In this document: positions 1 to 64,000 of the stretch, one piece after another
How the letters are laid out: each line of letters starts with the position of its first letter
Position numbering within the stretch: the stretch's first letter is position 1
Assembly (NCBI GenBank): GCA_963809385.1
Contig: CAWEJL010000007.1
Span: forward strand, 195,305-259,304
DNA length: 64,000 bases
Source: an uncultured Chloroflexia bacterium
Lineage (GTDB): Bacteria; Chloroflexota; Ktedonobacteria; Ktedonobacterales; JADMIN01
Direction: 5' to 3'
Notes under the pieces: model-generated
Seen by the model: only the letters and a program-made list of their open reading frames with translations
What the model was told of the DNA's origin: nothing
Database searches by the model: none
Position numbers and translations under genes: made by a program

Positions 1-1086
1 CCCGCGCTGCGCCTGAAGAAGCTCATGCCCGGCGCCGTGCTGGTCCGCGATGGCAAGTGGCATGAGGTGGGCGATCCGTTCCGCGCGCCCGGCCTGCTCC
101 CCGCCACGCTCGGCAATCCGCTGCTAACCACTGGCGACCGGCTGCGCACGCTGCGGCTGCGCGGCTACGCCCGGCGGCGCAAGGAGCAGGACATCTTCTC
201 CGGCAAGCTGCGCGGCAAGGGCGGCGCCGACCGCTCAACCTACGATGAGCTGAAGCGCCGCCACTTCAGCGACCAGGGCTTCATCGACAACTTCGCCCGC
301 CCGTTCTATGGCGGCATCTTCCTCGACCGCTCGCTGGAGACGAGCGCGCGCATGCTGCTCTTCACCTTCAAGATGCTGGCCAGCGGCGACACGGTCATCC
401 CGGAGCAAGGCATGGGCGCGATCACTGAGCAACTCGCCGCCGCGCTGCCGTCCAACTCGATCCGGCTGGAGACGCGCGTCGAGGGCATCGTGCGCGCCGA
501 GGGGCGCGCCGTCGGCGTGACCCTGACGGGCGGCGAGGAGATGCAGGGTGACGCGGTGATCATCGCCACTGACGCGCCCTCCGCCCAGCGCCTGCTCGAA
601 CGTGATCTGCCCAGCGAGGCCGCTTCGGTGACGTGCCTCTACTTCGGGATGACCGAGAGCCTCTACAAAGGCCCGAAGCTCCTGCTGAACGCCAACCCCG
701 ACGCCTTTGTGAATAACGCCGTCCAGATCAGCAACATCGCGCCGTCTTACGCGCCGAAGGGGCAGCACCTGCTCTCGGCGACCATCCTGGGTGTCCCCGA
801 CCTCAGCGACGCCGACCTGATCGCCCGCGCGCGCGCGGACATGGCGTCGTGGTTCCCCGGTAAAGACATGGCGAAGCCGCGCCACCTGGCCACCTACCGC
901 ATTCGCTTCGCCCAGTTCCGCCAGCCGCCCGGTAGCTTCAGCCACCTGCCCGGTACCATTACCGATGTCGAGGGCCTCTTTCTGGCGGGCGAGTATACTT
1001 CGTCCAGCAGCATCCACGGCGCGATGCTCAGTGGCGAGCAGGCCGCCAATGCGGTTATCAAATGGCAGGCCACGGCCACCGATTGA
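1..1086 (+). CDS. FAD-dependent oxidoreductase, amine-oxidase/phytoene-desaturase-like (5' end outside window)
   Basis: Frame-1 ORF is open from base 1, so the first listed Met at 25 is internal. C-terminal FAD signature LFLAGEYTSSSSIHGAMLSG is typical of the amine-oxidase fold. Confidence 0.7.
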   Translation, partial: PALRLKKLMPGAVLVRDGKWHEVGDPFRAPGLLPATLGNPLLTTGDRLRTLRLRGYARRRKEQDIFSGKLRGKGGADRSTYDELKRRHFSDQGFIDNFARPFYGGIFLDRSLETSARMLLFTFKMLASGDTVIPEQGMGAITEQLAAALPSNSIRLETRVEGIVRAEGRAVGVTLTGGEEMQGDAVIIATDAPSAQRLLERDLPSEAASVTCLYFGMTESLYKGPKLLLNANPDAFVNNAVQISNIAPSYAPKGQHLLSATILGVPDLSDADLIARARADMASWFPGKDMAKPRHLATYRIRFAQFRQPPGSFSHLPGTITDVEGLFLAGEYTSSSSIHGAMLSGEQAANAVIKWQATATD

Positions 1087-1125
1087 CCGGCGTGTGAGCG
1101 CGGGCCGTGTAAAGGAGCTACGCGT

Positions 1126-1953
1126 TTGGCACGCTATGAGGCGAAACCCGGCTGGGATGTGGATCGCGCGGACGACCCGCAAGCCTACGTGCGCTATCTC
1201 GACGCGGCGAGCGCGCGTCTGTCAGTACAGGCGGTCAAGGAGCAGAGCTACCGCCAGATGGCGGCGCGCCCCGGCCAGCGCCTGCTCGATGTGGGCTGTG
1301 GTCTCGGCGACGACGCGCGCGCCCTCGCTCGGCTGGTCAGCCCCGGCGGCTCGGTGGTAGGCCTGGACGCCAGCGCGGTGATGGTCGCCGAGGCGCGGAA
1401 GCGCACGGAAGGACTGGAGCTTCCCATCGAGTTTCTTCAGGGTGATTGCGCATCCCTGCCGTTTCCTGATGACGCATTCGATGGCTGCCGGGCGGAGCGC
1501 GTGTTCCAGCATATCGCCAACCCGGAGGCGGCGCTGGCGGAGATGGTCCGTGTCACGCGCCCCGGCGGTGTGATCGTGGTCATAGACGCCGATCACGGGA
1601 TGCTCGCCGTGAATGGCGGGAACCGCGAGTTGACCCGGCGTATTCTCAGCGTCTGGAGTGACGCTATCACCAACGGATGGATTGGCCGCCAGTTACCGGG
1701 TCTGTTCGCGCGCCACGGGGTGCGCGATGTGTCCATTCTTCCATCGGCCAGCGTCCATACGGCGATCGGGTCGCATCGAGGGGCGCTGCGCCGCTGCGCT
1801 GATGTCGCGGCGCGGCGCGGCGTCGTGTCGGCGGACGAGGCGGCAGCGTTCATGGAGGACCTGGAAGCGCTCGATCGCCGTGGCGAGTTCTTTCTCTCCG
1901 GCGCCATCTTCTCGGTTGCTGGTCGCAAGCCGAGCGAGATACCGGGCGGGTAA
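1126..1953 (+). CDS. class I SAM-dependent methyltransferase
   Basis: TTG start lies 8 nt after AAAGGAG. SAM-binding motif [12 protein letters not shown] is present and the layout is Methyltransf_11-like. Confidence 0.8.
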
Positions 1954-2016
1954 ACCCCGCGCCGTGCGCCATTTGGGGCTGGCAATCTGGGCACGTTTCA
2001 CGCCTGTGATAAAATC

Positions 2017-2649
2017 GTGAGTATGCTTTTCTTCTTTCTCAAGGCGCTGGTCGCCCTCTTCACCGTGGTGGACCCTATCGGCCTGGCTCCGGTGACGCTG
2101 ACGCTGACCGCCGACCTCTCGCTCTATGAGCGCGCGTTCGTGGTCACCCGCGCGACGATGATCGCCGCTGTGGTGGTCGCGATCTTTGGTGTGTTCGGCC
2201 AGGCGATCTTCGCCGCGCTCGGCGTCACGCCGCCCGCGTTCAGCCTGGCCGGTGGCGCGCTGCTCTTCCTCGTGGCGATTGACATGCTCTTTGGGCGCCA
2301 ATCCGGCGCGCGCGAGACGACGCGCGAAGCCCGCGAGGCCCGCAAACAGGAGGATGTCAGCGTCTTCCCGCTGGCGATCCCGATGATCGCCGGGCCGGGC
2401 ACGCTCACCACGATCATCCTGCTCAACGACTCCGCTGGGCCTGACTGGAGCCTGCGCGCGATGATCGGTGTCGCGGCGACACTGACGCTCGCCGCCTGCT
2501 GGATTACGATGCGCATCAGCCTCAGCATCCAGAAACGCATCGGCGTCACGGGCATCACCGTCCTCTCGCGCGTGCAGGGCATGCTGCTGGCGGCGGTGGC
2601 GGCGCAGTTCATGCTCAACGGCCTGGCGCAGTTCCTCCACATCTCCTAG
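2017..2649 (+). CDS. MarC/UPF0056 family integral membrane protein
   Basis: 210-aa multi-TM ORF with MarC-like segments (VDPIGLAP, IPMIAGPGTLTT). Confidence 0.7.
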   Translation: MSMLFFFLKALVALFTVVDPIGLAPVTLTLTADLSLYERAFVVTRATMIAAVVVAIFGVFGQAIFAALGVTPPAFSLAGGALLFLVAIDMLFGRQSGARETTREAREARKQEDVSVFPLAIPMIAGPGTLTTIILLNDSAGPDWSLRAMIGVAATLTLAACWITMRISLSIQKRIGVTGITVLSRVQGMLLAAVAAQFMLNGLAQFLHIS

Positions 2650-2661
2650 CGGTTGGCGCCG

Positions 2662-2730
2662 CGCGGCACTGAATGGCCGGCGCACGGCGCGGGGGGCGAG
2701 GGGACGCGGCCATGAATGGCCGGCGCACGG
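2662..2730. repeat. REP-like palindromic element family 1, two copies
   Basis: The 26-nt unit CGCGGCCATGAATGGCCGGCGCACGG sits at 2705-2730, with a degenerate copy at 2662-2687. The same unit in reverse orientation recurs at 42784-42848 and 55751-55815. Confidence 0.7.
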
Positions 2731-2780
2731 ATTACGGATTAGCGCTTTTTAGCGCTTTTTAATGAATAGGAGTGACACCC

Positions 2781-3413
2781 ATGAGTAAGGCGGAGCGCGC
2801 GGCGGCGGATGCGCCGCCAACACGGTCGGAGCGGCCCGTGCGCCGCGAGCTGGCCCCGCTCTTCGAGGAGTTGCGCGGAGAGCGCGTCATCGTGCGCCCG
2901 CACACCATCGCGGACTTCGACGAGTTCTGGGAGGCGATCCAGGAGTCGAAGGAGCAACTGCGCCCCTGGCTGCCCTTCGCCGACCAATCCCCCGACGACC
3001 TGCGCGTCTGGCTGGCGCGCGCCGAGGCCCGCTGGGCCACCCGCGATACGCTGGGCTGCGCCATCGTGGACCGCGAGACGGGCCGCATCGCGGGCAACAT
3101 CGGCCTGATGATTCACGACTGGGAGATCGGCTCCTTCGAGATTGGCTACTGGCTGCGGACCAGCGCCGCCGGCAAGGGCTTTATGACCGAATCCGTCCGG
3201 CTCATCACCGACTTCGCTTTCGACCACCTCTGGGCCAATCGCGTCGAGATCCGCTGCGACGCGCGCAACGAGCGCAGCGCCGCCGTGCCGCGCCGCCTCG
3301 GCTTTACCCAGGAGGCTCATCTCCGCTGGGCGCAGACCTTCGTGGACGCGACCGTCCGCGACATGCTGATCTTCGCCCTCATTCGCACGGACCCCCGCTG
3401 GCCGGAGCGGTAG
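2781..3413 (+). CDS. GNAT family N-acetyltransferase (RimJ/RimL-like)
   Basis: ATG lies 8 nt after TAGGAG (the ORF track starts at GTG 2772). Motifs include EIGYWL, GKGFMTE and NERSAAVPRRLGF. Confidence 0.8.
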   Translation: MSKAERAAADAPPTRSERPVRRELAPLFEELRGERVIVRPHTIADFDEFWEAIQESKEQLRPWLPFADQSPDDLRVWLARAEARWATRDTLGCAIVDRETGRIAGNIGLMIHDWEIGSFEIGYWLRTSAAGKGFMTESVRLITDFAFDHLWANRVEIRCDARNERSAAVPRRLGFTQEAHLRWAQTFVDATVRDMLIFALIRTDPRWPER

Positions 3414-3587
3414 CGGGGGCGCGGTTGCGCCGCCGGGCGTCAGCCTGCCTTCGCGGCCGCGCTGCCCATGGTTGCGACACACCGCGCGCGTCTCTTGCTC
3501 GTATAGTGCTCAGTGGTGTGGTTGTCCTCCTGGCGGCTCGCGGCAAGGCGCCTGGGAACGTGGAAACGCGGGAACGCGGGAACGCAC

Positions 3588-4238
3588 ATGGATCGTGTCT
3601 ATCGCGCCGTGCGGCTGGCGACCCGCCTGGCGCTCCCATCGCAGATGCGGCTGCGCGCAACCGGTGCGGAACACCTGCCGGCGGAGGGGCCCGCGCTCGT
3701 GGTCAGCAACCATCTGAGCCTGATTGACCCGCTTGCCATCGGCGTTTCGCTCTCGCGGCCGCTGCATATCCTGGCGAAAGAGGAGGTCTTCGCGTGGCCC
3801 GTCATCGGTGGTCTCGCGCGGCTGAGTGGCGTCGTGCCCATCCGGCGCGGGCAGTGGGATATCGCCGCGCTCGCCGCGTTGGAAGATGTCCTGCGCGCCG
3901 GGCGCTGTGTTCTGGTATTCCCCGAAGGCACGTATCCCAAGCCGCCGCACCCCTCCGCGCTGCTCAAGTTCAAGATCGGCGCCGCCTGGCTTGCGGCGCG
4001 AGTTCAGGCTCCGGTGGTACCGGTCGCGATTTGGGGAAGCGAGCGGATCTGGGCGTCGGAGCGGGGATGGCGGCCCTGGCTCCGCCCACAGGTTGATGTT
4101 CGTATCGGCGCGCCCTACGTTCCCCAGCTTCCGGCGAACCAGACGTCCCGCGACGCGCTCCAGCCTGTGGCTGATGAGATGGCGCGCCATATCCGCGATC
4201 TGCTCCCTGAGCGGTATCAGGGGTATTACCGCGCATAG
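3588..4238 (+). CDS. lysophospholipid (1-acyl-sn-glycerol-3-phosphate) acyltransferase family protein
   Basis: HX4D motif SNHLSLID and FPEGT motif are present. Start chosen at MDRVYRAV; the ORF track start at 3513 is probably too long. Confidence 0.8.
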   Translation: MDRVYRAVRLATRLALPSQMRLRATGAEHLPAEGPALVVSNHLSLIDPLAIGVSLSRPLHILAKEEVFAWPVIGGLARLSGVVPIRRGQWDIAALAALEDVLRAGRCVLVFPEGTYPKPPHPSALLKFKIGAAWLAARVQAPVVPVAIWGSERIWASERGWRPWLRPQVDVRIGAPYVPQLPANQTSRDALQPVADEMARHIRDLLPERYQGYYRA

Positions 4239-4245
4239 CGTCAGA

Positions 4246-4680
4246 TTATGGCTGCGGCAGCGGGTCAATGAGATAAGTATTCCAGTCTGGTATCCCGCCG
4301 CTCGATACCTCAAATGGTGTCGCACAGGTTGCTGGCGCGGGTGAGACGACCTCGACCGGCAGCCCATGCCAGGTGAAGGTATAGGTCGTGTACGGTGTAG
4401 GCCCAAAAAAGCAGTCGATACTATACTCCATCCTGTGCAGGTAGTTATTGGCGATGGGTTCTGCGGGATGGGCTTTGATTGCCGCGCGCTAGCTAGCGAC
4501 TGTCGCCGGGTTCGTGATCGTCCCGCTCAGGGTCGGATCCCCCTCCATACCGATGTACTCAATCTGATAGCTCACGGCGTCCGGCGGCAGCAGGCGCACG
4601 CCCGCCACGAATGCCACGAACACGACGACTAGCGCCGCGATAAGCGCCAGCGCCCGGCGCCGCGTGAGAAATCCATGCAT
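4246..4680 (-). pseudogene. small membrane-anchored exported protein interrupted by an in-frame TAG
   Basis: ORFs 4489..4680 (MHGFLTRRRALALIAALVVVFVAF..., one N-terminal TM helix) and 4246..4431 share a reading frame. They are separated only by the TAG at 4489-4491 and 19 sense codons. Confidence 0.4.
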
Positions 4681-4807
4681 CGTACGCTCGCCTCCTTTCA
4701 TTCTTCTTCGACGGAGATGCGGGACGCAAAGTTCCAGTTTCGCCCGCCTGACGTATACTGACGCTAGATCTACCGCAAAGAGAAACCTGTCTGGCACGCC
4801 AGGATGA

Positions 4808-5149
4808 GTGATTGAGATGATTGGGTACGCGAGGCTCTTTCGCGGACTGAGAGTTCCGCCAGAGCATAAACACAGATATGACCGCTTCGCTTCAGATGGG
4901 CATGCCATCGTATTGTGGTACCCGACAGCGCCACTCGCGCGACTCCTCAGAGACATGGACACCCTCGCGCAGGGCCTGCATGGAGACGCGGTAATGCGTG
5001 TCTATTCGGACCATCCAGCGGCGTTGATGGCTATACCTGATCTATGCGCGGCTCGCGGCTATGAGCTACTTCCCGGTCTGCCGCTAGGACAAGGCGAAGG
5101 AGATCAGCGGCCTTTCGGGCGATATTCCTTTGATATTCGCCGCCCATAG
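4808..5149 (+). CDS. hypothetical protein
   Basis: 113-aa ORF with no recognisable motif. A faint TusA-like layout lacks the active Cys. Confidence 0.3.
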   Translation: MIEMIGYARLFRGLRVPPEHKHRYDRFASDGHAIVLWYPTAPLARLLRDMDTLAQGLHGDAVMRVYSDHPAALMAIPDLCAARGYELLPGLPLGQGEGDQRPFGRYSFDIRRP

Positions 5150-5223
5150 CCGCGTACCATCTCATCTCCTGTCCGCGCCTGCCCGCGCCTGCCCCAGGTC
5201 GTCCGTAGCGGCCCCGCCCCCGC

Positions 5224-6597
5224 GTGCGCTACACTCGCCAGCATGCGGCGCGCGAGGCGTCGCCAGAGGATGAAGGGGCGTGCGAGATGCGGCGGAGACA
5301 GCGGGCGGCGGAGGTGGGCGCGGAGGCGGCAGAGACGGCGAAGACGGCGGAGACGGCGGCGATCGCGCTGGGCGGCGGGATGTTCTCCCCCGGCCAGCCG
5401 ATCCGTCCGACGCCGGGGCTGAGCGGGCCGGGCGGCGCGCCGCGCCAGTGGGCCTTCCCACCGGGCTACAACATCGCTCAGTTCCCGCGCGCGACCGAGC
5501 AGACCAGCTTCGCCCAGTTGCGCGGGCTGGCGGCGCTGTATGACGGCGTCCAGCTTTGCGAGCGGGTGTACTTCGACCTGCTGGGACGGCTGGAGCCGCG
5601 CGTGCTGCCACGCGCCGAGCTGCTGGCCGCCGGGGAGGACGCCGCCGCGCCGCGCTGGCGCGAGCCCGCCCGCCGCATCGAGGCCTTCCTCGAATCGCCC
5701 GACCGCGCGCAAGACCTGCGCTCGTGGCTGGTCGCCTTCGTCCGCGACCTGCTGGAGATTGACGCCGTGGCCATCTACGCTCGCCGCGCCCGCAACGGCG
5801 GCCTCTATGCGCTAGAGTTGGTCGCAGGGGACACCATCAAGCCGCTGCTGGATGGCGGCGGGCGCCCGCCGCTGCCGCCCGCGCCTGCCTACCAGCAGTT
5901 CTTGTACGGCGCGCCCGCTAGCTGGTACTCGCGCGACGAACTGGACTACCTGCGCGAGACGGCGCGCACCGAAAGTCCGTATGGCCTCAGCCGCGTCGAG
6001 CGTATCATCCTGCGGGTCAACCAGGCGCTACGCAAGCAGGGCTTCGACCTGGCGCGCTTCACTGACGGCGCCACGCCGCTCGGCGTCATCCAGCCGCCCG
6101 CCGCGCTCACCTGGACGCCGGAGCAGCTGGAGCTCTTCGAGCGCGCCTTCAACGGGCTGCTGGCTGGCAATGACCAGATGCGTGTGCGCGCCCGCGCGCT
6201 GCCGCCCGGCGCCACCTGGCAGGCGCTGGCGGGCGACGATCCGCTGATCGAGTTCGACCGCTTCCTGCTCAACCTCACCGTCGCCGCCTTTGGCCTGACG
6301 ATGGATGAGTTGGGCTTCACCGAGACCAGCAACCGTAGCGCGGGCCAGACGCAGGAAAACGTCGTTTACCGCCGCGCCGTCGCGCCCGTCGCCGGGCTGG
6401 TGGCGGGCTACCTCACGCGCAAGGTCCGCCAGTGGCTCGACGACCGCTTCACCGTCTCGTTCACTGGCTTCGAGGAGCCAGACGACTTCGCCATCCGCGC
6501 CGAAGCCTTCGCCAGGCTGATCCCGCTCGGCGTTGTCTCGCCAGCGGAGGCCGCGCGGTTGCTGCATTTGCCCGCGCCAGGTCGCGCCGACGGGTAG
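5224..6597 (+). CDS. phage portal protein family (HK97-type portal-like)
   Basis: 457-aa ORF whose central and C-terminal blocks (SPYGLSRVERII, FTDGATPLGVIQPP, LLNLTVAAFGLTMDELGF) read like Phage_portal proteins. The true start is uncertain. Confidence 0.6.
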   Translation: MRYTRQHAAREASPEDEGACEMRRRQRAAEVGAEAAETAKTAETAAIALGGGMFSPGQPIRPTPGLSGPGGAPRQWAFPPGYNIAQFPRATEQTSFAQLRGLAALYDGVQLCERVYFDLLGRLEPRVLPRAELLAAGEDAAAPRWREPARRIEAFLESPDRAQDLRSWLVAFVRDLLEIDAVAIYARRARNGGLYALELVAGDTIKPLLDGGGRPPLPPAPAYQQFLYGAPASWYSRDELDYLRETARTESPYGLSRVERIILRVNQALRKQGFDLARFTDGATPLGVIQPPAALTWTPEQLELFERAFNGLLAGNDQMRVRARALPPGATWQALAGDDPLIEFDRFLLNLTVAAFGLTMDELGFTETSNRSAGQTQENVVYRRAVAPVAGLVAGYLTRKVRQWLDDRFTVSFTGFEEPDDFAIRAEAFARLIPLGVVSPAEAARLLHLPAPGRADG

Positions 6598-6604
6598 GGG
6601 CGCG

Positions 6605-7873
6605 TCAGGTGGTGTGAACGAAGCCTAGGGTGGGAATCTGCATCGCCTCATGGGTCAGCGTGACGGTCTGGGAAGGATTCCAGGCGGGGTCGAAGGTGAC
6701 GGCGGAGAGGGTGAAGGGGCCGGAGCCGGTGGGGCCAGGGCCACCCTCCCCGTCGCCGTTCCTGGGAACACTGCTAAGGACCAGTGTTTTGCCGTCGGGC
6801 GCCCACGCGACAGGAAAGCTGGCAAGCTGAATTGGGGTAACGCTGTCGGTGTCTACATCAATGATGTCATTGCCCGTCACCTGATCGCCCATCACCAGTG
6901 TCACCAGCGCCCTGTGTGTATGAGGTATCCAGAGGACTTGGTAAATCTCGTCGTAGACATGGTTTGTTTGGGAGATCAGGCTGGCGATGTGTGGCAGCGG
7001 TGTGACCGCGCCAGTGGCCACATTTACACGGTCAGCCATTGGTCGGAACAGGTATGCTGTCGCGGGCGCGCCTTCGCCTGTAACCTGCGTGTTGAAGAAC
7101 AGCGCTTCACTCCGATCAGGCGCGAGGCTGAAACTGCCCGATATCATCGTGCTGGAGCGCACCGTGACAACTGGCCGCAGCGCGCCGGTCGGGATCTCCA
7201 GGCTATAGAGGTTCGCGGCGATCTGTGGGCTGGTGGACCGGCTTGGCGTCGTAACAGGCGCCAACTCGCCGGGAAAATAGTCCACCGCAAGATGGGTGTT
7301 ATCCAGCCAGCCATAGACCTGTCCTACCAGGGAAGCGGTTGTGTATCCCTGTGGCTGGGTCGGGACGGGCAGTGTTGTCGCTGCGCCTGTCGCCAGTGTG
7401 ATGATGTGGATGTTCCCCTGGCTACCATCAATCGCGATGTGTTGCCCATCTGGCGACCAGAATAGAAACCCGTTCATCGCCGTGCTGCGCGTTTGGAAGG
7501 TCTGAAAAGACGTCGCTTGATCGTTGCTCAGGTCAATGTAGAAGACATCAGCGGTATTGCCAAAGGCCAGGCGCTGTCCGCCGGGCGCCGTGCCCGCCGT
7601 CCATGCCCCGCTCCCTGAGGAAGCGTTTGTGGTCGCGATGACCGCGCCCGCCAGATCGGTTTCGCCATCCAGCGAGACAGCGTGCAGGCGCCCATCCTGG
7701 CTGATGTAGGCGACACGCCAGTCAGCAAAAGCCGGGAAGGTCGGGGCCGCCGTCGCTGTCGGTGTGAAGACCCGCGCGCCCGTGGTGGGTGAACTGGCGC
7801 ACCCGGTGAGCATCACGACCAATACGATGATGGGCAGGCGCCGCCAGCGTTTCCATCGCGCGTTCCAGCGCAT
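6605..7873 (-). CDS. lipoprotein with PD40/TolB-like beta-propeller repeats
   Basis: ATG follows AAGGAG. Lipobox LVVMLTGC is present. Repeats include FWSPDGQHIA and WAPDGKTLVLSS. Confidence 0.65.
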   Translation of the reverse strand: MRWNARWKRWRRLPIIVLVVMLTGCASSPTTGARVFTPTATAAPTFPAFADWRVAYISQDGRLHAVSLDGETDLAGAVIATTNASSGSGAWTAGTAPGGQRLAFGNTADVFYIDLSNDQATSFQTFQTRSTAMNGFLFWSPDGQHIAIDGSQGNIHIITLATGAATTLPVPTQPQGYTTASLVGQVYGWLDNTHLAVDYFPGELAPVTTPSRSTSPQIAANLYSLEIPTGALRPVVTVRSSTMISGSFSLAPDRSEALFFNTQVTGEGAPATAYLFRPMADRVNVATGAVTPLPHIASLISQTNHVYDEIYQVLWIPHTHRALVTLVMGDQVTGNDIIDVDTDSVTPIQLASFPVAWAPDGKTLVLSSVPRNGDGEGGPGPTGSGPFTLSAVTFDPAWNPSQTVTLTHEAMQIPTLGFVHTT

Positions 7874-8105
7874 ATCGCTTCTCCTTGATTGTAGACACTC
7901 CTGTGACATTACACCTCTCGCTCTCTATAACACGGGCGCCACGCACTTCTTTCCGGGCGCGGGTACGTATGGGCCGTCACCACACGTAACCACTGCCTCC
8001 TTGCCCGGTATTCGTGGGGATAGCGTCAACGCTCTTTTCATAGCGCGCTGGCAAGCGCGAGGCGCAGCCGTGGGAAATACCCTGGTCGCAATGATGTGTG
8101 GGCTC

Positions 8106-8159
8106 ATCTCGCCCATCGAGGCCGCGCGCCTGCGGCATTTGCCCGCCACTAGCCTTTGA
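8106..8159 (+). other. remnant resembling the 3' end of the portal gene
   Basis: ISPIEAARLRHLPAT-stop here versus VSPAEAARLLHLPAP near the portal stop (6535-6578). I counted 34 of 44 nt identical. Confidence 0.3.
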
Positions 8160-8252
8160 CGCGCCGCTCGCGCACTGTCTGCTATACTGCATCCGCGAGG
8201 GGACAGGAGCCCGCCGCGTGAGCGGTGCGGTATCAGGATAGCGAGGAAGCCG

Positions 8253-8831
8253 ATGTTCAATCAATGGGCGCTCGCCTTGCAGATTCCGCTGCTAGCGCTG
8301 GTCATTCCAGCGGCCATCATCATCGGGCAGCGCGTGCGTGGTGGCCCGCTCGTCGTCGCTGGCGCCGCCGCGCTGCTGGCGTTCGTCGCGTTCTGGCTGG
8401 TGGGAACAACTAGGGCGCTCTCAGGTGGCAATCCATTCAACGGTGTTTCGCTCATCTATATATTCTTCGGCGGTGTGATCCTGCTGCTTGGCGCATGGGC
8501 GCTGGCGCTCGCGCAGGCCGTGAGTGAGCGGCGCTGGGCCTGGGTCGCGTTGTTGAGCCTCGCCGTCTACCTCACGTTCGCCGCGCTGTTCGCCATAGCG
8601 CTGTCGCCTTATTCCGCCTGCATGTTCGCGCCACAGCAGCCATATTGCGCATCTACCAACCAGACTATGCAGGCGCTGCTTACAGCGGGCAGCTTCATGG
8701 GGCCTGGCGCCATCCTAGTATTTGCCTTGCGCGCCTACCTCCCGCGGCGTGGCGCGCCGCCAGTGGGCTTGAACGTCTCGCGCCTTGGCGCCACAGACGA
8801 CGAGCCGGGCTCCGAGCCAGAGGCGCTGTAG
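8253..8831 (+). CDS. hypothetical integral membrane protein
   Basis: 192-aa ORF with about 5 hydrophobic helices and no known motif. Confidence 0.5.
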   Translation: MFNQWALALQIPLLALVIPAAIIIGQRVRGGPLVVAGAAALLAFVAFWLVGTTRALSGGNPFNGVSLIYIFFGGVILLLGAWALALAQAVSERRWAWVALLSLAVYLTFAALFAIALSPYSACMFAPQQPYCASTNQTMQALLTAGSFMGPGAILVFALRAYLPRRGAPPVGLNVSRLGATDDEPGSEPEAL

Positions 8832-8998
8832 GGCGTTATCCTCAGTACGGTCGCGCGCGCTCATTTCGCGCCCGCTACGCATAAGCGCCCATTGCGTCGC
8901 GGCGAAGACTGTCAGATGGTCATGAGTGTGCGGAACGATCGCGGCGGACACACAACCGGGATCAATAATCGAAGAGGAGACGGTAACGGGGGAAGGCC

Positions 8999-9790
8999 AT
9001 GCGTGAGGTCATGATTGGCGATCTGCGGATCGCCTACCAGCAGGCTGGCGCCGGACCGCCGCTTGTCCTGCTGCATGGGGTTCTTGGCGATAGCCGCGAG
9101 TGGCGGCGTCAGCTTGACGCGCTCTCGGACGAGTTCACCGTGCTGGCGTGGGACGCGCCGGGCTGCGGCGCATCCTCGGACCCGCCGGAAGGCTTCACTC
9201 TCCACGACTACGCCGAATGCCTCACTGGATGGCTAGCGGCTATTGGCGCCGAGCGCCCGCATATCCTCGGCCTGTCGTGGGGCGGGACGCTCGCCCTGGA
9301 GCTGTACCGAAGCCATCCCGACCTGCTGGCGTCCCTCCTGCTGGTGGCGACGTATCCAGGGGTGGTCGGCGTATTGCCGCCCGATGTGTACGCCGCGCGC
9401 GTCCAGTCGTTCCTGCGCGAAGCCGACCTGCCGCCGGAGCAGTTCGTGCCGGGATGGATTCCCGGGCTGCTAACCGCTTCCGCGCCTCCCGGCGCCGCTG
9501 ATGAGCTCATCGCGATGATGTCGGACTTCCACCCGGCTGGCTACCGGACGATGGTCCTTGGGAGCGCGGAGGTTGATCTGCGCGATGTGCTCCCGCAGAT
9601 TCGCGTTCCCACGCTGTTGCTGTGGGGCGACGCCGACAAGCGCTCGCCGGTCTCCATCGCCGAACAGTTCCACGCGGCGATTCCCTCGGCGAGATTCGTC
9701 CTGCTGCCCGGTGTGGGCCACCAGGCGAACATGGACGCGCCGGACCCGTTCAACGCTGAGGTCCGCGACTTCCTCCACGCGCTGAGCTAG
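8999..9790 (+). CDS. alpha/beta hydrolase
   Basis: HG oxyanion motif (LLHGVLGD), nucleophile elbow GLSWGG and a C-terminal GVGH motif. Confidence 0.85.
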   Translation: MREVMIGDLRIAYQQAGAGPPLVLLHGVLGDSREWRRQLDALSDEFTVLAWDAPGCGASSDPPEGFTLHDYAECLTGWLAAIGAERPHILGLSWGGTLALELYRSHPDLLASLLLVATYPGVVGVLPPDVYAARVQSFLREADLPPEQFVPGWIPGLLTASAPPGAADELIAMMSDFHPAGYRTMVLGSAEVDLRDVLPQIRVPTLLLWGDADKRSPVSIAEQFHAAIPSARFVLLPGVGHQANMDAPDPFNAEVRDFLHALS

Positions 9791-9820
9791 TGAACAGCTC
9801 GCGGATGAGTCCAGCGCGCG

Positions 9821-11614
9821 TCAGAGCCGGCGGCGGCGCGAGGAGACGAGCAGGACCATGATATAGGCGCCGAAGACGATGGTCAGGATCAGCGCGAGGA
9901 GGAACAAGACCTCCGCGACGACGCTGAGGCCGGAGGGGTGGTAGGCGGCGACGATGAAGGCCGTGGCGATCGTGGTGGAGACGGCGAGCAGCGCGATCAG
10001 CACATGATTGACCAGCCGTTCCATGCGCAGGAAATAGGGATCGAAGCTCGACGGCTGGATGTTGATCTCGAAGCCACCACGCTCGATATCGCCCAGAATG
10101 CGCCGCAGACTCTGCGGTATCTCTAGCGTGCTCTCCATCGCGTCAACGCCGGAGAGCAGAAACTGCTTCGTCCAGCCGCTGAGGGTGATGCGAGAGCGCA
10201 TCACCTCTTCGGTCAGCGGCACATAGACATCCATCAGATTGAAGGTTGGGTCTACTTCCTCGCTCAGTCCCTCACCCATCGCGATGGTCTTGAGGAGCAG
10301 GGCGAGATCAGTGGGGAGGCGCATATGGCGCCAGCGCAGCACCTCCACCATATCGCCGATAAACGCTCCGAACCGCACATCAGCCATCGGGCGGTTCCAG
10401 TAACGTGAGAGCAGCCGCTGCAAATCGCGCCGCAGGGCGTTGCGGTCCACATGCTCGCGCGTGATGCAGAGATCGAGCAGCACATCGGCGAGGCGCCCCG
10501 AGTCCTGCTGCGTGATGCCCAGCAACAGTTTCATCAGGTTTTGCTGGCTGCCGCGATCTACCTCGCCGGTCATGCCGAAATCTATCAGGCCGATGGTCCC
10601 ATCCGGCTCTACGAAGACGTTGCCCGCGTGCGGGTCGGCGTGGAAGAAGCCATCGCGCACGATCATCGTCAGGAGGATGCGCGCCGCGCGCTTCGCCACG
10701 TCCGACCGGTTGAGCCGCATGGCCTCCAGCCCGGCGATATTGGTGATCTTGACACCGTGAATGCGCTCCAGCGTTAGCACGCGCGCGGTCGTGATCTCCC
10801 AATATACCTTGGGGATATGGACGCTCGCATCACCGGCGAAGTTCTCCGCGATGCGCTCCAGACTCCCGCCCTCATGCTGATAGTCCAACTCGGAGCGCAG
10901 GGTATGCGCGAACTCTTCCACGATGGCGGCCACGTCGTAGTAGCGCGCCATCTCCCACCGGCGGTTCACGAGGTTGGCGATGTCGAGCAGCACGCGCAGG
11001 TCTTCCTCAACATCCTCGATGATGTGGGGGCGCCGCAGCTTGACGATTACCTCTGTCCCATCCGGCAGCGTGGCGGCATGCGCCTGGCCAATGGATGCGG
11101 AGGCGACCGGCGTCATGTCAAACGTGGCGAAGGCCTCGTCAACCGAGCGCCCAAATTCTTCTTCGAATATCGCGCGAATCTGGTCGCCCGGCACGGGCGG
11201 CGCGCTATCCTGCAACTTTACCAGTTCTTCGCGGTAGGCCGCGGGGAGCAGGTCGCCACGGGTGGAGAGAATCTGGCCGAGCTTGATGAAGGTCGGGCCG
11301 AGGTCTTCGATGAGCAGCCGCAACTCTTCTGGCGCTTCCTTCATCCGCGCCTCGGCATGCGCCTCCGCCCTGGCTGGCCGGATCGAGCGCATCACCCGCT
11401 TGACGTCCCACCCGGCTTTGCCGACCAGGAAGCCAAAGCCATGCCGGACGAGAATCTCGATGATCTGGCGGTAGCGGCTCCTCCGGCCTTCCTTGCGTTT
11501 ATGCGGCGTGGGTGGCGGCGTGGCCGCAGGCTCAGGCGGCTGCGCGACCACTGGCACGACCACAGGCGCGACCACAGGCGCGACCGGCGGTGCGACGGTC
11601 TCGGGCGCGTTCAT
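9821..11614 (-). CDS. ABC1/UbiB (AarF) atypical kinase family protein
   Basis: 597 aa with FIKLGQILSTRGDLLP, ASIGQAH, FHADPHAGN and LIDFGM motifs, plus C-terminal TM helices. Confidence 0.85.
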   Translation of the reverse strand: MNAPETVAPPVAPVVAPVVVPVVAQPPEPAATPPPTPHKRKEGRRSRYRQIIEILVRHGFGFLVGKAGWDVKRVMRSIRPARAEAHAEARMKEAPEELRLLIEDLGPTFIKLGQILSTRGDLLPAAYREELVKLQDSAPPVPGDQIRAIFEEEFGRSVDEAFATFDMTPVASASIGQAHAATLPDGTEVIVKLRRPHIIEDVEEDLRVLLDIANLVNRRWEMARYYDVAAIVEEFAHTLRSELDYQHEGGSLERIAENFAGDASVHIPKVYWEITTARVLTLERIHGVKITNIAGLEAMRLNRSDVAKRAARILLTMIVRDGFFHADPHAGNVFVEPDGTIGLIDFGMTGEVDRGSQQNLMKLLLGITQQDSGRLADVLLDLCITREHVDRNALRRDLQRLLSRYWNRPMADVRFGAFIGDMVEVLRWRHMRLPTDLALLLKTIAMGEGLSEEVDPTFNLMDVYVPLTEEVMRSRITLSGWTKQFLLSGVDAMESTLEIPQSLRRILGDIERGGFEINIQPSSFDPYFLRMERLVNHVLIALLAVSTTIATAFIVAAYHPSGLSVVAEVLFLLALILTIVFGAYIMVLLVSSRRRRL

Positions 11615-11792
11615 CTCTCACCACCTCGATCCATGCCAGTCGATCCATGCCAGCGAGCGCGCGAAAACAAGCGGGCTGGCAGGCGCCAGGGAACATCCGG
11701 CCAAGGCCATCCGTCCGAAACGCCTGCCGCCCGCGATGATGGAGATCCGCTCCCCGGCGCCGCTCGCTGGGCCGCGCCGGGGACGCCATGCG

Positions 11793-12263
11793 TTACCGCT
11801 TTGCCGGCTCTTTCGACACATGCAGCGGAATCGAGTGCGACTTGGACTCCTCGCTCTTGTGGATGTGCAGCGTCAGCACGCCATGCTCGTAGTTCGCCAC
11901 GACCTGATCCGGGTCAATCTTTACCGGTAGCGCGATTACGCGGCTCATCTCTGGCATGGGGCGCTCGATGCGCTCATGCCGCAGATAGACCACATCCTCT
12001 TCGTGGCGCGCATAGGCCTTGCGCCCCACACGAATGGTGACCGTGTTTTCCGCGACGCTCACCTGGACGTGCTCAGGCTTCACACCGGTCAGCGACGCCT
12101 CGATGACGTATTCTTCTGGCGTGTCAATCACGTCCACGGGAATCGTGCGCCCCAGGTACATCAGCCGCTCCGAGAGGGCTGGCCCTTCATCGAACAGGCG
12201 CGTAACCGCCTCCCGCAGCGGAGTAAATACATCCATCGGTTCCTGGTTGGGTTGGGTGCTCAT
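11793..12263 (-). CDS. Hsp20/alpha-crystallin small heat-shock protein
   Basis: Alpha-crystallin domain ending in GVLTLHIHK. ATG lies 7 nt after GAGGAGG. Confidence 0.9.
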   Translation of the reverse strand: MSTQPNQEPMDVFTPLREAVTRLFDEGPALSERLMYLGRTIPVDVIDTPEEYVIEASLTGVKPEHVQVSVAENTVTIRVGRKAYARHEEDVVYLRHERIERPMPEMSRVIALPVKIDPDQVVANYEHGVLTLHIHKSEESKSHSIPLHVSKEPAKR

Positions 12264-13263
12264 CACTATGTCCTCCTCATTCGCCTCTCATACTCCTGAA
12301 AGGCGAGGATACGCCTGACAAGACGTGGGCTCCATCGTTCCACGGCATCCGCATTGTCATCTCGCGCGGTCACGAATCCATCACCCTCACGCCTTGCCCG
12401 TTCGCAAGCGCGTCACGAGAACGAGGAGGTTTCTCGCATACGCCATGCCACACCTCGCGTTTCACCGCTACTTCCATCCCAATGACCGCCGCTTCCTGTG
12501 TTCCAGTGCCACTGCCTCGCGTCAGTACGGCTGTGGGGATATCGGGGACACTGCGCATGTGGAGGTGGTATGGAGCGCCAGTTGCGCGGCCCCAACGCGT
12601 CCGACGCCGAGCTGATGATCTCCGACCACGCAGACGAAGATTTCGTTGCCGTCTGCAAGGCGATCGGGCGGCGAGCCCACCGGTAGACCGTCGCGGCATG
12701 GCGGCGCGTGGGATGTACGACGCCATCTCGGGGCACAGTTCCTGGCGTGCTCACCGCCGCGTCGCCAGGGTGGCAGGAATATGACTAGCGCCTACGGCAG
12801 CGAGAGTCCGTCGCCAACAGCGCCTATCCCCGTCACCGCCGCGCGGCCCCGCTCCAACCGCAGCAGCGCCCGCTTCGCCAATCCGATGCGTCTTCGCCGG
12901 CGCCACCGGCTAGCTGAGGATACAGCCACATCAGCTCGATACGGCCACGCCCGTCATCACGCGAAGCCGCTACCGTGCGCTCGAGTGGCGCGGGCGTCAT
13001 CGCCGCGCTATGGTCACGGGGTTGGTGAGCAAATGGCGCGCCCAGCCCGCTTCTGCTCATCGATACTTCCGCTCGCACGCTGTGAATGCAGCTTATTACG
13101 CGCGAGCGTCAGCGCTGATGTTCCGTCTCGTCCGTCGGCCTAGCGGCGATGTACGCCTGTACGCTCAAGGGTGGGAGCGCTTCCTCATCCAAGATTCATC
13201 CTCGCTATACCAACCGGCTGAAGCCGCCTTTCGAGGGCGCAATCATGCTGACACTGGGGCTGA

Positions 13264-14972
13264 GCGAAGACGCTCAAGCCGTGGCGCGCCCCACCTGGCG
13301 AGACAAGAGCGCCTCCGACGGCAGCCCACCCGCTACCCGCCGGAACGCGCGTAACTGACGCTTTCCTGAGCGCTGAAGGGCAACTGCTGATTCTTGGCGA
13401 GCCTGGCGCGGGCAAGAGCACGCTGCTCTACCAACTCGCGCAGGACCTCGTCGCACGCGCCAAAGACGATGGAGCGGTCCCAATTCCTGTCGTTTTCGAC
13501 CTGGTCTCCTGGACACAGGCACGCAAGCCGCTAGGAGACTGGATGGTAGACCAGCTCATCCAGACCTGGCAGATTCCTGATCCCATCGCGTGCGCGTGGG
13601 TCAGCCAGCGCGAGATCGCGCCGCTGCTGGACGGATTGGACGAGGTGAGCGAGAGCGATCGCGATGCCTGCGTGGACGCCATCAACCACTACCAGCGTGC
13701 GCATGGGCTCGACCCGCTGGCAGTGTGCAGCCGAACTCAGCAATACCGTGACCTGCATGATCGCCTTGACCTACGTCGGGCAGTCATTGCGCAGCGGCTC
13801 ACGCCCAAGCAGATAGATGCCTATTTAGACGCTGGAAAAGAGAAACTAGCGGCGCTACGCGAGCTGACTCAGGCGAATGGAGTAATTCGTGAGTTGATGT
13901 CGACGCCACTGCTGCTGTGTGTCATTTCCTTGGCATACAAGAACTCTGCGCCGAACTCCATCTTGCGTCCAACTGACGACCTAAAATCCTGGAGACGAGT
14001 CGTCTTCTTCGACTATGTGCAACGAATGCAGGATCATCGTCTTCCAACCAATGCGCAGAGAAAGTCTAGCAACTATTCAGTAGCCGAAATGACCTATTAT
14101 CTGGCATGGCTTGCCAATAACATGCGAACCAACCTCAGAACGGATTTATTTTTCTTTGAACAGTTGAAACTATATGAGTTGTCAGTAATGGGCACGCAAT
14201 TTCACTGGCGATGGAGTTCGATCGTAATGAATAGCATATATCGCCGGGTCTCTGTTTTGTTTATACGCGTTGGGCCACTTAAAGGAGCAATGTATTTATC
14301 ATGGCACAAACTATGGCGCGTTTTTATGATCGGAATAGCATGGGGTTTGTTCATTGGGTTAGCAGCAGGAGTGGTCTTGGGACTCTCCATTGGATTGTTT
14401 GGAGGGGTATTGGTAGCGCTGTCGTTTGCTGGATTTACTTGGCTCTCTGATGGGCCAATCACAGTGGTTGAAATGGATGAGCGCGATATAAGCACCCCAA
14501 AGATGGCTCAGTGAGTTCACTTCGGATTGGATTCCTTTCGACAATTCCTGCTTTCTTAGTCACCACTATTACTTTTAGCTCATTACTTACGGTGCTCCAA
14601 CTAGCATCTGAAGTGATAGTCAAATATCTTACTAATGATATATCTTCAATGAGTCAACTAGATGCGCAGGATATTTTCTTACTGTTAACGTTGAATGCAG
14701 TCGGAGCTCTGGTACCTGGCCTAATTTTGGGTGTGAGTGCTGGATGGAGGAATGGGTTGGGAAGCTTTATTGGATATCGAGTTACTTTGCAAGCGCTGAT
14801 CCGCCTGCGCCTCATGCCTGCTCACCCCGTCGCGTTTCTCGACTTCGCCGCCGAGCATGTCCTGCTGCAGCGCGTCGGTGGCGGCTACCGCTTCATCCAC
14901 GGGCTGCTGCTGGACTACTTTGCCGACCAGTGGCCCGCGCTCTCCGCGCATCCGCCCGCGCGCAAGGGATAG
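13264..14972 (+). pseudogene. NACHT/STAND P-loop NTPase with internal multi-TM segment, lacking a start codon and split by a frameshift
   Basis: Walker A GEPGAGKST (13396-13422) and Walker B LLDGLDE (about 13621-13647) are present. The C-terminal motif LLQRVGGGYRFIHGLLLDYFA is in ORF 14511..14972. There is no ATG, GTG or TTG between the TGA at 13261 and the Walker A. The frame changes at about 14505-14514, in the middle of the TM region. Confidence 0.6.
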
Positions 14973-15158
14973 CGGATTGCCAGAGGCGCCTTGGCGCAAG
15001 GATTGCCACTCTCGCCGCGCGCAGCCGGAATGAGGCGTGAGACCACGTTGCGGTCTATGTTTGGGCGTTCGTCGTCGCCATGCCAACAGGCTCGGCGCCC
15101 AGCGCGCGGCCATGCCGAGGCGCCGTGTCACCTGCTGGCAGAGAAAGGACAGTTCCAG

Positions 15159-15749
15159 ATGGGTAGCGTCAGCACAGGGTTCTCTATGTCGCTTGACGGG
15201 TTCGTCGCCGAGCCGGATGACAGCGTCGAACGGCTCTTCAGGTGGTACGCGCTGGGTGGCGCGGACCATGAAATTTCCACCGGCGATCACACGATCCCGA
15301 TGAACGCCGAGGGCGCCGAGTTCGTGATGGAGGCCGCCAAGGCGGTTGGGGCGCTGGTGATGGGGCGGCGGGAGTTCGACCTAGCGCATGGCTTTGGCGG
15401 CAAACATCCCCTGGATGTCCCTATGGTCATCGTGACGCATCGTCCTGCGCCGGACTGGGTCGAGGCTGGCTGGCCCGTCACCTTCGTCCATGACGGTGTA
15501 CCCAGCGCCATCGCCCAGGCCAAAGCCCTGGCGGGCGACAAGACGGTCGCCGTCGCCTCGACTACCATCGTCCAACAATGCCTCAACGCCGGGCTGCTCG
15601 ACGAGATCCACATTGACCTGGTCCCCATCCTGCTCAGCCACGGCATCCCGCTCTTCGCCAATCTGACCACCGGCCCGCTCGACCTGGAATGCGTAGACGT
15701 GAGCCCTGCCACTGGTGTTACTCACCTCACCTACCGCGTGATCAGATAG
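15159..15749 (+). CDS. dihydrofolate reductase family protein (RibD C-terminal domain)
   Basis: Starts MGSVSTGFSMSLDGFVAEPD and ends THLTYRV, typical of RibD_C proteins. Confidence 0.75.
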   Translation: MGSVSTGFSMSLDGFVAEPDDSVERLFRWYALGGADHEISTGDHTIPMNAEGAEFVMEAAKAVGALVMGRREFDLAHGFGGKHPLDVPMVIVTHRPAPDWVEAGWPVTFVHDGVPSAIAQAKALAGDKTVAVASTTIVQQCLNAGLLDEIHIDLVPILLSHGIPLFANLTTGPLDLECVDVSPATGVTHLTYRVIR

Positions 15750-15870
15750 CGGCGAATGATCAGATAGCGGCGAAGACTTGATCCCTGCCGCTGGCCACAA
15801 AGCCAGCGGCAGGGATGCGCAGCGCGCTGCGAGCGCCAGGATGGGCGTTAGTATGTTCGCGGGCAGCGCG

Positions 15871-16464
15871 TCAGTTGGCGGCGTGCTCACGGTTTGGCTC
15901 GTAGCGCAGAGCGACGACCCCGCTCGGAAACGCCCGTGATTCCAGCAGTTTCAGTGGCATTTTGCGCGTGACGCCAGTAAACAGAGGCTTGCCTTCGCCC
16001 AGCGTCGTCGGATTGATCTGGATGCGGTACTCGTCTATCAGGTCGAGTTGCGCGAATGTCTGGAACAGCGCGACGCTGCCGAGAAACCAGATATCCTTGC
16101 CCGGCTGGCGTTTGATGGCGTTGATCTGGTCAGCGATGTTGTCCTTGATCAGCACGGTGTTGGTCGCGCCGTTCCAGTCGACATGATCCAGCGTGCGCGA
16201 GACGACGATCTTCGTCGCGCCCTCCAGGAAGCGCGCGTGCTCCAACTCCGCTGGCGTGCTTTCCGGATTGCCCGGTATGGTCAGCCAGTAGCTCGCCATG
16301 CCCTCATACGTCCGCCGGCCCCAGATGACGGCGTCGGTCTGCGCGTGCAGCGTGTGGGCGTACTGCTCGAGGTCGCTATCGTAGGAAATCCAGTCCAGCT
16401 CATCGTTAGGCCCGGCCGCGAACCCGTCCAGCGAGAGATGGATCAGCGCGATAACTCGCCTCAT
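15871..16464 (-). CDS. dihydrofolate reductase family protein (RibD C-terminal domain)
   Basis: MRRVIALIHLSLDGFAAGPNDELDW ... GVVALRYEP. Confidence 0.8.
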   Translation of the reverse strand: MRRVIALIHLSLDGFAAGPNDELDWISYDSDLEQYAHTLHAQTDAVIWGRRTYEGMASYWLTIPGNPESTPAELEHARFLEGATKIVVSRTLDHVDWNGATNTVLIKDNIADQINAIKRQPGKDIWFLGSVALFQTFAQLDLIDEYRIQINPTTLGEGKPLFTGVTRKMPLKLLESRAFPSGVVALRYEPNREHAAN

Positions 16465-16658
16465 CGTGTGTACTCCTTGTGTGATGGCGTCATACGGGGA
16501 GTATCCCCTTCCCAGTATGACAAGGCATTCCCTACATCCCTCGCGCGGACGGAAAGCACCCCACTATTGCGTGCGGGACTGGGTCAGCGCGCCACCTGCG
16601 CAGACACCGCCGCCGCCAGCCAGCGGGCCAGCGGCGGCGGCGTCTGCGGGCGGGTAGG

Positions 16659-17720
16659 CTAGGCGACGGCGCGGCCGGCGACCCGCGCCTCCGGGCGCAT
16701 GACAATGAGGGCATAGATCAGCGCCACCAGCATGATGGCCACCGGAGCCACGATACTGACGATGTACTGCTCGGCGGGGACACCCGCTGTGCTCGTTATC
16801 GCGCCGGTCGGTTCGGTGATGAAGAATCCCAGCCACGGGTTGTTCAGGATATAGCCATCCATCCACGGGATGGACATCCTGAGCTGGATTTCAGGGCCCG
16901 CTGAGAGCAGCGCCAGCGCGGTGAGCGCGATCCAGCTGGCCAGCCACCCCCAGCGGCCCGTCTGGGCGGCGTGCGCCAGCGCCGCGCTGGCGATCGCCAC
17001 CGGCAGCGCGGCCAGCGCGATCCAGACGACGGGCAGCATGAGCTGCAATTCGAGGATCTTTTCCATTTGCAGGGGCGAACCATTTCCAAACAGCTGGAAC
17101 AGGACATGTGCGGTCGCCAGGTAGCCGAGCGCGCTCATGACCACGATCCCGACGATCGCCCACACGATGAGCGCGCGCCGCTCGCCCTGACCCACCCCCA
17201 CTGTGGCGCGCCCCGCCGCGCTCCGGGCTGAGGTGAGGGAATAGACCAGCGCGGCGAGCGGGACGAGCAGGAACGCCACAGCCCAACCCGCCTGAGTGAC
17301 GAATGGCGCCGTCCCAGTTGAGATTCCTGGGCAGTCGGCGTTGGAAGCGCAGGGCGTGGCGAACAGCAGAATCTGGACGCTAGCGGTCAGCGAATTGATC
17401 CAGGCGGCGATGGGCGCGATAACGAGCAGCGCGATGAAGAGCGCCATCCAGCCCCGGCGGCCCGCCCGCGCGGCGTCGCTGGCGGCCAGGACGCCCAGCG
17501 GGATGACCAGCAAGACCCAGAGCTGCAGCGCCAATACCACCCCCAGCGTCCAATCACCCCAGTCTTGCTCGCGAAAGAAACTCGCCGGGTGTGTCAACAA
17601 TGCGGCCACGAACGCTACCATCGCTACCAGCGCCACGATCGCGTACACGCGGATCGCCTGTCGCATACGTTCCTCTTTCCTCCTCCATCGGGAACGCAAG
17701 GGTTCAGGATGTGTCCTCAT
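16659..17720 (-). CDS. hypothetical polytopic membrane protein
   Basis: 353-aa ORF with about 9 hydrophobic helices and no known motif. Confidence 0.5.
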   Translation of the reverse strand: MRTHPEPLRSRWRRKEERMRQAIRVYAIVALVAMVAFVAALLTHPASFFREQDWGDWTLGVVLALQLWVLLVIPLGVLAASDAARAGRRGWMALFIALLVIAPIAAWINSLTASVQILLFATPCASNADCPGISTGTAPFVTQAGWAVAFLLVPLAALVYSLTSARSAAGRATVGVGQGERRALIVWAIVGIVVMSALGYLATAHVLFQLFGNGSPLQMEKILELQLMLPVVWIALAALPVAIASAALAHAAQTGRWGWLASWIALTALALLSAGPEIQLRMSIPWMDGYILNNPWLGFFITEPTGAITSTAGVPAEQYIVSIVAPVAIMLVALIYALIVMRPEARVAGRAVA

Positions 17721-17848
17721 CCTCGAACGTCTCGCGCCGCTCTTTCTACGCCCGGTTGCGCGCGAGGTTGCATGCGGGCAAAAAGAGAAGCTGGCTGGCC
17801 ACCTGAGCTCAGGTGGTCAGCCAACGGGTGAACCTCGTGGGGAAGCGC

Positions 17849-17889
17849 TACTCGCGGATGCGGCGGGCGGGCAGCGGGCGCACCAGCGG
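17849..17889. repeat. 41-bp direct repeat, copy 1 (orphan copy of the 3' end of gene 19624..22027)
   Basis: TACTCGCGGATGCGGCGGGCGGGCAGCGGGCGCACCAGCGG is identical to 19625-19665. On the minus strand it reads ...NPLVRPLPARRIRE-stop. Confidence 0.9.
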
Positions 17890-18028
17890 ATTCGTGCCGT
17901 TCAGGCTCTCCTCCTCCAAGGACGTCAAATCAGTCTATATCCGTGCACATGGTATTGACAGCATCATTGTTTCATGGCATTCTTGGTCTATAGCAGCTAC
18001 AAGCACAAGAAAGGAGGCAATCTGCAGT

Positions 18029-18238
18029 CATGTAGCGACCTGGCGGCGCAGGATTCGCCCGCTATTACCTTCATCCTCTCTGAACATCACAGTCATGTAG
18101 CGACCCGGCGGCGCAGGATTCGCCCGCTATTACCTTCACTCCAGTCATGTACGACCCGGCGGCGCAGGATTCGCCCGCTATTACCTTCATCCTCTCTGAA
18201 CATCACAGTCATGTAGCGATCCGGCGGCGCAGGATTCC
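18029..18238. repeat. tandem repeat, 3.5 units of 65/52/64/29 bp
   Basis: Units begin CATGTAGCGACC(C/T)GGCGGCGCAGGATTCGCCCGCTATTACCTTCA at 18029, 18094, 18146 and 18210. Units 1 and 3 share the tail TCCTCTCTGAACATCACAGT. Confidence 0.85.
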
Positions 18239-18391
18239 GTGCCATGAATACAAGGCGTGCTGATCTTGCGGCACTCACACTGGTGGAAGTCAGCGCGAAA
18301 AGAAGCGATAGCGCCATCGAAGGACACTTGGTACATCGAGCCACATGGCGTCATACAAGTCCATGTGAGCGTGAGAGAAGGAGACACTCGA

Positions 18392-19024
18392 GTGAAGTCG
18401 CTCCTAGTTTACCGCGCAGCAGCTGTGTTGGCACTGCTGCTATTGGTTGGGACAGCCGTTTCGCCATCATTTACAACGTACGCTTCTCCTGGTACAGGGC
18501 ATCCGACCGCTTTATCGGCCGTCGGAGCAGGTACTTGGAAGACTTTGAAACCAAGTTCTCATCAGTCGGCGAGTAGCGGTATTACGCCCAAGGTATATGG
18601 CGGCCCTGGTGGATCCACATGCCCTTCGGGCTCTTATTCGTATTCGGGTTCCAATGCCCAATATAACTGTATTGACGTCACCGCTGATGGCTCAGGACAT
18701 GGGGTTTGGACGCGACAAGGTGACGGCAACTACGGATACACTCACTTTTTCACTCCCCACAACGTATGGATGTCAACCGTTTCGGCAGTGATAGCCGCAC
18801 AAGCCTACGGCTTATATCAATCAAGCACTGGGCGCTACCTCTACGGCGCTTACCACGTCAACAGCAATGGCGATGTGGATCAGTACATTAATATCTACGA
18901 GAGTAGAAACGCAGCGCCAGCTCCAGATGGTAACGAAATTGGGGTCATCACCGCGTATTGCCAAGGGCCAGGCCGTAGTTTCGAGCAGTATTGCCCTGAC
19001 TGGGTAAATACGTCCTGGCTGTGA
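18392..19024 (+). CDS. hypothetical secreted protein (signal peptide, Cys-containing)
   Basis: GTG follows GAAGGAG. The signal-like N-terminus is VKSLLVYRAAAVLALLLLVGTAVS. GC is visibly lower than in the flanks. No family recognised. Confidence 0.55.
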   Translation: MKSLLVYRAAAVLALLLLVGTAVSPSFTTYASPGTGHPTALSAVGAGTWKTLKPSSHQSASSGITPKVYGGPGGSTCPSGSYSYSGSNAQYNCIDVTADGSGHGVWTRQGDGNYGYTHFFTPHNVWMSTVSAVIAAQAYGLYQSSTGRYLYGAYHVNSNGDVDQYINIYESRNAAPAPDGNEIGVITAYCQGPGRSFEQYCPDWVNTSWL

Positions 19025-19145
19025 CTTTGCGCCGCACATTTCGGAACGAAATAACGGGTGAGCCATTGCCAAGGACTCCGATTGTCTGGAATCCGGCAAG
19101 GACTCACCCCTGGCGATGAGTGCGATGAGTGCAAGGAGTTTGAAC

Positions 19146-19478
19146 ATGCCATACCAACCTCATCATGCCTATTATGGGAAGGTCACAGAAGCAGTTCAAA
19201 CAACTCTCCTTCGGGCTGGCCCAGAGTACGGCTACGAGCTCGTTGACGTTAGCCACCTGGTAGATACCTTGATGATTGCATTCCGATGGCATGAAACTGG
19301 TGATACACTGTTTGTCTGCTCCATTGACCTTCAACTTCATGCCGACAGCCATCATCCGGTCAACATGGCGGAGACGATTGTTTCGACGAATTTCCTCGAA
19401 AGCATCGGCGCTGGGTGGTTTGAGCACATTCACGCCTTTTCCATAGGCAACCTGACATTCGTCACACAAGAGCAGTGA
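19146..19478 (+). CDS. hypothetical small cytoplasmic protein
   Basis: ATG lies 7 nt after AAGGAG. About 110 aa, same strand and islet as the secreted protein. Confidence 0.4.
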   Translation: MPYQPHHAYYGKVTEAVQTTLLRAGPEYGYELVDVSHLVDTLMIAFRWHETGDTLFVCSIDLQLHADSHHPVNMAETIVSTNFLESIGAGWFEHIHAFSIGNLTFVTQEQ

Positions 19479-19623
19479 CGCAAGTGCATCAAACCATAGT
19501 ATTGCTCGATTGCATTACCTCGATGCTGAGGCGAGCGCACAGACACCACGCCGCCGAATGGCTCGGTGGCGGGCGGCTCTGCTCCCCTCTCCCGCCGCAG
19601 CGGAGGAGGGGCTGGGGGCGTCG

Positions 19624-22027
19624 TTACTCGCGGATGCGGCGGGCGGGCAGCGGGCGCACCAGCGGCTGCTGCTGCGACTCCTCCTCCTTGCGGCGCGGGA
19701 CACGCTGGCGGACGAGGAACGATGGCGCGCGGGCCACGTCCTGCATCGGCAGGTTGATGTCCTCGCCGAAGCGGTTGTAGAAGGACAGCTCGAAGTTCGG
19801 CGTCTCGCCCAGCGCGCCGTGAGGGCAGACCTCGACGCAGTCGCCGCAGAAGATGCAGCGGTCGAGGGCGAAGTCCCAGCGCACCAGCTCGCGCTCGGCC
19901 ATCATCAGCGAGCCGGTCGGGCAGACCTGCACGCAGGCGCCGCACGAGACGCAGTCCGTCTGGTCCAGCGACATGTTGAACGGCGTCGAGACGATCGTGT
20001 CGAAGCCCTTGCCGAACATGCCGTAGCAGTTCGGGCCGATCACGTCGTGGCAGACGCGCACGCACTGCGTGCAGTTGATGCACTTGTTCGGGTCGCGCAG
20101 GATGAAGCTGTGCGACAGGTCGAACTCGTAATCGTGGTAGTCCGCTGGCTCGCCGTCGTGGAAGCGGTTGTTTTCCAGGTTGTACTCGATGCTGTACTTC
20201 TGCAGGTCGCACTGGCCGGCGGCCGGGCAGGCGCACTGGAGGCAGCGGCCCGCCTCGCGCTCGGCCTGCTCCTGCGTGTAGCCCAGCTCGATCAGGCGGA
20301 AGCTGCGCTCGCGGTCCTGGTAGGGCAGCATGGGCATCTTGACCTTCGGCTCGACCGGCTTGTACGGCACGATGTCGAACAGGTCGGGCTTGCGCTCCTC
20401 GGCCTCGATGCGCCGCGAAACCTCCGCCATGTCCTCACCGGAGAGGTAGGCGTCAATCGCGCGCGCGGCCAGCTTGCCCTGCGCCACGCCCTCGATGATC
20501 GTCGCCGCGCCAAGCTGGCAGTCGCCGCTGGCGAAGACGCCCTTGCGCGCCGTCATGAAGCTGTACGGATCAGTCTCGATGGAGGAGTACTTCGTCCACT
20601 TCACACCCGACTCCGGCGGCAGCACGGCCTTGTCCGGCTTCTGGCCGTAGGCGGGGATCACCGTGTCGCACGCGATGGTGTACTCGCTGCCGGGGATCGG
20701 CACCGGGCGGCGGCGGCCCGACGCGTCCGGCTCGCCCAGTTGCATCCGCTGGATCTCGATGCCCGTCAGCTTGTCGCCGTCGAGCACCAGCTTGGTCGCG
20801 GCGCCGAACAGCTGGAGGTCTGTGCCCTCGTTCTCGCCGTCCTCGACCTCCTCAGTCGTCGCCGTCATCTCGCCACGGCCACGGCGGTAGACCGTGTGCA
20901 CCTTGGCGCCCAGCCGCAGCGAGGTGCGGGTGCAGTCGAAGGTCGTGAAGCCGCCGCCCAGCACGACCACCTCTTTGGTGTCGTCCACCGGCACCGGCAG
21001 GCCCTGGGTCTTATCCATCAGGTAGGCGATGGCGTTGACCACGCCGGGGTTGTCCTGGCCCTCCAGCCCCAGCTCGTTCGAGGTCCACGCGCCGATCGCC
21101 AGCAGCGTGGCGTCGAAGCCCTCGCTTTTCGAGGTCGTCAATCGTGAAGTCGCGGCCCAGCTTGACGTTGTACTGCACGTCAACGCCCAGCTTCCAGACG
21201 CCCTCGAACTCTTTGTCCACCATGTCCTTGGGCAGGCGGTACTCAGGGATGCCGTAGCGCAGCATGCCGCCCGCCTGGGGCATCATGTCGAAGACCTTGA
21301 CGTAGTGGCCCTGCAGCGCCAGGTAGTAGGCGGCAGTCAGGCCGCTCGGCCCCGCGCCGACCACCGCGATGCGCTTGCCCGTCGGCGCCTCTTTGACCCA
21401 CGGCGTTGGCGGGTCTTCCATCACCTGCTCGGCGGCGAAGCCGTGCATGCGGCAGATGGCGATCTCTTCCTCCACCAGCCCGCGGCGGCAGACCGACTGG
21501 CAGGGCGCCGGGCAGGTCAGGCCGAGGATGTAGGGGAACGGCAGCACTTCCTTGACCAGGCGCGCCGCCTCGCGGTTCTGCCCCTTGGCGATCAGCTCCA
21601 GATAGCCGGGGATGTCAATGTGCGTCGGGCAGCCCATCTGGCACGGCGGCTGGCAGTAGGCGTTGTGGTCGGAGAGCATCATCTCCAGGTTGGTGCGCCG
21701 GATGCCCGTCAGCTTGTCGGACTTCGTGCGCACCACCATGCCTGGCCGCGCGGCCGTGTTGCATGAGGGCAGCGGACGGTCCGCGCCGTCAATCTCCACC
21801 AGGCACATGCGGCAGGCGGAGGTCGGCTCCAGTTTGTCGTCGTTGCAGAGGTTCGGGATATCCAGGATCCCGTTCTCCATCGCCACGCTGAGCAGGGTCT
21901 GCCCCTCATACGCTGGCATCGAGCGCCCGTCAATCGTCACCTCGAACGACGGCTGTCCGTGCTCATTGCGCTTGAAGGGCTCGCTCCCCTGCGACATCGC
22001 CGCGTCATCCCGTATGGTGACAGCCAT
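19624..22027 (-). pseudogene. 2Fe-2S ferredoxin / GltD-like NAD(P)H-FAD oxidoreductase / NuoG-like 4Fe-4S fusion protein, one frameshift as sequenced
   Basis: The N-terminus has CRMCLVEIDG...SCNT. GltD-type CQPPCQMGCP, VAVVGAGPSGLTAAYYLA and VVVLGGGFTTFD follow. The C-terminus has CINCTQCVRVC, CVSCGACVQVCP and CIFCGDCVEVCP. ORFs 21011..22027 and 19624..21183 join if one A of the AAAA run (plus strand TTTT 21126-21129) is removed, giving ...DFTIDDLESEGFDATLLAIGAW. Confidence 0.8.
19625..19665. repeat. 41-bp direct repeat, copy 2 (within the 3' end of gene 19624..22027)
   Basis: Identical to 17849-17889. Confidence 0.9.
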
Positions 22028-22131
22028 GGGTCCCCCGTCTCTAGAGCTTCGTGAACGCCAGGTATCGCCCGTCTATCTCGTGTATCTCCAATAGTATCTG
22101 GAACGAATGCGCCCCATCGCGGGGCGCGGAC

Positions 22132-22227
22132 CTCACCCCTGGCCCCTCTCCTCAGGAGCGGGGAGAACGGGGCGATGCGCTTTGCCACCCCGTTCGCCGC
22201 GCGGCCCCTCTCCTCTCAGGAGAGGGG
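22132..22227. repeat. GC-rich hairpin repeat family 2, two copies
   Basis: CTCACCCCTGGCCCCTCTCCTCAGGAGCGGGGAG lies at 22132-22165. A perfect 9-bp hairpin CCCCTCTCC-TCTCA-GGAGAGGGG lies at 22205-22227. A related copy is at 27061-27100. Confidence 0.65.
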
Positions 22228-22242
22228 GTAGGGTCCGTCCCC

Positions 22243-23563
22243 CTACAGCACATGCTTGGTCGCGTAGCGGTGCGCGCGGACTGGCTCGCAGCTTTCCGTG
22301 GGGCAGCGCCCCTCCAGGTGCGCGGCGAAGTCGTCCCGCGAAGTAGCGCCGCGCCGTCACCACCGGGTTCACCGCGCTGATGCCGAAGCCGCAGAGCGAG
22401 CCGTCCGGCACGTAGTGCGAGAACTCCTCCAGCAGCGCCAGGTCGCCCTGCGTCCCCAGCCCGCTGACGACGCCCTCCAGCGTCCCGGCGATGCGCTTCA
22501 CGCCCACTCGGCACGGCACGCACTTGCCGCAGCTTTCGCGCGCCAGGTAGCTCGACCGCTCCATCGCCCAGTGGACCATGCACGTCCCAGCGGGCAGCGC
22601 CTCGATCACCGCCGAGCCGACGATCGCGCCGGCCTCGTGCAGCGGCTCGTAGTCGAACGGCGTATTGAGCTGGGCCAGCGGCAGCGCGCCGCCCTCCATG
22701 CCGCCGACCACCACCGCGCGCGTGGTCGACTCGTTGATCTCCAGGCCCTCCGCGCGCAAGAGCTGCGCCAGCGTGACGCCGAAGGGGACCTCGACCAGCG
22801 CGCCCTCGGTCTGGCCGGGGCCGATCACCGTCACCAGCTTCATCCCGCTCGACTGCTCAGAGCCAACGACTCGGAAGGCTGGCGCGCCATGCGCGATGAT
22901 CGCCGGCAGGTTCGCCAGCGTCTCGACGTTCTGGACCAGCGTCGGCTGCGCGTAGAGCCCCACCTCGCTGGGATACGGTGGGCGCTGCTGCGCCTTCATC
23001 GGGCGGCCCTTGATGATCTCGATCATCACCGTCTCTTCGCCGCCCATGAAGCTGCGCTCGGCCCCGACGACCGTTACCGCCAGCGAGAAGCGTGAGCCGA
23101 AGAGGTCGCGTCCCAGCGCGCCCTGCTCCTGCGCCTCGCGCAGCGCCTCCTGGATGGCGGTGGCCGCCGCCTCGCGCGTCGAGCGGACGTAGAGGAACGC
23201 CTCGCTCGCGCCGACCGCGTAGGCCGCCAGCGCCAGGCCCTCCAGCGCGGCGTGCGGGTTGCGCTCCAGCAGCGCCTGCGCCGCCCGCGAGCGGGTGTCG
23301 GCGTCGTAGGCGTTGCAGACCACATAGCGCGTCTCGCCGCTCCGCGCCCCGGCGACTTCGGCCATCTTGCCAGCCGTCATCACGCCCGATCCGCCGCGAC
23401 CGCGCAGCCCGGCGTAGCGCGTCTCGGCGATCACCTCAGCGGGCGTCATCTGGGTGACGGCCTTGCGCAGCGCCTGATAGCCGCCTTGCTGGGTATACGC
23501 CGCATAGCTCGTGGGGGACTTCTGCCCATCCGCGACCAGCAGGCTCATTGTTGACTCAGGCAC
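22243..23563 (-). pseudogene. NuoF-like (51-kDa subunit family) protein, one frameshift near the 3' end as sequenced
   Basis: Motifs GLRGRGGSG, ESCGKCVPCRVG and GSLCGFG are present. After ...ARRYFA the canonical tail DDFAAHLEGRCPTESCEPVRAHRYATKHVL-stop (stop at 22243-22245) is one base out of frame. The extra base is in the GGG run (plus strand CCC 22335-22337). Confidence 0.75.
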
Positions 23564-24242
23564 GGGTCGCTCTCCTGTGATTGATCGCGCCATACTTGCC
23601 GCGCGTCGCCGCCGACGGCCCGCGCTCCATCTGGTCATCGCGCAGCGCGCCCGCCGCCACCGGCTGGGCCGGGGCGAAGCGGTCGCCCGCCGTGACGATG
23701 CCGAAGAGGTCGCTGATGTCCACGCCCCGGCGCTCGACCACCCGCCACGCCACCTGGAGCGGCATGCCGCCGTAGGCCTCCATCAGCGTGTCCAGCGTCT
23801 CCGTCAGGTCCCAGGCGTCCAGCGAGGCTTCGTCGAGGATCGCGTCGGCTCGCGTCAGGTCCACCGGCTGCTCCAGGCTGGCCTTGGTTGGCGTCTGCAC
23901 TGGCGCGGAGCGTGGCTTGTTGGGGTACTCCACCGCGTACTCGGAGACGCGCGGCGTGTAGAAGCCGGCGATGGAGGTCGCGGAGAAGTAAGGCCGGCGG
24001 CGGAAGCGGTAGGTCGGGCGCGCCTCGATGGTGATGGCGCGCGGCGGGCAGACCTTCTCGCAGAGCAGGCACGCCTCGCACTTGAGGTTGAACGGCGTGT
24101 CCTGGCTCGCTTCCTGAATCAGCTGGATCAGGCCGCGGCTGCGCTCAGGCAGGACGCGCTTCTCGTAGGGGTAGAGCCGCGTGACCTTTGGCCGGGTGAC
24201 GTGGCTCAGGGTCAGCCCCAGACCCTGCAGGATACCGCGCAT
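23556..24242 (-). CDS. NuoI-like single-cluster ferredoxin domain fused to a Cys-free NuoE-like segment
   Basis: The N-terminus reads GLGLTLSHVTRPKVTRLYPYEKRVLPERSRG...CEACLLCEKVCPPRAITIE, but there is no second CxxCxxCxxxCP motif. The C-terminus DTLMEAYGGMPLQVAWRVVERRGVDISDLFGIVTAGDRF resembles the NuoE N-terminal helices. Confidence 0.6.
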   Translation of the reverse strand: MRGILQGLGLTLSHVTRPKVTRLYPYEKRVLPERSRGLIQLIQEASQDTPFNLKCEACLLCEKVCPPRAITIEARPTYRFRRRPYFSATSIAGFYTPRVSEYAVEYPNKPRSAPVQTPTKASLEQPVDLTRADAILDEASLDAWDLTETLDTLMEAYGGMPLQVAWRVVERRGVDISDLFGIVTAGDRFAPAQPVAAGALRDDQMERGPSAATRGKYGAINHRRATRA

Positions 24243-24248
24243 GCGCCG

Positions 24249-24821
24249 CTACTCCTCACCCTTGATCTTCAGCCCCTGCTTCTCGATCTTCTCGCGCAGC
24301 TTGAGCAGCCCTTCGATCAGCGCCTCCGGGCGCGGCGGGCAGCCGGGGACGTAGACATCCACCGGCACCAGCGTATCCACGCCCTGTACGGTGTAGTAGC
24401 TGTCGTAGAACTCGCCGCCCGACGTGGCGCACTGGCCCATCGAAAGCACCCACTTGGGCTCGGCCATCTGCTCGTAGAGCCGCACCAGGCGCGAGCCCAT
24501 CTTGGTGGAGACGGTGCCGGCGACGATCATCAGGTCAGCCTGGCGCGGGCTGGCGCGGAACACTTCGGAGCCGAAGCGCGCCATGTCGTAGTGCGGCTGG
24601 CCGGCCGCCATCATCTCAATCGCGCAGCACGCCAGGCCGTAGCCCAGCGGCCAGATCGAGCGGCTGCGGGCGTAGTTCTTCGCCCAGTTGAGCATATCGG
24701 CGAGGCTGGTCAGCGCGACCGGGGCCTCCTGTTGGCCGGGGATATAGTCCGCTGGAGTGCGGGCGGTCATCGAAGTCGCCATTGGCAGGGCGACCCCGCG
24801 CCGTGAAGGATTCGTGCTCAT
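24249..24821 (-). CDS. NuoB-like (20-kDa/PSST, hydrogenase small-subunit-like) 4Fe-4S protein
   Basis: Contains [39 protein letters not shown] and [13 protein letters not shown], so all four N2-type Cys are present. Confidence 0.85.
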
Positions 24822-25059
24822 AACGTGGTTATGGTCCCTTCTGGCCCGTCACGCGGCGCCCCCGGCGGACCGTTGCGATCCGTTGCGCGGGAGACGTCCG
24901 GAGTGTGCGGAGGAAGGCGCGCATGGTCAGCGCCACCGAAGCTGATGAAGCGGGCGTAGCGGGTCAACCGCGTGCGGTCCGTCGCGCCCGTAGGGAAGCA
25001 ACCCCATCTGGCATTATAACATGGCCTCCCCACCCGCGCACGCCCGATACACCGCCTGT

Positions 25060-25351
25060 CTAGCGAGCGTCAGCGCTCCGCTGCTCGTAGATGTACGTGA
25101 TGAACTCGTCCACAGACTCATCCTCTGGCCATGCTGACGACTTGTAGGGCGCTTACATCTGTCACAGGGGAAACATGCTGCTCGCTGGCAAGTTCCTCTA
25201 GAGAGGGACTATCCCAGAACGTGGCCGAGGCGCTTGTGAGCGGCGCCAGGGAACGCGCTAACGACTGCGCCAACCCTTGAAGAATCTCGAGTTGGGACTC
25301 AGGGGGGAGCGCGCGCGCCGCTTTGAGTATTTTTTGCGCGTCTACTGACAT
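25060..25351 (-). pseudogene. putative addiction-module antitoxin-like protein, one frameshift as sequenced
   Basis: The N-terminus VDAQKILKAARALPPESQLEILQGLAQSL is followed by FWDSPSLEELASEQHVSPV. The expected tail WPEDESVDEFITYIYEQRSADAR-stop (stop 25060-25062) is in another frame starting at about 25131. Confidence 0.45.
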
Positions 25352-25497
25352 GGCGCCGCTCCTTGATCTGACTCGGCCCTGGTTGGCGCGAAATGCGCTG
25401 TGTACGTGCGCACCGGAAGTATATCAAAAAAACTTCCAGGGTGGATGGCTGGCGGCGCGCCTTCACCTGCCGCCAGCCATTCGCCGCGCTCCCAGCC

Positions 25498-27033
25498 CTA
25501 ATACGCCTTGGCGAAGACCGCCCAGGCCGTCGCGGGCTTGTCGCAGCGCACGCACGTCCCGCTCTCGGCGGTCTGGCGCTCCGAGCGGTCGAGGGGCAGG
25601 TTGCGGATCGTCGCCTGCGTCTCGGCCTTGATCGCCGCCTCGCAGGCCGCGTCGCCACACCACCAGCCCTCGACGAAGCCCAGCGCGCTCTTGTCCGCCA
25701 TCAGCGCCTTGAACGCCGCGTAGTCCGCCGCCGTGGCGGTGCGTCCCAGCCGGAAGGCCAGCGCCTGGTCGTAGAGCGTTTGCTGGATCTCCTCCAGCAG
25801 CGCGGGCACGCGGGTGGCTACGTCGTCACGCGCGACCGTTTCCTTGGCGGAGCGGTCGGTGCGGGGGACGAGCATGACATGCCCGGCGGCGGCGTCGCGG
25901 GGTCCGATCTCGATGCGCACGGGGACGCCGCGTAGCTCCCAGTGGTTGTACTTGAAGCCAGGCCGCTCCTCGCGCCAGTCGCTCTTGACGCGCACGCCCG
26001 CGCGGCGCAGCGCCGTCTCCACCTCGCCCGCCAGCGCCGCCACCGCCTCGCGCTCGGCGTCGTTGCGCCAGATGGGCACGATCACCGCCTGGATGGGCGC
26101 CACATGGGGAGGCATCCGCAGCCCGTTGGCGTCGCCGTGCGCCATGATCAGCGCGCCGATCATGCGCGTGCTGGAGCCCCAGCTGGTCGTCCAGGCGGTC
26201 TTCTGCTGCCCGTCGGCGTCCTGGAAGCTGATCTCGAAGCTGCGGGCGAAGTTCTGTCCCAGATTGTGCGACGTGCCCATCTGGAGCGCCTTGCCGTCAC
26301 CCATCATCGCCTCCAGGCTGTAGGTGCGCAGCGCCCCGGCGAACTTCTCGCTCTCCGACTTCAGCCCGGCGATGACAGGGATCGCTAGCTCTTTCTCCAT
26401 GAAGTCCTGGTAGACGTCACGCAGGATCAGCAGCGTCTCCGCCTCGGCTTCGGCCTCGTCGCGATGCACCGTATGCCCCTCCTGCCAGAGGAACTCCGTC
26501 GTGCGCAGGAAGGGTCGCGTGCGTTTCTCCCAGCGCACGACGTTGGCCCACTGGTTGTAGAGCATGGGCAGGTCGCGGTAGCTATGCACCCACTGGGCGT
26601 ACATGTACCCGATGACCGTCTCCGAGGTGGGCCGCACCACCAGAGGCTCCTCCAGCTCCTCGCCGCCTGCCTTGGTGACGAGCGCCACCTCAGGCGCGAA
26701 GCCCTCCACGTGCTCCGCCTCCTTCGCCAGGAAGCTGTAGGGGATGAAGAGTGGGAAGTACAGGTTCTCATGCCCCGTCGCCTTGATGCGGCCGTCCATC
26801 AGCCGCTGCATGTTCTCCCACAGCGCGTAGCCGTAGGGCCGGATGACCATACAGCCGCGCACAGGCGAGAGGTCGGCCAGGTCGGCCTTGTAGACCACAT
26901 CCTGATACCACTGGGCGTAATCGTCGAGGTCGGCGACGTCGCGCACCAGCTTCGCTTCGGTCTTCGTGTCGGCCTTCACCGTTGTCTTGGCGCTTGCCGC
27001 GTCGCCCTTGCCACCATTCTTCTTGTTAGCCAT
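25498..27033 (-). CDS. proS: proline--tRNA ligase (archaeal/eukaryote-like type, no insertion editing domain)
   Basis: ATG follows AGGAGG. Motifs include RPTSET, FLRTTEFLWQEGHT, GTSHNLGQNF, and a C-terminal Cys cluster ending AKAY. The longer ORF-track start at 27423 runs through the T-box leader. Confidence 0.9.
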   Translation of the reverse strand: MANKKNGGKGDAASAKTTVKADTKTEAKLVRDVADLDDYAQWYQDVVYKADLADLSPVRGCMVIRPYGYALWENMQRLMDGRIKATGHENLYFPLFIPYSFLAKEAEHVEGFAPEVALVTKAGGEELEEPLVVRPTSETVIGYMYAQWVHSYRDLPMLYNQWANVVRWEKRTRPFLRTTEFLWQEGHTVHRDEAEAEAETLLILRDVYQDFMEKELAIPVIAGLKSESEKFAGALRTYSLEAMMGDGKALQMGTSHNLGQNFARSFEISFQDADGQQKTAWTTSWGSSTRMIGALIMAHGDANGLRMPPHVAPIQAVIVPIWRNDAEREAVAALAGEVETALRRAGVRVKSDWREERPGFKYNHWELRGVPVRIEIGPRDAAAGHVMLVPRTDRSAKETVARDDVATRVPALLEEIQQTLYDQALAFRLGRTATAADYAAFKALMADKSALGFVEGWWCGDAACEAAIKAETQATIRNLPLDRSERQTAESGTCVRCDKPATAWAVFAKAY

Positions 27034-27060
27034 GCGCTCCTCCTGTTTCTGGCGCCGGGC

Positions 27061-27100
27061 CTCACCCCCTGCCCCCTCTCCTCTGCGGAGGCGAGGGGTG
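27061..27100. repeat. GC-rich hairpin repeat family 2 copy
   Basis: CTCACCCCCTGCCCCCTCTCCTCTGCGGAGGCGAGGGGTG lies between the T-box terminator and the proS ribosome-binding site. Confidence 0.6.
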
Positions 27101-27184
27101 TGATGCGGGCGGGGCGTCGTAGCCCGGCGGTGTGTGTTGTGCGCGCTCTTCGAAGGCGCGCTGCTTCCTGGCGGATGGATGAGC

Positions 27185-27470
27185 GCATACAAAAACGCCC
27201 GCCCTCGCGCCATCTGTGACGCTGTGAGGGCGGGCGTCTCAACCCGCGGTGCCACCTCAATTTGGGCGCTTGCGTGATCGCCTGCTGGCGTCTCACACGT
27301 TTCCGCGCCCCTCTGCCCGCACGAACCCGTTTTGCCGGGATGATGCGGCGCCCCATGGTAACGGGAGGCGTCCGGCGACCTTCGGCCCCGCGCGCTGGCG
27401 CTGGGGCATCGGTCGCGGCTCACGGGCCGGTTTCAGCCGCGCCCGCTCACGCCGGCTTGCACTCTCCCGG
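27185..27470 (-). promoter_or_regulatory. T-box riboswitch leader upstream of proS
   Basis: The T-box sequence AAATTGAGGTGGCACCGCGGG (plus strand 27243-27263) directly abuts and overlaps the 5' arm of the terminator. Upstream there is a GGGAGAGTG element and a UGAAACCGGCC candidate specifier loop. Confidence 0.75.
27191..27237 (-). terminator. intrinsic terminator of the proS T-box leader
   Basis: Minus strand reads ACGCCCGCCCTC-(19 nt)-GAGGGCGGGCGT followed by TTTTTG. Confidence 0.8.
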
Positions 27471-28000
27471 CTCGCTGTAGTGGCGGCGTCTGGCTTACTC
27501 TTCCCGATCTGCGCTCGATATGGCCGTAGTGTAGCCCGCCAGTTGGGCGAGCGTCAAGCCTGTTTATCCCCGCCGTCGCCTGTCTCGCCCTAGCCGAAGA
27601 GCGCCGGCTGCCGCTCCCGCTGGGTTTCGCGCGCGATGCGCTCCCGCACGGCGCGTTCGACTTGCTGGATGGATTGCGTGGGCGGCCACCTGCGCTGTTT
27701 CTTCTGGCGCGCTCTGTCCGTCCTGCTCGCCATTGCTACCGCTCATGTCCGCATGCCACTTTTCCACTTCCACCTGATTCAATGGCTGGCTCTTCATATG
27801 CGGTCATATGCGGTATAGAACAAAGATGCCATAGGAGGGCAAGAGGATGACGCCAGTCGCGCGTTTCTCCGCGCTGGCGTCTCAGGAAGCGGCGCCAGAG
27901 GTGCTACGGATGACCTTGGAGCACCCAATGCGCTCACCGCGCGGCGCCGCTGGTGGCGCTTCTGGCGGGGTGAGCGCGCCGCGATGAGAGGGCCTCGCCG

Positions 28001-29535
28001 ATGGCCGCGCGTGACTCATGGCTGCGCAAATCAGGCTTCGTGATTGGGGCGAGCGCGATGACGCTTGTGCTGCTTGCCAGCTCCCTTGTCACGATCCTCT
28101 ACCTGAATGTCGCGCTGCGCCAGCATCAACAAGCTAATACGACGCTTGCCACACTCATGACCGTGGATGATTTCCGCGCCTCAGTGACTGAGGCGGAAGC
28201 AGGGGTGGATGACTACGTCATGTCGGGTGGCGTAACGGGTCAACCCCTCTATCAGGATGCGCGGGCGCGCGTCGTCGCGGACGCGCGGCAACTCACGGCC
28301 ACCCAGGGAACCAGCGCGAGTCTCAAACTGGATGTTGCGCAGGTCCAGCGACTGACGCCCGTGTACCTGACCAATTTGCAGGATGCCATAGCGCTGAGCC
28401 AAGCTGGGCAAACAGGGGAAGCGATGCGGCTAATAAGCACAGGAGTCGTGGCGCAAGAGGTTCATGTCGCTGCGCGACGCCATTGCGCGGATTCAGACCG
28501 CTGAGAACAACTTGTTGCGCCTCCAGAGTCACCAGCGTCGAGGATGCGCAACGGCTCGTCACCAGCGTCGTCATCATCTCCTCGCTGCTGGATATTGGCT
28601 CGTTCATCGCGATTGTGCTCGTGCTCAGGCGCACGTCAATGCTGCGGGAGCAGTTCGCCGAAGAGCGCGCTCGCGCTGAGGAGCGCGCCCGCGTCATGGC
28701 GCTGGAGGAAACCAACCGCCGGATGAAGGATTTTCTGGGCGTCGCCAGCCACGAGATCAGGACGCCGCTCACGTCCCTCAAGATCGGCTTGCAGCTCTCC
28801 GCGCGCGAGGTCCGGCGGGCCGCGGAGGAGGCCCGTCAGCGTGGCGATAGCGCCGCCGCGAGCCTGGCGGCGGTGACGCCACTGCTGGAGCGCGCGCTCG
28901 CCTCGACGGGCCAGCTCGAACGGCTGGCGGCGGACCTCGTGGACGCCACGCGCATCGAAGCGAGCGCGCTGAGTCTGCGCCCAGCCGTCGTTGACCTCGA
29001 TCCGCTCATCGCGGACTGTATCGAGGAGCAGCGTCTCTACCATCCAGGACGGCCCATCACCCTGTCCATACCGGACAGCGCGGTCATCGTCATGGCGGAT
29101 GCCGATCGCATCCGGCAGGTCGTCACCAATTATCTGACCAACGCCCTCAAGTTCTCGGAGGAGGCGCGTCCCGTCGAGATCACGCTGAGCGCGGACGCCC
29201 AGGAGGCGGAGGTCCGTGTGCGAGATGAGGGACCGGGAATCCCCGCGGAGGATCTGAGCCACGTTTGGGACCAGTTCTACCGCGCGCCGAGCATCGGACA
29301 TAAGAGCGGATCAAGTATAGGGTTCGGCCTGGGATTGTATATCTGCAAGAGCATCATTGAGCAGCATGGTGGCGCGGTCGGCGTTGAGAGCGTGGTGGGG
29401 CAAGGGTCCACGTTCTGGTTCACACTGCCGCTCGTCACCGCGCCTGAAGCCCAGCCTGCGTCTCCAGCCGGGCCAGGCGGCATGAGCCTGGATGTGGCTC
29501 ATCCGCACAACGCTCCGGCTGATGGGGCGGAATGA
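28001..29535 (+). pseudogene. CHASE3-domain sensor histidine kinase, two frameshifts as sequenced
   Basis: TM helix plus CHASE3-like N-terminus is in frame 2. LRDAIARIQTAENNLLRLQ is in frame 3 (28464 onward). The second TM helix, HisKA (FLGVASHEIRTPLTSL) and HATPase_c (DEGPGIP, GFGLGLYICK) are in frame 1 (from about 28530). Confidence 0.8.
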
Positions 29536-29569
29536 CACTCGCCCATCCGGCGGCCTTCTCCTGCCACAC

Positions 29570-30808
29570 TCAGCGCACCTCGAATAGCGCTTCCCGCTCG
29601 CTCGGCGTGCGATACTCCGTCCCCGCCCGGATGAGCTCGACCACCTTCTTGCGCCCCTTCGGGCTGCCGAGGAACACCGCGCCCACGAGCGTGTTTCCCC
29701 GGAAGAAGAAGCGGCGGTAGTCGGTTCCACCGCGCTCGCCGGGCGTCGCTCGCTGGAGCGCCTCGATGGCGGGGTCGGTGACCTCGAAGAGGCCTATCGC
29801 GACGATGTTGGTGTCGAAGATCGGGCTGCTGCGGGTCGGCACATCGAGATAGGCCTCGCGCCCGCCGGCCATGTTGGTGGCGGCGACCTTCCCGTGCGAG
29901 AGCGCGTTGTCCCAGGTACCCAGCGTGCGATGGGCGCCGAGGATTGGATCGTAGAACTCGGCGACATCGCCCGCCGCGAAGACGCCCGGTACATTCGTCT
30001 CCAGGTACTCGTCCGTGATGACGCCCTTGCCGCGCGCGACCGGGGTCTCGCTCAGGAAGGCGTGATTCATCGTCAGCCCGACGCCCAGGCCGATCAGGTC
30101 GCCCGCGTACTCGCGCCCGCTCGTCCCAATCACGCCGCGCGGCGCGCCGTCGCGCGCGATGACCTCGCGCACCTCCTCGCCATGCGCCACCTCAATGTCG
30201 TGGCGCGCGACGATCTCATCCACCAGCCGTCCGCCCTCCGCGTCCAGCGTGCGGCGCAGCCAGAACGGGCCGCGCATCAGCCAGGTGACGTGGATGCCGC
30301 GCTTGCTTAGCCCCTCGGTCAGGTCATACGCCATGTAGCTGCCGCCGGTGGTGACCGCCGTCTTGCTCTCCAGCACGCGCGCGATGATCTGCTTCGTGTC
30401 ATCCAGCGTCATGAAGGTGTAGATATGCGGCGTCCCCTCCACGCCCGGCGCGTCCAGGCGGTTTGGCCAGCCGCCGCTCGCCACCAGCAGCGCGTCATAC
30501 GCCAGCGGGCCGCCGTGGTCCAGATACACGACCTTGTCGCGCGTGTCCACATGCGTCACAAAGGTTTCGCGCAGGAGTGTGATGCGCTGGCTCTCATGCC
30601 AGGCGAGATCGCGCATCATCACCTTCTGCTCCGGCAGAACGCCATCGAGCAACCGCTTCAGTGAGACGCGGTTGTAGAGCGGATACGGCTCGTTGGTGAT
30701 GAGCCATATCTCGCACGAGAGATCGCTCTTCCGCAGCTCTTGCGCGCAGGTCGTGCCCGCGATGCCATTGCCGATGATGACGTAGCGCTTACCCATGTGC
30801 GCGGTCAC
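29570..30808 (-). CDS. FAD-dependent pyridine nucleotide-disulfide oxidoreductase
   Basis: Contains YVIIGNGIAGTTCAQEL (GxGxxG) and GVFAAGDVAEF. The start is ambiguous: GTG 30808, ATG 30796 or GTG 30817. Confidence 0.75.
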   Translation of the reverse strand: MTAHMGKRYVIIGNGIAGTTCAQELRKSDLSCEIWLITNEPYPLYNRVSLKRLLDGVLPEQKVMMRDLAWHESQRITLLRETFVTHVDTRDKVVYLDHGGPLAYDALLVASGGWPNRLDAPGVEGTPHIYTFMTLDDTKQIIARVLESKTAVTTGGSYMAYDLTEGLSKRGIHVTWLMRGPFWLRRTLDAEGGRLVDEIVARHDIEVAHGEEVREVIARDGAPRGVIGTSGREYAGDLIGLGVGLTMNHAFLSETPVARGKGVITDEYLETNVPGVFAAGDVAEFYDPILGAHRTLGTWDNALSHGKVAATNMAGGREAYLDVPTRSSPIFDTNIVAIGLFEVTDPAIEALQRATPGERGGTDYRRFFFRGNTLVGAVFLGSPKGRKKVVELIRAGTEYRTPSEREALFEVR

Positions 30809-31278
30809 AAATATCACCTCTCCCGTTCGTTGTGGCGTTACTTCCCCAGGCGATCCCTGCCCTACGCAGCCTGACGCCGCGCGTCTGATGGCGCGCGGCG
30901 TTTGTGGGCGCGCGCTCCATGCGCAAGGGCCCTCGGCGAGTGTAGCCTTCCTGGCTTTCCGCCGCGCTCACAGTCCGCTCACAGAACGCTTGTGGCGCCT
31001 CGCGTCCGCGAGATGGCTGTGAGATCCGTTCGTGAGGGGCGTACATAGAGGAGAGCGCGGCCTTGGAGGGCATACCAGACGCCACAGCGGCGTCACAAAG
31101 CGATCACAGCGCGTGCTCGACGCGGACTGCGACATGCGCCGTGCGGCCACGTATAGTAATCCTGAAACGCGCGCGGGACATCACAGCGCGGCGCCGATAT
31201 TCAAGGGAATGCGGCCCTGGTCGCTGGCGCGCTCCTTATCTACCGCTCACAATCATGTATAAGAAAGCTGGCGTGGCG

Positions 31279-32266
31279 ATGTCTTCTGAGACGCGGGGGC
31301 CGGTGGGCGTCCTGCTGATGGCCTATGGCTCACCCAACAGCCTCGACGAGGTGTTGCCCTACTATACCGATGTGCGCGGCGGGCATGCCCCGTCGGCTGA
31401 GCAGCTCGCGGTCGTCTACGATCACTATGCCCGTATCGGCGGCCCCACCGGACTGCTGGCGATTTCCGAGGCGCAGGCCGCCGCGCTCCAGGCGCGCCTG
31501 GACGCCGCCGCGCCCGGCGCCTACCGCGTGTACCTCGGCATGCGCCACTGGCGCCCGTTCATCGCGGACACCGTCCGCCAGATGGCGGCGGATGGCGTCC
31601 GTGATGCGGTAGCGATCGCGCTGGCCCCCCAGGATTCGCGCATCAGCGTCGGCGGCTACATCGCCAGCGTCGAAAAGGCGCTCGATGCGCTGGCGCAAGA
31701 GGCGGGCGCGGAAACAGCCGACAGGCGAGACGCCCGCCCCGGCGATCCGCTTCACCTTCGTGCGCTCCTGGCATGCTGAGCCGCACTTTCTCCAGCTGCT
31801 CGCGGAGCGTGTGGTCGTGACGCGTGAGCGCGCCTTCTCGCCGGCGGAGCACGACGTGGTCCACGTCATCTTCTCCGCGCACAGCCTGCCAGAGCGCATC
31901 CTGACCTGGAACGATCCCTACCCCGCCGAGCTGCGCGCGACGGTGGCGGGCGTCACCCAGCGGCTGGGGCTGGATGAGACGCGGTGGACCTTCGCCTACC
32001 AGAGCGCGGGCCGCACGCCGGAGCCGTGGCTGGGGCCGTCCATTCAGGAGGTCATCCCGCAATTGGCGGCGCGCGGCGTCTCGGCGGCGCTCGTCTGCCC
32101 AGTCGGGTTCGTCGCGGACAATCTGGAGATTCTCTATGACATCGATATCGAGCTGCACGATCTGGCGGCGCGGCAGGGCTTCCATCTGGAGCGCATCGCC
32201 ATGCCCAACGCCGCGCCGCTGCTGATCGAGGCGCTCGCCAGCGTTGTCCAACATGCCGCGCTGTGA
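31279..32266 (+). pseudogene. hemH: ferrochelatase, one frameshift as sequenced
   Basis: The N-terminal half (VGVLLMAYGSP...MRHWRPFI) is in frame 1. The C-terminal half (IRFTFVRSWH...FSAHSLP...VCPVGFVADNLEILYDID) is in frame 2. The junction is at about 31700-31745, near a CGCCCGCCCCGG run. Confidence 0.85.
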
Positions 32267-32406
32267 CGGCGCTGTGCGGGTGGCCGCCGGGAGGGCGATG
32301 TCTTCGTGACGCCCTTGGCGTAGGGTGAGGATTGGGATGGCTACCAGCGTTGCGGAGGCCCGATACTTCCACAACGCGTCCAGCGACGGGGAAAGAGAGG
32401 ATCGCC

Positions 32407-32715
32407 ATGGCCAAGCAGGGGCAGCACAGACACGACAAGCATGACCACCGGCTCATGCCTCAGGCGGGACGGACCAATCCCGAGAAGAGCACGCCCATCA
32501 CGACGGGTCCCACCAAGAAGCAAAAACGCTACGCCAAGCAGGCCGCCGAGCATAAAGATACCGCGCGTCAGGCGCAGAACGCGCACGCGTATTGGGATCC
32601 CGATACGACACACTACATCACCCACGAGGCCGACTCGCAGGCGCGAACATTCAATGATCGGGAGAAGCGCAGCGGCAGCGACTCGAATACCAACTCAGGG
32701 ACGCGCGGCTACTAA
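32407..32715 (+). CDS. hypothetical hydrophilic basic protein
   Basis: ATG follows GAAAGAGAGG. 102 aa, His/Lys/Thr-rich, no known motif. Confidence 0.45.
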   Translation: MAKQGQHRHDKHDHRLMPQAGRTNPEKSTPITTGPTKKQKRYAKQAAEHKDTARQAQNAHAYWDPDTTHYITHEADSQARTFNDREKRSGSDSNTNSGTRGY

Positions 32716-32959
32716 CGCCCCCATCCGACGCCGGGCGTCAGCCTTATCGCGCTGATGCCCGGCCAGTTGTTCCTGTTGGCTGGGCGGCGTCATCACCGCT
32801 GGCCTTTTGATGTTCGCTTCGATGGACGCCTGGGACATGAAGGCGCGCATGCAGAAGGCGGCGGCTACCCGGCGGCGCAAGGTTGCTGAGGCTGATGAGG
32901 TGGAGCGGCAGCGCAAGCTGAAGTACACGCCGAAAGCCTACCGCCAGGCATAAGAAAAG

Positions 32960-32992
32960 GTCCCCGCTCTACAGGGCGGGGACGTGTATTTG
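32960..32992. terminator. bidirectional intrinsic terminator
   Basis: Perfect 8-bp stem GTCCCCGC / GCGGGGAC (32960-32983). It is flanked by GTGTATTTG on the plus strand and CTTTTCTT on the minus strand. It sits between convergent transcription units. Confidence 0.6.
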
Positions 32993-33159
32993 TCCTATGA
33001 CACCTAGCCAGACCTGGCGCTAGCTGAGAGGCGCGGGCCACGGCGAGACGCAAGTCGAGCCGCCGTAGCTCTATAGATGTCCTCTCGAAAGAGTGAAACC
33101 TCGGCTGGATGGGCTAGAAGAATGCTGCCAGAGAGTACACCACACGCATCTGAAGCGCT

Positions 33160-34203
33160 TTAGCCTTCAACGAGCGGAAGCTCAAGCTCCTCAGTTACCA
33201 TGCCCATGATGACCTCACACTGCTCGCGAGTTTCAACAAACGCACGCACGCACGCCGTACGCCTCTGAGTGATGTGTGACGCGGACTTGAAGGCGTCCCA
33301 GCGGCGCGCAAGTTGCTGTCGCTCGCTCCATTGGCGCTCCGGGTCGCGACTGCGGCGCTTGTCCACCTCCTCCCAGGCGAGGTAATCGCGCCAGAGGTCA
33401 CGCCCCTCTCCTTGAGTGAGTTCCTTACGTAAGGCTTGTTGAAATTGCGGGAGACGCTCATGTTGCTTGAGCAGCTTGCTGAGCGCAGCGTCAATGTCTC
33501 GCTTCGGCACAAAGGAGTGGCGCAGTTGGTGGACATCATCAGCCTCGCGTCTCGCTAGCAAGTCAGGGACTGCGCGTGAAGCAAGAACGTCATCATACCA
33601 GATGTCTAGTCCCGCAGCCTGGCTGATGACATGTTCGCTCTCATCCCCTAGCTGCACATGGTAGAGGAAGTTGCTTAGCGCATCACGGTCGTGTTCGACA
33701 TCTCGCAGCAAACCTTGCAGGACCAGTCTCCGGTTAAACTCATCAGGAGCGGATTGGCGAGGCAACGCGCCAGGTTCTGATGGAACCCGCGTACTCAAGC
33801 CAAGGGCACGCAGGAGACCGTCACGAGCAGGCTCGTAGGCGCGGGTAGCGTCGTAGCGTTGGAGCGGACCCCAGAGCACGGGAATCTCTTCGTTGCGGGT
33901 GGCCGCCATCACAATCGGGATGACACCCAGCATACGCCCCGCATTCACTTCATGGAGCGCGGTATTGACCTCATCCTTGACCCATTTCGAGGCGACCGAC
34001 GCTGGCGTCATCACCAGCACGAGCCATTGGCGGCCCTCCAGCCCCTCGCTGATCTTCTGAACGAAGTTGTTTGAGGTAATAGCCCGACTATCCACCCAAA
34101 CATCTGCGCCTGCCGCTTCCAGGTCAGCTACCAGGCGAGTGGTGAAAGCGTCCTCTTCCAGGCTGTGGTGATGTGAGACGAATACCCGAACCTGGTCTGC
34201 CAT
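33160..34203 (-). CDS. TIR domain-containing protein with uncharacterised about 210-aa C-terminal domain
   Basis: The N-terminus reads VRVFVSHHHS...GADVWVD...WLVLVMTPASVASKWVKDEVNTAL, with TIR beta-A, BB-loop-like and SxW..E motifs. GC is lower than in the flanks. Confidence 0.75.
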   Translation of the reverse strand: MADQVRVFVSHHHSLEEDAFTTRLVADLEAAGADVWVDSRAITSNNFVQKISEGLEGRQWLVLVMTPASVASKWVKDEVNTALHEVNAGRMLGVIPIVMAATRNEEIPVLWGPLQRYDATRAYEPARDGLLRALGLSTRVPSEPGALPRQSAPDEFNRRLVLQGLLRDVEHDRDALSNFLYHVQLGDESEHVISQAAGLDIWYDDVLASRAVPDLLARREADDVHQLRHSFVPKRDIDAALSKLLKQHERLPQFQQALRKELTQGEGRDLWRDYLAWEEVDKRRSRDPERQWSERQQLARRWDAFKSASHITQRRTACVRAFVETREQCEVIMGMVTEELELPLVEG

Positions 34204-34388
34204 CTGCCAGCCCTCTCAACATGTCGTCCCTGTCTACCTGGCTCTGATTGTACACCAGACACACATAGCTTGCTGCGCTATCCAAATGCTGCCATACTGC
34301 GAGAAAATGCTGAACGGCAAGAAGGTAGACTTGCACATATCGCAGGCATCAACATCACGTTCAAGCAAGCCCCGAAGGCCAAGGCTAC

Positions 34389-34444
34389 GGCGAATGTGCC
34401 GGGGCAGTTGCCGCTGTTAGATGAATAGACAGGAAGCGAGATAG
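34389..34444 (+). promoter_or_regulatory. conserved leader module, copy 1 (upstream of the DUF4177-like gene)
   Basis: GGCGAATGTGCCGGGGCAGTTGCCGCTGTTAGATGAATAGACAGGAAGCGAGATAG is homologous to 34684-34742. Confidence 0.45.
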
Positions 34445-34654
34445 GTGGCAGACCAGTGGGAATATGTGGTCGCGCAGGTTAAAGCTACGGACGCTGGGAA
34501 GCTCAGTGGGTTCCTCACCGTGCAGGGCATGAGCGGCTGGGAAGTTGTGAGCATCACGCCCATGAAGGAACGCCATTACATCCTAAGCCAGAGCCAACGA
34601 ACAATGAGCGAAGTCGAGGAAATCCTAGTGCTCTTCAAGCGCCGCAAGCCCTAG
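34445..34654 (+). CDS. DUF4177-like small protein
   Basis: GTG start. 69 aa: MADQWEYVVAQVKA...GMSGWEVVSITP...LVLFKRRKP, matching the DUF4177 pattern. Confidence 0.6.
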   Translation: MADQWEYVVAQVKATDAGKLSGFLTVQGMSGWEVVSITPMKERHYILSQSQRTMSEVEEILVLFKRRKP

Positions 34655-34683
34655 CTCATTGTCAGGTTCAAGAAAGCTTCAAA

Positions 34684-34742
34684 GGCGGACGTGCCAGGGC
34701 AGTTGTCGCTGATGGTCGACGAGTAGACAGGAGACAAGTCGG
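34684..34742 (+). promoter_or_regulatory. conserved leader module, copy 2 (upstream of the zinc-ribbon gene)
   Basis: GGCGGACGTGCCAGGGCAGTTGTCGCTGATGGTCGACGAGTAGACAGGAGACAAGTCGG aligns along its length with copy 1. Confidence 0.45.
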
Positions 34743-35162
34743 ATGGCAAAGCACTGTACGAACTGTGGGCATGAACTTCGGGACACGGACAAGTTCTGCG
34801 CGGAGTGTGGGACCTCTGTGGGAGGTGCTGTAATTCAGACACCGCCGACGCAGTACGAGTATTGCGAAATAACCTTTGGGGACATTCGTGAGGGCTTGTT
34901 CGCTTCGGGGCGCTTTCGGGCTGAAGCGAGTGGACCCTATGGCAGGCGAACTGTGGCGGAAACGGAAAGGTGCAAAGGGGTATCCTATCAGGAGGGGTTG
35001 CAGATATTTACCGGGCCATCCGATCGTTGTGCGGACATGCTCAATGCATTTATGAGGTCACTAAGTGCAGACGGCTGGGTCATGCAGCCCGCCACTGGGC
35101 AATTCTGGTGGCAACACAGGTATCAACGCCCAGTGAAGGTAGACCCCGGTCGCTTATCATAA
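34743..35162 (+). CDS. zinc-ribbon protein with DUF4177-like C-terminal module
   Basis: CTNCGHELRDTDKFCAECG is followed by QYEYCEI...SADGWVMQP...WWQHRYQRP. Confidence 0.55.
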   Translation: MAKHCTNCGHELRDTDKFCAECGTSVGGAVIQTPPTQYEYCEITFGDIREGLFASGRFRAEASGPYGRRTVAETERCKGVSYQEGLQIFTGPSDRCADMLNAFMRSLSADGWVMQPATGQFWWQHRYQRPVKVDPGRLS

Positions 35163-35368
35163 GCTTCGCTCCCGCCAACGCCACAGAACGCTCAGGATTA
35201 CCTCCTCTTTGTTCTACAGCAAAGCGCAGAAAGGTGAAGCAGATAGCCAGTGATCAGGCTCGGTCCAGCGGAGCATCCACCGCAGCCCGCCTGTTCAACC
35301 TTTTGCAGATTTGCTCTAGGCAGGAGGAAAGAGTCGCGCGAGGCTGAAAGAGAAGAAAACAACTGGAG

Positions 35369-35391
35369 AAGCGCCGCAAGCCCTAGCTCAT
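35369..35391 (+). repeat. orphan copy of the DUF4177-like gene's 3' end
   Basis: AAGCGCCGCAAGCCCTAGCTCAT is identical to 34637-34659 (codons KRRKP-stop). No intact ORF lies upstream of it. Confidence 0.7.
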
Positions 35392-35538
35392 CGTTCTTTA
35401 CGCAAAGGCCCCTACCCGCTTTGGGTGGGGGATTTAGACCGTTTGTGCGAAAATGCTTGCCGGGAGCAAAGGTGTAAGCGTTTTGAGCAACGGTTTGAGC
35501 AGGTTGTCGGGAAGCCGAAATCCCGGAATATTTCAGGA

Positions 35539-35613
35539 TGGAGCCGATGGTCGGGCTCGAACCGACAACCTACGGTTTACAAAACCGTTGCTCTGCCATT
35601 GAGCTACATCGGC
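35539..35613 (-). tRNA. tRNA-Thr (anticodon UGU)
   Basis: Hand-folded cloverleaf: acceptor GCCGATG/CATCGGC, D-stem GCTC/GAGC, anticodon stem ACGGT/ACCGT with loop TTTGTAA, T-arm GTCGG-TTCGAGC-CCGAC, and an encoded CCA. Confidence 0.9.
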
Positions 35614-35714
35614 GTGGACGCTCTTGCGCGGCGTTGTGGGCGCGCCGCGAACGCCCGTAGTATAGCGTCGCGGCGCGCGTGGCGTCAAGGCGAACGCCGC
35701 CGGGCGGGCCGCTC

Positions 35715-36776
35715 TCAGGCTGTGGGCGTGATGCGCAGGAGTTCGCCGCTCTGGGGGTTGGCGAGCCAGACCGACCCGGCTCCCAGGGTGATGCCCGCGA
35801 CTCCAGGGGACGGAAACGCGCCCACATACTGGTCGGTTACCGGGTCAGCGCGATAAAGCCCGACCGAGGGATACCATGTCCAGACGCTGTGCGCGTCGGC
35901 GGCGAAATCGAATGTCTGGCTGGCAGGCGCCGTGATCAGGGTTACCACCTTGTTGGTCGCCGGATCAATGCGCTCCAGGATAGACCGGCCTGTCGCCGCG
36001 CTATCCAGCGCCACCCATACCGCGTTCGGCAGCGCGACGACCCCGCCGCACTCCAGGCCCTCCGCGTCTCCAACGTCAATCTGGGCGATGGGCTGGCGTG
36101 TCCGCGGATCCCAGCGAGTCAGGCCGTACTGACCACCCTGATAATTACAGACCCACACAGACCCCGCGCCATACGAGGCGCCGAAAGGGCCAGCGTAGGT
36201 CGGGAGCTTCGCGACAACCCTGTTCGTGCGTGGATCGATCACTGAGATGGCATTCGTGTCATAGTTCGTCACCCATACTGCCCCTGGGGCGACCGCTATG
36301 CCGTTGATTCTCGAGTTGGGAAAGTCAATGACACCGGCAACGGTGTTCGTCTGGGGATCAATGTGGAACACTTTCGCTGTCTGCGGTCCACCACTGGCCG
36401 CGCCCAGCGAGGTACCACTCACCCAAACTGCGTTATCCCCCAGCGCGATCAGTCCAAAGTCGGACTTGCCAACAGCGACCCGCGCGACGACCGTGTTTGT
36501 CTGCGGGTCAATGCGCAGCGCCACACCCAAAGGAGCCTCATAGACCCACACCGCGCTATCGCTTGCCGCCATGCCGTAGAAGGGAGTCAGCCCGCCAGAT
36601 GGCGTGTTGACCTTCGTGATCGGCACGGTAGCCCTGACAACGCCAATCTGTCGGGATTGGGGCGTCACGGTAGCGACGGCGGTCGCCGTCGCCTGTGCGC
36701 ATCCCGCAACCACCATCGCCAGCCCGCACAGCAGCGGCGCGATCAATTGCCCGCTTCTCGCCATCTGATGACGCAT
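35715..36776 (-). CDS. lipoprotein with YVTN/YncE-like beta-propeller repeats
   Basis: Lipobox VVAGC is present. Repeated motifs include VWV.N...N..S.IDP.TN.VV. Confidence 0.65.
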   Translation of the reverse strand: MRHQMARSGQLIAPLLCGLAMVVAGCAQATATAVATVTPQSRQIGVVRATVPITKVNTPSGGLTPFYGMAASDSAVWVYEAPLGVALRIDPQTNTVVARVAVGKSDFGLIALGDNAVWVSGTSLGAASGGPQTAKVFHIDPQTNTVAGVIDFPNSRINGIAVAPGAVWVTNYDTNAISVIDPRTNRVVAKLPTYAGPFGASYGAGSVWVCNYQGGQYGLTRWDPRTRQPIAQIDVGDAEGLECGGVVALPNAVWVALDSAATGRSILERIDPATNKVVTLITAPASQTFDFAADAHSVWTWYPSVGLYRADPVTDQYVGAFPSPGVAGITLGAGSVWLANPQSGELLRITPTA

Positions 36777-36992
36777 CGCTCCACTCCTTGACTCACGGCC
36801 TTGCCACGTTGTTCCAAATCATGGCGTTTCGTTCAGTCAGCGAGCCCGGCAAGCGAGTCTGGCACGTTGGAGCGCGTTTCACGGGCCTCGCTTGTTTCAA
36901 GTGTACACGCAGGTGATGCGATGCGCTACCCCAGCGCGTTGGGGTAGCGCCTGTCTGGCGATGCCGTTAGAGGCGCGCCCGCGAATGGCCGC

Positions 36993-37874
36993 TTACCCCG
37001 CCCGCGTGAAGGCCGACACTACACAGGCCGCCGTCACCGCCAGCCGACCGCCCGGCGCGGCTGCCGCCACCGCGCGCGCCGCTTCGCGAGGCGCGTCCTC
37101 TCCGGTAGCGCGGTGCGGCGTCATCTCCGCCAGATCGGCCAGCGCCTCGCCGTCCAGCGCCAGCGGGAAGGTCACGGCGCGCTCGCTGGCCAGGCTGAAC
37201 GCGGGGGCCAGCGCGTCGCGCAGCCGGGCGGACTTCTCCGGCTCTGGCGCCAGCAGCGACGGCAGCGCCGCCCGCGCCTCCGCCAGATGCTCTGGCGCGG
37301 GCGTCACCACCAGCAGCAGCCCGCCCGGCGCCACGGTCCGCGCCAGCTCCGGCGGGTTGCGCGGCGCGAAGATCACCAGCGCGGCGCCGATACCCGCGTC
37401 CGCAAAGGGCAGTTGGTCCCACGTATTGGCGACGAACAGCGACGCGCCCGCGCCGGGATAGCGCCTGCCCGCCGCCATGCGGACCGCGTCGCGCGCCAGG
37501 TCGAAGCCGTAGAGCCGCCAGCCGCCCGCGCGCACGTCATCCTCCAGCGCGCTTGCGAGATGGCTGAGGTAGTAGCCCTCGCCGCAGCCGCAATCCACCA
37601 GCGCCCGCGCCGCCAGCGGCAGCCGCGCGCCCGGCCCGCGCAGCCACGCGCCCACCTCCTCCGCCAGCGCCTCCGCCAGCGGCGCATACCACCCGGCGTC
37701 GAGGAAACGCCGACGCGCGCGCAGCATCTCCGCGCTATCGCCATGCGCGCGCGTCGGGCGCAGCAGGTTGACGTAGCCTTGCCGCGCGCGGTCGAAGCTA
37801 TGCCCGCGCGCGCAGACCCAGTCGCGCTCACCGGGCATCAGCGGCTCCCCGCAGTGCGGACAGCGCAGGTCCAT
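36993..37874 (-). CDS. rlmA: 23S rRNA (guanine-N1)-methyltransferase RlmA family
   Basis: N-terminal zinc motif MDLRCPHCGEPL...CARGHSFDRARQGYVNLL plus SAM-binding motif DCGCGEGYY. Confidence 0.75.
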   Translation of the reverse strand: MDLRCPHCGEPLMPGERDWVCARGHSFDRARQGYVNLLRPTRAHGDSAEMLRARRRFLDAGWYAPLAEALAEEVGAWLRGPGARLPLAARALVDCGCGEGYYLSHLASALEDDVRAGGWRLYGFDLARDAVRMAAGRRYPGAGASLFVANTWDQLPFADAGIGAALVIFAPRNPPELARTVAPGGLLLVVTPAPEHLAEARAALPSLLAPEPEKSARLRDALAPAFSLASERAVTFPLALDGEALADLAEMTPHRATGEDAPREAARAVAAAAPGGRLAVTAACVVSAFTRAG

Positions 37875-37989
37875 CGGCCCGCCCCTCTCGCGTTCCTCGT
37901 ATCCCAGGCCGAGGAGGCGGCCTTTGCGGCGGAAAGTCTCTTGCCGCAAGGTTCACCCACCTGGGATTCACCCGCCCAGACACGTCACA

Positions 37990-38027
37990 GGCGCGCTCCC
38001 CGATCCCCACAGGATCGAGCGCGCGCC
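37990..38027 (-). terminator. long GC hairpin downstream of rplI (possible terminator, no U-tract)
   Basis: Arms 37990-38006 and 38012-38027 are near-complementary. Confidence 0.3.
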
Positions 38028-38073
38028 CGTAACATGCTTTGGCTTTTGGCGGCTCGCCAGTCTGGCGGCCAGC

Positions 38074-38580
38074 CTACTCCTCAGCGGCCCCGGCATCCTC
38101 AGACGCCGCAATCGCGCCCGCTGGAACGGCCAGTTCGGAGGAGATGATGTTGACCTTGACCTTCGCCTCGTGCTTCGCGCTGATCCGCACGGGCGCCTCG
38201 AACGATCCCAGCGCGCGCAGCGGCTCCTTGAGCGCGATGCTGCGGCGGTCAATCGTGATGCCCTCTTGCTCGTGTAGCGCGTTGGCGATGTCCTGCGAGG
38301 TGACCGAGCCGTAAAGGCGGTCACCCTGGCCCACGCGCACGGCGAAGGTCAGCGTCACATTCGACAGGCGCTCCGTCAGCGTCGCGTCCGCGGCGTCCTG
38401 CTTCTCCACCCTGCGTTTCGCGGCGGTGACACGGTCGTTCAGCGTCGCCATCGCGGCGGCGCTGGCCGGTGTCACTAGCTGGCGCGGCAGCAGGTAGTTG
38501 CGCGCGTAGCCCGCGGCGACTTCTTTGATCTCGCCGGGCTGCCCCAGCCCTGGCACCTCGTGCAAAAGAATGACCTTCAT
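38074..38580 (-). CDS. rplI: 50S ribosomal protein L9
   Basis: MKVILLHEVPGLGQPGEIKEVAAGYARNYLLP is the canonical L9 N-terminus. Confidence 0.9.
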   Translation of the reverse strand: MKVILLHEVPGLGQPGEIKEVAAGYARNYLLPRQLVTPASAAAMATLNDRVTAAKRRVEKQDAADATLTERLSNVTLTFAVRVGQGDRLYGSVTSQDIANALHEQEGITIDRRSIALKEPLRALGSFEAPVRISAKHEAKVKVNIISSELAVPAGAIAASEDAGAAEE

Positions 38581-39080
38581 CGTTTCGCTTCTCGCTCTCT
38601 CTCGCCTTGGACTGCGCCCCGCTCGCGCGCGCCCCCACATCTCGGAGGCTCGGGATATACGCGCGGGCCGGATTGATGGCGCACGCCCTGAAAGTATACA
38701 CGGCCCGGCGTGGCCCGGCAAGCGCCGCCCGCCAGAGCGGCTATGGCTAGCCCACCTGGACGCCTGCGTATTTGTGCGTATTTTTTGTATTCAGCAAATT
38801 TTCAGGAATGGCGCCCTCTTCCTTCAGGTTGACTGGCTAAGATAGAGCAATGGCAGTAGCCTCCCGGCGTCCCGCCCCACCGGCCTCGATGACGCGGCCG
38901 CTTCCTTCCCCAGCGGGGCGCCCGGATGGCTCGTTCAGCGGCCAGCGGCGCGGCTATTACCGTGAGCGACCGAAATGAAGCGTGAAAAGCCCTGAGAATG
39001 TGGCGACGAAACACACACCACTCCAGCGCGCTGGATGTATCGAGTGGCGCGGGAGTGGTACTAGAGGAGTGTCTTGATCT

Positions 39081-40562
39081 ATGCTGGAGCCGCGACAGAC
39101 AAGTGCTACCCCACCCGATGCACTGACAACGGAGCGCAACGGGCAAGCCCCGCTCCAGACCGAGGCGCGCGGATCGCTCAAATCCAGCCCGCCGCGCGAC
39201 CTCGATGATCTGCTCGAAATGGACGACCTGGACGACGAGTCGCTGGAATCCGCCAGAAAACCGCGCCGCTGGTGGCTCGTCGCCGCCAGCGGCGCGCTGG
39301 TGGTTGCGGTGATCGCCGGCTTTCTGGTCGTGCGCTCGCAGAACGCGAAGGCGCCCGTCACCTACCAGACCCAGACCATCGCGCAGGGCAATCTGGCCCT
39401 GACCGTCAGCGGCACTGGCCCTGTGCAGGCCGCGCTCTACAACCTCAATTTCACCGCCAGCGGGCGCATCGCCGAGATTGACGTGCAGGTCGGGCAGACC
39501 GTGAAGGCTGGGCAGACGCTCGCCAAGCTCGACACCACCTCACTGCAGGATTCGCTCAACCAGGCGCAATTGCAGGCCAACTCCGCCTACTACCAAGAGC
39601 AGCAGGCCATCAACAACTGCAATACCGCCAAGAGCCCGCCGCCCGACTGCGTGGCGCTGGCGCAGAACCAGTACGCCGCCTCGCTGCAGCAGCTTCAGAC
39701 AGCGAAGGACAATCTGGCTGGCGCGACGCTGAAGGCCACCCACGCCGGCATCATCACCGCTATCAACGGCAGCGTCGGCGGCACGCCCGGCAGCGGCTCC
39801 GGCAGCGGCTCTTCCTCATCCAGCGGCGGTTTCATCCAGATCGCTGACCCCACCAGCCTGCAAGTGGCGGCGAGTATCAACGAGACGGACATTGGCGGCG
39901 TCACCAATGGCCAGCAGGCGACCTTCACCGTCACCGCCTACCCTGGCAAGATCTTCCATGCGACCGTCACGTCAATCTCGCAGGTCGGGGCGAGCAGCTC
40001 AAACGTCGTCACTTATCCCGTGACGCTGAGTGTGGACATGTCGCGCCTCCTGGGCGTCAACCTCTATACTGGCATGACCGCCAGCGTCACGATTATCAAG
40101 GAGCGTCGCGTCAATGTGACGCTGATTCCCGCTAGCGCCGTGACCTTCGCGCGTGCGGCGGCCAACGCCAACGCCGGCGGTTTCCTGACCCGCACGCAGG
40201 TGACGAACGCCCTGACTCAGTCAAGGCAGATGATCACCACGCTGGAGCAGCAGAACCCGCAGATCACCGCTGATTCGCCCTCCGCCGCCTGGGCTCTGGA
40301 GCGCAGTGGTGGCAAATGGGTCATCAAGCCGATCGTCATCGGCCTCAGTTCTGGCTCATTCGACGAGGTCCTGTCGGGTCTCAACCCTGGTGAGGTGGTG
40401 ATCACCGGCGAGACCAATGGCACGATCACCACGAGCTCTAGCACGACGACCGGCGGCGGCGCTGGCGGCGGCGGGCGCTTCGGCGGCGGCGGCTTCGGCG
40501 GCGGCGGCTTCGGCGGCGGCGGCGCTGGCGGCTTCACTGGAGGGGCGGCCAATGACGCCTAA
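39081..40562 (+). CDS. efflux transporter periplasmic adaptor (HlyD/MacA family) with Gly/Phe-rich tail
   Basis: One TM helix, coiled-coil and lipoyl-like regions (ASGRIAEIDVQVGQTVKAGQTLAKLD, LKATHAGIIT). The tail reads GGGGRFGGGGFGGGGFGGGGAGGF. Confidence 0.8.
   Translation: MLEPRQTSATPPDALTTERNGQAPLQTEARGSLKSSPPRDLDDLLEMDDLDDESLESARKPRRWWLVAASGALVVAVIAGFLVVRSQNAKAPVTYQTQTIAQGNLALTVSGTGPVQAALYNLNFTASGRIAEIDVQVGQTVKAGQTLAKLDTTSLQDSLNQAQLQANSAYYQEQQAINNCNTAKSPPPDCVALAQNQYAASLQQLQTAKDNLAGATLKATHAGIITAINGSVGGTPGSGSGSGSSSSSGGFIQIADPTSLQVAASINETDIGGVTNGQQATFTVTAYPGKIFHATVTSISQVGASSSNVVTYPVTLSVDMSRLLGVNLYTGMTASVTIIKERRVNVTLIPASAVTFARAAANANAGGFLTRTQVTNALTQSRQMITTLEQQNPQITADSPSAAWALERSGGKWVIKPIVIGLSSGSFDEVLSGLNPGEVVITGETNGTITTSSSTTTGGGAGGGGRFGGGGFGGGGFGGGGAGGFTGGAANDA
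40481..40525 (+). repeat. 15-bp tandem repeat x3 inside the adaptor gene
   Basis: CGGCGGCGGCGGCTT occurs twice, followed by CGGCGGCGGCGGCGC. It encodes the GGGGF repeats. Confidence 0.85.
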
Positions 40563-41397
40563 CGCTACCAGCGTAACCAGCGCGAATGGCGCCACGCCCG
40601 GCGATCCGCGCCCGCGCGTCGGCGTCCCCGCGATCTCTGTGCGGCGCATCTCCAAGGTCTACCGCCTCGGCCAGACGCATGTCGCGGCGCTGCGCGACGT
40701 CTCGATCGAGATCCAGCGCGGCGAGTTCGTGGCCATCACTGGCCCGTCAGGCTCCGGCAAATCCACGCTGATGAACCTGCTCGGCCTGCTCGACCGTCCC
40801 ACCAGCGGTGAATACTGGCTGAACGGGCGTGAGGTCGGCTCGTTGCCCGCCGACGCGGTCGCGGATATCCGTAACCGCAGTATCGGCTTCGTCTTCCAGG
40901 GCTTCAACCTGCTCTCGCGCGCCTCGGCCCTGGCCAATGTGGCGCTGCCGCTAGTCTACGCCGGTGTTCCGCGCGACGAGCGCGAGCGGCGGGCGCGGCG
41001 GGCCTTGCGCGCCGTCGGCCTGGGCGAGCGGCTACATCACAAGCCTACCCAGCTTTCTGGCGGGCAGCAGCAGCGCGTGGCCATCGCGCGGGCGCTGGTC
41101 AGCAGCCCCACCTTGCTGCTGGCCGATGAGCCGACTGGCAACCTCGACACGCGCACCAGCGAGGAGATCATGGCGATGCTTGGACGCCTCAACGCGCTCG
41201 GTCTGACCGTCGCGCTGGTGACGCACGAGCCGGATATCGCGGCCTACGCTCCGCGCCAGATCGCTTTCCGCGATGGTCGCATGATCCACGACAGCGGCGC
41301 CCCGATCACGCCGCTGGTAGGCGAAGCGCCCCCGCCAGAGGCGGCGGGCGACGGCGGGCGCGATGGCGCCTTTCGGATTCGGGAGGACCCTCTATGA
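40552..41397 (+). CDS. ABC transporter ATP-binding protein (MacB/LolD-like)
   Basis: Walker [10 protein letters not shown], signature [15 protein letters not shown] and Walker [10 protein letters not shown]. The start overlaps the adaptor gene's stop. Confidence 0.9.
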
Positions 41398-42728
41398 GCA
41401 AGGCGCCGCTCTCTATTCCGCTCGCCGCGAAGACCCCACGCGCGGGCGCCGCGCCGGGCAAGGCCAGCCAGACATCACGTGGCCGCCGGGCGCCAGCCCG
41501 CCGGGGCCTGCTGCTGGGCTCGAGCCTCGCCAGCGCGTGGGAGGCGCTGCTGGCCAACCGCCTGCGCTCGCTGCTGACGGTCCTCGGCGTGATCGTCGGC
41601 GTGGCCGCCGTGATCGCGGTGGTGACGCTGACGCAGGGCACGAGCGCTGTGCTAAACGCGCGCGTGGCCAGCCTGGGCACGAACGTGCTGACGATCATCC
41701 CTGGCTCGTCCGGTGGCGCGGGCGGCGTGCGCGGCGGCGCGGGCTCGGTCCAGTCACTGACGCAGGCCGACGCCGACGCCATCGCCTCTTTGCCGCATAT
41801 CACCGGCGTCAGTCCCGTCATTGGCGCCTCCGAGCAACTGGTCGCGGGGTCGCAAAACTGGAACACCCGCGTCCAGGGCGTCTATCCCAGCTACCAACAG
41901 ATCGCCAACTGGCAGATGTCCGAAGGCTCATGGTTTAGCGATTCTGATGAAGCGAGCGCGCAGTCCGTCGTGGTGCTGGGCCAGACCGTCGTCGCCAACC
42001 TGTTCACCTCCACTGGGACCGATCCGCTGGGCCAGACGGTGCTCATCAACGGCTCTAGCTATACCGTTGTCGGCACGCTGAAATCACAGGGGACGGTGGG
42101 CTTCGCCAACCAGGACGACGTCGCGTTCATCCCCTTCGCTACCGCCAACGCGCGCATCAACACCAGTCAGTACGTCAACCAGATCCAGGTCCAGGTGGAT
42201 AACGCGAATAACGTCGCCTCCACGCAGCAGGCGGTGACCGCGCTGCTGGCGCAGCGCCACCAGATCGCCTCTGGCGCGGCGAACGACTTCTCCGTGCGCA
42301 GCCCGACGCAGTTCGTGCAGACCGCGCAGCAATCGGAGCAGACGCTGGCTTTCCTGTTGATCGGTATCGCCGCCATCTCGCTGCTGGTCGGCGGCATCGG
42401 CATCATGAACATCATGCTGGTCTCGGTCACCGAGCGCACCCGTGAGATCGGCATTCGCATGGCGGTCGGCGCGCGCCGCGCCGACATCCGCAACCAATTC
42501 CTGGTGGAGGCGCTGACGCTGAGCGGCGTGGGCGGGCTGCTCGGCGTGACACTGGGGCTGACGGTTGGCCTGGCGTTGACCCGCGCCTTCTCGCTGCCCT
42601 TCGTGCTGAGCCTGGCGGCGATTGCGCTGGCGGTGGGCGTCAGTGTGGTGATCGGCGTTGTCTTCGGCTTCTACCCGGCGCTGCGCGCGTCCCGGCTCGA
42701 CCCAATCGTCGCGTTACGCAGCGAATGA
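41394..42728 (+). CDS. ABC transporter permease (MacB/FtsX family)
   Basis: MacB_PCD-like periplasmic domain plus a C-terminal FtsX-type 3-TM bundle (GIGIMNIMLVSVTERTREIGIRMAVGA). Confidence 0.85.
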   Translation: MSKAPLSIPLAAKTPRAGAAPGKASQTSRGRRAPARRGLLLGSSLASAWEALLANRLRSLLTVLGVIVGVAAVIAVVTLTQGTSAVLNARVASLGTNVLTIIPGSSGGAGGVRGGAGSVQSLTQADADAIASLPHITGVSPVIGASEQLVAGSQNWNTRVQGVYPSYQQIANWQMSEGSWFSDSDEASAQSVVVLGQTVVANLFTSTGTDPLGQTVLINGSSYTVVGTLKSQGTVGFANQDDVAFIPFATANARINTSQYVNQIQVQVDNANNVASTQQAVTALLAQRHQIASGAANDFSVRSPTQFVQTAQQSEQTLAFLLIGIAAISLLVGGIGIMNIMLVSVTERTREIGIRMAVGARRADIRNQFLVEALTLSGVGGLLGVTLGLTVGLALTRAFSLPFVLSLAAIALAVGVSVVIGVVFGFYPALRASRLDPIVALRSE

Positions 42729-42783
42729 CAAGGAAACCTGCGCAATGGTTCGCGTTTCATCCAGGGCTTTCAAGCCCATGCGC

Positions 42784-42848
42784 CCGCGCGCCAGCCATTC
42801 ATGGCCGCGACCGCCGATACCGCCCCTAGCCGGCCATTCATGGCCGCG
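42784..42848. repeat. REP-like palindromic element family 1, two copies
   Basis: GCCATTCATGGCCGCG cores lie at 42794-42809 and 42833-42848. Confidence 0.65.
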
Positions 42849-42875
42849 CCCCTGGACAAAGGCAGGTGAGGAGTT

Positions 42876-43751
42876 ATGAGCGCGCTCGATAGAAATATCT
42901 CACGGTTCGCCGTCCCCGATGACGCGCGTGAGCGGGCCAGCCAGCCCGCGCCCGCGCCCGCGGCCTGGTGGTATACCCTGGCGTACGTCGAGACCCCGCT
43001 GCGCGAGCAGGCGCTCACCGATGACGACCTGCGTGATCTGGTGGAGACGCTACGGGCGCGCAATCTGCCACTGCCCGCTGAGCTAGCCTCGCCGCGCGCC
43101 AGCGCCCGGCGCGCCAGCGCCAGCGACCCGCTGAGCGGCGCCCGCTACATCTGGGCGTTCTCGTCGCTGCGTGACGCGCTGCTGGCCGCGCGCGCTAACC
43201 GCCGCTCCGATTACCACTCCTACCCGCAACCCGCCAGCTTGCGTGAGGCGTCGATTGACCGTCTTTACCGCCGCTTCCCGCTCGACGTGTTCCCGCGCGC
43301 GAGCGTCATTCTCTTCTCCGGCGCGACGGTCTGCCCCGATCCGCTGCTCTGCCCCGACCCGGCTTCCGGATCGCTGGCCGCTGAGCTGGCGGGCGCGATG
43401 GGGTCTGAGCTTTGGGAGCGCTACACGCTCTGCGGCTTCCGCCAGGGCGCGTCGCTCGTGCGCGTCGCCTCCTCCGATCGCTGGGTGCGCATGACGCCGC
43501 GCGCGCTCGAAGACGCCTGGGCCGCCGCCGAGCGTTACCTTCGCGCGCTGCCCGCTCCATCCATCTCAGCGGGCGCCACGCCGCCGGATGTGCGCGATGA
43601 GCGCCACGAGCCAGGCGACATGGAGACCGCCGCTTTCCAGGCGCTGCTCTGCGCCCTGACCGGCGCGACCACCAACAACGATTTAGCGAAGGCCCCGATC
43701 CGCGCGTCACGCGCGCCGGAGCCCCGTGTACGACGAAATAGGCAAGGATAG
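42876..43751 (+). CDS. hypothetical protein
   Basis: 291-aa ORF with coding-like composition and no known motif. Confidence 0.45.
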   Translation: MSALDRNISRFAVPDDARERASQPAPAPAAWWYTLAYVETPLREQALTDDDLRDLVETLRARNLPLPAELASPRASARRASASDPLSGARYIWAFSSLRDALLAARANRRSDYHSYPQPASLREASIDRLYRRFPLDVFPRASVILFSGATVCPDPLLCPDPASGSLAAELAGAMGSELWERYTLCGFRQGASLVRVASSDRWVRMTPRALEDAWAAAERYLRALPAPSISAGATPPDVRDERHEPGDMETAAFQALLCALTGATTNNDLAKAPIRASRAPEPRVRRNRQG

Positions 43752-43760
43752 AACACACTC

Positions 43761-44513
43761 ATGAGATCACCGCTGCTGACCTTGCGCGCGCTCCAGACGC
43801 GCGCGATCTGGCCGGGCCGCGCGCTGGCCGCCGCTGGAACACTGGCGCTGGCCGCGCTGCTCACCGCTTGCGGCTCCGCTTCCGCCAGCGGCGCGGGCGC
43901 CCAGGCGACGGCGACCTGCCCGCCCACTGTTGCCTTTTCCACCGTCACTGGCTCCATCACCGCGCTCGGCAGCGGAACGATGACGGTGAAAGATTCATCG
44001 GGCGCGAGCGTGACTGTGGCGCTCGCCTCCACTACACGCTACACCCTGATGACGGCGGTGTCCGCGACCAGCCTGACCGCGGGAACGCCCGTCCTGGTGG
44101 TCACCGACACCAACGCCACCTCCGCGCGCAGCATTCGCGTGCTGTCAGGGACAGCGGGCGGTGGCTTCGGTGGTGGCGGCGGCGGCTTCGGCGGCGCGCG
44201 CGGCACGCCACGCGCTGGCTTTAATACCGCCTGCGCCCGAAACTTCGGTGGCGGCCAGGGCGGCGCGCCGGGCGGGACATCGGGCGGCTTCCAGGGCCTG
44301 CGCGGCACGGTGGACTCCGCCACCAGCTCCAACCTGACCTTCGACGACGCGCAGGGCCAGACCTATTCCGTCGCTATCACCTCTTCCACCACGATCGAGA
44401 AGACGGCAGCCGGTCAGGCCAGTGACCTCAAGGTGGGTGAGAACGTGACCGCCTCCGGCCAGAAGACATCCGGCCAGGTCGCCGCCCGCAACGTCACCAT
44501 CCAGGCCTCGTAG
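43761..44513 (+). CDS. secreted lipoprotein with two DUF5666-like beta modules and a Gly-rich linker
   Basis: Lipobox LLTACG. Repeats are GSITALGSGTMTVKDSSGASVTV and GTVDSATSSNLTFDDAQGQTYSV. The linker reads GGGFGGGGGGFGG. Confidence 0.55.
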   Translation: MRSPLLTLRALQTRAIWPGRALAAAGTLALAALLTACGSASASGAGAQATATCPPTVAFSTVTGSITALGSGTMTVKDSSGASVTVALASTTRYTLMTAVSATSLTAGTPVLVVTDTNATSARSIRVLSGTAGGGFGGGGGGFGGARGTPRAGFNTACARNFGGGQGGAPGGTSGGFQGLRGTVDSATSSNLTFDDAQGQTYSVAITSSTTIEKTAAGQASDLKVGENVTASGQKTSGQVAARNVTIQAS

Positions 44514-44788
44514 CGCCCATTCTCTCTATCCATATCGAACCTGATAGAGGCGTTCTCATGGCTCGACGGCATATCTGACCCAGAAAAACGCGCCGCCGCA
44601 TTGGCGCAACCCCGCGCCAGCGACGGCGAAGACGCCCCATCACAGCGATTCGTCGCCGCCAGGCCTGGCGAAAAGCGCGCCCCTCTACCCAGTGGAGGCG
44701 GCGCGCTTCTCGCGTTCGCCCGCTGAGGCGTTGTATCATTTGGGCCATATCACCGCGCGCTGGCTCAACAGTTGGGAAGGTCCAGTGT

Positions 44789-45856
44789 ATGTGGTCGGAG
44801 CCTACACAGCCCGTCGCGCCCATCGCTATCGCGCCGCCGCCCGTCGCGCGCTCCCCGCGCCGCTGGCCGGCCATCCTGCTTTTCTGTCTGCTCGCCGGCC
44901 TCATCCCGGAGACTATCGCTACCACCAGCACCTCCGTGGCGAAGATCGCCGCCAGCCCGGCCAGCCTGGCCTTTGTCGCCTTGTTCTACGGGACCGCCGA
45001 CCTGGTCATCCGCGAGGCGATCATCCGGCGGCCACTGGGCCTGGTGGGGAAATTGCTGCTGGGCATCGCCTTCGGCTTTGTTAATGAGGGTGTCGTCGCG
45101 GGAACCTGGTACACCGTGCGGCCCGGCGGCTACGCCTTCATCAACGGGATTGACTGGAGCTGGGCTGTCTCGCTGACCGTCTTCCATATCTTCATCAGCG
45201 TGCTCATGCCCATCTATCTGTTTGACAGCGTCATGCCCTCGATCGCGGGCGTCCCGCTGCTGCGGCGGCGCGGCGTCATCATCACGACCATCCTCTTTTT
45301 GGTCTTCTCGTCGCTGGCCTTCTTCACACCGCACTATCGCGGGCAGCGGCTGCTGGTCTTCGCCGCCGCCATCGCGCTGTCGCTGATCGCGCTGGCGCTG
45401 CCACCGGCGCGCCGCGCCATCCCGCCCGCCACTCAGGTGAAGCCCGCGCTGGGGCTGTGGCGGCTGCGCATCCTGGGCTTTTGGGCGATGCTGCTCTACT
45501 TCCTCGGCATCTATCTCTTGCCAGCCATGTTCGCGGCGATTGGCAAGCGGCTTGATGCGCCGCCCGCGCTCGCGGGGCTGCTGGCAAACGCCATCCTGGT
45601 CGCGCTCGCCGCCTGGGCCGTCGCGCTCTGCGTGGGCTGGACGCGCCGCCCCAGCTGGTCGCCGCGCCGCCAGCTCGCGCTGATCTCCGGCGCGTTGGGT
45701 TTCCCGATTCTGCTCTCCGCCATACCGCAGTTCATCGCCGTGTACGAGTTCGTCGCCACCGTCCCGTTCGCCATCTTTCTCGTCGTCCTCGCCTGGCGCG
45801 CCCGCCGCGCCGACCGCCGCGCGGCGCTGGCGGCGCTGGCCCCTGTCGCCAGCTAG
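44789..45856 (+). CDS. hypothetical polytopic membrane protein
   Basis: 355-aa ORF with about 9 hydrophobic helices. Confidence 0.5.
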   Translation: MWSEPTQPVAPIAIAPPPVARSPRRWPAILLFCLLAGLIPETIATTSTSVAKIAASPASLAFVALFYGTADLVIREAIIRRPLGLVGKLLLGIAFGFVNEGVVAGTWYTVRPGGYAFINGIDWSWAVSLTVFHIFISVLMPIYLFDSVMPSIAGVPLLRRRGVIITTILFLVFSSLAFFTPHYRGQRLLVFAAAIALSLIALALPPARRAIPPATQVKPALGLWRLRILGFWAMLLYFLGIYLLPAMFAAIGKRLDAPPALAGLLANAILVALAAWAVALCVGWTRRPSWSPRRQLALISGALGFPILLSAIPQFIAVYEFVATVPFAIFLVVLAWRARRADRRAALAALAPVAS

Positions 45857-45985
45857 GGCGCGCGCCAGATTGGCGAGCGGACGCCGTCTGCTATAATCAC
45901 TCGCAACACGCGCGCATCATATGGCGCGCGGAGGCCGTCATCGTGGCGCCATTCCGGCGCGGTGTTCGCTTGCAAGGGGGAGACC

Positions 45986-46891
45986 ATGGGCAATGTCCTG
46001 TCCACCATCCCGCTCGGCATTGGGATTGTGGCTGGCGCCGTCGCCGTGCTGTTCATTCTGGCGCTCGCGCATGTGCTCAACGTTATGCGGCGTCTCCGCA
46101 AGGCGTCCAAGCGCGGGCGCGAGGCGTCGGCGGCGCAGATGGCTAGTGGCGAGCCGCTGACGACATTCAATCGCGCCGGGCATCCTGGCGACCCCCTCAA
46201 CGTACAGATTCACAGCACGGGTGGCCAGCTTGGCGCCAGTTTCGCCGCCGCTGGCTGGTATCGCGCCGATGAGATTGATCTGGTGACCTCTCTCCGCATC
46301 AGCGTAGATTCCGTGTTCGGTCGCAAGTATTCCACGGCGCCGGTGAGCAATCTCTATCTCTATGGGCGCAAGGAGGATTACGCTTTCGAGCGGCCCGGAA
46401 AGAATGTGCGCCAGCGCGACCACGTCCGCTTCTGGAACACCGGCCGCACGGGCGATGATGGTCGCCCGATCTGGATCGGCAGCGCCACGAAGGATGTCAA
46501 GGTCGAGCTATCGCACACGAACCACTTGCCCACGCACGGCATCTCGCCTGACCTGGACGCCGAGCGCCAGCTGGTCGTTTCTCAGCTCACGCAGACTGGC
46601 TACGTTATCCACGCGAGCGCGCGCCCCGGCTTTGGCAAGGAGACGCATGGCGCGAATGGTGGCGGCGACCCGTATTTCACTGATGGGATGATTGCGCTGC
46701 TGACGCTGGCCGACGCCTGGACACAGCCGCTGGCTACGCAGGTGCGTGGCCCTCTTGGCTCCAAGATCGCGCAAGCGGCGGAGCGATTCGGGCGCGGGCG
46801 GCTACCGAAGGCGGGCCGCGACCACGCCGCGCATGAAGTGGAGCGCCTGAAGCGGCAGGTTGAGTCGGAGGCCGCGGCGGCGCGCGAGTAG
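45986..46891 (+). CDS. LssY C-terminal domain-like protein (N-terminal TM anchor)
   Basis: GDPLNVQIHSTGGQLGASFAAAGWYRADE...SNLYLYGRKEDYAFERP...RDHVRFWNTG resembles LssY_C. Confidence 0.55.
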   Translation: MGNVLSTIPLGIGIVAGAVAVLFILALAHVLNVMRRLRKASKRGREASAAQMASGEPLTTFNRAGHPGDPLNVQIHSTGGQLGASFAAAGWYRADEIDLVTSLRISVDSVFGRKYSTAPVSNLYLYGRKEDYAFERPGKNVRQRDHVRFWNTGRTGDDGRPIWIGSATKDVKVELSHTNHLPTHGISPDLDAERQLVVSQLTQTGYVIHASARPGFGKETHGANGGGDPYFTDGMIALLTLADAWTQPLATQVRGPLGSKIAQAAERFGRGRLPKAGRDHAAHEVERLKRQVESEAAAARE

Positions 46892-47074
46892 GCGCCCAGC
46901 CCTCCTTCGCGGTAGTACTATTCCGCACTGCCCCATTTCTCCTGTGTGACGGCTTTCGCACGCGAGATGACAAGCTGGCGAGTTATACCTGGTAAGGGGC
47001 GATGGCCGCTCCTTACCCACGACATGGTGATGGCGCCCCCCAGTGGGGATGCGGTGAAAGGGAATGCACAGCAT

Positions 47075-48166
47075 ATGGCATCGAATGGCGCCGCGGCCCC
47101 GTGGCTGCGCTTGTACTTCCGCTCCGAGCGCGCGGGCATTAATTCCGATCTGACCGGGCGGCTGGTCGAGTTCATCTCGGAGACGCAGCGGTCGCTCGAC
47201 TGCGCGATCTACGATGTGCGCCACCCGCGCGTGATCGAGGCGCTCCAGGCGGTGGCGCGCTCTGGCAAACAGCTGCGCATCGCCTATGACGCGAGCAAAG
47301 AGCGCACGGGCGGCCTCTCTGGCGACCCCAAGCCTGAGGGCGTGGAGAAGGCGCTGGGCGCGGCGGGGCTGCTGCCCTACGCCACGCCCGTCCACAACAG
47401 CGGCCACCTGATGCACAACAAGTTCCTTATCCGCGATGGCGTCACGCTGTGGACGGGATCCGCGAACTTCACGGTTGGCGGGCTGGAGAAGCAGGACAAC
47501 AACTGCCTCACCCTGCGCGACCAGGGCATCATCGCCCAATACGACGTGATCTTCACCGAACTCCTCAGCGGCCAGCACAGCCACTCGCGCCGCTATTCCA
47601 CCCTGGAGGCCGCGCACCTTCAGACCATCCAGGCCGGCGCGCCGCCGAGTGTTGTGTCGGCGTTCTTCTCGCCCTCAGAGGGCGAGTGGATCGAGCAGAC
47701 CATCTCGCAGGCGCTCAATGCCGCCCGTCGCGTGCGCGTGATGGCCTTCCTCATCGGCGATTCGGGCATCCTGAGCGCGCTGGCGCGCTTCTCGGACCCG
47801 TCGGCGGACATTCAGGGCGTGATTGACCCGCACGGCATGCAGGATGTCCTGCGCTACCGCGATGTCAATTCGCCGGAATACTGGTTCATGCGCGACCGCC
47901 GTTTTGTCGCCGCGCCGTCGCACGCCTTCAACCCGCATACCGAGCAGGATTTTATGCACAATAAGGTGATGATTCTCGACGATCATCTGGTTGTCACCGG
48001 CAGCTTCAACTTCTCCGAGAACGCCGAGCTGAACGACGAGAACATGCTGATCCTCAACTCCACGCAGGTCGCCGCCGCCTATACCAGCTACTTCGACCGC
48101 CTCTATGCGGCCTACGGCGGCAAGGTAGGCGCGCAGACGGGCGCCGGAGCCCGCGCGGCGCGGTAA
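47075..48166 (+). CDS. phospholipase D-like (two HKD motifs) protein
   Basis: HNKFLIRDG...GSANFT and HNKVMILDD...GSFNFSENA are present. Alternative starts extend back to 46946. Confidence 0.8.
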   Translation: MASNGAAAPWLRLYFRSERAGINSDLTGRLVEFISETQRSLDCAIYDVRHPRVIEALQAVARSGKQLRIAYDASKERTGGLSGDPKPEGVEKALGAAGLLPYATPVHNSGHLMHNKFLIRDGVTLWTGSANFTVGGLEKQDNNCLTLRDQGIIAQYDVIFTELLSGQHSHSRRYSTLEAAHLQTIQAGAPPSVVSAFFSPSEGEWIEQTISQALNAARRVRVMAFLIGDSGILSALARFSDPSADIQGVIDPHGMQDVLRYRDVNSPEYWFMRDRRFVAAPSHAFNPHTEQDFMHNKVMILDDHLVVTGSFNFSENAELNDENMLILNSTQVAAAYTSYFDRLYAAYGGKVGAQTGAGARAAR

Positions 48167-48187
48167 GGCGCTGGCAGAGGAGGCGTT

Positions 48188-49021
48188 ATGGCGGACGGCG
48201 GCGATTTTCCCATCCCGGCTGATCTGGGGAACGCCGAACACCAGCGCCTGCTCCGCGCGATGACCACTTACCACGCGCGCCAGCCCTGGGCGCGGGCCTT
48301 CCTCGTCTTCGGCTCCATCGGGCGCGGCGACTGGGACGATTACTCCGACCTCGACCTCGATGTCATCATCAGCGATGGCGCGGCGCTCGACCCGGTCCCA
48401 GAGGTCACGCGCCTCTGCGACGCGATTGGCGAGCGCCTCGCCCTGATCGCCCCGCGTCGCGACGATGATGCGGACGTGGTTCTGGAATCACTGGCGCAAT
48501 TCTCGATCCGCTACCACCCGCTGGCTACAACCAGCCCCAACATCATCGACAGTATGCGTCTGCTCTGGGGCCATCTCAGCCTCGACGAGATACGCGCGGC
48601 TGGCCAGCGCAACCGCCGCGCGCTCCTTGCCACGCCGGAATCCATGCTCGCGCTCGCTACCCGCGCGCTCCTCAACAGCCAGCTTGCCCTCGCGCGCGGG
48701 CGTCTCTGGTCAGCGCTCAACTCGCTCGAAGAGACCCGCTCGCTGCTGCTGGAGATCTACGCCCACGCGCGCGACCTGCCGCGCTCGAAGCCCGCCTTCG
48801 AGCGCGACGCCGACCCCACCCTGCGCGACGCGCTCGCCCCGCTCGCCGCCAGCCTCACCCCCGCCGCCATTCGCGCCGCGCTGCTGGCTGGCTGCGACCT
48901 GCTGCTCGGCCCCACCCTCGACCGCCTCACGAACTGCCAGGCGGCGCTTACCTCTGGCGAGCGTCACATGCTGACCGAGGTCCGCCAGCGGCTCCAGGTG
49001 GATACCTCCGCTGATCGCTGA
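48188..49021 (+). CDS. nucleotidyltransferase domain protein (pol-beta superfamily) with helical C-terminal domain
   Basis: FGSIGRGDWDDYSDLDLDVI is a GS...D.D minimal NTase motif. Confidence 0.7.
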   Translation: MADGGDFPIPADLGNAEHQRLLRAMTTYHARQPWARAFLVFGSIGRGDWDDYSDLDLDVIISDGAALDPVPEVTRLCDAIGERLALIAPRRDDDADVVLESLAQFSIRYHPLATTSPNIIDSMRLLWGHLSLDEIRAAGQRNRRALLATPESMLALATRALLNSQLALARGRLWSALNSLEETRSLLLEIYAHARDLPRSKPAFERDADPTLRDALAPLAASLTPAAIRAALLAGCDLLLGPTLDRLTNCQAALTSGERHMLTEVRQRLQVDTSADR

Positions 49022-49075
49022 CAGTGCGCGCGGCCCAGCGGCGGTTCGGCGTGCGCGTGGGAGGAGCGCGGTTGT

Positions 49076-50395
49076 TTATAGATTGCGCAGTTCACGGCTG
49101 GCGAGGGCGATGGCCATCGCGGCCAGCTGAATGGCGGCGCCGCCGAGGATGACCAGCGGGGCGCCGAAGCGCGCTGACGCGAAGCCGCCCACCGCGACCG
49201 AGAGTGGCAGCGTGGCGAAGTTACAGAAGGTAAACAGGCCCATGATGCGTCCGAGCAGGTTGCGCGGCAGCTTGCGCTGGATCAGCGTCAGGAAGGAGAC
49301 GTTGCCCAGGCTGTTGAGCAGCCCAAACGCCGCCATGAGAGCGACCGCCATCAGCGTGTTGACCGAGAAGGCCAGCGCGACGATGGCGAACGCCTGAATC
49401 ACGAAGATGAGGATGGACTGGTAGCCGCGATTGATGCGGTCGCCCAGCGCGCTGGCGAGCAGCGCGCCCGCCAGCGCGCCCGCGCCCCAGCCGGTGAGGA
49501 TGAAGCCGTAGCCCTGCGCCCCGGCGTGCAGTGGTCCCTGCGCCAGCGCCGGAATCGCAACCTCCATCACCGCGCCGTTGAACAGATTGCCTACCAGGAT
49601 GACGAGCAGCAGGATCAGGAAAAAGGGCGTCGTCAACGCGAACCGCCAGAGGCTGTTGTTGGGCGCGGGCGGCGCATGCGCGGCGGCCTCCGCTGGCGCC
49701 GCATCCGAGGCGGCGGCGTCGCTGGCCGGGAACAGCACGCCGTTACGAATGAAGACGAGGGTCACAGCGGAGGCGACGAAGGTCGCCGCGTCAATCGCGA
49801 AGCCATCGGATGCGGCGGCGCGCGCCACGACGAGGCCCGCCAGCGCGGGGCCGACCATCTGCGCCAGGCGCATCAGCGCGTAGAAGAGGCCGTTCGCCGC
49901 CTGGAGTTGGTTCTCTGGCAGGAGGTCTGGCGCGATGGCCTGCGACGCGGGGGCGAACAGGCCTGAGAACGCGCCCATCGCCGCTGTGAGCGCGGCGATC
50001 ACCCAGAGCGGGGTGTGGGCGCCAAAGGTTGCCCAGGCCAGCCCGCCCGTCACTACGGCGCACGCGGCGTCGGCGATCAGCATCACGCGGCGGGCGCGCA
50101 GCTTGTCGCTGAGCCAGCCGCCGAGCAGGGTTGTGGCGCCCAGCGGGACGCCATAGGCCGTCAGCACGAGGCCGAGGTTGATCGGGCCGCCGCCCTGGGT
50201 CAGCATGTACCACGGCAGCGCGACCGAGTAGAAGGTGTTGCCGATGGAGGAGATGAGCTGGCCGGTGAAGAGCAGGCGGTAGTCGCGGTAGCGCAGCGGC
50301 GCGAACATCGCTGGGGCGCGCCGTTTGCGGGCTACCGTGGCTGGCGCGGCGCCGTCCGCGGTAGCGGTAGCGGTGGGGATAGCGGGATCGGTCAT
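49076..50395 (-). CDS. MFS transporter
   Basis: 439 aa, 12 predicted TM helices, with a GGWLSDKLRARR motif between TM2 and TM3. Confidence 0.8.
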   Translation of the reverse strand: MTDPAIPTATATADGAAPATVARKRRAPAMFAPLRYRDYRLLFTGQLISSIGNTFYSVALPWYMLTQGGGPINLGLVLTAYGVPLGATTLLGGWLSDKLRARRVMLIADAACAVVTGGLAWATFGAHTPLWVIAALTAAMGAFSGLFAPASQAIAPDLLPENQLQAANGLFYALMRLAQMVGPALAGLVVARAAASDGFAIDAATFVASAVTLVFIRNGVLFPASDAAASDAAPAEAAAHAPPAPNNSLWRFALTTPFFLILLLVILVGNLFNGAVMEVAIPALAQGPLHAGAQGYGFILTGWGAGALAGALLASALGDRINRGYQSILIFVIQAFAIVALAFSVNTLMAVALMAAFGLLNSLGNVSFLTLIQRKLPRNLLGRIMGLFTFCNFATLPLSVAVGGFASARFGAPLVILGGAAIQLAAMAIALASRELRNL

Positions 50396-50477
50396 GGTGG
50401 CGTGGCTCCTGAGGGCGTGCGGCGAAGGCCGCGGCGGAGGGCGAAGCGGCGAAAAAGGCTGACGGAGGGCGGGCGCG

Positions 50478-51772
50478 CTATGGCTCGATGACCGCGCGCA
50501 CGGCGAGCGTCGCGGGGTCGGAGAAGTAGGTGATGCGCTCGTCGGAGGCGAGGTCGTGGAGGGTGAAGCGAATGGCGGGCGCGCCCTGATACTCCACCAG
50601 GTAGTCTGGCTCGATCATCCAGCGCTGGCGCTCCAGCAGGAAGCGCCGCACCAGCGGATGCGCGCGTCCGGCGAGCGCGGCGGCGCCAGAGCCGAAACTG
50701 CCGCACGAGACGCACGCGTAGATCGCGGAGTAATGCTCGGCGAATAGGGGCGCGCTCACGCCAAGCTCAGGGAAATCGGCGAGACGGCCCATGCGCGCGG
50801 GGAGCGGACGTCCGCAGCGATAGCAGGTCGTCTCCAGCCGCTGTGTCGCGGGGGCCCACGCGACGCTGTGCGCCAGCACCCGCTTCAGCGCGGGGCGGAA
50901 GGACGTGACGCCCGCAAGTTCGGGCATCGACGGGATGTCCGTCTCGGTGACGCCGTAGTCGCGCCAGCACTGCGGACAGCGCAGGGTCAGGCTGCGACCA
51001 CCCCCATCGGGCGCGTCCGCGAGGATGCCGCGCATGCGCGCCTGGCCGCAGAAGTGACACCAGATGGAGGTCTCGCGCCAGCCGGATTCGTCGGCGGGCG
51101 CCAGCGCCAGCCCGAACTCCACCGCACGCTCGCGCAGCGGGCCATTCAGCGCGGCGCGCAACTGCTTGCGGGCGCGGCTGAGGCGCGCTTCCAGCGTGTT
51201 GAGCGAGAGGCCCAGGCGCGCGGCGGTTTCTCCGGCGGGCAGATCAGCCAGATAGCGCAGGCTCACCGCTTCGCGCGCGGCGAGATTGAGATGGCCCAGC
51301 GCGCTATCGATCAGCGCCACGAGTTCCTGGCGGCTCAATTCGTCCAGCGGATCAGCGTCGCCGGCGGCGATCTCGTCGAGCGCGGCGGGCGCCGTCTGTT
51401 CTGACGTCGCGGCGCCGTCGGAGGGGGAGGGGCCAGGCGCGCGATTTCGCTGGCGCTCTGGCGCGCGACGCGGCGGCAGATGTTGCGGCAGATGCCATCC
51501 AGCCAGGCGTCGAAGCGGTCGGGGTCGCGCAAGTGGTCGAGCGAGCGCCAGGCCGTCAGCAGCGTCTCCTGGGCGATATCCTCGGCCTGGTCGGCGGTGG
51601 CGCCGTAGCGTCGCGCCAGCCGCGCCAGCCGTGGCCGCGCCGCCGCAAGCTGGCTATTCACATCGCCCGCCAGCGTGGCGAGCGCGGGCCACGCCAGCGG
51701 GCTCGCTGGCGTATCTCCGGTGGCCGCTCCGGTCAGGGCTGGCCGAACGGGCGCATGAATATTCTCTGGCAT
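50478..51772 (-). pseudogene. ECF-type sigma-70 family factor with Cys-rich C-terminal extension, one frameshift as sequenced
   Basis: Region 2 (DIAQETLLTAWRSLDHLRDPDRFDAWL) is in ORF 51335..51796. Region 4 (LRYLADLPAGETAARLGLSLNTLEARLSRARKQL) plus four CxxC pairs are in ORF 50478..51338. The frames rejoin if one C is added to the CCCCTCCCCCTC run (plus strand 51421-51432). Confidence 0.75.
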
Positions 51773-51960
51773 GGCGCGCACTCCCTTCTTCAGCATACAC
51801 CGATCAGTCGCGCCTCGTCCCCGATTCCTGACGCAAATTTTTCGTCAGATTTATTGTTGGCGCTCTACGCGATGAGCGGCGGACGTGAAATGAGGGGCGC
51901 CCTAGCCCTGCGCTAGCGAGTCTGGAGCGTGTCAGGAACTCCACGTGCGAACATCCACCC

Positions 51961-51990
51961 TTGACAGGCGCCGCCCCGTCGCGCTATGTT
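51961..51990 (+). promoter_or_regulatory. candidate sigma-70-type promoter for the ABC-2 operon
   Basis: TTGACA (51961-51966), an 18-nt spacer, then TATGTT (51985-51990), about 75 nt upstream of ATG 52065. Confidence 0.3.
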
Positions 51991-52064
51991 AGGCGCGCAC
52001 AACGTTACGCACGCTTAACATAGCTGGCTTCCCGATGAGGAAGCGTCTGGAAAGTGAGTGGCGC

Positions 52065-53030
52065 ATGATTAGCGCCCGCGGCCTCACCCGCCGCTTCGGC
52101 GCCTTCACCGCCGTGGACGGTGTGACGCTCGACGTGCCTGATGGCGCGATTCTCGCCCTGCTCGGCCCCAACGGCGCCGGCAAGACTACCACCGTTCGCA
52201 TGCTCGCGGGCCTGATCGCGCCCACCGAGGGCGAGGCCACGGTCGCCGGTTTCGACATCCGCCGCGACGCGACCGCCGTGCGTGCGCGGGTGGGCCTTGT
52301 CACCGACGCGCCCGGTCTCTACGAGCAGATGACGCTGCCCGCCTACCTCGACTTCTTTGGCGCTGTCTACGGCGTTCCGTACGCGACTCGCACGCGCCGG
52401 ATTGATGAGCTGATCGGCTTCTTCGACCTCCAGGATCACCGCCGCGAGCGCATGTCTGGCTTCTCGAAGGGCATGAAGCAGAAGGTGGCGCTGGCCCGCG
52501 CGCTGCTGCATGAGCCTACCGCGCTCTTCCTCGATGAGCCTGCCTCCGGCCTCGACCCGCTGGCCGCGCGCGCCGTCCGCGAGCTGATCGCCAGCCTCAA
52601 GCGCGCCAACCGCGCCATCATTCTCTGCACGCATGACCTCGACGAGGCCGAGCGGCTAGCCGACCAGATCGCGATTATGCGCGCGGGGGCCATCGTCCGG
52701 CATGACGCCCCCGCCGCCCTGCGCGCCAGCTCCACGCCTGAGACGGTGGTGCGTATCCGGCTGGCCGCGCCGCTGGCGGGCGCCGCCCAGGCGCTGGCTC
52801 CCTTCCCTGACGTCACCTTCATCGCTGGCCCGTCCCAGCCCGCGACGGAGGTCGCCTACCGCACTCCAGACCCTGATAGCGTCAACCCCGCCATCATCGC
52901 CCGGCTCGTCACGGACGGCGCGCGGATCATCTCTGTCGCCTGCGAGACGCGCGCGCTGGAAGACATCTACGCCGAGGCCGTCGGTGGGGCGGACAGCGTC
53001 AGGCCGTCACTCGCCGTAATCGAGGGATGA
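52065..53030 (+). CDS. ABC transporter ATP-binding protein (ABC-2/DrrA-like)
   Basis: Walker A GPNGAGKTT, signature FSKGMKQKVALARAL and Walker B LFLDEPASGLD. Confidence 0.9.
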   Translation: MISARGLTRRFGAFTAVDGVTLDVPDGAILALLGPNGAGKTTTVRMLAGLIAPTEGEATVAGFDIRRDATAVRARVGLVTDAPGLYEQMTLPAYLDFFGAVYGVPYATRTRRIDELIGFFDLQDHRRERMSGFSKGMKQKVALARALLHEPTALFLDEPASGLDPLAARAVRELIASLKRANRAIILCTHDLDEAERLADQIAIMRAGAIVRHDAPAALRASSTPETVVRIRLAAPLAGAAQALAPFPDVTFIAGPSQPATEVAYRTPDPDSVNPAIIARLVTDGARIISVACETRALEDIYAEAVGGADSVRPSLAVIEG

Positions 53031-53053
53031 TCGCTCAGCCAGGAGGATTCGCC

Positions 53054-53827
53054 ATGTCCACGACGCCACCCGCGACGGCGCTGGCCTTCACGCCCCCCAG
53101 CGACGCGCGCGTCATGCTGCTGATCGCCCGCCGCGCCGCGCTCGAATCGCTGCGTGACCGCGCGACGCTTTTCAGTAGCGCCATATTCGCGCTGCTGCTG
53201 CCGATCCTCTGGTCGCTGCTCATCATCCGGCCCGCCGCGCAGTCTGGCCAGCTCTCCCCGGCGGGCCTTGGTACGCTGATGGCGATCTACTTGCTCACTG
53301 TCGGCCTGCTGCCCACCAGCGCGGCCACGGGCGTCGCGGCGGGCCAGTTCGCGGGCGAGAAGGAGCAGGGCAACCTGGCGCCGCTGCTCGCCTCGCCCGC
53401 CTCCAACGCCGCCATCTTTGGCGGCAAGGTCCTGGGGGCGGTCCTGCCCGCGCTGATCTACGCCGCGATCGCCGAGATCAGTTATCTGATCGAGATTGCC
53501 GTCTTCATCGGGGCGGACAAGCTGCGCTTGCTGCCGCCCGCGCTCTCGCTGGCCATGCTGGCGCTCGTGCCGGTTATCGCCCTCTTCGCGGCGGGGATAG
53601 CCGCGCTGATCTCGTCACGCGTGCGCACCTACCAGACCGCGCAGACGCTGGCGAGCCTGGCGCTGCTGCCGGTCTTCTTCGGCTTCTTCGCCCTCACCAC
53701 GCAGCTCCAGGCATGGGGCGCGCCCGCGCTGTTCGCGGGCCTCGCCGCCATCGCGCTGGCCGATGTCGCGCTGATCGCCTTCGCCGCCAAGACCTGGCGC
53801 CGCGAAGAAGTGCTGGCGAAACGCTAG
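53054..53827 (+). CDS. ABC-2 type transporter permease
   Basis: ATG lies 7 nt after AGGAGG. Six hydrophobic helices. Adjacent to the ATPase gene. Confidence 0.7.
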   Translation: MSTTPPATALAFTPPSDARVMLLIARRAALESLRDRATLFSSAIFALLLPILWSLLIIRPAAQSGQLSPAGLGTLMAIYLLTVGLLPTSAATGVAAGQFAGEKEQGNLAPLLASPASNAAIFGGKVLGAVLPALIYAAIAEISYLIEIAVFIGADKLRLLPPALSLAMLALVPVIALFAAGIAALISSRVRTYQTAQTLASLALLPVFFGFFALTTQLQAWGAPALFAGLAAIALADVALIAFAAKTWRREEVLAKR

Positions 53828-53854
53828 CCGCCAGCCTGTGAGGAGAGCGCATCC

Positions 53855-54154
53855 ATGAGCAAGGGAGTCACGAACCGCCTGCGCGAGCTGCGTCAGCGCC
53901 ACGGCCTGACGCAGGAGCAGCTCGCCCACGATCTGGATGTCACCCGCCACACGATCCTGGCGCTGGAAGTGGGCCGCTACGTCCCATCCATCGAGCTGGC
54001 CCTCAAGCTCGCCGCCTACTTCGATCAGCCGCTCGAGAGCATCTTCTGGCTGCCCGACGAAGAGATCGCCGAGTTGCGCGCCCTGCGCGCCGTGCGCCTC
54101 CAACCGGGGGCCACCGTCGAGCGCATCGAGCGAGGTACAGAGTCCGCGTCGTGA
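53855..54154 (+). CDS. XRE-family helix-turn-helix transcriptional regulator
   Basis: LRELRQRHGLTQEQLAHDLDVTRHTILALEVGRYVPSIELALKLA is a classic HTH_3 sequence. Confidence 0.85.
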   Translation: MSKGVTNRLRELRQRHGLTQEQLAHDLDVTRHTILALEVGRYVPSIELALKLAAYFDQPLESIFWLPDEEIAELRALRAVRLQPGATVERIERGTESAS

Positions 54155-54210
54155 GCGCGCCAGAAATCACGCGTGGCGCCCGCCGCGTCTACCGCTTTGA
54201 ACGAAGCGCG

Positions 54211-55662
54211 CTAACGAGCGCCATCGCTCTCGCTGGCTACGCCTGGAGGCGGGGCCGCATCTGAGCGGTCCGCGCGCGCTGTCACCTCGCGGATCGCCTC
54301 TACCCGCAGCGCCCGCAGCGCCTCGCTGAAGCGCACGGGGTACGGAGCGGCGTCCTTCAGCGCGTGGTGGCGCTCCGGCAGCGCCGCCAGATTGGCCCGC
54401 GCCAGCTCCCAGATCTCCGAGAGCGGCGGCAGGCTGCCGGGAACCATCTTGCCCTGCCGCATCACCGGGCGCAGCAGCCGCTGGTAGCCCGCTGGCGCGG
54501 GCTCTGAGTCGAGCTGGACGACATCTTCCTCCCACTGGGGATGGCGGTAGACCGCCTTGCGCCCTGGCCAGGTTGTCTTCTCCGCCGCCAGCTTTAGCTT
54601 GGGGCGCTCGTCGCCGTCCTCGTCCGCATAGGAGACTTCCTTATAGACCCCGCCCAGCGTCGCGCCCTCCACACCATGCGCGATGTTGCCCGCGCCCACG
54701 CCCAGCGCCGTCCCCACGCCGAAGGCGTCCACCTCGGCGCCCGCCGCCAGCAGCTCCACGATGGCGAACTCGTCGAGGTCGCCGCTGGCCAGGATGCGCG
54801 TCGCGCCCATTCCCGCCTCCGCCAGCGCCCGCCGCACGTACTGGCTGTCGGCCACGATGTCGCCGCTATCCAGCCGCACGGCGGCCAGCGTATGCCCCAG
54901 CTCGTCCGCCACGCGCCGCGCCACGCTGATCGCCGTGTGGATCGCGCGGCGCGGGTCGTAGGTGTCGAGCAGCAGCGTGTAGCGGTTGAACGACTGCGCG
55001 ATCGCCAGGAACGCCTCTTCCTCGGTCGGATAGAGCTGGATCAGCGCGTGCGGCACGGTTCCCGTCGCCAGCAGGCGATACTCGAAGGCCGCCGCCAGCA
55101 GCGAGGTGGAGGACGCGCCGCCAATCGAGGAGGAGCGCGCCACCACCAGCGGGTTCTGCGCCCGGCGGAAGGCGAACTCCGAGACACGCCGCGCGCCTGC
55201 CGCGTGGGTGATGCGGGCGGCCTTGGTGGCCACCAGCGTCGCCAGGTTGATCGCCTGGAGCAGCCCGGCCTCCATCAGCAGCGCCTCGCGGAACGGGGCC
55301 GTCACCCGCAGCAGCGGCTCGTTGGGGAAGGCGATACTGCCCTCCGGCATGGCGTGGATGTCGCCCGTGAAGCGCAGAGCCGCCAGCTCATCGAGGAAGG
55401 CGGCGTCGTAGTCGCGGATACGTGACAGGAACGCCAGCTCGTCCGGCTCGTAACGGAACGCCTGCACGAACTCCAGCGCCGCCTCCAGCCCGGCGACCAG
55501 CAGATACGCGCCGCCGAACGGCGCCGAGCGGGCGTAGAGGTCGAAGGTGGCGACGCCGTTGCGCCCCGTCACCCAGCTCACATACGCCGCGTCCGGGTGA
55601 TACATATCGGTGAAAAGGCCGGGATGCGCCCCTGGCCCGCGCCATGCCGAAAGACTCACCAC
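54211..55662 (-). CDS. pncB: nicotinate phosphoribosyltransferase
   Basis: 483 aa. FTDMYHPDAAY..., LATGTVPHALIQ and RLDSGD motifs match the NAPRTase family. Confidence 0.85.
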   Translation of the reverse strand: MVSLSAWRGPGAHPGLFTDMYHPDAAYVSWVTGRNGVATFDLYARSAPFGGAYLLVAGLEAALEFVQAFRYEPDELAFLSRIRDYDAAFLDELAALRFTGDIHAMPEGSIAFPNEPLLRVTAPFREALLMEAGLLQAINLATLVATKAARITHAAGARRVSEFAFRRAQNPLVVARSSSIGGASSTSLLAAAFEYRLLATGTVPHALIQLYPTEEEAFLAIAQSFNRYTLLLDTYDPRRAIHTAISVARRVADELGHTLAAVRLDSGDIVADSQYVRRALAEAGMGATRILASGDLDEFAIVELLAAGAEVDAFGVGTALGVGAGNIAHGVEGATLGGVYKEVSYADEDGDERPKLKLAAEKTTWPGRKAVYRHPQWEEDVVQLDSEPAPAGYQRLLRPVMRQGKMVPGSLPPLSEIWELARANLAALPERHHALKDAAPYPVRFSEALRALRVEAIREVTARADRSDAAPPPGVASESDGAR

Positions 55663-55683
55663 ATACCTCGCTACTCACCCACT

Positions 55684-55815
55684 CCCGGCCTTGAAAGGCC
55701 GGGGCACGCGGACGGCGCCATGAAAGGCCGGGGCATTTATGCCCCGCGTTCCGTGCGCCGGCCATTATGGCCGCGCCGTCCCCGCCGTTCCGTGCGCCGG
55801 CCATGAATGGCCGCG
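55684..55815. repeat. cluster of REP-like palindromic elements (family 1 x2 plus two related hairpins)
   Basis: CCGTGCGCCGGCCATTATGGCCGCG lies at 55751-55775 and CCGTGCGCCGGCCATGAATGGCCGCG at 55790-55815. Hairpins CCCGGCC-TTGAAA-GGCCGGG (55684-55703) and GGGGCA-TTTA-TGCCCC (55730-55745) are also present. Confidence 0.75.
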
Positions 55816-55833
55816 ACCTCTCCACCCGCGCCC

Positions 55834-56430
55834 CTACTCCGCCAGGCGCGGGAACTCGGCGCGGAAGGCCTCCATCCGCCGCTCGACGGGAATCGTGCGG
55901 CGGTGGAGCGCCGCCGGGGCGATGATGTTCAGGCTCAGGATCTTGCTGTTGATCGCCCGCAGCGCCTCGTTGTAGCGCCGCTCGGTCGCGTCTCGCTGGA
56001 TATTGTACGCCCGGCGGTCGCTGGCGAACACCGTGCGCCGCGCCGCCAGCGTATCGCGGTAGTGGCGCAGCGCCCGCACGGGCTCTTCCGCCCGCTCCAG
56101 CTCGGTATCAATCTCGCGCCCGCGCTCCAGCTCCGGCGGCGCGACATCGTTGCTCTTGAGCAGATGATAGGCGAGCGCGCGGTCGCCCGCCCACACATCG
56201 CTGTCATCGCGTGGCAGCGGCTTGCCCGTCCCGCTCAGATTGTCGAACTTGCCTTCCGCGCGCGCCTCCTCGATGCGCTGCTCGACGAGGTCGCGCACCG
56301 CCCGCCGCCGCGCCTGCTCCATCTCCCACAGATAGCGTGCGCCGCGCTCGCCTGCGCGCTGCTCCGCTGGCTGGTTGGCTTGCTCGCTGGGGCGCGTGGA
56401 CTTCTCACCTGGTTCATCCGTCGCTGGCAT
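55834..56430 (-). CDS. DUF1992 (DnaJC28-like) domain protein
   Basis: GKFDNLSGTGKPLP and related motifs are typical of DUF1992. Confidence 0.7.
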   Translation of the reverse strand: MPATDEPGEKSTRPSEQANQPAEQRAGERGARYLWEMEQARRRAVRDLVEQRIEEARAEGKFDNLSGTGKPLPRDDSDVWAGDRALAYHLLKSNDVAPPELERGREIDTELERAEEPVRALRHYRDTLAARRTVFASDRRAYNIQRDATERRYNEALRAINSKILSLNIIAPAALHRRTIPVERRMEAFRAEFPRLAE

Positions 56431-56551
56431 GTTAAACCTGCCCTGTAACGCACACGCGGCAGGTATCCGGCCAGCCGCGGGGTGTGGTGTATCTCCCCCA
56501 TATCATACAAGAGTTGGAGGAGATGGGGGCGCAAAATATATCGCGATGCGC

Positions 56552-56595
56552 TATAATTGGGTGTCAGGGGCCGCGAAAGGTCGTCCGCGGCCCCT
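56552..56595 (+). promoter_or_regulatory. TATAAT box followed by a perfect 10-bp hairpin in the ClC leader
   Basis: TATAAT lies at 56552-56557. AGGGGCCGCG (56566-56575) pairs with CGCGGCCCCT (56586-56595). No -35 element was recognised. Confidence 0.3.
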
Positions 56596-56634
56596 GAGCG
56601 GTAGGGTTGGGAAGACCGGCGATTATTTGGGAGC

Positions 56635-58667
56635 GTGTCTGGCATGTGGAGGTCTATCGAAGGTTGGATCGCGCAAGCGCGGCGGTGGCTGGCGGAGATT
56701 GGCGTAATACGGGGAGCGACGGATGGCGCGCCCGCCGAGGGGGGACCCCTGGCGCGCTGGAACCAATCTAGCCGCGCGTATTTTCAGAAGTGGCTGGTGA
56801 TTGGCGCGCTGATTGGCGTCGTGGCGGGGATGGGCTCGATCGTCTTCTATGCCGCCATCGCGTTCTGCTCTCGAATTTTCCTGGGATTAGGCGCTGGATT
56901 CACGCCACCAGACCCGGCGGGCGAGGGCGTGACGGTCATCACCTCCATCGCCCGCCCCTGGATGATTCCCGTCGTCACAACGCTGGGCGGGCTGCTGACT
57001 GGGCTGATCGTGTTCACCTTCGCCCCGGAAGCTGAGGGCCACGGCACTGACGCCGCGATTGATGCCTTCCACCGGCGCGGCGGCAAGATTCGCTCCCGCA
57101 TCCCACCCATCAAGCTGATCGCCTCGGCGATTACCATCGGCTCCGGCGGCAGCGCGGGTCGCGAGGGGCCGACAGCGCAGATCGCGGCGGGCTTCGGCTC
57201 CTGGCTGGGCGATGTCCTCCATCTGGACGAGCACGACCGGCGCATCGCGATGGCCGCTGGCGTAGGCGCTGGCATCGGCTCGATCTTCAAGGCGCCTTTC
57301 GGCGGCGCGCTGCTCTCAGCGGAGATCCTCTACAAGCGTGACTTCGAGTCTGAGGCGCTGTTTCCGGCATTCATCGCTTCCGTGGTCGGCTTCAGCATCT
57401 ACGGCGCCTGGGCTGGCTGGACCCCCGTCTTCGGCCATGGCGGCAAATTCAGCTTTACCGATCCTGAGAGCCTGATCGGTTTTCTCCTGCTCGGCATTAT
57501 CTGCGGTCTGGTTGGCCTGCTCTACCCGAAGATGCTCTATGGCGTGCGCGATGTGTTCCACGGTATCCGTATCCCCAGACACTTCAAGCCAGCGATTGGT
57601 GGCCTGCTGTCGGGCTGATTGGCATGGAGTTTCCGCAGGCGCTGGGCATGGGCTATGGCTACGTCCAGTTCGGTGTCTACGGCGATTTCGTCACGATCTC
57701 GGCCTGGCTGATGCTGGCGTTGGCTTTCATCAAGATCGTTACCACCTCATTGACCATCGGTAGCGGCGGCAGCGGCGGCGTCTTCGGGCCGGGCATGGTG
57801 ATCGGCGGCTTCCTGGGTGGCGCCATCTGGAGCGGCATTCACACCGTCGCCCCCTGGGCGCTCGGCTCCACGCCCGCTGGCGCGTTTGTCGTCGTTGGCA
57901 TGGGCGCCTTCTTTGGCGGCATCGCCAAGGCCCCGCTGGCCGTGATCCTGATGGTGGCGGAGATGACCGGCGAGTATTCGCTGATCGTCCCGGCGATGCT
58001 GGCGACGATGGTCGCCTATCTCATCACCGGCGAGAACAGCATCTACGAGAGCCAGGTGGATACGCGCCTGGATTCGCCCGCCCACAAAGACGATTACGCA
58101 TTGCCGCTGCTCCAGAGCATGACGGTTCGCCAGGCGATGGAAGCGGGCATGGGCGCCACGAACGTGACCACTACCACGCCGGAGACGCCGCTCACAGACC
58201 TGCGCGCCATCCTGCGTCAGCATCAGGTGAACAGCGTGCCAGTCGTCACCAATGGCCGCCTCACCGGCCTCGTCACGGTGACTGACATGACCCGCGCGCG
58301 CCGTCGCGCGCGCCGCAACGGGAGCGATGAGAACGCCTTGCTCGCGCGTGATGTCATGGCGCGCCGCATCGCCTACGTCACGCCTGGCGAGTCGCTCTAC
58401 ACCGCATGGCTACGGATGACCCGCCGGGGCTTCCGGCAGCTTGCCGTCGTGGACAGCGCGGACTCACGCCAGTTTCTGGGGATGGTGACGCTCAAGACGA
58501 TCGGGCGCCTGCTCCGCCAGCCCATCGCGGTGAGCGACGCTGTCGCGGAGCTCGCGCGCGATGATGAGGATGAGGATGACGGCGGCGCCCCGTTGGGGGC
58601 GGAGAGCGATGCGCTGACCGCTGGCGCCACCGTCTCCGCCGTCCCCAGGGCTGGGGAAACCTCCTGA
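56635..58667 (+). pseudogene. ClC-family chloride channel with C-terminal CBS pair, one frameshift as sequenced
   Basis: GSGGSAGREGP and GIGSIFKAPFGG are in ORF 56635..57618. GSGGSGGVFGPG and the CBS domains are in ORF 57624..58667. The sequence ...FKPAIGGLL / GLIGMEFPQ rejoins if one base is added at about 57607-57612. Confidence 0.85.
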
Positions 58668-58698
58668 GGCGCGCCGGTAGGCTGGGAGCCCACAGCCC

Positions 58699-59905
58699 TT
58701 AGCTCGCGGCGGGCAGGTGTGGATCTCTGTGTTCTGCCTGCGTGGCGCGCTCGTGCGCCTCCGTGTCAGCACGCTCCGCGGTCTCGAGGCCCAGGCCACG
58801 GCGGATCTCCACATAGCGCATGATCGCGTCACGGCTGAGCATGCCCACCAGCCGCCCCGCCTCATCCACGACCGGAAGCTGGTTCACATCGCGCCCCGCC
58901 ATGCGTGGCAGCGCGTCGTTCAGATTCTCGTTGGGCCGCGCTATCTGGAGCTTGTTGAGCGGGATCATCGCGTCGCCAGCCGGTGTCCATGGCCAGCGCT
59001 CGCGCGGGACGCGCCGGATATCTTCGAGCGTGATCAGCCCGATGAAGACATCGCCGCGCATTACCGGGATCGAGCGGACCCCGTATGGCAGCACATAGCC
59101 GTCCACGAGCTGCTGTACGGAGACATCGCCTTGCGCGCCGCCGGGCGCCGCGGTCATCAACTGGTCAACCGTGACGCCCTTGAAGAGCGCCTCCAGCGTG
59201 ACCTGGGTATTCTCGGCCTGAGCGGCCTGGAGCAGGAACCACCCGATAAAGCCGAACCACAGCCCGTTCCACGCGTTGCCCGTGAAGAACCACCAGACGC
59301 CCAGCAAGATCATCATATAGGCGAACGCTTGCCCAGTAAGCGTGGCCCAGCGGGTCGCTGTTCGCAGGCTGCCGGTCGCTTTCCAGATGATCGAGCGCAG
59401 CACGCGCCCGCCATCCAGCGGGAAGCCTGGAATCAGGTTGAAGCCGCCCAGCAGCAGATTCGTCACGCCCAGATAGAACAGCGTCGCCGACGCGAGCGGG
59501 ACCGTGTCACCCACCAGCAGCGCGGCCGCCAAGCGTCACGCCGCCGATGATCAGGCTGGTCAGCGGGCCAGCGAACGCCATCTGAAACTCGACCCCAGGG
59601 CTTTGTGGCTGGCGCTCGATATCCGAGACGCCGCCGAAGATGAACAGCGTGATGCTCTTCACCGGCAAGCCGCGCGCCCGCGCCACCAGCGAGTGCGCCA
59701 GCTCATGCACGAGCACCGACGCGAAGAGCAGCAGCGCGGCGAACAGGCCCAGCGTCCAGTAGGTCACGATGGGATATCTGGGAGCCGCCGACGGGAACCA
59801 GTCCAGCGCCAGCGACGATGTCAGCAGCACGAGGATGATCAGCCAGCTCAGATTGATCTCGATACTGATGCCAGCGATCTTGAAGATGCGGAATGAGCCA
59901 GGCAT
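58699..59905 (-). pseudogene. M50 (site-2 protease family) metalloprotease with CBS pair, one frameshift as sequenced
   Basis: HELAHSL is in ORF 59507..60019. NLIPGFPLDGGR plus the CBS domains are in ORF 58699..59532. The junction is at about 59521-59535. ATG 59905 follows AAGGAAGG. Confidence 0.85.
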
Positions 59906-60200
59906 ATCCGCCTTCCTTTCAGCCCCAGGACAGAACGAAACCCTACACCATATACGGGTGAGGTCGCATGGTCGGCGCCAGCGCTGTATCACGTTCGCGA
60001 CACAATGCCCTCGTTTCACGGCTTCGTGGTTTTACTGCTCCGCAGTGTGGCAAGCGGGCGGAAATGAGACACTTGGGCCTGTTTTCGCCCACCTGGAGAC
60101 GGTTGTACGTTGTGAGTTCTTAGGGGCGATATGAGTGGGCGATATGAAAGCGCCGCATGAAAGCGCCGCGCTTGCCTGAAGCGAGCGCCGGTTTCCTTGA

Positions 60201-60632
60201 ATGGAAAGCGATCAGGGGATGATCTCAGTACTGGTCACCGACGACAGCCACACGATCCGGCTGCTGCTGCGCGAGTGGCTTACCGAAGCGGGCTATGCCG
60301 TGGACGAAGCGGCGGACGGGCAGCAAGCCCTGGACAAGCTCCAGGCGAGCGATGGCCAGGTGATCGTCCTGCTGGATTATCAGATGCCCGTGCTCGATGG
60401 CTACGCTGTGCTCCAGCGCGCCTCCGCCGCCGGGCTGGTCCCGCCACGCTACAGCTACGTCATGATCTCAGCGGCGGTGGACCAGTTCCCCTCCGAGTTT
60501 ACACTGCTCCTGCGCCAGCTTGGCATCCAGATTCTGCCCAAGCCCTTCGAGCGCGACACCATCCTCGGCGTCACCCGCTTCCTCGCCGCGCGCATGGGCG
60601 CCGCGAGTGACGCTGCGGACGCCGCGAGCTAG
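60201..60632 (+). CDS. stand-alone response regulator receiver protein
   Basis: VLVTDDS, VLLDYQMPVLDG and a conserved K (ILPKPF) are present. No output domain. Confidence 0.8.
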   Translation: MESDQGMISVLVTDDSHTIRLLLREWLTEAGYAVDEAADGQQALDKLQASDGQVIVLLDYQMPVLDGYAVLQRASAAGLVPPRYSYVMISAAVDQFPSEFTLLLRQLGIQILPKPFERDTILGVTRFLAARMGAASDAADAAS

Positions 60633-60643
60633 CGCCCGCCCGC

Positions 60644-60790
60644 AGCCGGCTGGCGGCTCAAGCCACGCGTAGGGGCGCCCTGCGGGGCGCCGCAAAGCCT
60701 GCCTGCGCAGGCTCCCATTCGCCGCGTCCCAGGCCGCGCAGGCGGCCTTCGCGGCCCCCAGGCCCTTAGACGCGCCTTGAGGCGCCCCTG
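60644..60790. repeat. cluster of about five short GC-rich hairpins
   Basis: Hairpins are AGCCG-GCTGG-CGGCT, GGCGCC-CTGCGG-GGCGCC, AGCCTGC-CTGC-GCAGGCT, GGCCGC-GCAG-GCGGCC and GGCGCC-TTGA-GGCGCC. Confidence 0.5.
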
Positions 60791-61084
60791 GCTCACGACA
60801 ATTCACAAACCCCTGGCGCCATGATGCGCCAGCGGGTTATTGGACATTACGCCGCCACCGCGCGATACTTCCTATTATGAAGCGCTGGTAGGCGGCGCTT
60901 TAACTATCACCCACACGCGGCCACGGACGCTCCGAACAGGAAGCGCGCGACACAACCGGCTCGCGAGAGGCGAGGAGGGCTTCGTCCCACGCCTCAGCCT
61001 CTCGCTCAGCGGTCAGCGACATACCGCCTGATGTGGAGGCGGCCTGAAGTGTTCCGTGGCGAGCAAGAAAGAAGACTGTACACA

Positions 61085-62042
61085 TTGGATACGCGACAGC
61101 TTGGAACTACCGACCTGCGGATCACGCCGGTTGGCTTTGGCGCATGGGCGATTGGCGGTGGTCAGTGGGAATTCGCCTGGGGGCCGCAGGATGACCAGCA
61201 GTCCATCGCGGCGATTCACAAGGCGCTCGATCTCGGCGTGAACTGGATTGACACCGCCGCGGTCTACGGCCTCGGCCATTCCGAGGAAGTGGTCGCGCGG
61301 GCGCTCGATGGCATGACTCAGCGCCCCTACGTCTTCACCAAATCCTCGTTGGTCTGGGATAGCCAGCGCATCATCAACAACAACCTCAAGCGCGACTCAC
61401 TGCGGCGCGAGATCGAGGCTAGCCTGCGCCGCTTGCGGACGGACGTCATTGATCTCTACCAGATTCACTGGCCTGACCCCGATGCCGACATCGAGGAGGG
61501 CTGGGAGCGCGATGGCGGAGTTCCAGCGCGAGGGCAAGGTGCGCGCCATCGGTGTCTCCAACTTCAATGTCGCGCAGATCAAGCGCGCGCAGGCGATTGC
61601 GCCGGTCGCCTCGCTGCAGCCGCCGTATTCCATCATCCAGCCAGACGTCGAGCGGGAGATTCTGCCCTACGTCGAGCAGCAGCGCATCGGGGTGATCGTC
61701 TACTCGCCGATGGCCTCTGGCCTGCTTACCGGCGCGATGACCGCCGAGCGCGTCGCGGCGATGCCCGCCGATGATTGGCGCAAGCGCGACCCGGAGTTCC
61801 AGGAGCCGCGCCTGACGCGCAACCTCGCCCTGGTCCAGGAGCTACGCCGCATCGGCGAGCGCCACGGCCGCTCGCCCGGCGAGGTCGCCATCGCGTGGAC
61901 GTTGCGCCACCCGGCGGTGACTGGGGCGATCGTCGGAGCCCGAAGCCCGGAGCAGGTCGCGGGCGTCATCGGCGCCGCTGACTTCCGCCTCAGCCCGTCT
62001 GAGATCGAGGAAATCAGCGCGTTCGTGGCGCAACACCCATAA
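61085..62042 (+). pseudogene. aldo/keto reductase, one frameshift as sequenced
   Basis: LGTTDLRITPVGFGAWAIGG...IDTAAVYG...LYQIHWPD is in frame 2. REGKVRAIGVSNF...PPYSII...VYSPMASGLLTG is in frame 3. The junction is at about 61501-61515. The TTG start is inferred. Confidence 0.8.
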
Positions 62043-62068
62043 GCCACAAACGTTGACTGGCGGGCGCA

Positions 62069-63295
62069 TCATCCCTGTGGCGCGCCCGCCAGCAGCGTCT
62101 TCCGCGCCGCGAACACCGTCAGCAGCCCGCCCACGGCGATCACCACGCCGGCCAGCGCGCCCAGTGTGCGCGGCGCGATCACGCCCAGCAGCGCGCCCGA
62201 CGCGATCACCGAGAGGGTGAAGGTCACGCTGGAGAGCGCGTCCTGCATAGCGAAGACGCGCCCGATGGCGTCGGGCGGCGACTCGCGCATCAGGATGGTG
62301 GACGCGCTGGCGTTGCCGATGCCTGCCGCGACGGTCGAGAGGCCAATGCCCAGCGCGGCCAGCCCCAGCCACGGCGCGCGGCTGGCCGCCACTTGCAGCG
62401 CGCCGTCCGCTATGAAGGCCACCGCCAGCGCCAGCTGCGGGTGATGCGCGAAGCGCGGCGCGACCAGCCCGCCCAGCAGCAGCCCTACGCCAATCGCCGC
62501 GTACATCGTCCCGATGCCCTGATCGCCGGCATGAAAGACTTGCGCGCCGTAGACGCTGATCAGCGTATTCGTCGCGCCGCCACCCACCGGCCAGAGGATC
62601 GCCAGCGCCAGCAGCAGCCGCAGCGAGGGCGACCGGCGGATGATTGCTGGCGCCTCCAGCGCCGCCGCCAGGCCGCGCGACCGCGTGGGCGACGTGCGCG
62701 GGATCGCCACGCTCAGCGTCAGCGCCGCCGAGATGGCGAACGACGCGGCGTTGATGATGAACGCCGGGCCTGGCCCCAGCCAGCCGCTGACCACCCCGCC
62801 AAGCGCCGCGCCCAGCAGCATCACCGACCCGCTCGACATGCCCTCCAGCGCGTTGGCCCCCGCCAGCGATTCAGGCCGCACCAGCGCGGGCGTCACGCCT
62901 GTTCGCGCGGGGCCGCGAAACGCGCTCAGCGTTACCAGCGCCAGCAGCGCCACCCATACCAGCCAGACCCGCGAGGCGTCCGTCACCAGCAGGAAGCTGA
63001 GGGCCACCAGCGCGCTCAGGATGTCGCACACCACCACAATCAGCTTGCGCGGCGCGCGGTCGGCCAGCGCGCCAGCCAGCGGCGCCAGCAGCAGCCGGGG
63101 CGCTGACCGCACGGCCAGCGACGCGCCAACCGCCAGCGGCGAGCCGGTGAGGCGCAGCAGCAGCCCCAGCAGCGCCACCGTATTGAACCAGTCGCCAATG
63201 CCGCTGATGAAGCCGCCCAGCAGCAGCCGCGCGTAGGCTGGCTCCGCCCGCAGCGTCGCCAGCGCGCCTGTCGCGCGTGGCGCGGTCGTCCGCAC
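62069..63295 (-). CDS. MFS transporter
   Basis: GTG start lies 6 nt after the upstream regulator's stop. About 12 TM helices. The longer ORF-track N-terminus overlaps the regulator gene and is not credible. Confidence 0.75.
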   Translation of the reverse strand: MRTTAPRATGALATLRAEPAYARLLLGGFISGIGDWFNTVALLGLLLRLTGSPLAVGASLAVRSAPRLLLAPLAGALADRAPRKLIVVVCDILSALVALSFLLVTDASRVWLVWVALLALVTLSAFRGPARTGVTPALVRPESLAGANALEGMSSGSVMLLGAALGGVVSGWLGPGPAFIINAASFAISAALTLSVAIPRTSPTRSRGLAAALEAPAIIRRSPSLRLLLALAILWPVGGGATNTLISVYGAQVFHAGDQGIGTMYAAIGVGLLLGGLVAPRFAHHPQLALAVAFIADGALQVAASRAPWLGLAALGIGLSTVAAGIGNASASTILMRESPPDAIGRVFAMQDALSSVTFTLSVIASGALLGVIAPRTLGALAGVVIAVGGLLTVFAARKTLLAGAPQG

Positions 63296-63300
63296 GGCGC

Positions 63301-64000
63301 TCAACGCAGCCGCTCCTCTGGCGGGCGCGCCAGCCAGTAGCGGTCGCCGGAGAAGCCCAGCGCGCCCCGCGTCAGCAGCTCGCGCCGCGTGGTGTCCACG
63401 TCGCGCGCCACCTCGCGGATCAGCGCCGTCAGCTCGGCCAGCGAGTAGATGCGGCCCCACTCCAGCCGCCGCTCGACCCGCGCCAGCGTCTCCTCCGATG
63501 GCGGCTCTGAGCGCCAGTAGCGCCCGCTGTCGCGCGCCATCAGCCGCTCGCTGATCAGCTCGCGCCGCAGCGTCGCCGTATCCTCGTGCCGTCGCTTGAG
63601 GAGCGCGTTGACCTCCTTCTCGGAGTAGTCGCGCTCCCATTCGAACTGGTCCGCCAGCCAGCGCAGGATCACCCGCCGCTTCTTGCGCTGCGCCGGAATC
63701 TCGCGCAGGCGCGGTGGGTCGCTCTCATCCAGGAAGTCGCGCAGGACCTTGCGCTCCCACGTCGCGCCCTCCACTTCCGCCGCCGCCGCAGCCACCATCT
63801 CCCGCGCCGCCAGCCGCTTCGCCAGCCGCTCGATCCCCGCCTGATTCAGCCGGTTCCAGCGCGTCACGCCGTCCGCCCGCGTCTCGATCAGATCCAGCTC
63901 GCGCAGCCGCGCCAGGTGATGCGAGACAGTCGGCGCTTTCAGCTCCAGCAGGTCCGCCAGCTCCTCCACCGTCCGCTCCTGGGTCGCCACCGCGCCGAGG
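63301..64000 (-). CDS. ArsR-type HTH regulator with two DUF2087-like repeats (5' end outside window)
   Basis: TVEELADLLELKAPTVSHHLARLRELDLI is an ArsR recognition helix. The frame stays open to the window edge. RRELISERLMARDSGRYW and RRELLTRGALGFSGDRYW form a repeated pair. Confidence 0.7.
   Translation of the reverse strand, partial: LGAVATQERTVEELADLLELKAPTVSHHLARLRELDLIETRADGVTRWNRLNQAGIERLAKRLAAREMVAAAAAEVEGATWERKVLRDFLDESDPPRLREIPAQRKKRRVILRWLADQFEWERDYSEKEVNALLKRRHEDTATLRRELISERLMARDSGRYWRSEPPSEETLARVERRLEWGRIYSLAELTALIREVARDVDTTRRELLTRGALGFSGDRYWLARPPEERLR

Follow-up and report, generated by a model that had tools for sequence, protein, structure and literature searches.

Our analysis of the 64-kb stretch of DNA presented here (hereafter, the window) identified four co-directional genes on the minus strand at positions 19624-24821, in the order NuoB, a chimeric protein (gene 2), a NuoF/BfuB-like flavoprotein and a large fusion protein, in agreement with the gene number and direction given in an initial annotation of this DNA. 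The close packing that it described also holds: nuoB and gene 2 are 6 nt apart, genes 2 and 3 overlap by 8 nt if GTG 23563 is the start of gene 3, and the sole larger gap measures exactly 215 bp (22028-22242, between the flavoprotein and fusion genes). This gap carries REP-like GC hairpins, including a perfect hairpin, CCCCTCTCC-N5-GGAGAGGGG, at 22205-22227 (chance expectation 0.07) and a second pair of arms at 22137-22155 and 22215-22233, and its predicted fold beats that of 200 out of 200 shuffled sequences (z = -3.1). The hairpin block was found only in the window and in L090, a syntenic relative 88% identical to it; the corresponding gap spans 46-78 bp in L001 and L003, and the final ~70 nt upstream of the fusion start codon are conserved across the window, L090 and L092. 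The upstream ORF (25118-25351) does exist, and its earlier description as antitoxin-like is corrected here, as it has no Pfam match. Its counterpart in L090 adjoins a PIN gene, which is missing in the window.

The first gene (24249..24821, minus strand) encodes a 190 amino acid protein of the NuoB/PSST type, the subunit that carries cluster N2 (Pfam Oxidored_q6, 1.1e-28). It scores above the NCBIfam cut-offs for the NuoB subfamily (NF005012, 235 bits vs 116; TIGR01957, 225 vs 143) and is marginal as a hydrogenase small subunit (FrhG and ShyD, 24 bits each, vs cut-offs of 245-460). All four cluster cysteines noted initially are indeed present, as a CC pair (24609-24629), one further C and the C of PGCPP. 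In addition, the protein retains every one of the 45 positions conserved in at least 95% of 78 canonical NuoB sequences, to which its mean identity is 63%, vs 67% among the canonical sequences themselves. Judged by its sequence, gene 1 is a canonical NuoB.

The second gene (23556-24242, minus strand) encodes a 228 amino acid protein in which we recognized parts of two complex I subunits. Residues 1-83 (23994..24242) correspond to the N-terminal half of NuoI/TYKY and harbor one copy of the CxxCxxCxxxCP motif (24045-24080). A profile built from 24 family members matches TYKY/NuoI chains across residues 4-83 (E about 3e-13), canonical NuoI proteins match 24239-23994 by tblastn, the NCBIfam NuoI model TIGR01971 gives 9e-13, under its cut-off, and Pfam reports a single weak Fer4 motif. 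Residues 124-200 (23643..23873) correspond to the N-terminal helical domain of NuoE/HydC/NfnC, as indicated by PDB profile matches (9bov_C, 1.7e-7; 8a6t_C, 3.8e-5; 7p5h_C) and by an AF2 model, confident at residues 121-200 only, whose best Foldseek matches are the NfnC chains 9bp5_C and 9bov_C (rmsd 1.6-1.8 Å across 66-67 residues). The protein has no cysteines besides those of the NuoI motif, and both profile search and cysteine content indicate that the thioredoxin-like 2Fe-2S domain is absent. The YPxEK...RxRG segment of the NuoI part is ~45% identical to canonical NuoI and includes the amphipathic helix that complex I structures place at the membrane interface. Across 28 family members (69-92% identical to the window protein) there are ~80 invariant positions, which suggests that gene 2 is under selection. 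Thus, the earlier label of half a NuoI was right as to the N-terminal half and incomplete as to the remainder: on these matches, gene 2 joins the N-half of NuoI to the helical domain found at the N-terminus of NuoE/NfnC.

The third gene (22243..23563, minus strand; start GTG 23563 or ATG 23548, stop TAG 22243-22245) encodes a flavoprotein of 434-438 amino acids after removal of one extra base. DNA alignment with L090 places this base at 22336 (GG to GGG), 30 codons before the stop; as sequenced, the reading frame continues into the 215-bp gap, and past 22336 the alternative frame reads DDFAAHLEGRCPTESCEPVRAHRYATKHVL followed by a stop, matching the relatives. The NuoF-like assignment proposed for this gene was confirmed by Pfam (Complex1_51K, 1.5e-29; NADH_4Fe-4S, 1.2e-20), the protein being of a trimmed BfuB/NuoF type. 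Its best PDB matches are Bfu B subunits, with 9bov_B at 9e-102 (query 12-427 vs chain residues 110-526 of 584), and since the alignment covers only this part of the chain, the N- and C-terminal domains of BfuB are lacking. The cysteine motif of cluster N3/B1 lies at 22502-22537 and 22382-22402. Binding of FMN and NADH is assumed, because the protein diverges from the canonical NuoF invariants, retaining 58-63 of 101 such positions, with NADESEPGT replaced by NAYDADxR.

The fourth gene (19624..22027, minus strand) encodes an 800 amino acid fusion protein similar to NfnA/StnA by PDB, Pfam and NCBIfam matches. As sequenced it falls into two ORFs (21011-22027 and 19624-21183) that overlap and lie in different frames, split by an extra base at 21124, between DDLEK and EGFDATLLAIGAW, again placed by alignment with L090; in relatives the fusion is intact, at 800-811 amino acids. 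The protein begins with a [2Fe-2S] domain (21719-21946), followed by a GltD/NfnL-like two-cluster domain for FAD and NADPH (~20422-21658; GGGFTTFD at 20935-20961, VYRRGR at 20875-20892) and by NuoG/HydA-like clusters (20200-20247, 20050-20085 and 19918-19953). Pfam detected Fer2_4, Fer4_20, Pyr_redox_2, several Fer4 and Fer4_Nqo3, and the PDB matches were led by 9bov_A (2e-175; query 29-730 vs chain residues 5-698 of 1178), 8oh5_C (4e-161) and 9n5u_A (3e-148). Homology to StnA/NfnA stops directly after CVSCGACVQVCPTG, and in place of the Fdh/MopB-like domain of NfnA the protein ends in the C-terminal half of NuoI (19702..19860; RCIFCGDCVEVCP...TPNFELSFYNR). A composite of gene 2 residues 1-86 and this tail is colinear with canonical NuoI, and the four CxxCxxCxxxC(P) motifs pair as NfnA-type a and b plus the two NuoI-type halves. 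The initial annotation had described a fusion of about 800 amino acids with ferredoxin, GltD-like and NuoG-like parts, and this stands, apart from the split into two ORFs as sequenced and the NuoI identity of the tail. Its domain calls were essentially right.

Removing one base per gene thus yields the 434/438 amino acid flavoprotein and the 800 amino acid fusion. Since at least four unrelated genes of the window (ferrochelatase, aldo/keto reductase, ECF sigma factor and M50 peptidase) are similarly split, the insertions at 22336 and 21124 look like sequence errors rather than decay. The overall rate in the window is ~1 frameshift per 10 kb, which is typical of consensus indel errors.

The gene order NuoB-chimera-flavoprotein-fusion is retained, with intact genes, in ~75 Ktedonobacterales-type loci, and NuoB of this set keeps 44-45 of the 45 canonical invariant positions. 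As stated initially, NuoD is absent from the window: when every ORF from seven canonical nuo operons was used as a tblastn query, no homologues of NuoA, C, D, H or J-N appeared in the 64 kb. The set is equally orphan in close relatives, as none of the 45 loci of at least 9 kb (window included) has further nuo genes within 10 kb. The flanks vary by lineage, the four genes behaving as an autonomous unit. For the class Ktedonobacteria, nuo genes have been reported in general terms from Thermogemmatispora sp. T81 (PMC6776052).

In three more distant lineages, one with a member labelled Chloroflexota, the chimera, flavoprotein and fusion are encoded directly after nuoD-nuoH. In L180/L181 the operon reads nuoA-B-C-D-H, chimera (276 aa), F-like protein (445 aa), fusion (855 aa), nuoJ-K-L-M-N, and separate nuoI, nuoE and nuoG genes are all absent from it; the order is identical in L177, on a contig of 1.14 Mb, and L178/L179 show nuoD-nuoH-chimera-F-fusion on a short contig. 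In common with the window, these relatives have NuoI(N) joined to NuoE in the chimera and the C-half of NuoI at the end of the fusion, the latter seen in L180, and fusion identity is 46-58% across 716-774 amino acids. The NuoB proteins of Ktedonobacterales and of the full-operon lineages are 50-57% identical, no closer than the former are to canonical NuoB of other phyla. Rosetta-stone proteins were also found: P0294 holds NuoI(N), NuoE(N) and NuoF in a single chain, and P0301 and P0318 carry the NuoH C-terminus beside the chimera. The partner of the set had been considered not obvious from context; the position of the three proteins between nuoH and nuoJ in complete operons suggests that the likely partner is the rest of complex I. 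The initial annotation had named a NuoD gene beside the set in relatives as grounds for rejecting its reading, and these more distant lineages supply one.

Taken together, these data indicate that the four genes probably belong to a variant respiratory complex I of Chloroflexota and encode the detached part of its peripheral arm that takes in and relays electrons, most likely NuoB together with three proteins that stand in for NuoI, NuoE, NuoF and NuoG. On the best reading, the set lost its linkage to nuoA, C, D, H and J-N in the Ktedonobacterales lineage, and in this genome it would associate with a membrane arm encoded elsewhere. We found no paper describing this variant, which is apparently undescribed; the report that many Chloroflexi genomes have 13 of the 14 nuo genes and lack only NuoG (Spero et al., 2015, PMC4453560) fits with it. 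In the predicted scheme, NADH would be oxidized at the FMN of the flavoprotein and NADPH at the FAD of the GltD/NfnL-like domain, and electrons from both would enter one iron-sulfur chain comprising the one [2Fe-2S] and five [4Fe-4S] clusters of the fusion and N3/B1 of the flavoprotein. They would then pass through two NuoI-type clusters, with one CxxCxxCxxxCP motif contributed by each polypeptide (N-half on the 228-aa chimera, C-half on the fusion), to cluster N2 on NuoB, with quinone reduction at the NuoB/NuoD/NuoH interface and proton pumping, while the NuoE-like helical domain of the chimera may clamp the flavoprotein. Cofactor content, nucleotide specificity and reassembly of the split NuoI are predictions.

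A less likely alternative is a soluble NAD(P)H oxidoreductase made up of these four subunits alone, namely a non-bifurcating NADH/NADPH transhydrogenase or diaphorase derived from NfnABC, in which the NuoI- and NuoB-type clusters serve as exit to a soluble acceptor. This is close to the initial annotation and agrees with the autonomy of the set, whose flanks differ in every lineage, with the lack of membrane or Q-module genes within 10 kb in the Ktedonobacterales-type loci examined, with the lack of predicted transmembrane helices in all four proteins (maximum KD19 1.56), and with the soluble nature of the best solved relatives (NfnABC/StnABC) of three of the four. However, no soluble acceptor is known for N2-type clusters, NuoB is unrelaxed at all canonical invariant positions, which is hard to explain without contacts to NuoD and NuoH, and the chimera keeps the NuoI N-terminal segment. 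The possibly bifurcating activity proposed initially is not supported: the elements defining Bfu-type bifurcation and ferredoxin binding (PMC11829005, PMC12018979) are the [2Fe-2S] domain with C1 in subunit C and the ferredoxin domain at the C-terminus of subunit B, and profile comparison showed both to be absent. Given that relatives encode the three proteins in the nuoH-nuoJ interval of complete operons, we prefer the detached complex I arm.

It is improbable that an earlier Nfn or complex I operon has decayed here into a functionless remnant, with the frameshifts marking pseudogenes. As sequenced, two genes of the set carry frameshifts and the other subunits are not encoded in the window, but such shifts are general there, and apart from them neither gene is interrupted by a stop codon. 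Identity of the fusion to its L001 homologue is 81-85% on either side of the shift, the flavoprotein agrees with that of L001 as far as 22336, and the genes are intact in dozens of relatives. Least probable of all is that these are the diaphorase and small-subunit parts of a Hox- or HydABCSL-type NAD(P)-linked [NiFe] hydrogenase with its large subunit elsewhere: Oxidored_q6 does include hydrogenase small subunits and NiFe-HydABCSL chains are among the PDB matches (7t2r_A, 5e-40; 7t2r_B, 4.6e-101), but gene 1 scores as NuoB, the NuoI halves belong to complex I or group 4, the neighbour in full-operon relatives is NuoD (Complex1_49kDa), along with NuoH and antiporter-like subunits, and no large-subunit or maturation genes are annotated in the loci with gene tables.

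Among known systems, Hox (HoxEFUYH) likewise pairs an Oxidored_q6 small subunit with a NuoE/F/G-like diaphorase, whereas the window set has no large subunit, its gene 1 is NuoB-type by NCBIfam, and its NuoI-derived parts and GltD domain are foreign to Hox.

NfnABC/StnABC (PDB 9bov, 9n5u, 8oh5; PMC11829005, PMC12018979) is closer. The fusion aligns with NfnA/StnA over ~700 residues (E to 2e-175), spanning the A1 [2Fe-2S] cluster, the NfnL-like FAD domain and the clusters after it; NfnB is the nearest relative of the flavoprotein; and the C-half of gene 2 is the N-terminal domain of NfnC, through which subunit C is held to B and A in NfnABC (PMC11829005, PMC12018979). In contrast, the window set lacks the NfnC C-terminal domain carrying cluster C1, and the N-terminal thioredoxin-like and C-terminal ferredoxin (B3/B4) domains of NfnB, so that neither the flavobicluster site of bifurcation nor the site for ferredoxin, as defined in those papers, could form; the fusion ends in the NuoI C-half instead of the Fdh-like tail, and the set has NuoB and the NuoI halves in addition.

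Nuo-Bfu, reported from Deferribacteres, Proteobacteria, Planctomycetes and Nitrospirae, is a predicted 14-subunit NuoA-N complex in which BfuABC replaces NuoEFG only and the BfuBC core retains extra clusters (Schut et al., 2022, PMC9304861). Common to both is the idea of replacing the NuoEFG module with Bfu-related proteins whose genes lie midway along a nuo operon, but Nuo-Bfu has no NfnL/GltD domain such as that of the window fusion, and the window flavoprotein lacks the ferredoxin-type domain used for defining BfuB (PMC9304861).

Finally, compared with complex I (Nuo/Nqo) itself, the window set splits NuoI over two polypeptides with each half fused to another subunit, has lost the NuoE 2Fe-2S (N1a) domain in its Ktedonobacterales form, lacks the large C-terminal domain of NuoG, carries an inserted FAD/NADPH domain of the GltD/NfnL-like kind, which brings two additional [4Fe-4S] clusters, and a Bfu-like flavoprotein with a divergent FMN/NADH motif, and lies apart from nuoA, C, D, H and J-N. 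It nevertheless includes a canonical NuoB, both NuoI halves, the NuoE N-domain, a NuoF-type flavoprotein with the N3 cysteines and the NuoG-type N-terminal clusters, and in distant relatives it takes the I/E/F/G position of nuoA-N-type operons.

Pfam searches recovered four co-directional minus-strand genes at 19624-24821 with the domains named in the initial annotation: a nuoB gene (gene 1), a gene for a 228 amino acid protein (gene 2), a flavoprotein gene (gene 3) and a gene for a large fusion protein (gene 4). The genes are closely packed, the first junction being a gap of 6 nt and the second an overlap of 8 nt, and the single exception is, as had been noted, the gap between flavoprotein and fusion, of exactly 215 bp (22028-22242). 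This gap contains GC-rich hairpins, one of them perfect (22205-22227), and in other lineages its counterpart measures 46-78 bp. The hairpins are REP-like (CCCCTCTCC-N5-GGAGAGGGG) and were found only here (22028-22242) and in L090 (11997-12205), a related public locus that is syntenic with the window; one weaker copy of the motif lies elsewhere in the window, at 27073-27095.

The reported fusion of about 800 amino acids is not a single ORF in the DNA as sequenced, where it comprises two overlapping ORFs in different frames; it does reach 800 amino acids once one base is removed. The flavoprotein ORF, as sequenced, continues into the gap. A DNA alignment with L090 (88% nucleotide identity) revealed one surplus base per gene, at 22336 (flavoprotein) and 21124 (fusion), and removing one base from each yields a 434/438 amino acid flavoprotein with the typical end ...RYFADDFAAHLEGRCP...KHVL, together with the 800 amino acid fusion. 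GC3 frame analysis combined with Pfam showed that the genes for a ferrochelatase (31063-32266; one nucleotide more than in L090, at 31721), an aldo/keto reductase (~61500), an ECF sigma factor (~51335) and an M50 peptidase (~59520) are split likewise: each falls into two ORFs whose frames differ, and the Pfam profile runs on across the junction. Because the same splits, at about 1 per 10 kb, occur in these four unrelated genes (hemH and three others), and because the relatives' genes are intact, we attribute them to consensus indel errors and reject the idea of a decaying operon of pseudogenes; gene models from this window need frame checking for the same reason. Two public contigs of about 1 Mb (L011, 14537-15150; L177, 12162-14770) likewise have a fusion gene that falls into several frames. 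The gene is intact in other assemblies (e.g., L180/L181, where it is called as one 855 amino acid gene), and this argues for indel errors, not a biological cause, in L011 and L177.

Gene 1 (24249-24821, minus strand) encodes a NuoB protein with the four cysteines of cluster N2 (CCAIEMM, QCATSGG, and PGCPP), which scores above the cut-offs of the NCBIfam NuoB subfamily models; hydrogenase small-subunit models give it 24 bits, where their cut-offs are 245-460. NuoB of this group retains 44-45 of the 45 positions invariant in canonical sequences (45 of 45 in the window protein) and is on average 63% identical to canonical NuoB, compared with 67% among the canonical sequences themselves. NuoB thus shows no sign of relaxed constraint, which is consistent with continued contact with NuoD, NuoH and NuoI.

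Gene 2 matches no Pfam family and encodes a chimera. Residues 1-83 correspond to the N-terminal half of NuoI/TYKY and hold one CxxCxxCxxxCP motif (family profile against TYKY, ~3e-13), and residues 124-200 correspond to the N-terminal helical domain of NuoE/HydC/NfnC (9bov_C, 1.7e-7; 8a6t_C, 3.8e-5). The latter match is confined to residues 18-85 of an NfnC chain of 176 residues, and the protein has no further cysteines; the thioredoxin-like [2Fe-2S] (N1a) domain is missing and no cysteine is available for that cluster. In an AlphaFold2 model (mean pLDDT 52) the NuoE-like domain alone is confident, and the best structural matches of that domain are NfnC chains (1.6-1.8 Å). The chimera retains the NuoI N-terminal segment, which we take to include the helix at the membrane interface in complex I structures. 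The exact gene 2 product of the window was absent from the sequence collection looked up.

The flavoprotein encoded by gene 3 (22243-23563, minus strand) harbors Complex1_51K and NADH_4Fe-4S domains and keeps the four N3/B1 cysteines. It is nearest to the B subunits of Bfu-type enzymes, the NfnABC/StnABC transhydrogenases (9bov_B, 9e-102), and aligns with chain residues 110-526 only of the 584-residue NfnB, so that both terminal BfuB domains are missing. The protein keeps 58-63 of the 101 positions invariant in canonical NuoF and scores 306 on the NuoF equivalog model, below its cut-off of 559. Comparison of the FMN/NADH loop (window 22243-23563; L133, 10734-12065; L180, 10831-12168) showed that NADE(S/G)EPGT of canonical NuoF (e.g., NADESEPGT) is replaced by NAYDADxR in the Ktedonobacterales forms and by NGIEADPG or NAYGADPS in lineages with full nuo operons, suggesting that the nucleotide or flavin chemistry of the flavoprotein may be different from that of NuoF.

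Residues 29-730 of the fusion align with NfnA/StnA (9bov_A, 2e-175; 8oh5_C, 4e-161; 9n5u_A, 3e-148) over the [2Fe-2S] domain, the NfnL/GltD-like FAD domain and the clusters that follow, and the protein carries the FAD motif GAGPSG and the NADPH-type motifs GGGFTTFD and VYRR. This homology stops just past CVSCGACVQVCPTG, at chain residue 698 of 1178, and in place of the C-terminal Fdh/NuoG-like domain of subunit A the fusion ends in the C-terminal half of NuoI. Ordinary NuoI/TYKY is one polypeptide with two CxxCxxCxxxCP motifs, which bind clusters N6a and N6b. No single NuoI gene is present in the set: motif 1 lies in the N-half on gene 2, and motif 2 in the C-half that ends gene 4. A composite of gene 2 residues 1-86 and the fusion tail is colinear with canonical NuoI, and of the four CxxCxxCxxxC(P) motifs, two belong by homology to the NfnA dicluster domain and the other two make up the NuoI pair, one per polypeptide. 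The most economical reading of these alignments is that NuoI has been split and would be rebuilt across two proteins, a functional reassembly that we infer.

The nearest homologues of the set are labelled Ktedonobacterales (phylum Chloroflexota). Their genes are intact and follow one order, encoding NuoB (173-190 amino acids), the 228 amino acid protein, the flavoprotein (426-443 amino acids) and the fusion (800-811 amino acids). This order is kept in L001-L003, L010, L011, L090, and L092-L096, with flanks that differ by lineage, and in almost every one of 80 metagenome loci that a profile of the 228 amino acid protein retrieved; no further nuo gene lies within 10 kb in these loci. The set had been described as an orphan in the 64-kb window, and tblastn searches with all the ORFs from seven canonical nuo operons bear this out: matches were to B, I, F and the N-terminus of G only, with no NuoA, C, D, H or J-N. 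A scan of genome contigs with NuoB gave L010 and L011 as the two relevant loci among the matches listed, which the universal ACCAIEMM pattern filled.

Two groups of loci depart from this arrangement. In the L132-L137 sub-lineage the chimera, flavoprotein and fusion occur without nuoB, with a HicB-like ORF and a leuB-like gene in its place. Lower-GC Ktedonobacteraceae-type contigs (L005-L009) carry a solitary nuoB, 79-83% identical, that has no nuo neighbor within 10 kb; remnants of the other three genes were not found at E-values up to 5. The three-gene sets without nuoB and the solitary nuoB indicate that gene order is fluid in the group, and the two may be halves of one further-split arrangement.

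Several neighborhood leads were discarded. An Iso_dh gene beside the set in 18 loci was considered as a link to NADPH and rejected, being similar by sequence to 3-isopropylmalate dehydrogenase (LeuB); its position is most simply seen as lineage synteny. The presence of purH 2-4 kb upstream of the operon (L177 and L180) and ~8 kb upstream of the set (L095) was too weak to use. Two apparent head-to-head copies of the set in L175 (1-14549) form a perfect 7-kb inverted duplicate with 100% identity, an assembly artefact. Finally, the Thermomicrobium roseum megaplasmid was considered as a carrier of the variant; a tblastn search of plasmids with the L180 fusion gave no Chloroflexi match.

Around the operon, an Rfam search of 17500-25600 gave no match, and a promoter/terminator scan returned sites no more numerous than in shuffled sequence. 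The last codons of the fusion gene recur 1.78 kb downstream as a 51-nt direct repeat (17839-17889 and 19615-19665; 92% identical). The DNA between the two copies has a lower G+C content (54%), is unmatched in the syntenic L090, and contains a pair of 86-nt repeats (18036-18121 and 18152-18237) as well as two ORFs for which Pfam gave no match, one of which (18257-19024) resembles a secreted protein. We interpret this DNA tentatively as an insertion at the operon's 3' end; no integrase was seen. Upstream of nuoB, a comparison of 25058-25351 with L090 8366-9183 showed that the ORF at 25118-25351 (77 amino acids, no Pfam match) has a small-ORF counterpart in L090, where it is followed by a 63 amino acid ORF and a PIN-domain gene; this 537-bp stretch of L090 is absent from the window, where the antitoxin-like gene stands alone.

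When the gene 2 profile was used in an exhaustive HMM search, it identified divergent relatives, whose contexts were retrieved by profile searches with those relatives. In L180/L181 (GCA_027399565.1), the operon reads nuoA-B-C-D-H, chimera (276 amino acids), flavoprotein (445 amino acids), fusion (855 amino acids) and nuoJ-K-L-M-N, with no separate nuoI, nuoE or nuoG. The same order is found in L177, on a 1.14-Mb contig, and L178/L179 carry nuoD-nuoH-chimera-flavoprotein-fusion. The fusions of these distant lineages are 46-58% identical to the Ktedonobacterales fusion, and the NuoI C-half stands at the end in both. Among the divergent chimeras, the NuoE-type 2Fe-2S domain is kept in P0266, P0280 and P0288, with canonical cysteines, and in P0307, with one cysteine replaced; in two divergent relatives the C-terminus of NuoH adjoins the chimera. 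In the related protein P0294, a single chain of 607 amino acids unites the NuoI N-half and the NuoE N-domain with a NuoF bearing the canonical NADEGDPG motif, which makes it a "Rosetta stone" for contact among these parts. The initial annotation had seen a set without a partner, a view that does not hold for its distant homologues, as NuoC, NuoD or NuoH genes adjoin them in L177, L178 and L180/L181. The occurrence of the same three proteins inside nuo operons of distant lineages indicates that chimera, flavoprotein and fusion, judged by sequence and gene context, take the place of NuoI, E, F and G in a variant complex I.

Taking into account the unrelaxed NuoB and the retained NuoI N-terminal segment, we read the window genes as detached peripheral-arm genes of this variant, whose remaining subunits (NuoA, C, D, H and J-N) would have their genes elsewhere in the genome. 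The set probably belongs to a complex I-type enzyme in the source genome. The chief alternative is a soluble NAD(P)H oxidoreductase that stands alone; it takes the orphan set at face value and faces both the conserved NuoB and the homologues within nuo operons; we consider it unlikely. Beyond this genome, we lean towards a widespread Chloroflexota class of complex I with an Nfn/Bfu-derived N-module that would have a second, NADPH-type flavin site, a split NuoI and no NuoG C-domain, in which the Ktedonobacterales members would have lost N1a and have nuoB and the three other genes unlinked.

Few respiratory enzymes have been studied as closely as complex I, whose set of 14 core subunits is regarded as almost without variation. 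If our reading is correct, a natural version with NuoI split, the NuoG C-domain gone, N1a gone in one lineage and an NADPH/FAD module inserted would show which parts of the electron wire are indispensable. Such an enzyme could pass electrons from NADPH, besides NADH, to the quinone pool and, in reverse, could make NADPH, which would suggest direct respiratory NADPH oxidation or pmf-driven NADPH synthesis. In evolutionary terms, it would be a concrete intermediate architecture linking complex I with the Bfu family of bifurcating enzymes. Ktedonobacterales-type hosts are abundant soil bacteria; since the 228 amino acid protein is currently annotated as "hypothetical" or "ferredoxin" and the fusion as glutamate synthase small subunit, metabolic reconstructions overlook the link.

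Like subunit A of NfnABC/StnABC, the fusion has an N-terminal [2Fe-2S] domain, an NfnL/GltD-like FAD domain and NuoG-like clusters. In the NfnABC structures the bifurcation site is B1-FMN-C1, with the [2Fe-2S] cluster C1 on subunit C, and the ferredoxin site is formed by the C-terminal ferredoxin domain of subunit B (B3/B4) and the C-terminal domain of subunit C (PMC11829005; PMC12018979). Unlike NfnABC, the set lacks cluster C1 and the C-terminal domains of subunits B and C. Since cluster C1 and both domains of the ferredoxin site are missing, the earlier suggestion of bifurcation, as in Nfn, was not upheld. A Hox enzyme is very unlikely, as the set lacks a large subunit and its gene 1 product is of the NuoB type: Pfam detected no hydrogenase large-subunit domain in the five cluster ORFs, and none appears in the gene tables of related loci. 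NuoD is homologous to the large subunits of [NiFe] hydrogenases, and tblastn with NuoD found nothing further in the window or in the flanks of close relatives.

Our literature search found no paper describing the arrangement of the variant, which is apparently undescribed. Nuo genes have been reported in Thermogemmatispora sp. T81, of the class Ktedonobacteria as here, with no more detail (PMC6776052). In many Chloroflexi genomes, 13 of 14 nuo genes were found, NuoG alone missing (Spero et al., 2015; PMC4453560), and the variant could account for genomes that seem to lack only this subunit. The Nuo-Bfu complexes predicted by Schut et al. resemble our reading in that a Bfu-type module would feed electrons into complex I. 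They differ in being described as 14-subunit NuoA-N enzymes that keep a full BfuBC core and lack the GltD domain, and they come from other phyla (PMC9304861).

Follow-up and report, generated by a model that had tools for sequence, protein, structure and literature searches.

Within the window, that is, the whole stretch of 64,000 nucleotides of DNA that was analysed, positions 32993–35538 form a block with a GC content of 56.8%, against 66.1% across the window, and 0.5% of equal-sized sliding windows reach a value as low as this. GC3 is 0.64 in the TIR gene and 0.59 in the zinc-ribbon gene of this block (both described below), and 0.84–0.89 in housekeeping genes. To the left, at 32960–32992 (consensus scan), is a GC-rich hairpin that has T-runs on either strand and scores as terminator-like in both directions over 32960–32983; the host transcript from upstream and the TIR transcript probably both terminate here. 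As judged from the point at which homology to mobile-element loci stops (32993), this hairpin is the left edge of the apparently foreign DNA. The right edge of the block is a tRNA-Thr(UGU) gene with an encoded CCA (35539–35613; ARAGORN, Rfam tRNA 73.7 bits), which lies on the minus strand, so that its 3′ end faces the low-GC block. A degenerate, partial and inverted copy of this tRNA (35485–35520, plus strand), with blocks of 12/12 and 10/10 nt matching the tRNA sense strand, is located ∼20–55 nt past the tRNA 3′ end; the related locus L004 has the same feature and also terminates in a tRNA 3′ end, with an identical acceptor sequence. The genes flanking the block encode beta-propeller and small basic proteins. 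The low-GC block (0.568 versus 0.661) that a sequence-only reading had placed between a bidirectional terminator and the 3′ end of tRNA-Thr is therefore confirmed by base composition, the hairpin scan and ARAGORN/Rfam: the block is compositionally foreign and sits at a tRNA 3′ end.

Two features of tRNA-associated islands are thus present, namely the abutment on the tRNA 3′ end and the deviant composition. Strict island status is not established, because the block contains no integrase (its sole ORF of at least 200 aa is the TIR gene) and there is no direct repeat (att) of the tRNA-Thr end within the 64-kb window. No empty-site allele of the tRNA-Thr locus was found in one related MAG and in metagenome contigs. 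In that Ktedonobacterales MAG (L016), located by a genome scan with ribosomal protein L9, synteny is lost at 36990, at an RlmA-like gene, before the locus is reached, and no tRNA is present there. An exact 51-nt tRNA pattern gave no match in metagenomes, and with a 28-nt pattern nine metagenome contigs were recovered that share the tRNA 3′ end (T-arm and acceptor) alone, without shared flanks.

The principal gene of the block (33160–34203, minus strand) is intact, is preceded by a Shine-Dalgarno-like GAGAGGG upstream of its ATG and encodes a 347-aa protein consisting of a TIR domain and a helical bundle. The N-terminal TIR domain reported by the sequence-only reading is borne out by this ORF and by Pfam (TIR_2, E 1.2e-19); it spans residues 7–128 (33820–34185, minus strand), and two TIR profiles score above their curated cut-offs (PF13676, 71.4 bits with a cut-off of 28; PF01582, 35.1 bits with a cut-off of 21.3). 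In a phmmer alignment with AbTIR (7uwg/8g83), KWVKDE of the query lies over DWTNYE, so that W74 (codon 33982–33984) coincides with W204, and E78 (codon 33970–33972) with E208, in the WxxxE motif. The W204 and E208 residues of AbTIR are the catalytic residues of this motif (PMC10641520). The suggestion of a glutamate at the NADase catalytic position holds as well, since E78 aligns with AbTIR E208 and all but one of the 120 closest TIR homologues retain it (119/120; W74, 116/120). Full-length homologues (P0002, P0003 and P0004) are 52–67% identical to the 347-aa protein, and in the window gene the start, the Shine-Dalgarno-like site, the catalytic motif and all family-invariant residues are intact. 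In comparisons with the window gene, dN/dS is 0.12–0.16 for the TIR part and 0.21–0.36 for the C-terminal part, with dS near saturation and the window lineage alone not separable. The same TIR domain (55–78% identical) also occurs in fusions with many further C-terminal domains; more than 100 proteins share it, in combination with FGE-sulfatase, Mrr, TPR, FHA and other domains, and Ktedonobacterales records are among them. We infer a putative NADase activity for the 347-aa protein, and a putative trigger.

The C-terminal part (residues ∼153–340; 33184–33747, minus strand) is an all-alpha domain that AlphaFold predicts to be a seven-helix bundle. The model of the C-terminal 190 aa has a pLDDT of 86.3 and a pTM of 0.80; the TIR part of the structure model is poor (pLDDT 50–65). 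That this region matches no recognised family, as had been noted at the outset, agrees with every library consulted: the C-terminal region gave no match in Pfam, NCBIfam, PADLOC, PHROGs or PDB sequences, a PDB profile search with the domain was negative, Pfam found nothing for the helical domain in any member of its family, and Foldseek with the helical-domain model returned no match in PDB and BFVD (best E 0.04, TM about 0.3). Searches for the domain in viral contigs, and tblastn against plasmids and phages, were likewise negative. As modelled, the helical domain is a confident predicted fold without a relative in any library searchable. Its family comprises about 8 proteins among roughly 15 billion, and an exhaustive HMMER search of 1.84 billion representatives recovered only P0002, P0121, P0123 and P0124, along with one repetitive spurious match. 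The window domain matches P0121 with E 5e-72, P0122 with 6e-54, P0123 with 1e-40 and P0124 with 1e-12, and the family has 13 invariant columns.

In related loci the helical domain adjoins a type IIG restriction–modification gene in five of the five lineages with readable neighbours, a count that rests on two independent architectures, as the three TIR-fused loci are mutually syntenic, and that is exclusive of P0123 and P0124, the contexts of which are uninformative. The stand-alone helical proteins P0121 and P0122 start 3 nt downstream of a ∼1080-aa type IIG enzyme (PADLOC PDLC03630, E 9e-71), which is intact on three contig sets and measures 1082 aa beside P0122; in L008 the same type IIG gene is split into ORFs of 669 and 342 aa. 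The genes for the TIR-fused proteins P0002, P0003 and P0004 are divergent and adjoin the N-terminal end of a type IIG gene from a second subfamily (PDLC03621, E 7e-34 and 1.5e-27), the restriction gene being visible for 111–223 aa before the contigs end. On the far side of the TIR-fused genes lies a phage-type primase or primase-helicase (phrog_1829, E 4e-71; phrog_906, E 3e-40). Judging by these neighbours, the TIR homologues are carried in mobile-element and defence contexts. From the gene order we infer a possible physical link between the helical domain and the restriction enzyme; the adjacency could also reflect defence-island clustering.

Homology between the window and these loci is confined to 32993–34304, as determined by blastn, a four-locus alignment and nhmmer. 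Upstream of the TIR gene it includes a conserved region (34204–34304, minus strand) in which the four-locus alignment reveals a TACAAT −10-like box and a GCAGTATG(A/G)CAGCA block. The blastn alignment to L001 ends at 34304, equivalent to position 703 of L001, where the type IIG gene starts at 669, and thus stops about 34 nt short of that gene. A restriction-gene remnant in 34305–35538 was considered and rejected, as this segment has no type IIG homology, and tblastn of the 64-kb window revealed no homologue of either type IIG subfamily. Downstream of the TIR gene, 32993–33077 (minus strand) corresponds to the first ∼85–90 nt of a conserved non-coding element of ∼330 nt, which is truncated here (nhmmer, profile positions 2–92, E 4e-8; profile built from four full copies, in L001, L002 and twice in L004), and the motif was also recovered by blastn and alignment. 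The element contains two hairpins with some compensatory changes; it follows the TIR–helical gene in three TIR-fused lineages, and in one stand-alone lineage its start coincides with the end of the contig. For the window elements and the related loci the tRNA was the sole Rfam match, and the non-coding element is without a family.

Beyond the conserved region upstream of the TIR gene lie two small genes, which had been described as two divergent DUF4177-type genes. For the first, a 69-aa DUF4177-like gene (34445–34654, plus strand), this description is borderline (Pfam DUF4177, PF13783, 24.8 bits versus a cut-off of 25). It does not hold for the second (34743–35162, plus strand), which encodes a 139-aa protein with an N-terminal zinc ribbon (Pfam Zn_Ribbon_1, E 7.6e-9) and an uncharacterised C-terminal domain; its assignment to DUF4177 was rejected, the protein and 13 relatives having no Pfam match to that family and hhalign giving a probability of 1.3%, and the likeness amounts to short motifs only (WEY.., GWE and KFRRP). 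Each small gene is preceded by one copy of a 28-nt leader repeat (34389–34416, plus strand, and 34684–34711), the copies being in direct orientation and 86% identical; these are the only two sites in the window, with 0 expected by chance. The first 12 nt of the TIR gene and of the DUF4177-like gene are almost identical and are inverted relative to each other. Further along, 35369–35394 (plus strand) is a relic of the 3′ end of a DUF4177 gene (…KRRKP-stop), a 26-nt repeat of 34637–34662 with 96% identity and an in-frame stop 13 codons upstream. In L027 the closest zinc-ribbon homologue is followed by an 89-aa DUF4177-like gene, near AAA_25 genes and with no TIR gene, and the ending …LFKRRKP-stop is common to this 89-aa gene and the 69-aa gene of the window. 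Integration of L027 at a tRNA 3′ end was rejected, since its tRNA-Arg faces the other way. There are about 20 zinc-ribbon homologues; none of the three loci read has an adjoining TIR gene, zinc-ribbon homologues other than that of L027 have unrelated neighbours, and PADLOC gave no match for either small protein. The zinc-ribbon/DUF4177-like pair is best read as an independent pair of mobile-element genes that came to lie next to the TIR gene.

Our results suggest, with a probability that we place slightly above one half (about 0.55), that the block is an orphaned piece of a TIR abortive-infection module linked to restriction, carried in mosaic mobile-element cargo and assigned its putative function by inference. 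The low-GC block would then be a mosaic of such cargo against the 3′ side of tRNA-Thr rather than a self-contained three-gene system, with the core at 32993–34304 as a truncated copy of the module. In related bacteria the full module has the order type IIG gene, divergent TIR–helical gene, ∼330-nt non-coding element and phage-type primase; what is left of it in the window is the TIR–helical gene with its own upstream region and, of the non-coding element, just the first ∼85 nt. The helical domain may serve as a restriction-associated adaptor or sensor that, upon an infection signal, permits assembly of the TIR domains, and the assembled TIR would cleave NAD+ and arrest the infected cell, as a further line of defence after restriction. 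Here the restriction partner seems to have been lost or replaced, and the window gene would therefore be an orphan, either still firing alone or idle; as the orphan survives without its partner, either the partner is not needed for TIR silence or the gene is inactive. A more specific proposal is that the seven-helix domain is a dedicated type IIG partner that reports the state of the enzyme (e.g. its inhibition by phage anti-restriction or stalled cleavage) and that its TIR-fused form leads to NAD+ depletion. If true, this would be a restriction-guarding TIR system not described before, in which the ∼330-nt element may also take part; we consider this proposal rather unlikely as it stands.

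Alternatively, the TIR–helical protein could be a complete single-gene abortive-infection system in which the bundle is its own sensor or oligomerisation domain, as is the coiled coil in AbTIR or TcpB, and in which the restriction genes are mere island neighbours. The gene does possess its own conserved upstream region, is transcribed divergently, not co-directionally, from the restriction gene and is intact here without any restriction gene, and the presence of the same TIR domain on many C-terminal domains is as expected for modular single-protein sensors. However, stand-alone helical proteins exist that lack an effector domain and yet are translationally coupled to a type IIG enzyme of another subfamily, with a gap of 3 nt, which would be difficult to account for if there were no functional tie to restriction; this, and the type IIG gene found in all five lineages with readable neighbours, makes the single-gene account improbable. 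Still less probable is that the gene is an inert, currently functionless remnant of a mobile element that has decayed, given the full-length ORF, the intact start, Shine-Dalgarno-like site, catalytic motif and family-invariant residues, the conserved upstream region and a dN/dS far below 1. The signs of decay are the truncation of the module on both sides, the loss of the partner gene and of all element core genes, the adjacent relic of a DUF4177 gene, which indicates local decay, and a TIR dN/dS that is slightly higher in window comparisons (0.12–0.16) than among restriction-linked copies (0.06–0.09).

A role outside defence, either as an element addiction (post-segregational killing) module or as part of a lineage-specific TIR-X repertoire for cell death or kin conflict in filamentous Ktedonobacteria, would fit the occurrence of the TIR domain with varied partners in Ktedonobacterales and other records and the carriage of the homologues on mobile elements, and TIR-type repertoires of multicellular bacteria have reportedly been discussed as conflict systems. 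We regard such a role as very unlikely, as the cell tolerates the gene without its restriction partner, which argues against killing upon simple loss of the partner, and every specific neighbour is of a classic anti-phage gene type. Least plausible is the partner set put forward in the sequence-only reading, a new three-gene defence system combining the TIR gene with the two small divergent genes. All of these genes are located within one low-GC block, the duplicated leader is common to both small genes and the TIR and DUF4177-like genes share their inverted 12-nt openings; nevertheless, tblastn found neither small protein encoded in any of seven TIR-homologue loci (0/7), the pair occurs without a TIR gene in L027, other zinc-ribbon homologues have unrelated neighbours, the small proteins have no PADLOC match, and homology to the TIR loci stops at 34304, short of the small genes.

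Taken alone, the window gene is a modest find, TIR proteins with uncharacterised partner domains being common. What adds value is an uncharacterised helical domain that is seen beside type IIG enzymes, alone or TIR-fused, wherever neighbours are readable, a link that suggests a wiring of restriction and abortive infection in mobile elements of Chloroflexota. The window contributes a natural orphan allele, in which the TIR gene is tolerated without a restriction partner.

Among known systems, PADLOC matches to TIR-SAVED, TIR-APAZ/SPARTA, TIR-NLR, retron RT-TIR and PDC-S66 (E 5e-11 to 5e-3) arise through the TIR part and, like the NCBIfam matches, are confined to residues 2–134 of the query; PADLOC, NCBIfam and Pfam found no SAVED/STING, APAZ, STAND NTPase or RT domain in the window protein, and no pAgo or cyclase neighbour. 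Similar to ThsB of Thoeris, the protein has a TIR domain with the catalytic glutamate and gives weak matches (PF08937, 23.3 bits; PADLOC ThsB, partial, E 2e-6 at best). However, there is no ThsA gene (SIR2, Macro, TM or SLOG effector) in the block or beside the TIR gene, the NCBIfam ThcB4 score is 34.9 bits against a cut-off of 220 and the C-terminal domain is unrelated; with no ThsA-type neighbour and a ThsB/ThcB family-level match below cut-off, the PADLOC and NCBIfam checks do not uphold membership of the locus in Thoeris, which the early reading had evoked. The best matches among solved structures are AbTIR, TcpB and PdTIR (E 1e-4), in which FxSH and WxxxE align and a TIR domain is likewise paired with a helical non-TIR region. 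Their domain order is reversed, the TIR being N-terminal in the window protein, and they were studied as virulence factors, without the context of a restriction–modification or mobile-element module.

The PARIS system reportedly provides abortive infection triggered by anti-restriction, is found in mobile-element hotspots and consists of an ABC ATPase and a Toprim nuclease. It resembles the reading preferred here in the idea of a second line of defence, located in hotspots of mobile elements, that comes into play once phages counteract restriction, whereas its ABC ATPase and Toprim nuclease have no sequence or domain relation to the window protein. In PrrC–EcoprrI, an anticodon nuclease is embedded in a type Ic restriction–modification cassette and probably serves as a fallback once restriction has been countered. 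There the effector is an NTPase–anticodon nuclease and the enzyme is type I, whereas here a TIR domain and a single-chain type IIG enzyme would be involved, with the linkage drawn from gene neighbourhood alone and the partner absent in the window; what the two arrangements would have in common is a suicide effector that is genetically tied to a restriction–modification enzyme.

The block between the terminator hairpin and tRNA-Thr (32993–35538) is compositionally foreign. Its GC content is 56.8%, compared with 66.1% in the window as a whole; so low a value occurs in only 0.5% of sliding windows of the same length. Third-position GC is 0.64 in its 347-aa gene and 0.59 in its 139-aa gene versus 0.84–0.89 in nearby housekeeping genes. 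The hairpin (32960–32983) scores as terminator-like on both strands, and tRNA-Thr(tgt) (35539–35613), the sole tRNA found in the window by ARAGORN, lies on the minus strand and therefore directs its 3' end to lower coordinates; the lower-GC block, bidirectional terminator and facing tRNA 3' end described in the sequence-only reading are all confirmed. Three convincing ORFs lie between hairpin and tRNA, encoding a TIR-helical protein (33160–34203, minus strand, 347 aa), a DUF4177-like protein (34445–34654, plus strand, 69 aa) and a zinc-ribbon protein (34743–35162, plus strand, 139 aa). No integrase, other long ORF or direct repeat of the tRNA-Thr 3' end was found in or around the block. Synteny with the single related genome retrieved, a Ktedonobacterales MAG, extends over 36990–44503 and breaks off before reaching the block, and metagenome contigs with a matching tRNA end have no flanking sequence in common with the window.

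In an unrelated metagenome contig (L035), 33 nt of the tRNA-Thr 3' end are duplicated in direct orientation at a distance of ∼40 nt from the intact tRNA (1882–1914 and 1953–2029), a classic integration scar of a kind absent from the window. A degenerate partial tRNA-Thr copy in inverted orientation, spanning D-arm to T-arm and lacking the anticodon loop, lies ∼20–55 nt past the tRNA 3' end at 35485–35520 (+) in the window and 6341–6368 (+) in L004, a locus with a TIR fusion; kept in these two distant loci, it may be an old recombination relic or a processing/termination structure. Elsewhere in the window, the ferrochelatase gene (31063–32266) is split over two reading frames (ORF 31063–31779, Pfam positions 2–146; ORF 31685–32266, positions 145–315), the result of an assembly error or else a frameshifted pseudogene. 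Another patch of strongly reduced GC (13543–14972; GC 0.45–0.53 at 14000–15000) holds a 323-aa ORF with a hydrophobic C-terminus, an LLDGLDEV motif reminiscent of NACHT/STAND Walker B and no match in Pfam or PADLOC, which is possibly part of a further acquired gene of immune type.

Residues 7–128 of the 347-aa protein match Pfam TIR_2 (E = 1.2e-19), and among solved structures its best relatives are those of the Acinetobacter AbTIR domain (7uwg and 8g83). Alignment of KWVKDE over DWTNYE places W74/E78 on W204/E208 of the WxxxE motif. In AbTir-TIR, W204 and E208 bind a substrate analogue and E208A serves as the inactive control (J Biol Chem 2023, PMC10641520). Of the 120 closest homologues, 119 retain E78 and 116 retain W74, in agreement with the catalytic Glu proposed earlier, and we infer that this TIR probably has NADase activity. 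The TIR half is 55–78% identical to more than 100 proteins, some from Ktedonobacterales, with other C-terminal domains, including FGE-sulfatase, Mrr-type nuclease, TPR, FHA, beta-helix, SCP2 and ParA-like. At least seven C-terminal domain types are fused to the highly conserved N-terminal cassette, FGE-sulfatase commonest by far. The TIR half is a cassette shared by these proteins, and the variation lies in the C-terminus.

The C-terminal half is a new helical domain with relatives that are associated with type IIG enzymes. All PADLOC matches are confined to the TIR. The family is tiny: an exhaustive HMMER search of 1.84 billion representative proteins, together with two word-indexed searches covering 5.8 billion clusters, recovered only three TIR-fused members (P0002, P0003 and P0004; 52–67% identical over their full length) and four stand-alone members (P0121–P0124; 226–269 aa). 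P0121 and P0122 begin 3 nt past the stop codon of a co-oriented ∼1080-aa gene. Its product matches Pfam N6_Mtase, Eco57I and MmeI_Mtase and, in PADLOC, the type IIG restriction enzyme-methyltransferase model PDLC03630 (E = 9e-71). Each TIR fusion is divergent from a gene of which the N-terminal 111–223 aa are visible before the contig ends; this fragment matches another type IIG model, PDLC03621 (E = 7e-34 and 1.5e-27), and contains a PD...EAK nuclease-like motif. On their opposite flank lies a 921–931-aa DNA primase of phage type with an NrS-1 polymerase helical domain (phrog_1829, E = 4e-71) or, alternatively, an AAA_25 primase-helicase (phrog_906, E = 3e-40), so that the three lineages sit on replicating mobile elements. 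The helical domain therefore adjoins a type IIG enzyme in five of five lineages with readable neighbours, a count that leaves out P0123 and P0124, whose contexts are too short or uninformative; since the three TIR-fused loci are mutually syntenic, this amounts to two independent architectures and two enzyme subfamilies. At the stand-alone locus L008 (6768–9997), the type IIG gene upstream of the helical protein is split into ORFs of 669 and 342 aa, and a DDE transposase lies just downstream; this resembles the two-gene module in a state of decay.

Homology of the window to the related loci (blastn) covers only ∼33016–34304. Its upstream edge is a conserved GCAGTATG(A/G)CAGCA block, ∼34 nt before the restriction-gene start at the TIR-fusion locus L001. 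Downstream, the profile of a conserved ∼330-nt non-coding element is matched over its first ∼90 positions only (33077–32993), the match stopping exactly at the terminator hairpin. Following the TIR or helical gene in each lineage, this element lies 3' of the TIR gene in L001 (1853–2199) and L002 (1669–1997), occurs twice in L004 (1792–2131 and 2925–3270), and its start is also found at contig ends of the stand-alone loci L009–L012 (L009 4893–4925). It has no Rfam family; its blocks, e.g. ACGGTTCGGCTG.CGCCTCACCGTGG and a CGACRATGAGC present twice, are better conserved than adjacent coding DNA, and its 5' part forms two hairpins with a few compensatory changes. No homologue of either restriction enzyme was found by tblastn in the entire 64 kb. 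These limits leave the window with a 1.3-kb module fragment, truncated on both sides, in which the TIR-helical gene is retained along with its upstream region and the partner is missing. L004 terminates at a tRNA 3' end that has an identical acceptor sequence and a downstream motif shared with the window, indicating that a fuller version of the element uses a tRNA-Thr-like site, with the TIR gene in the opposite orientation.

The sequence-only reading had joined the TIR gene and two DUF4177-type genes in one candidate three-gene defence system, which now seems most improbable. The DUF4177 assignment is borderline for the 69-aa protein (24.8 bits, just below the cut-off of 25) and is not supported for the 139-aa protein. 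The latter carries a zinc ribbon at its N-terminus (E = 7.6e-9); its C-terminal domain, like those of its 13 relatives, gave no match to DUF4177 in Pfam, and the hhalign probability is 1.3%. The closest homologue of the 139-aa protein (P0126, 58% identical) is followed by a DUF4177-like gene (89 aa, same ...LFKRRKP* ending as the 69-aa protein), at a locus that also has AAA_25 genes and a fragment weakly resembling a terminase (phrog_2, E = 0.002). No TIR gene occurs there or at two other zinc-ribbon homologue loci, and neither small protein is encoded at any TIR locus; the pair is therefore a mobile-element-associated unit of its own, with no conserved partnership with the TIR gene. The window's copy of the pair has a duplicated leader (34389–34416 and 34684–34711), and the remnant of another DUF4177 3' end lies at 35369–35394. 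The divergent TIR and DUF4177-like genes both start (A/G)TGGCAGACCAG (M-A-D-Q; 34192–34205 and 34443–34456), a 14-nt inverted repeat, 93% complementary, that could be chance or a recombination junction.

The block thus holds a foreign truncated module in which the TIR catalytic motif is intact. We consider it somewhat probable (roughly 55%) that, in addition, the activated TIR would deplete NAD+, the helical domain would act as a sensor or adaptor, and the restriction enzyme would be linked to them functionally, beyond physical proximity. The host tolerates the gene although no restriction partner is present, which speaks against a need for the partner in restraining the TIR. The chief rival, in which one gene makes up the whole system and the restriction genes lie next to it by coincidence, is unlikely, being weakened by the stand-alone helical forms, which are effector-less and translationally coupled to type IIG genes. 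Less likely again is an inert relic: the ORF is complete, with an SD-like site, the catalytic motif and 13 of 13 family-invariant residues, and in pairwise comparison with each of the three fused homologues dN/dS is 0.12–0.16 for the TIR part and 0.21–0.36 for the helical part, although with dS near saturation these values reveal little of recent history. A non-defence role for such a gene is more doubtful still.

Among known systems, Thoeris was rejected (no ThsA; ThcB4 34.9 bits versus a cut-off of 220), as was a SAVED, APAZ, NLR or RT fusion, all PADLOC matches ending at the TIR. None of the papers searched links type IIG enzymes to TIR effectors in the present sense, and the neighbourhood of helical-domain relatives beside type IIG enzymes is our main new result. 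The nearest concept to a restriction-linked TIR-helical module is PrrC-EcoprrI, in which a suicide nuclease resides within a restriction cassette. A further analogue is PARIS, which is reported to be triggered by anti-restriction proteins (PMC9122126).
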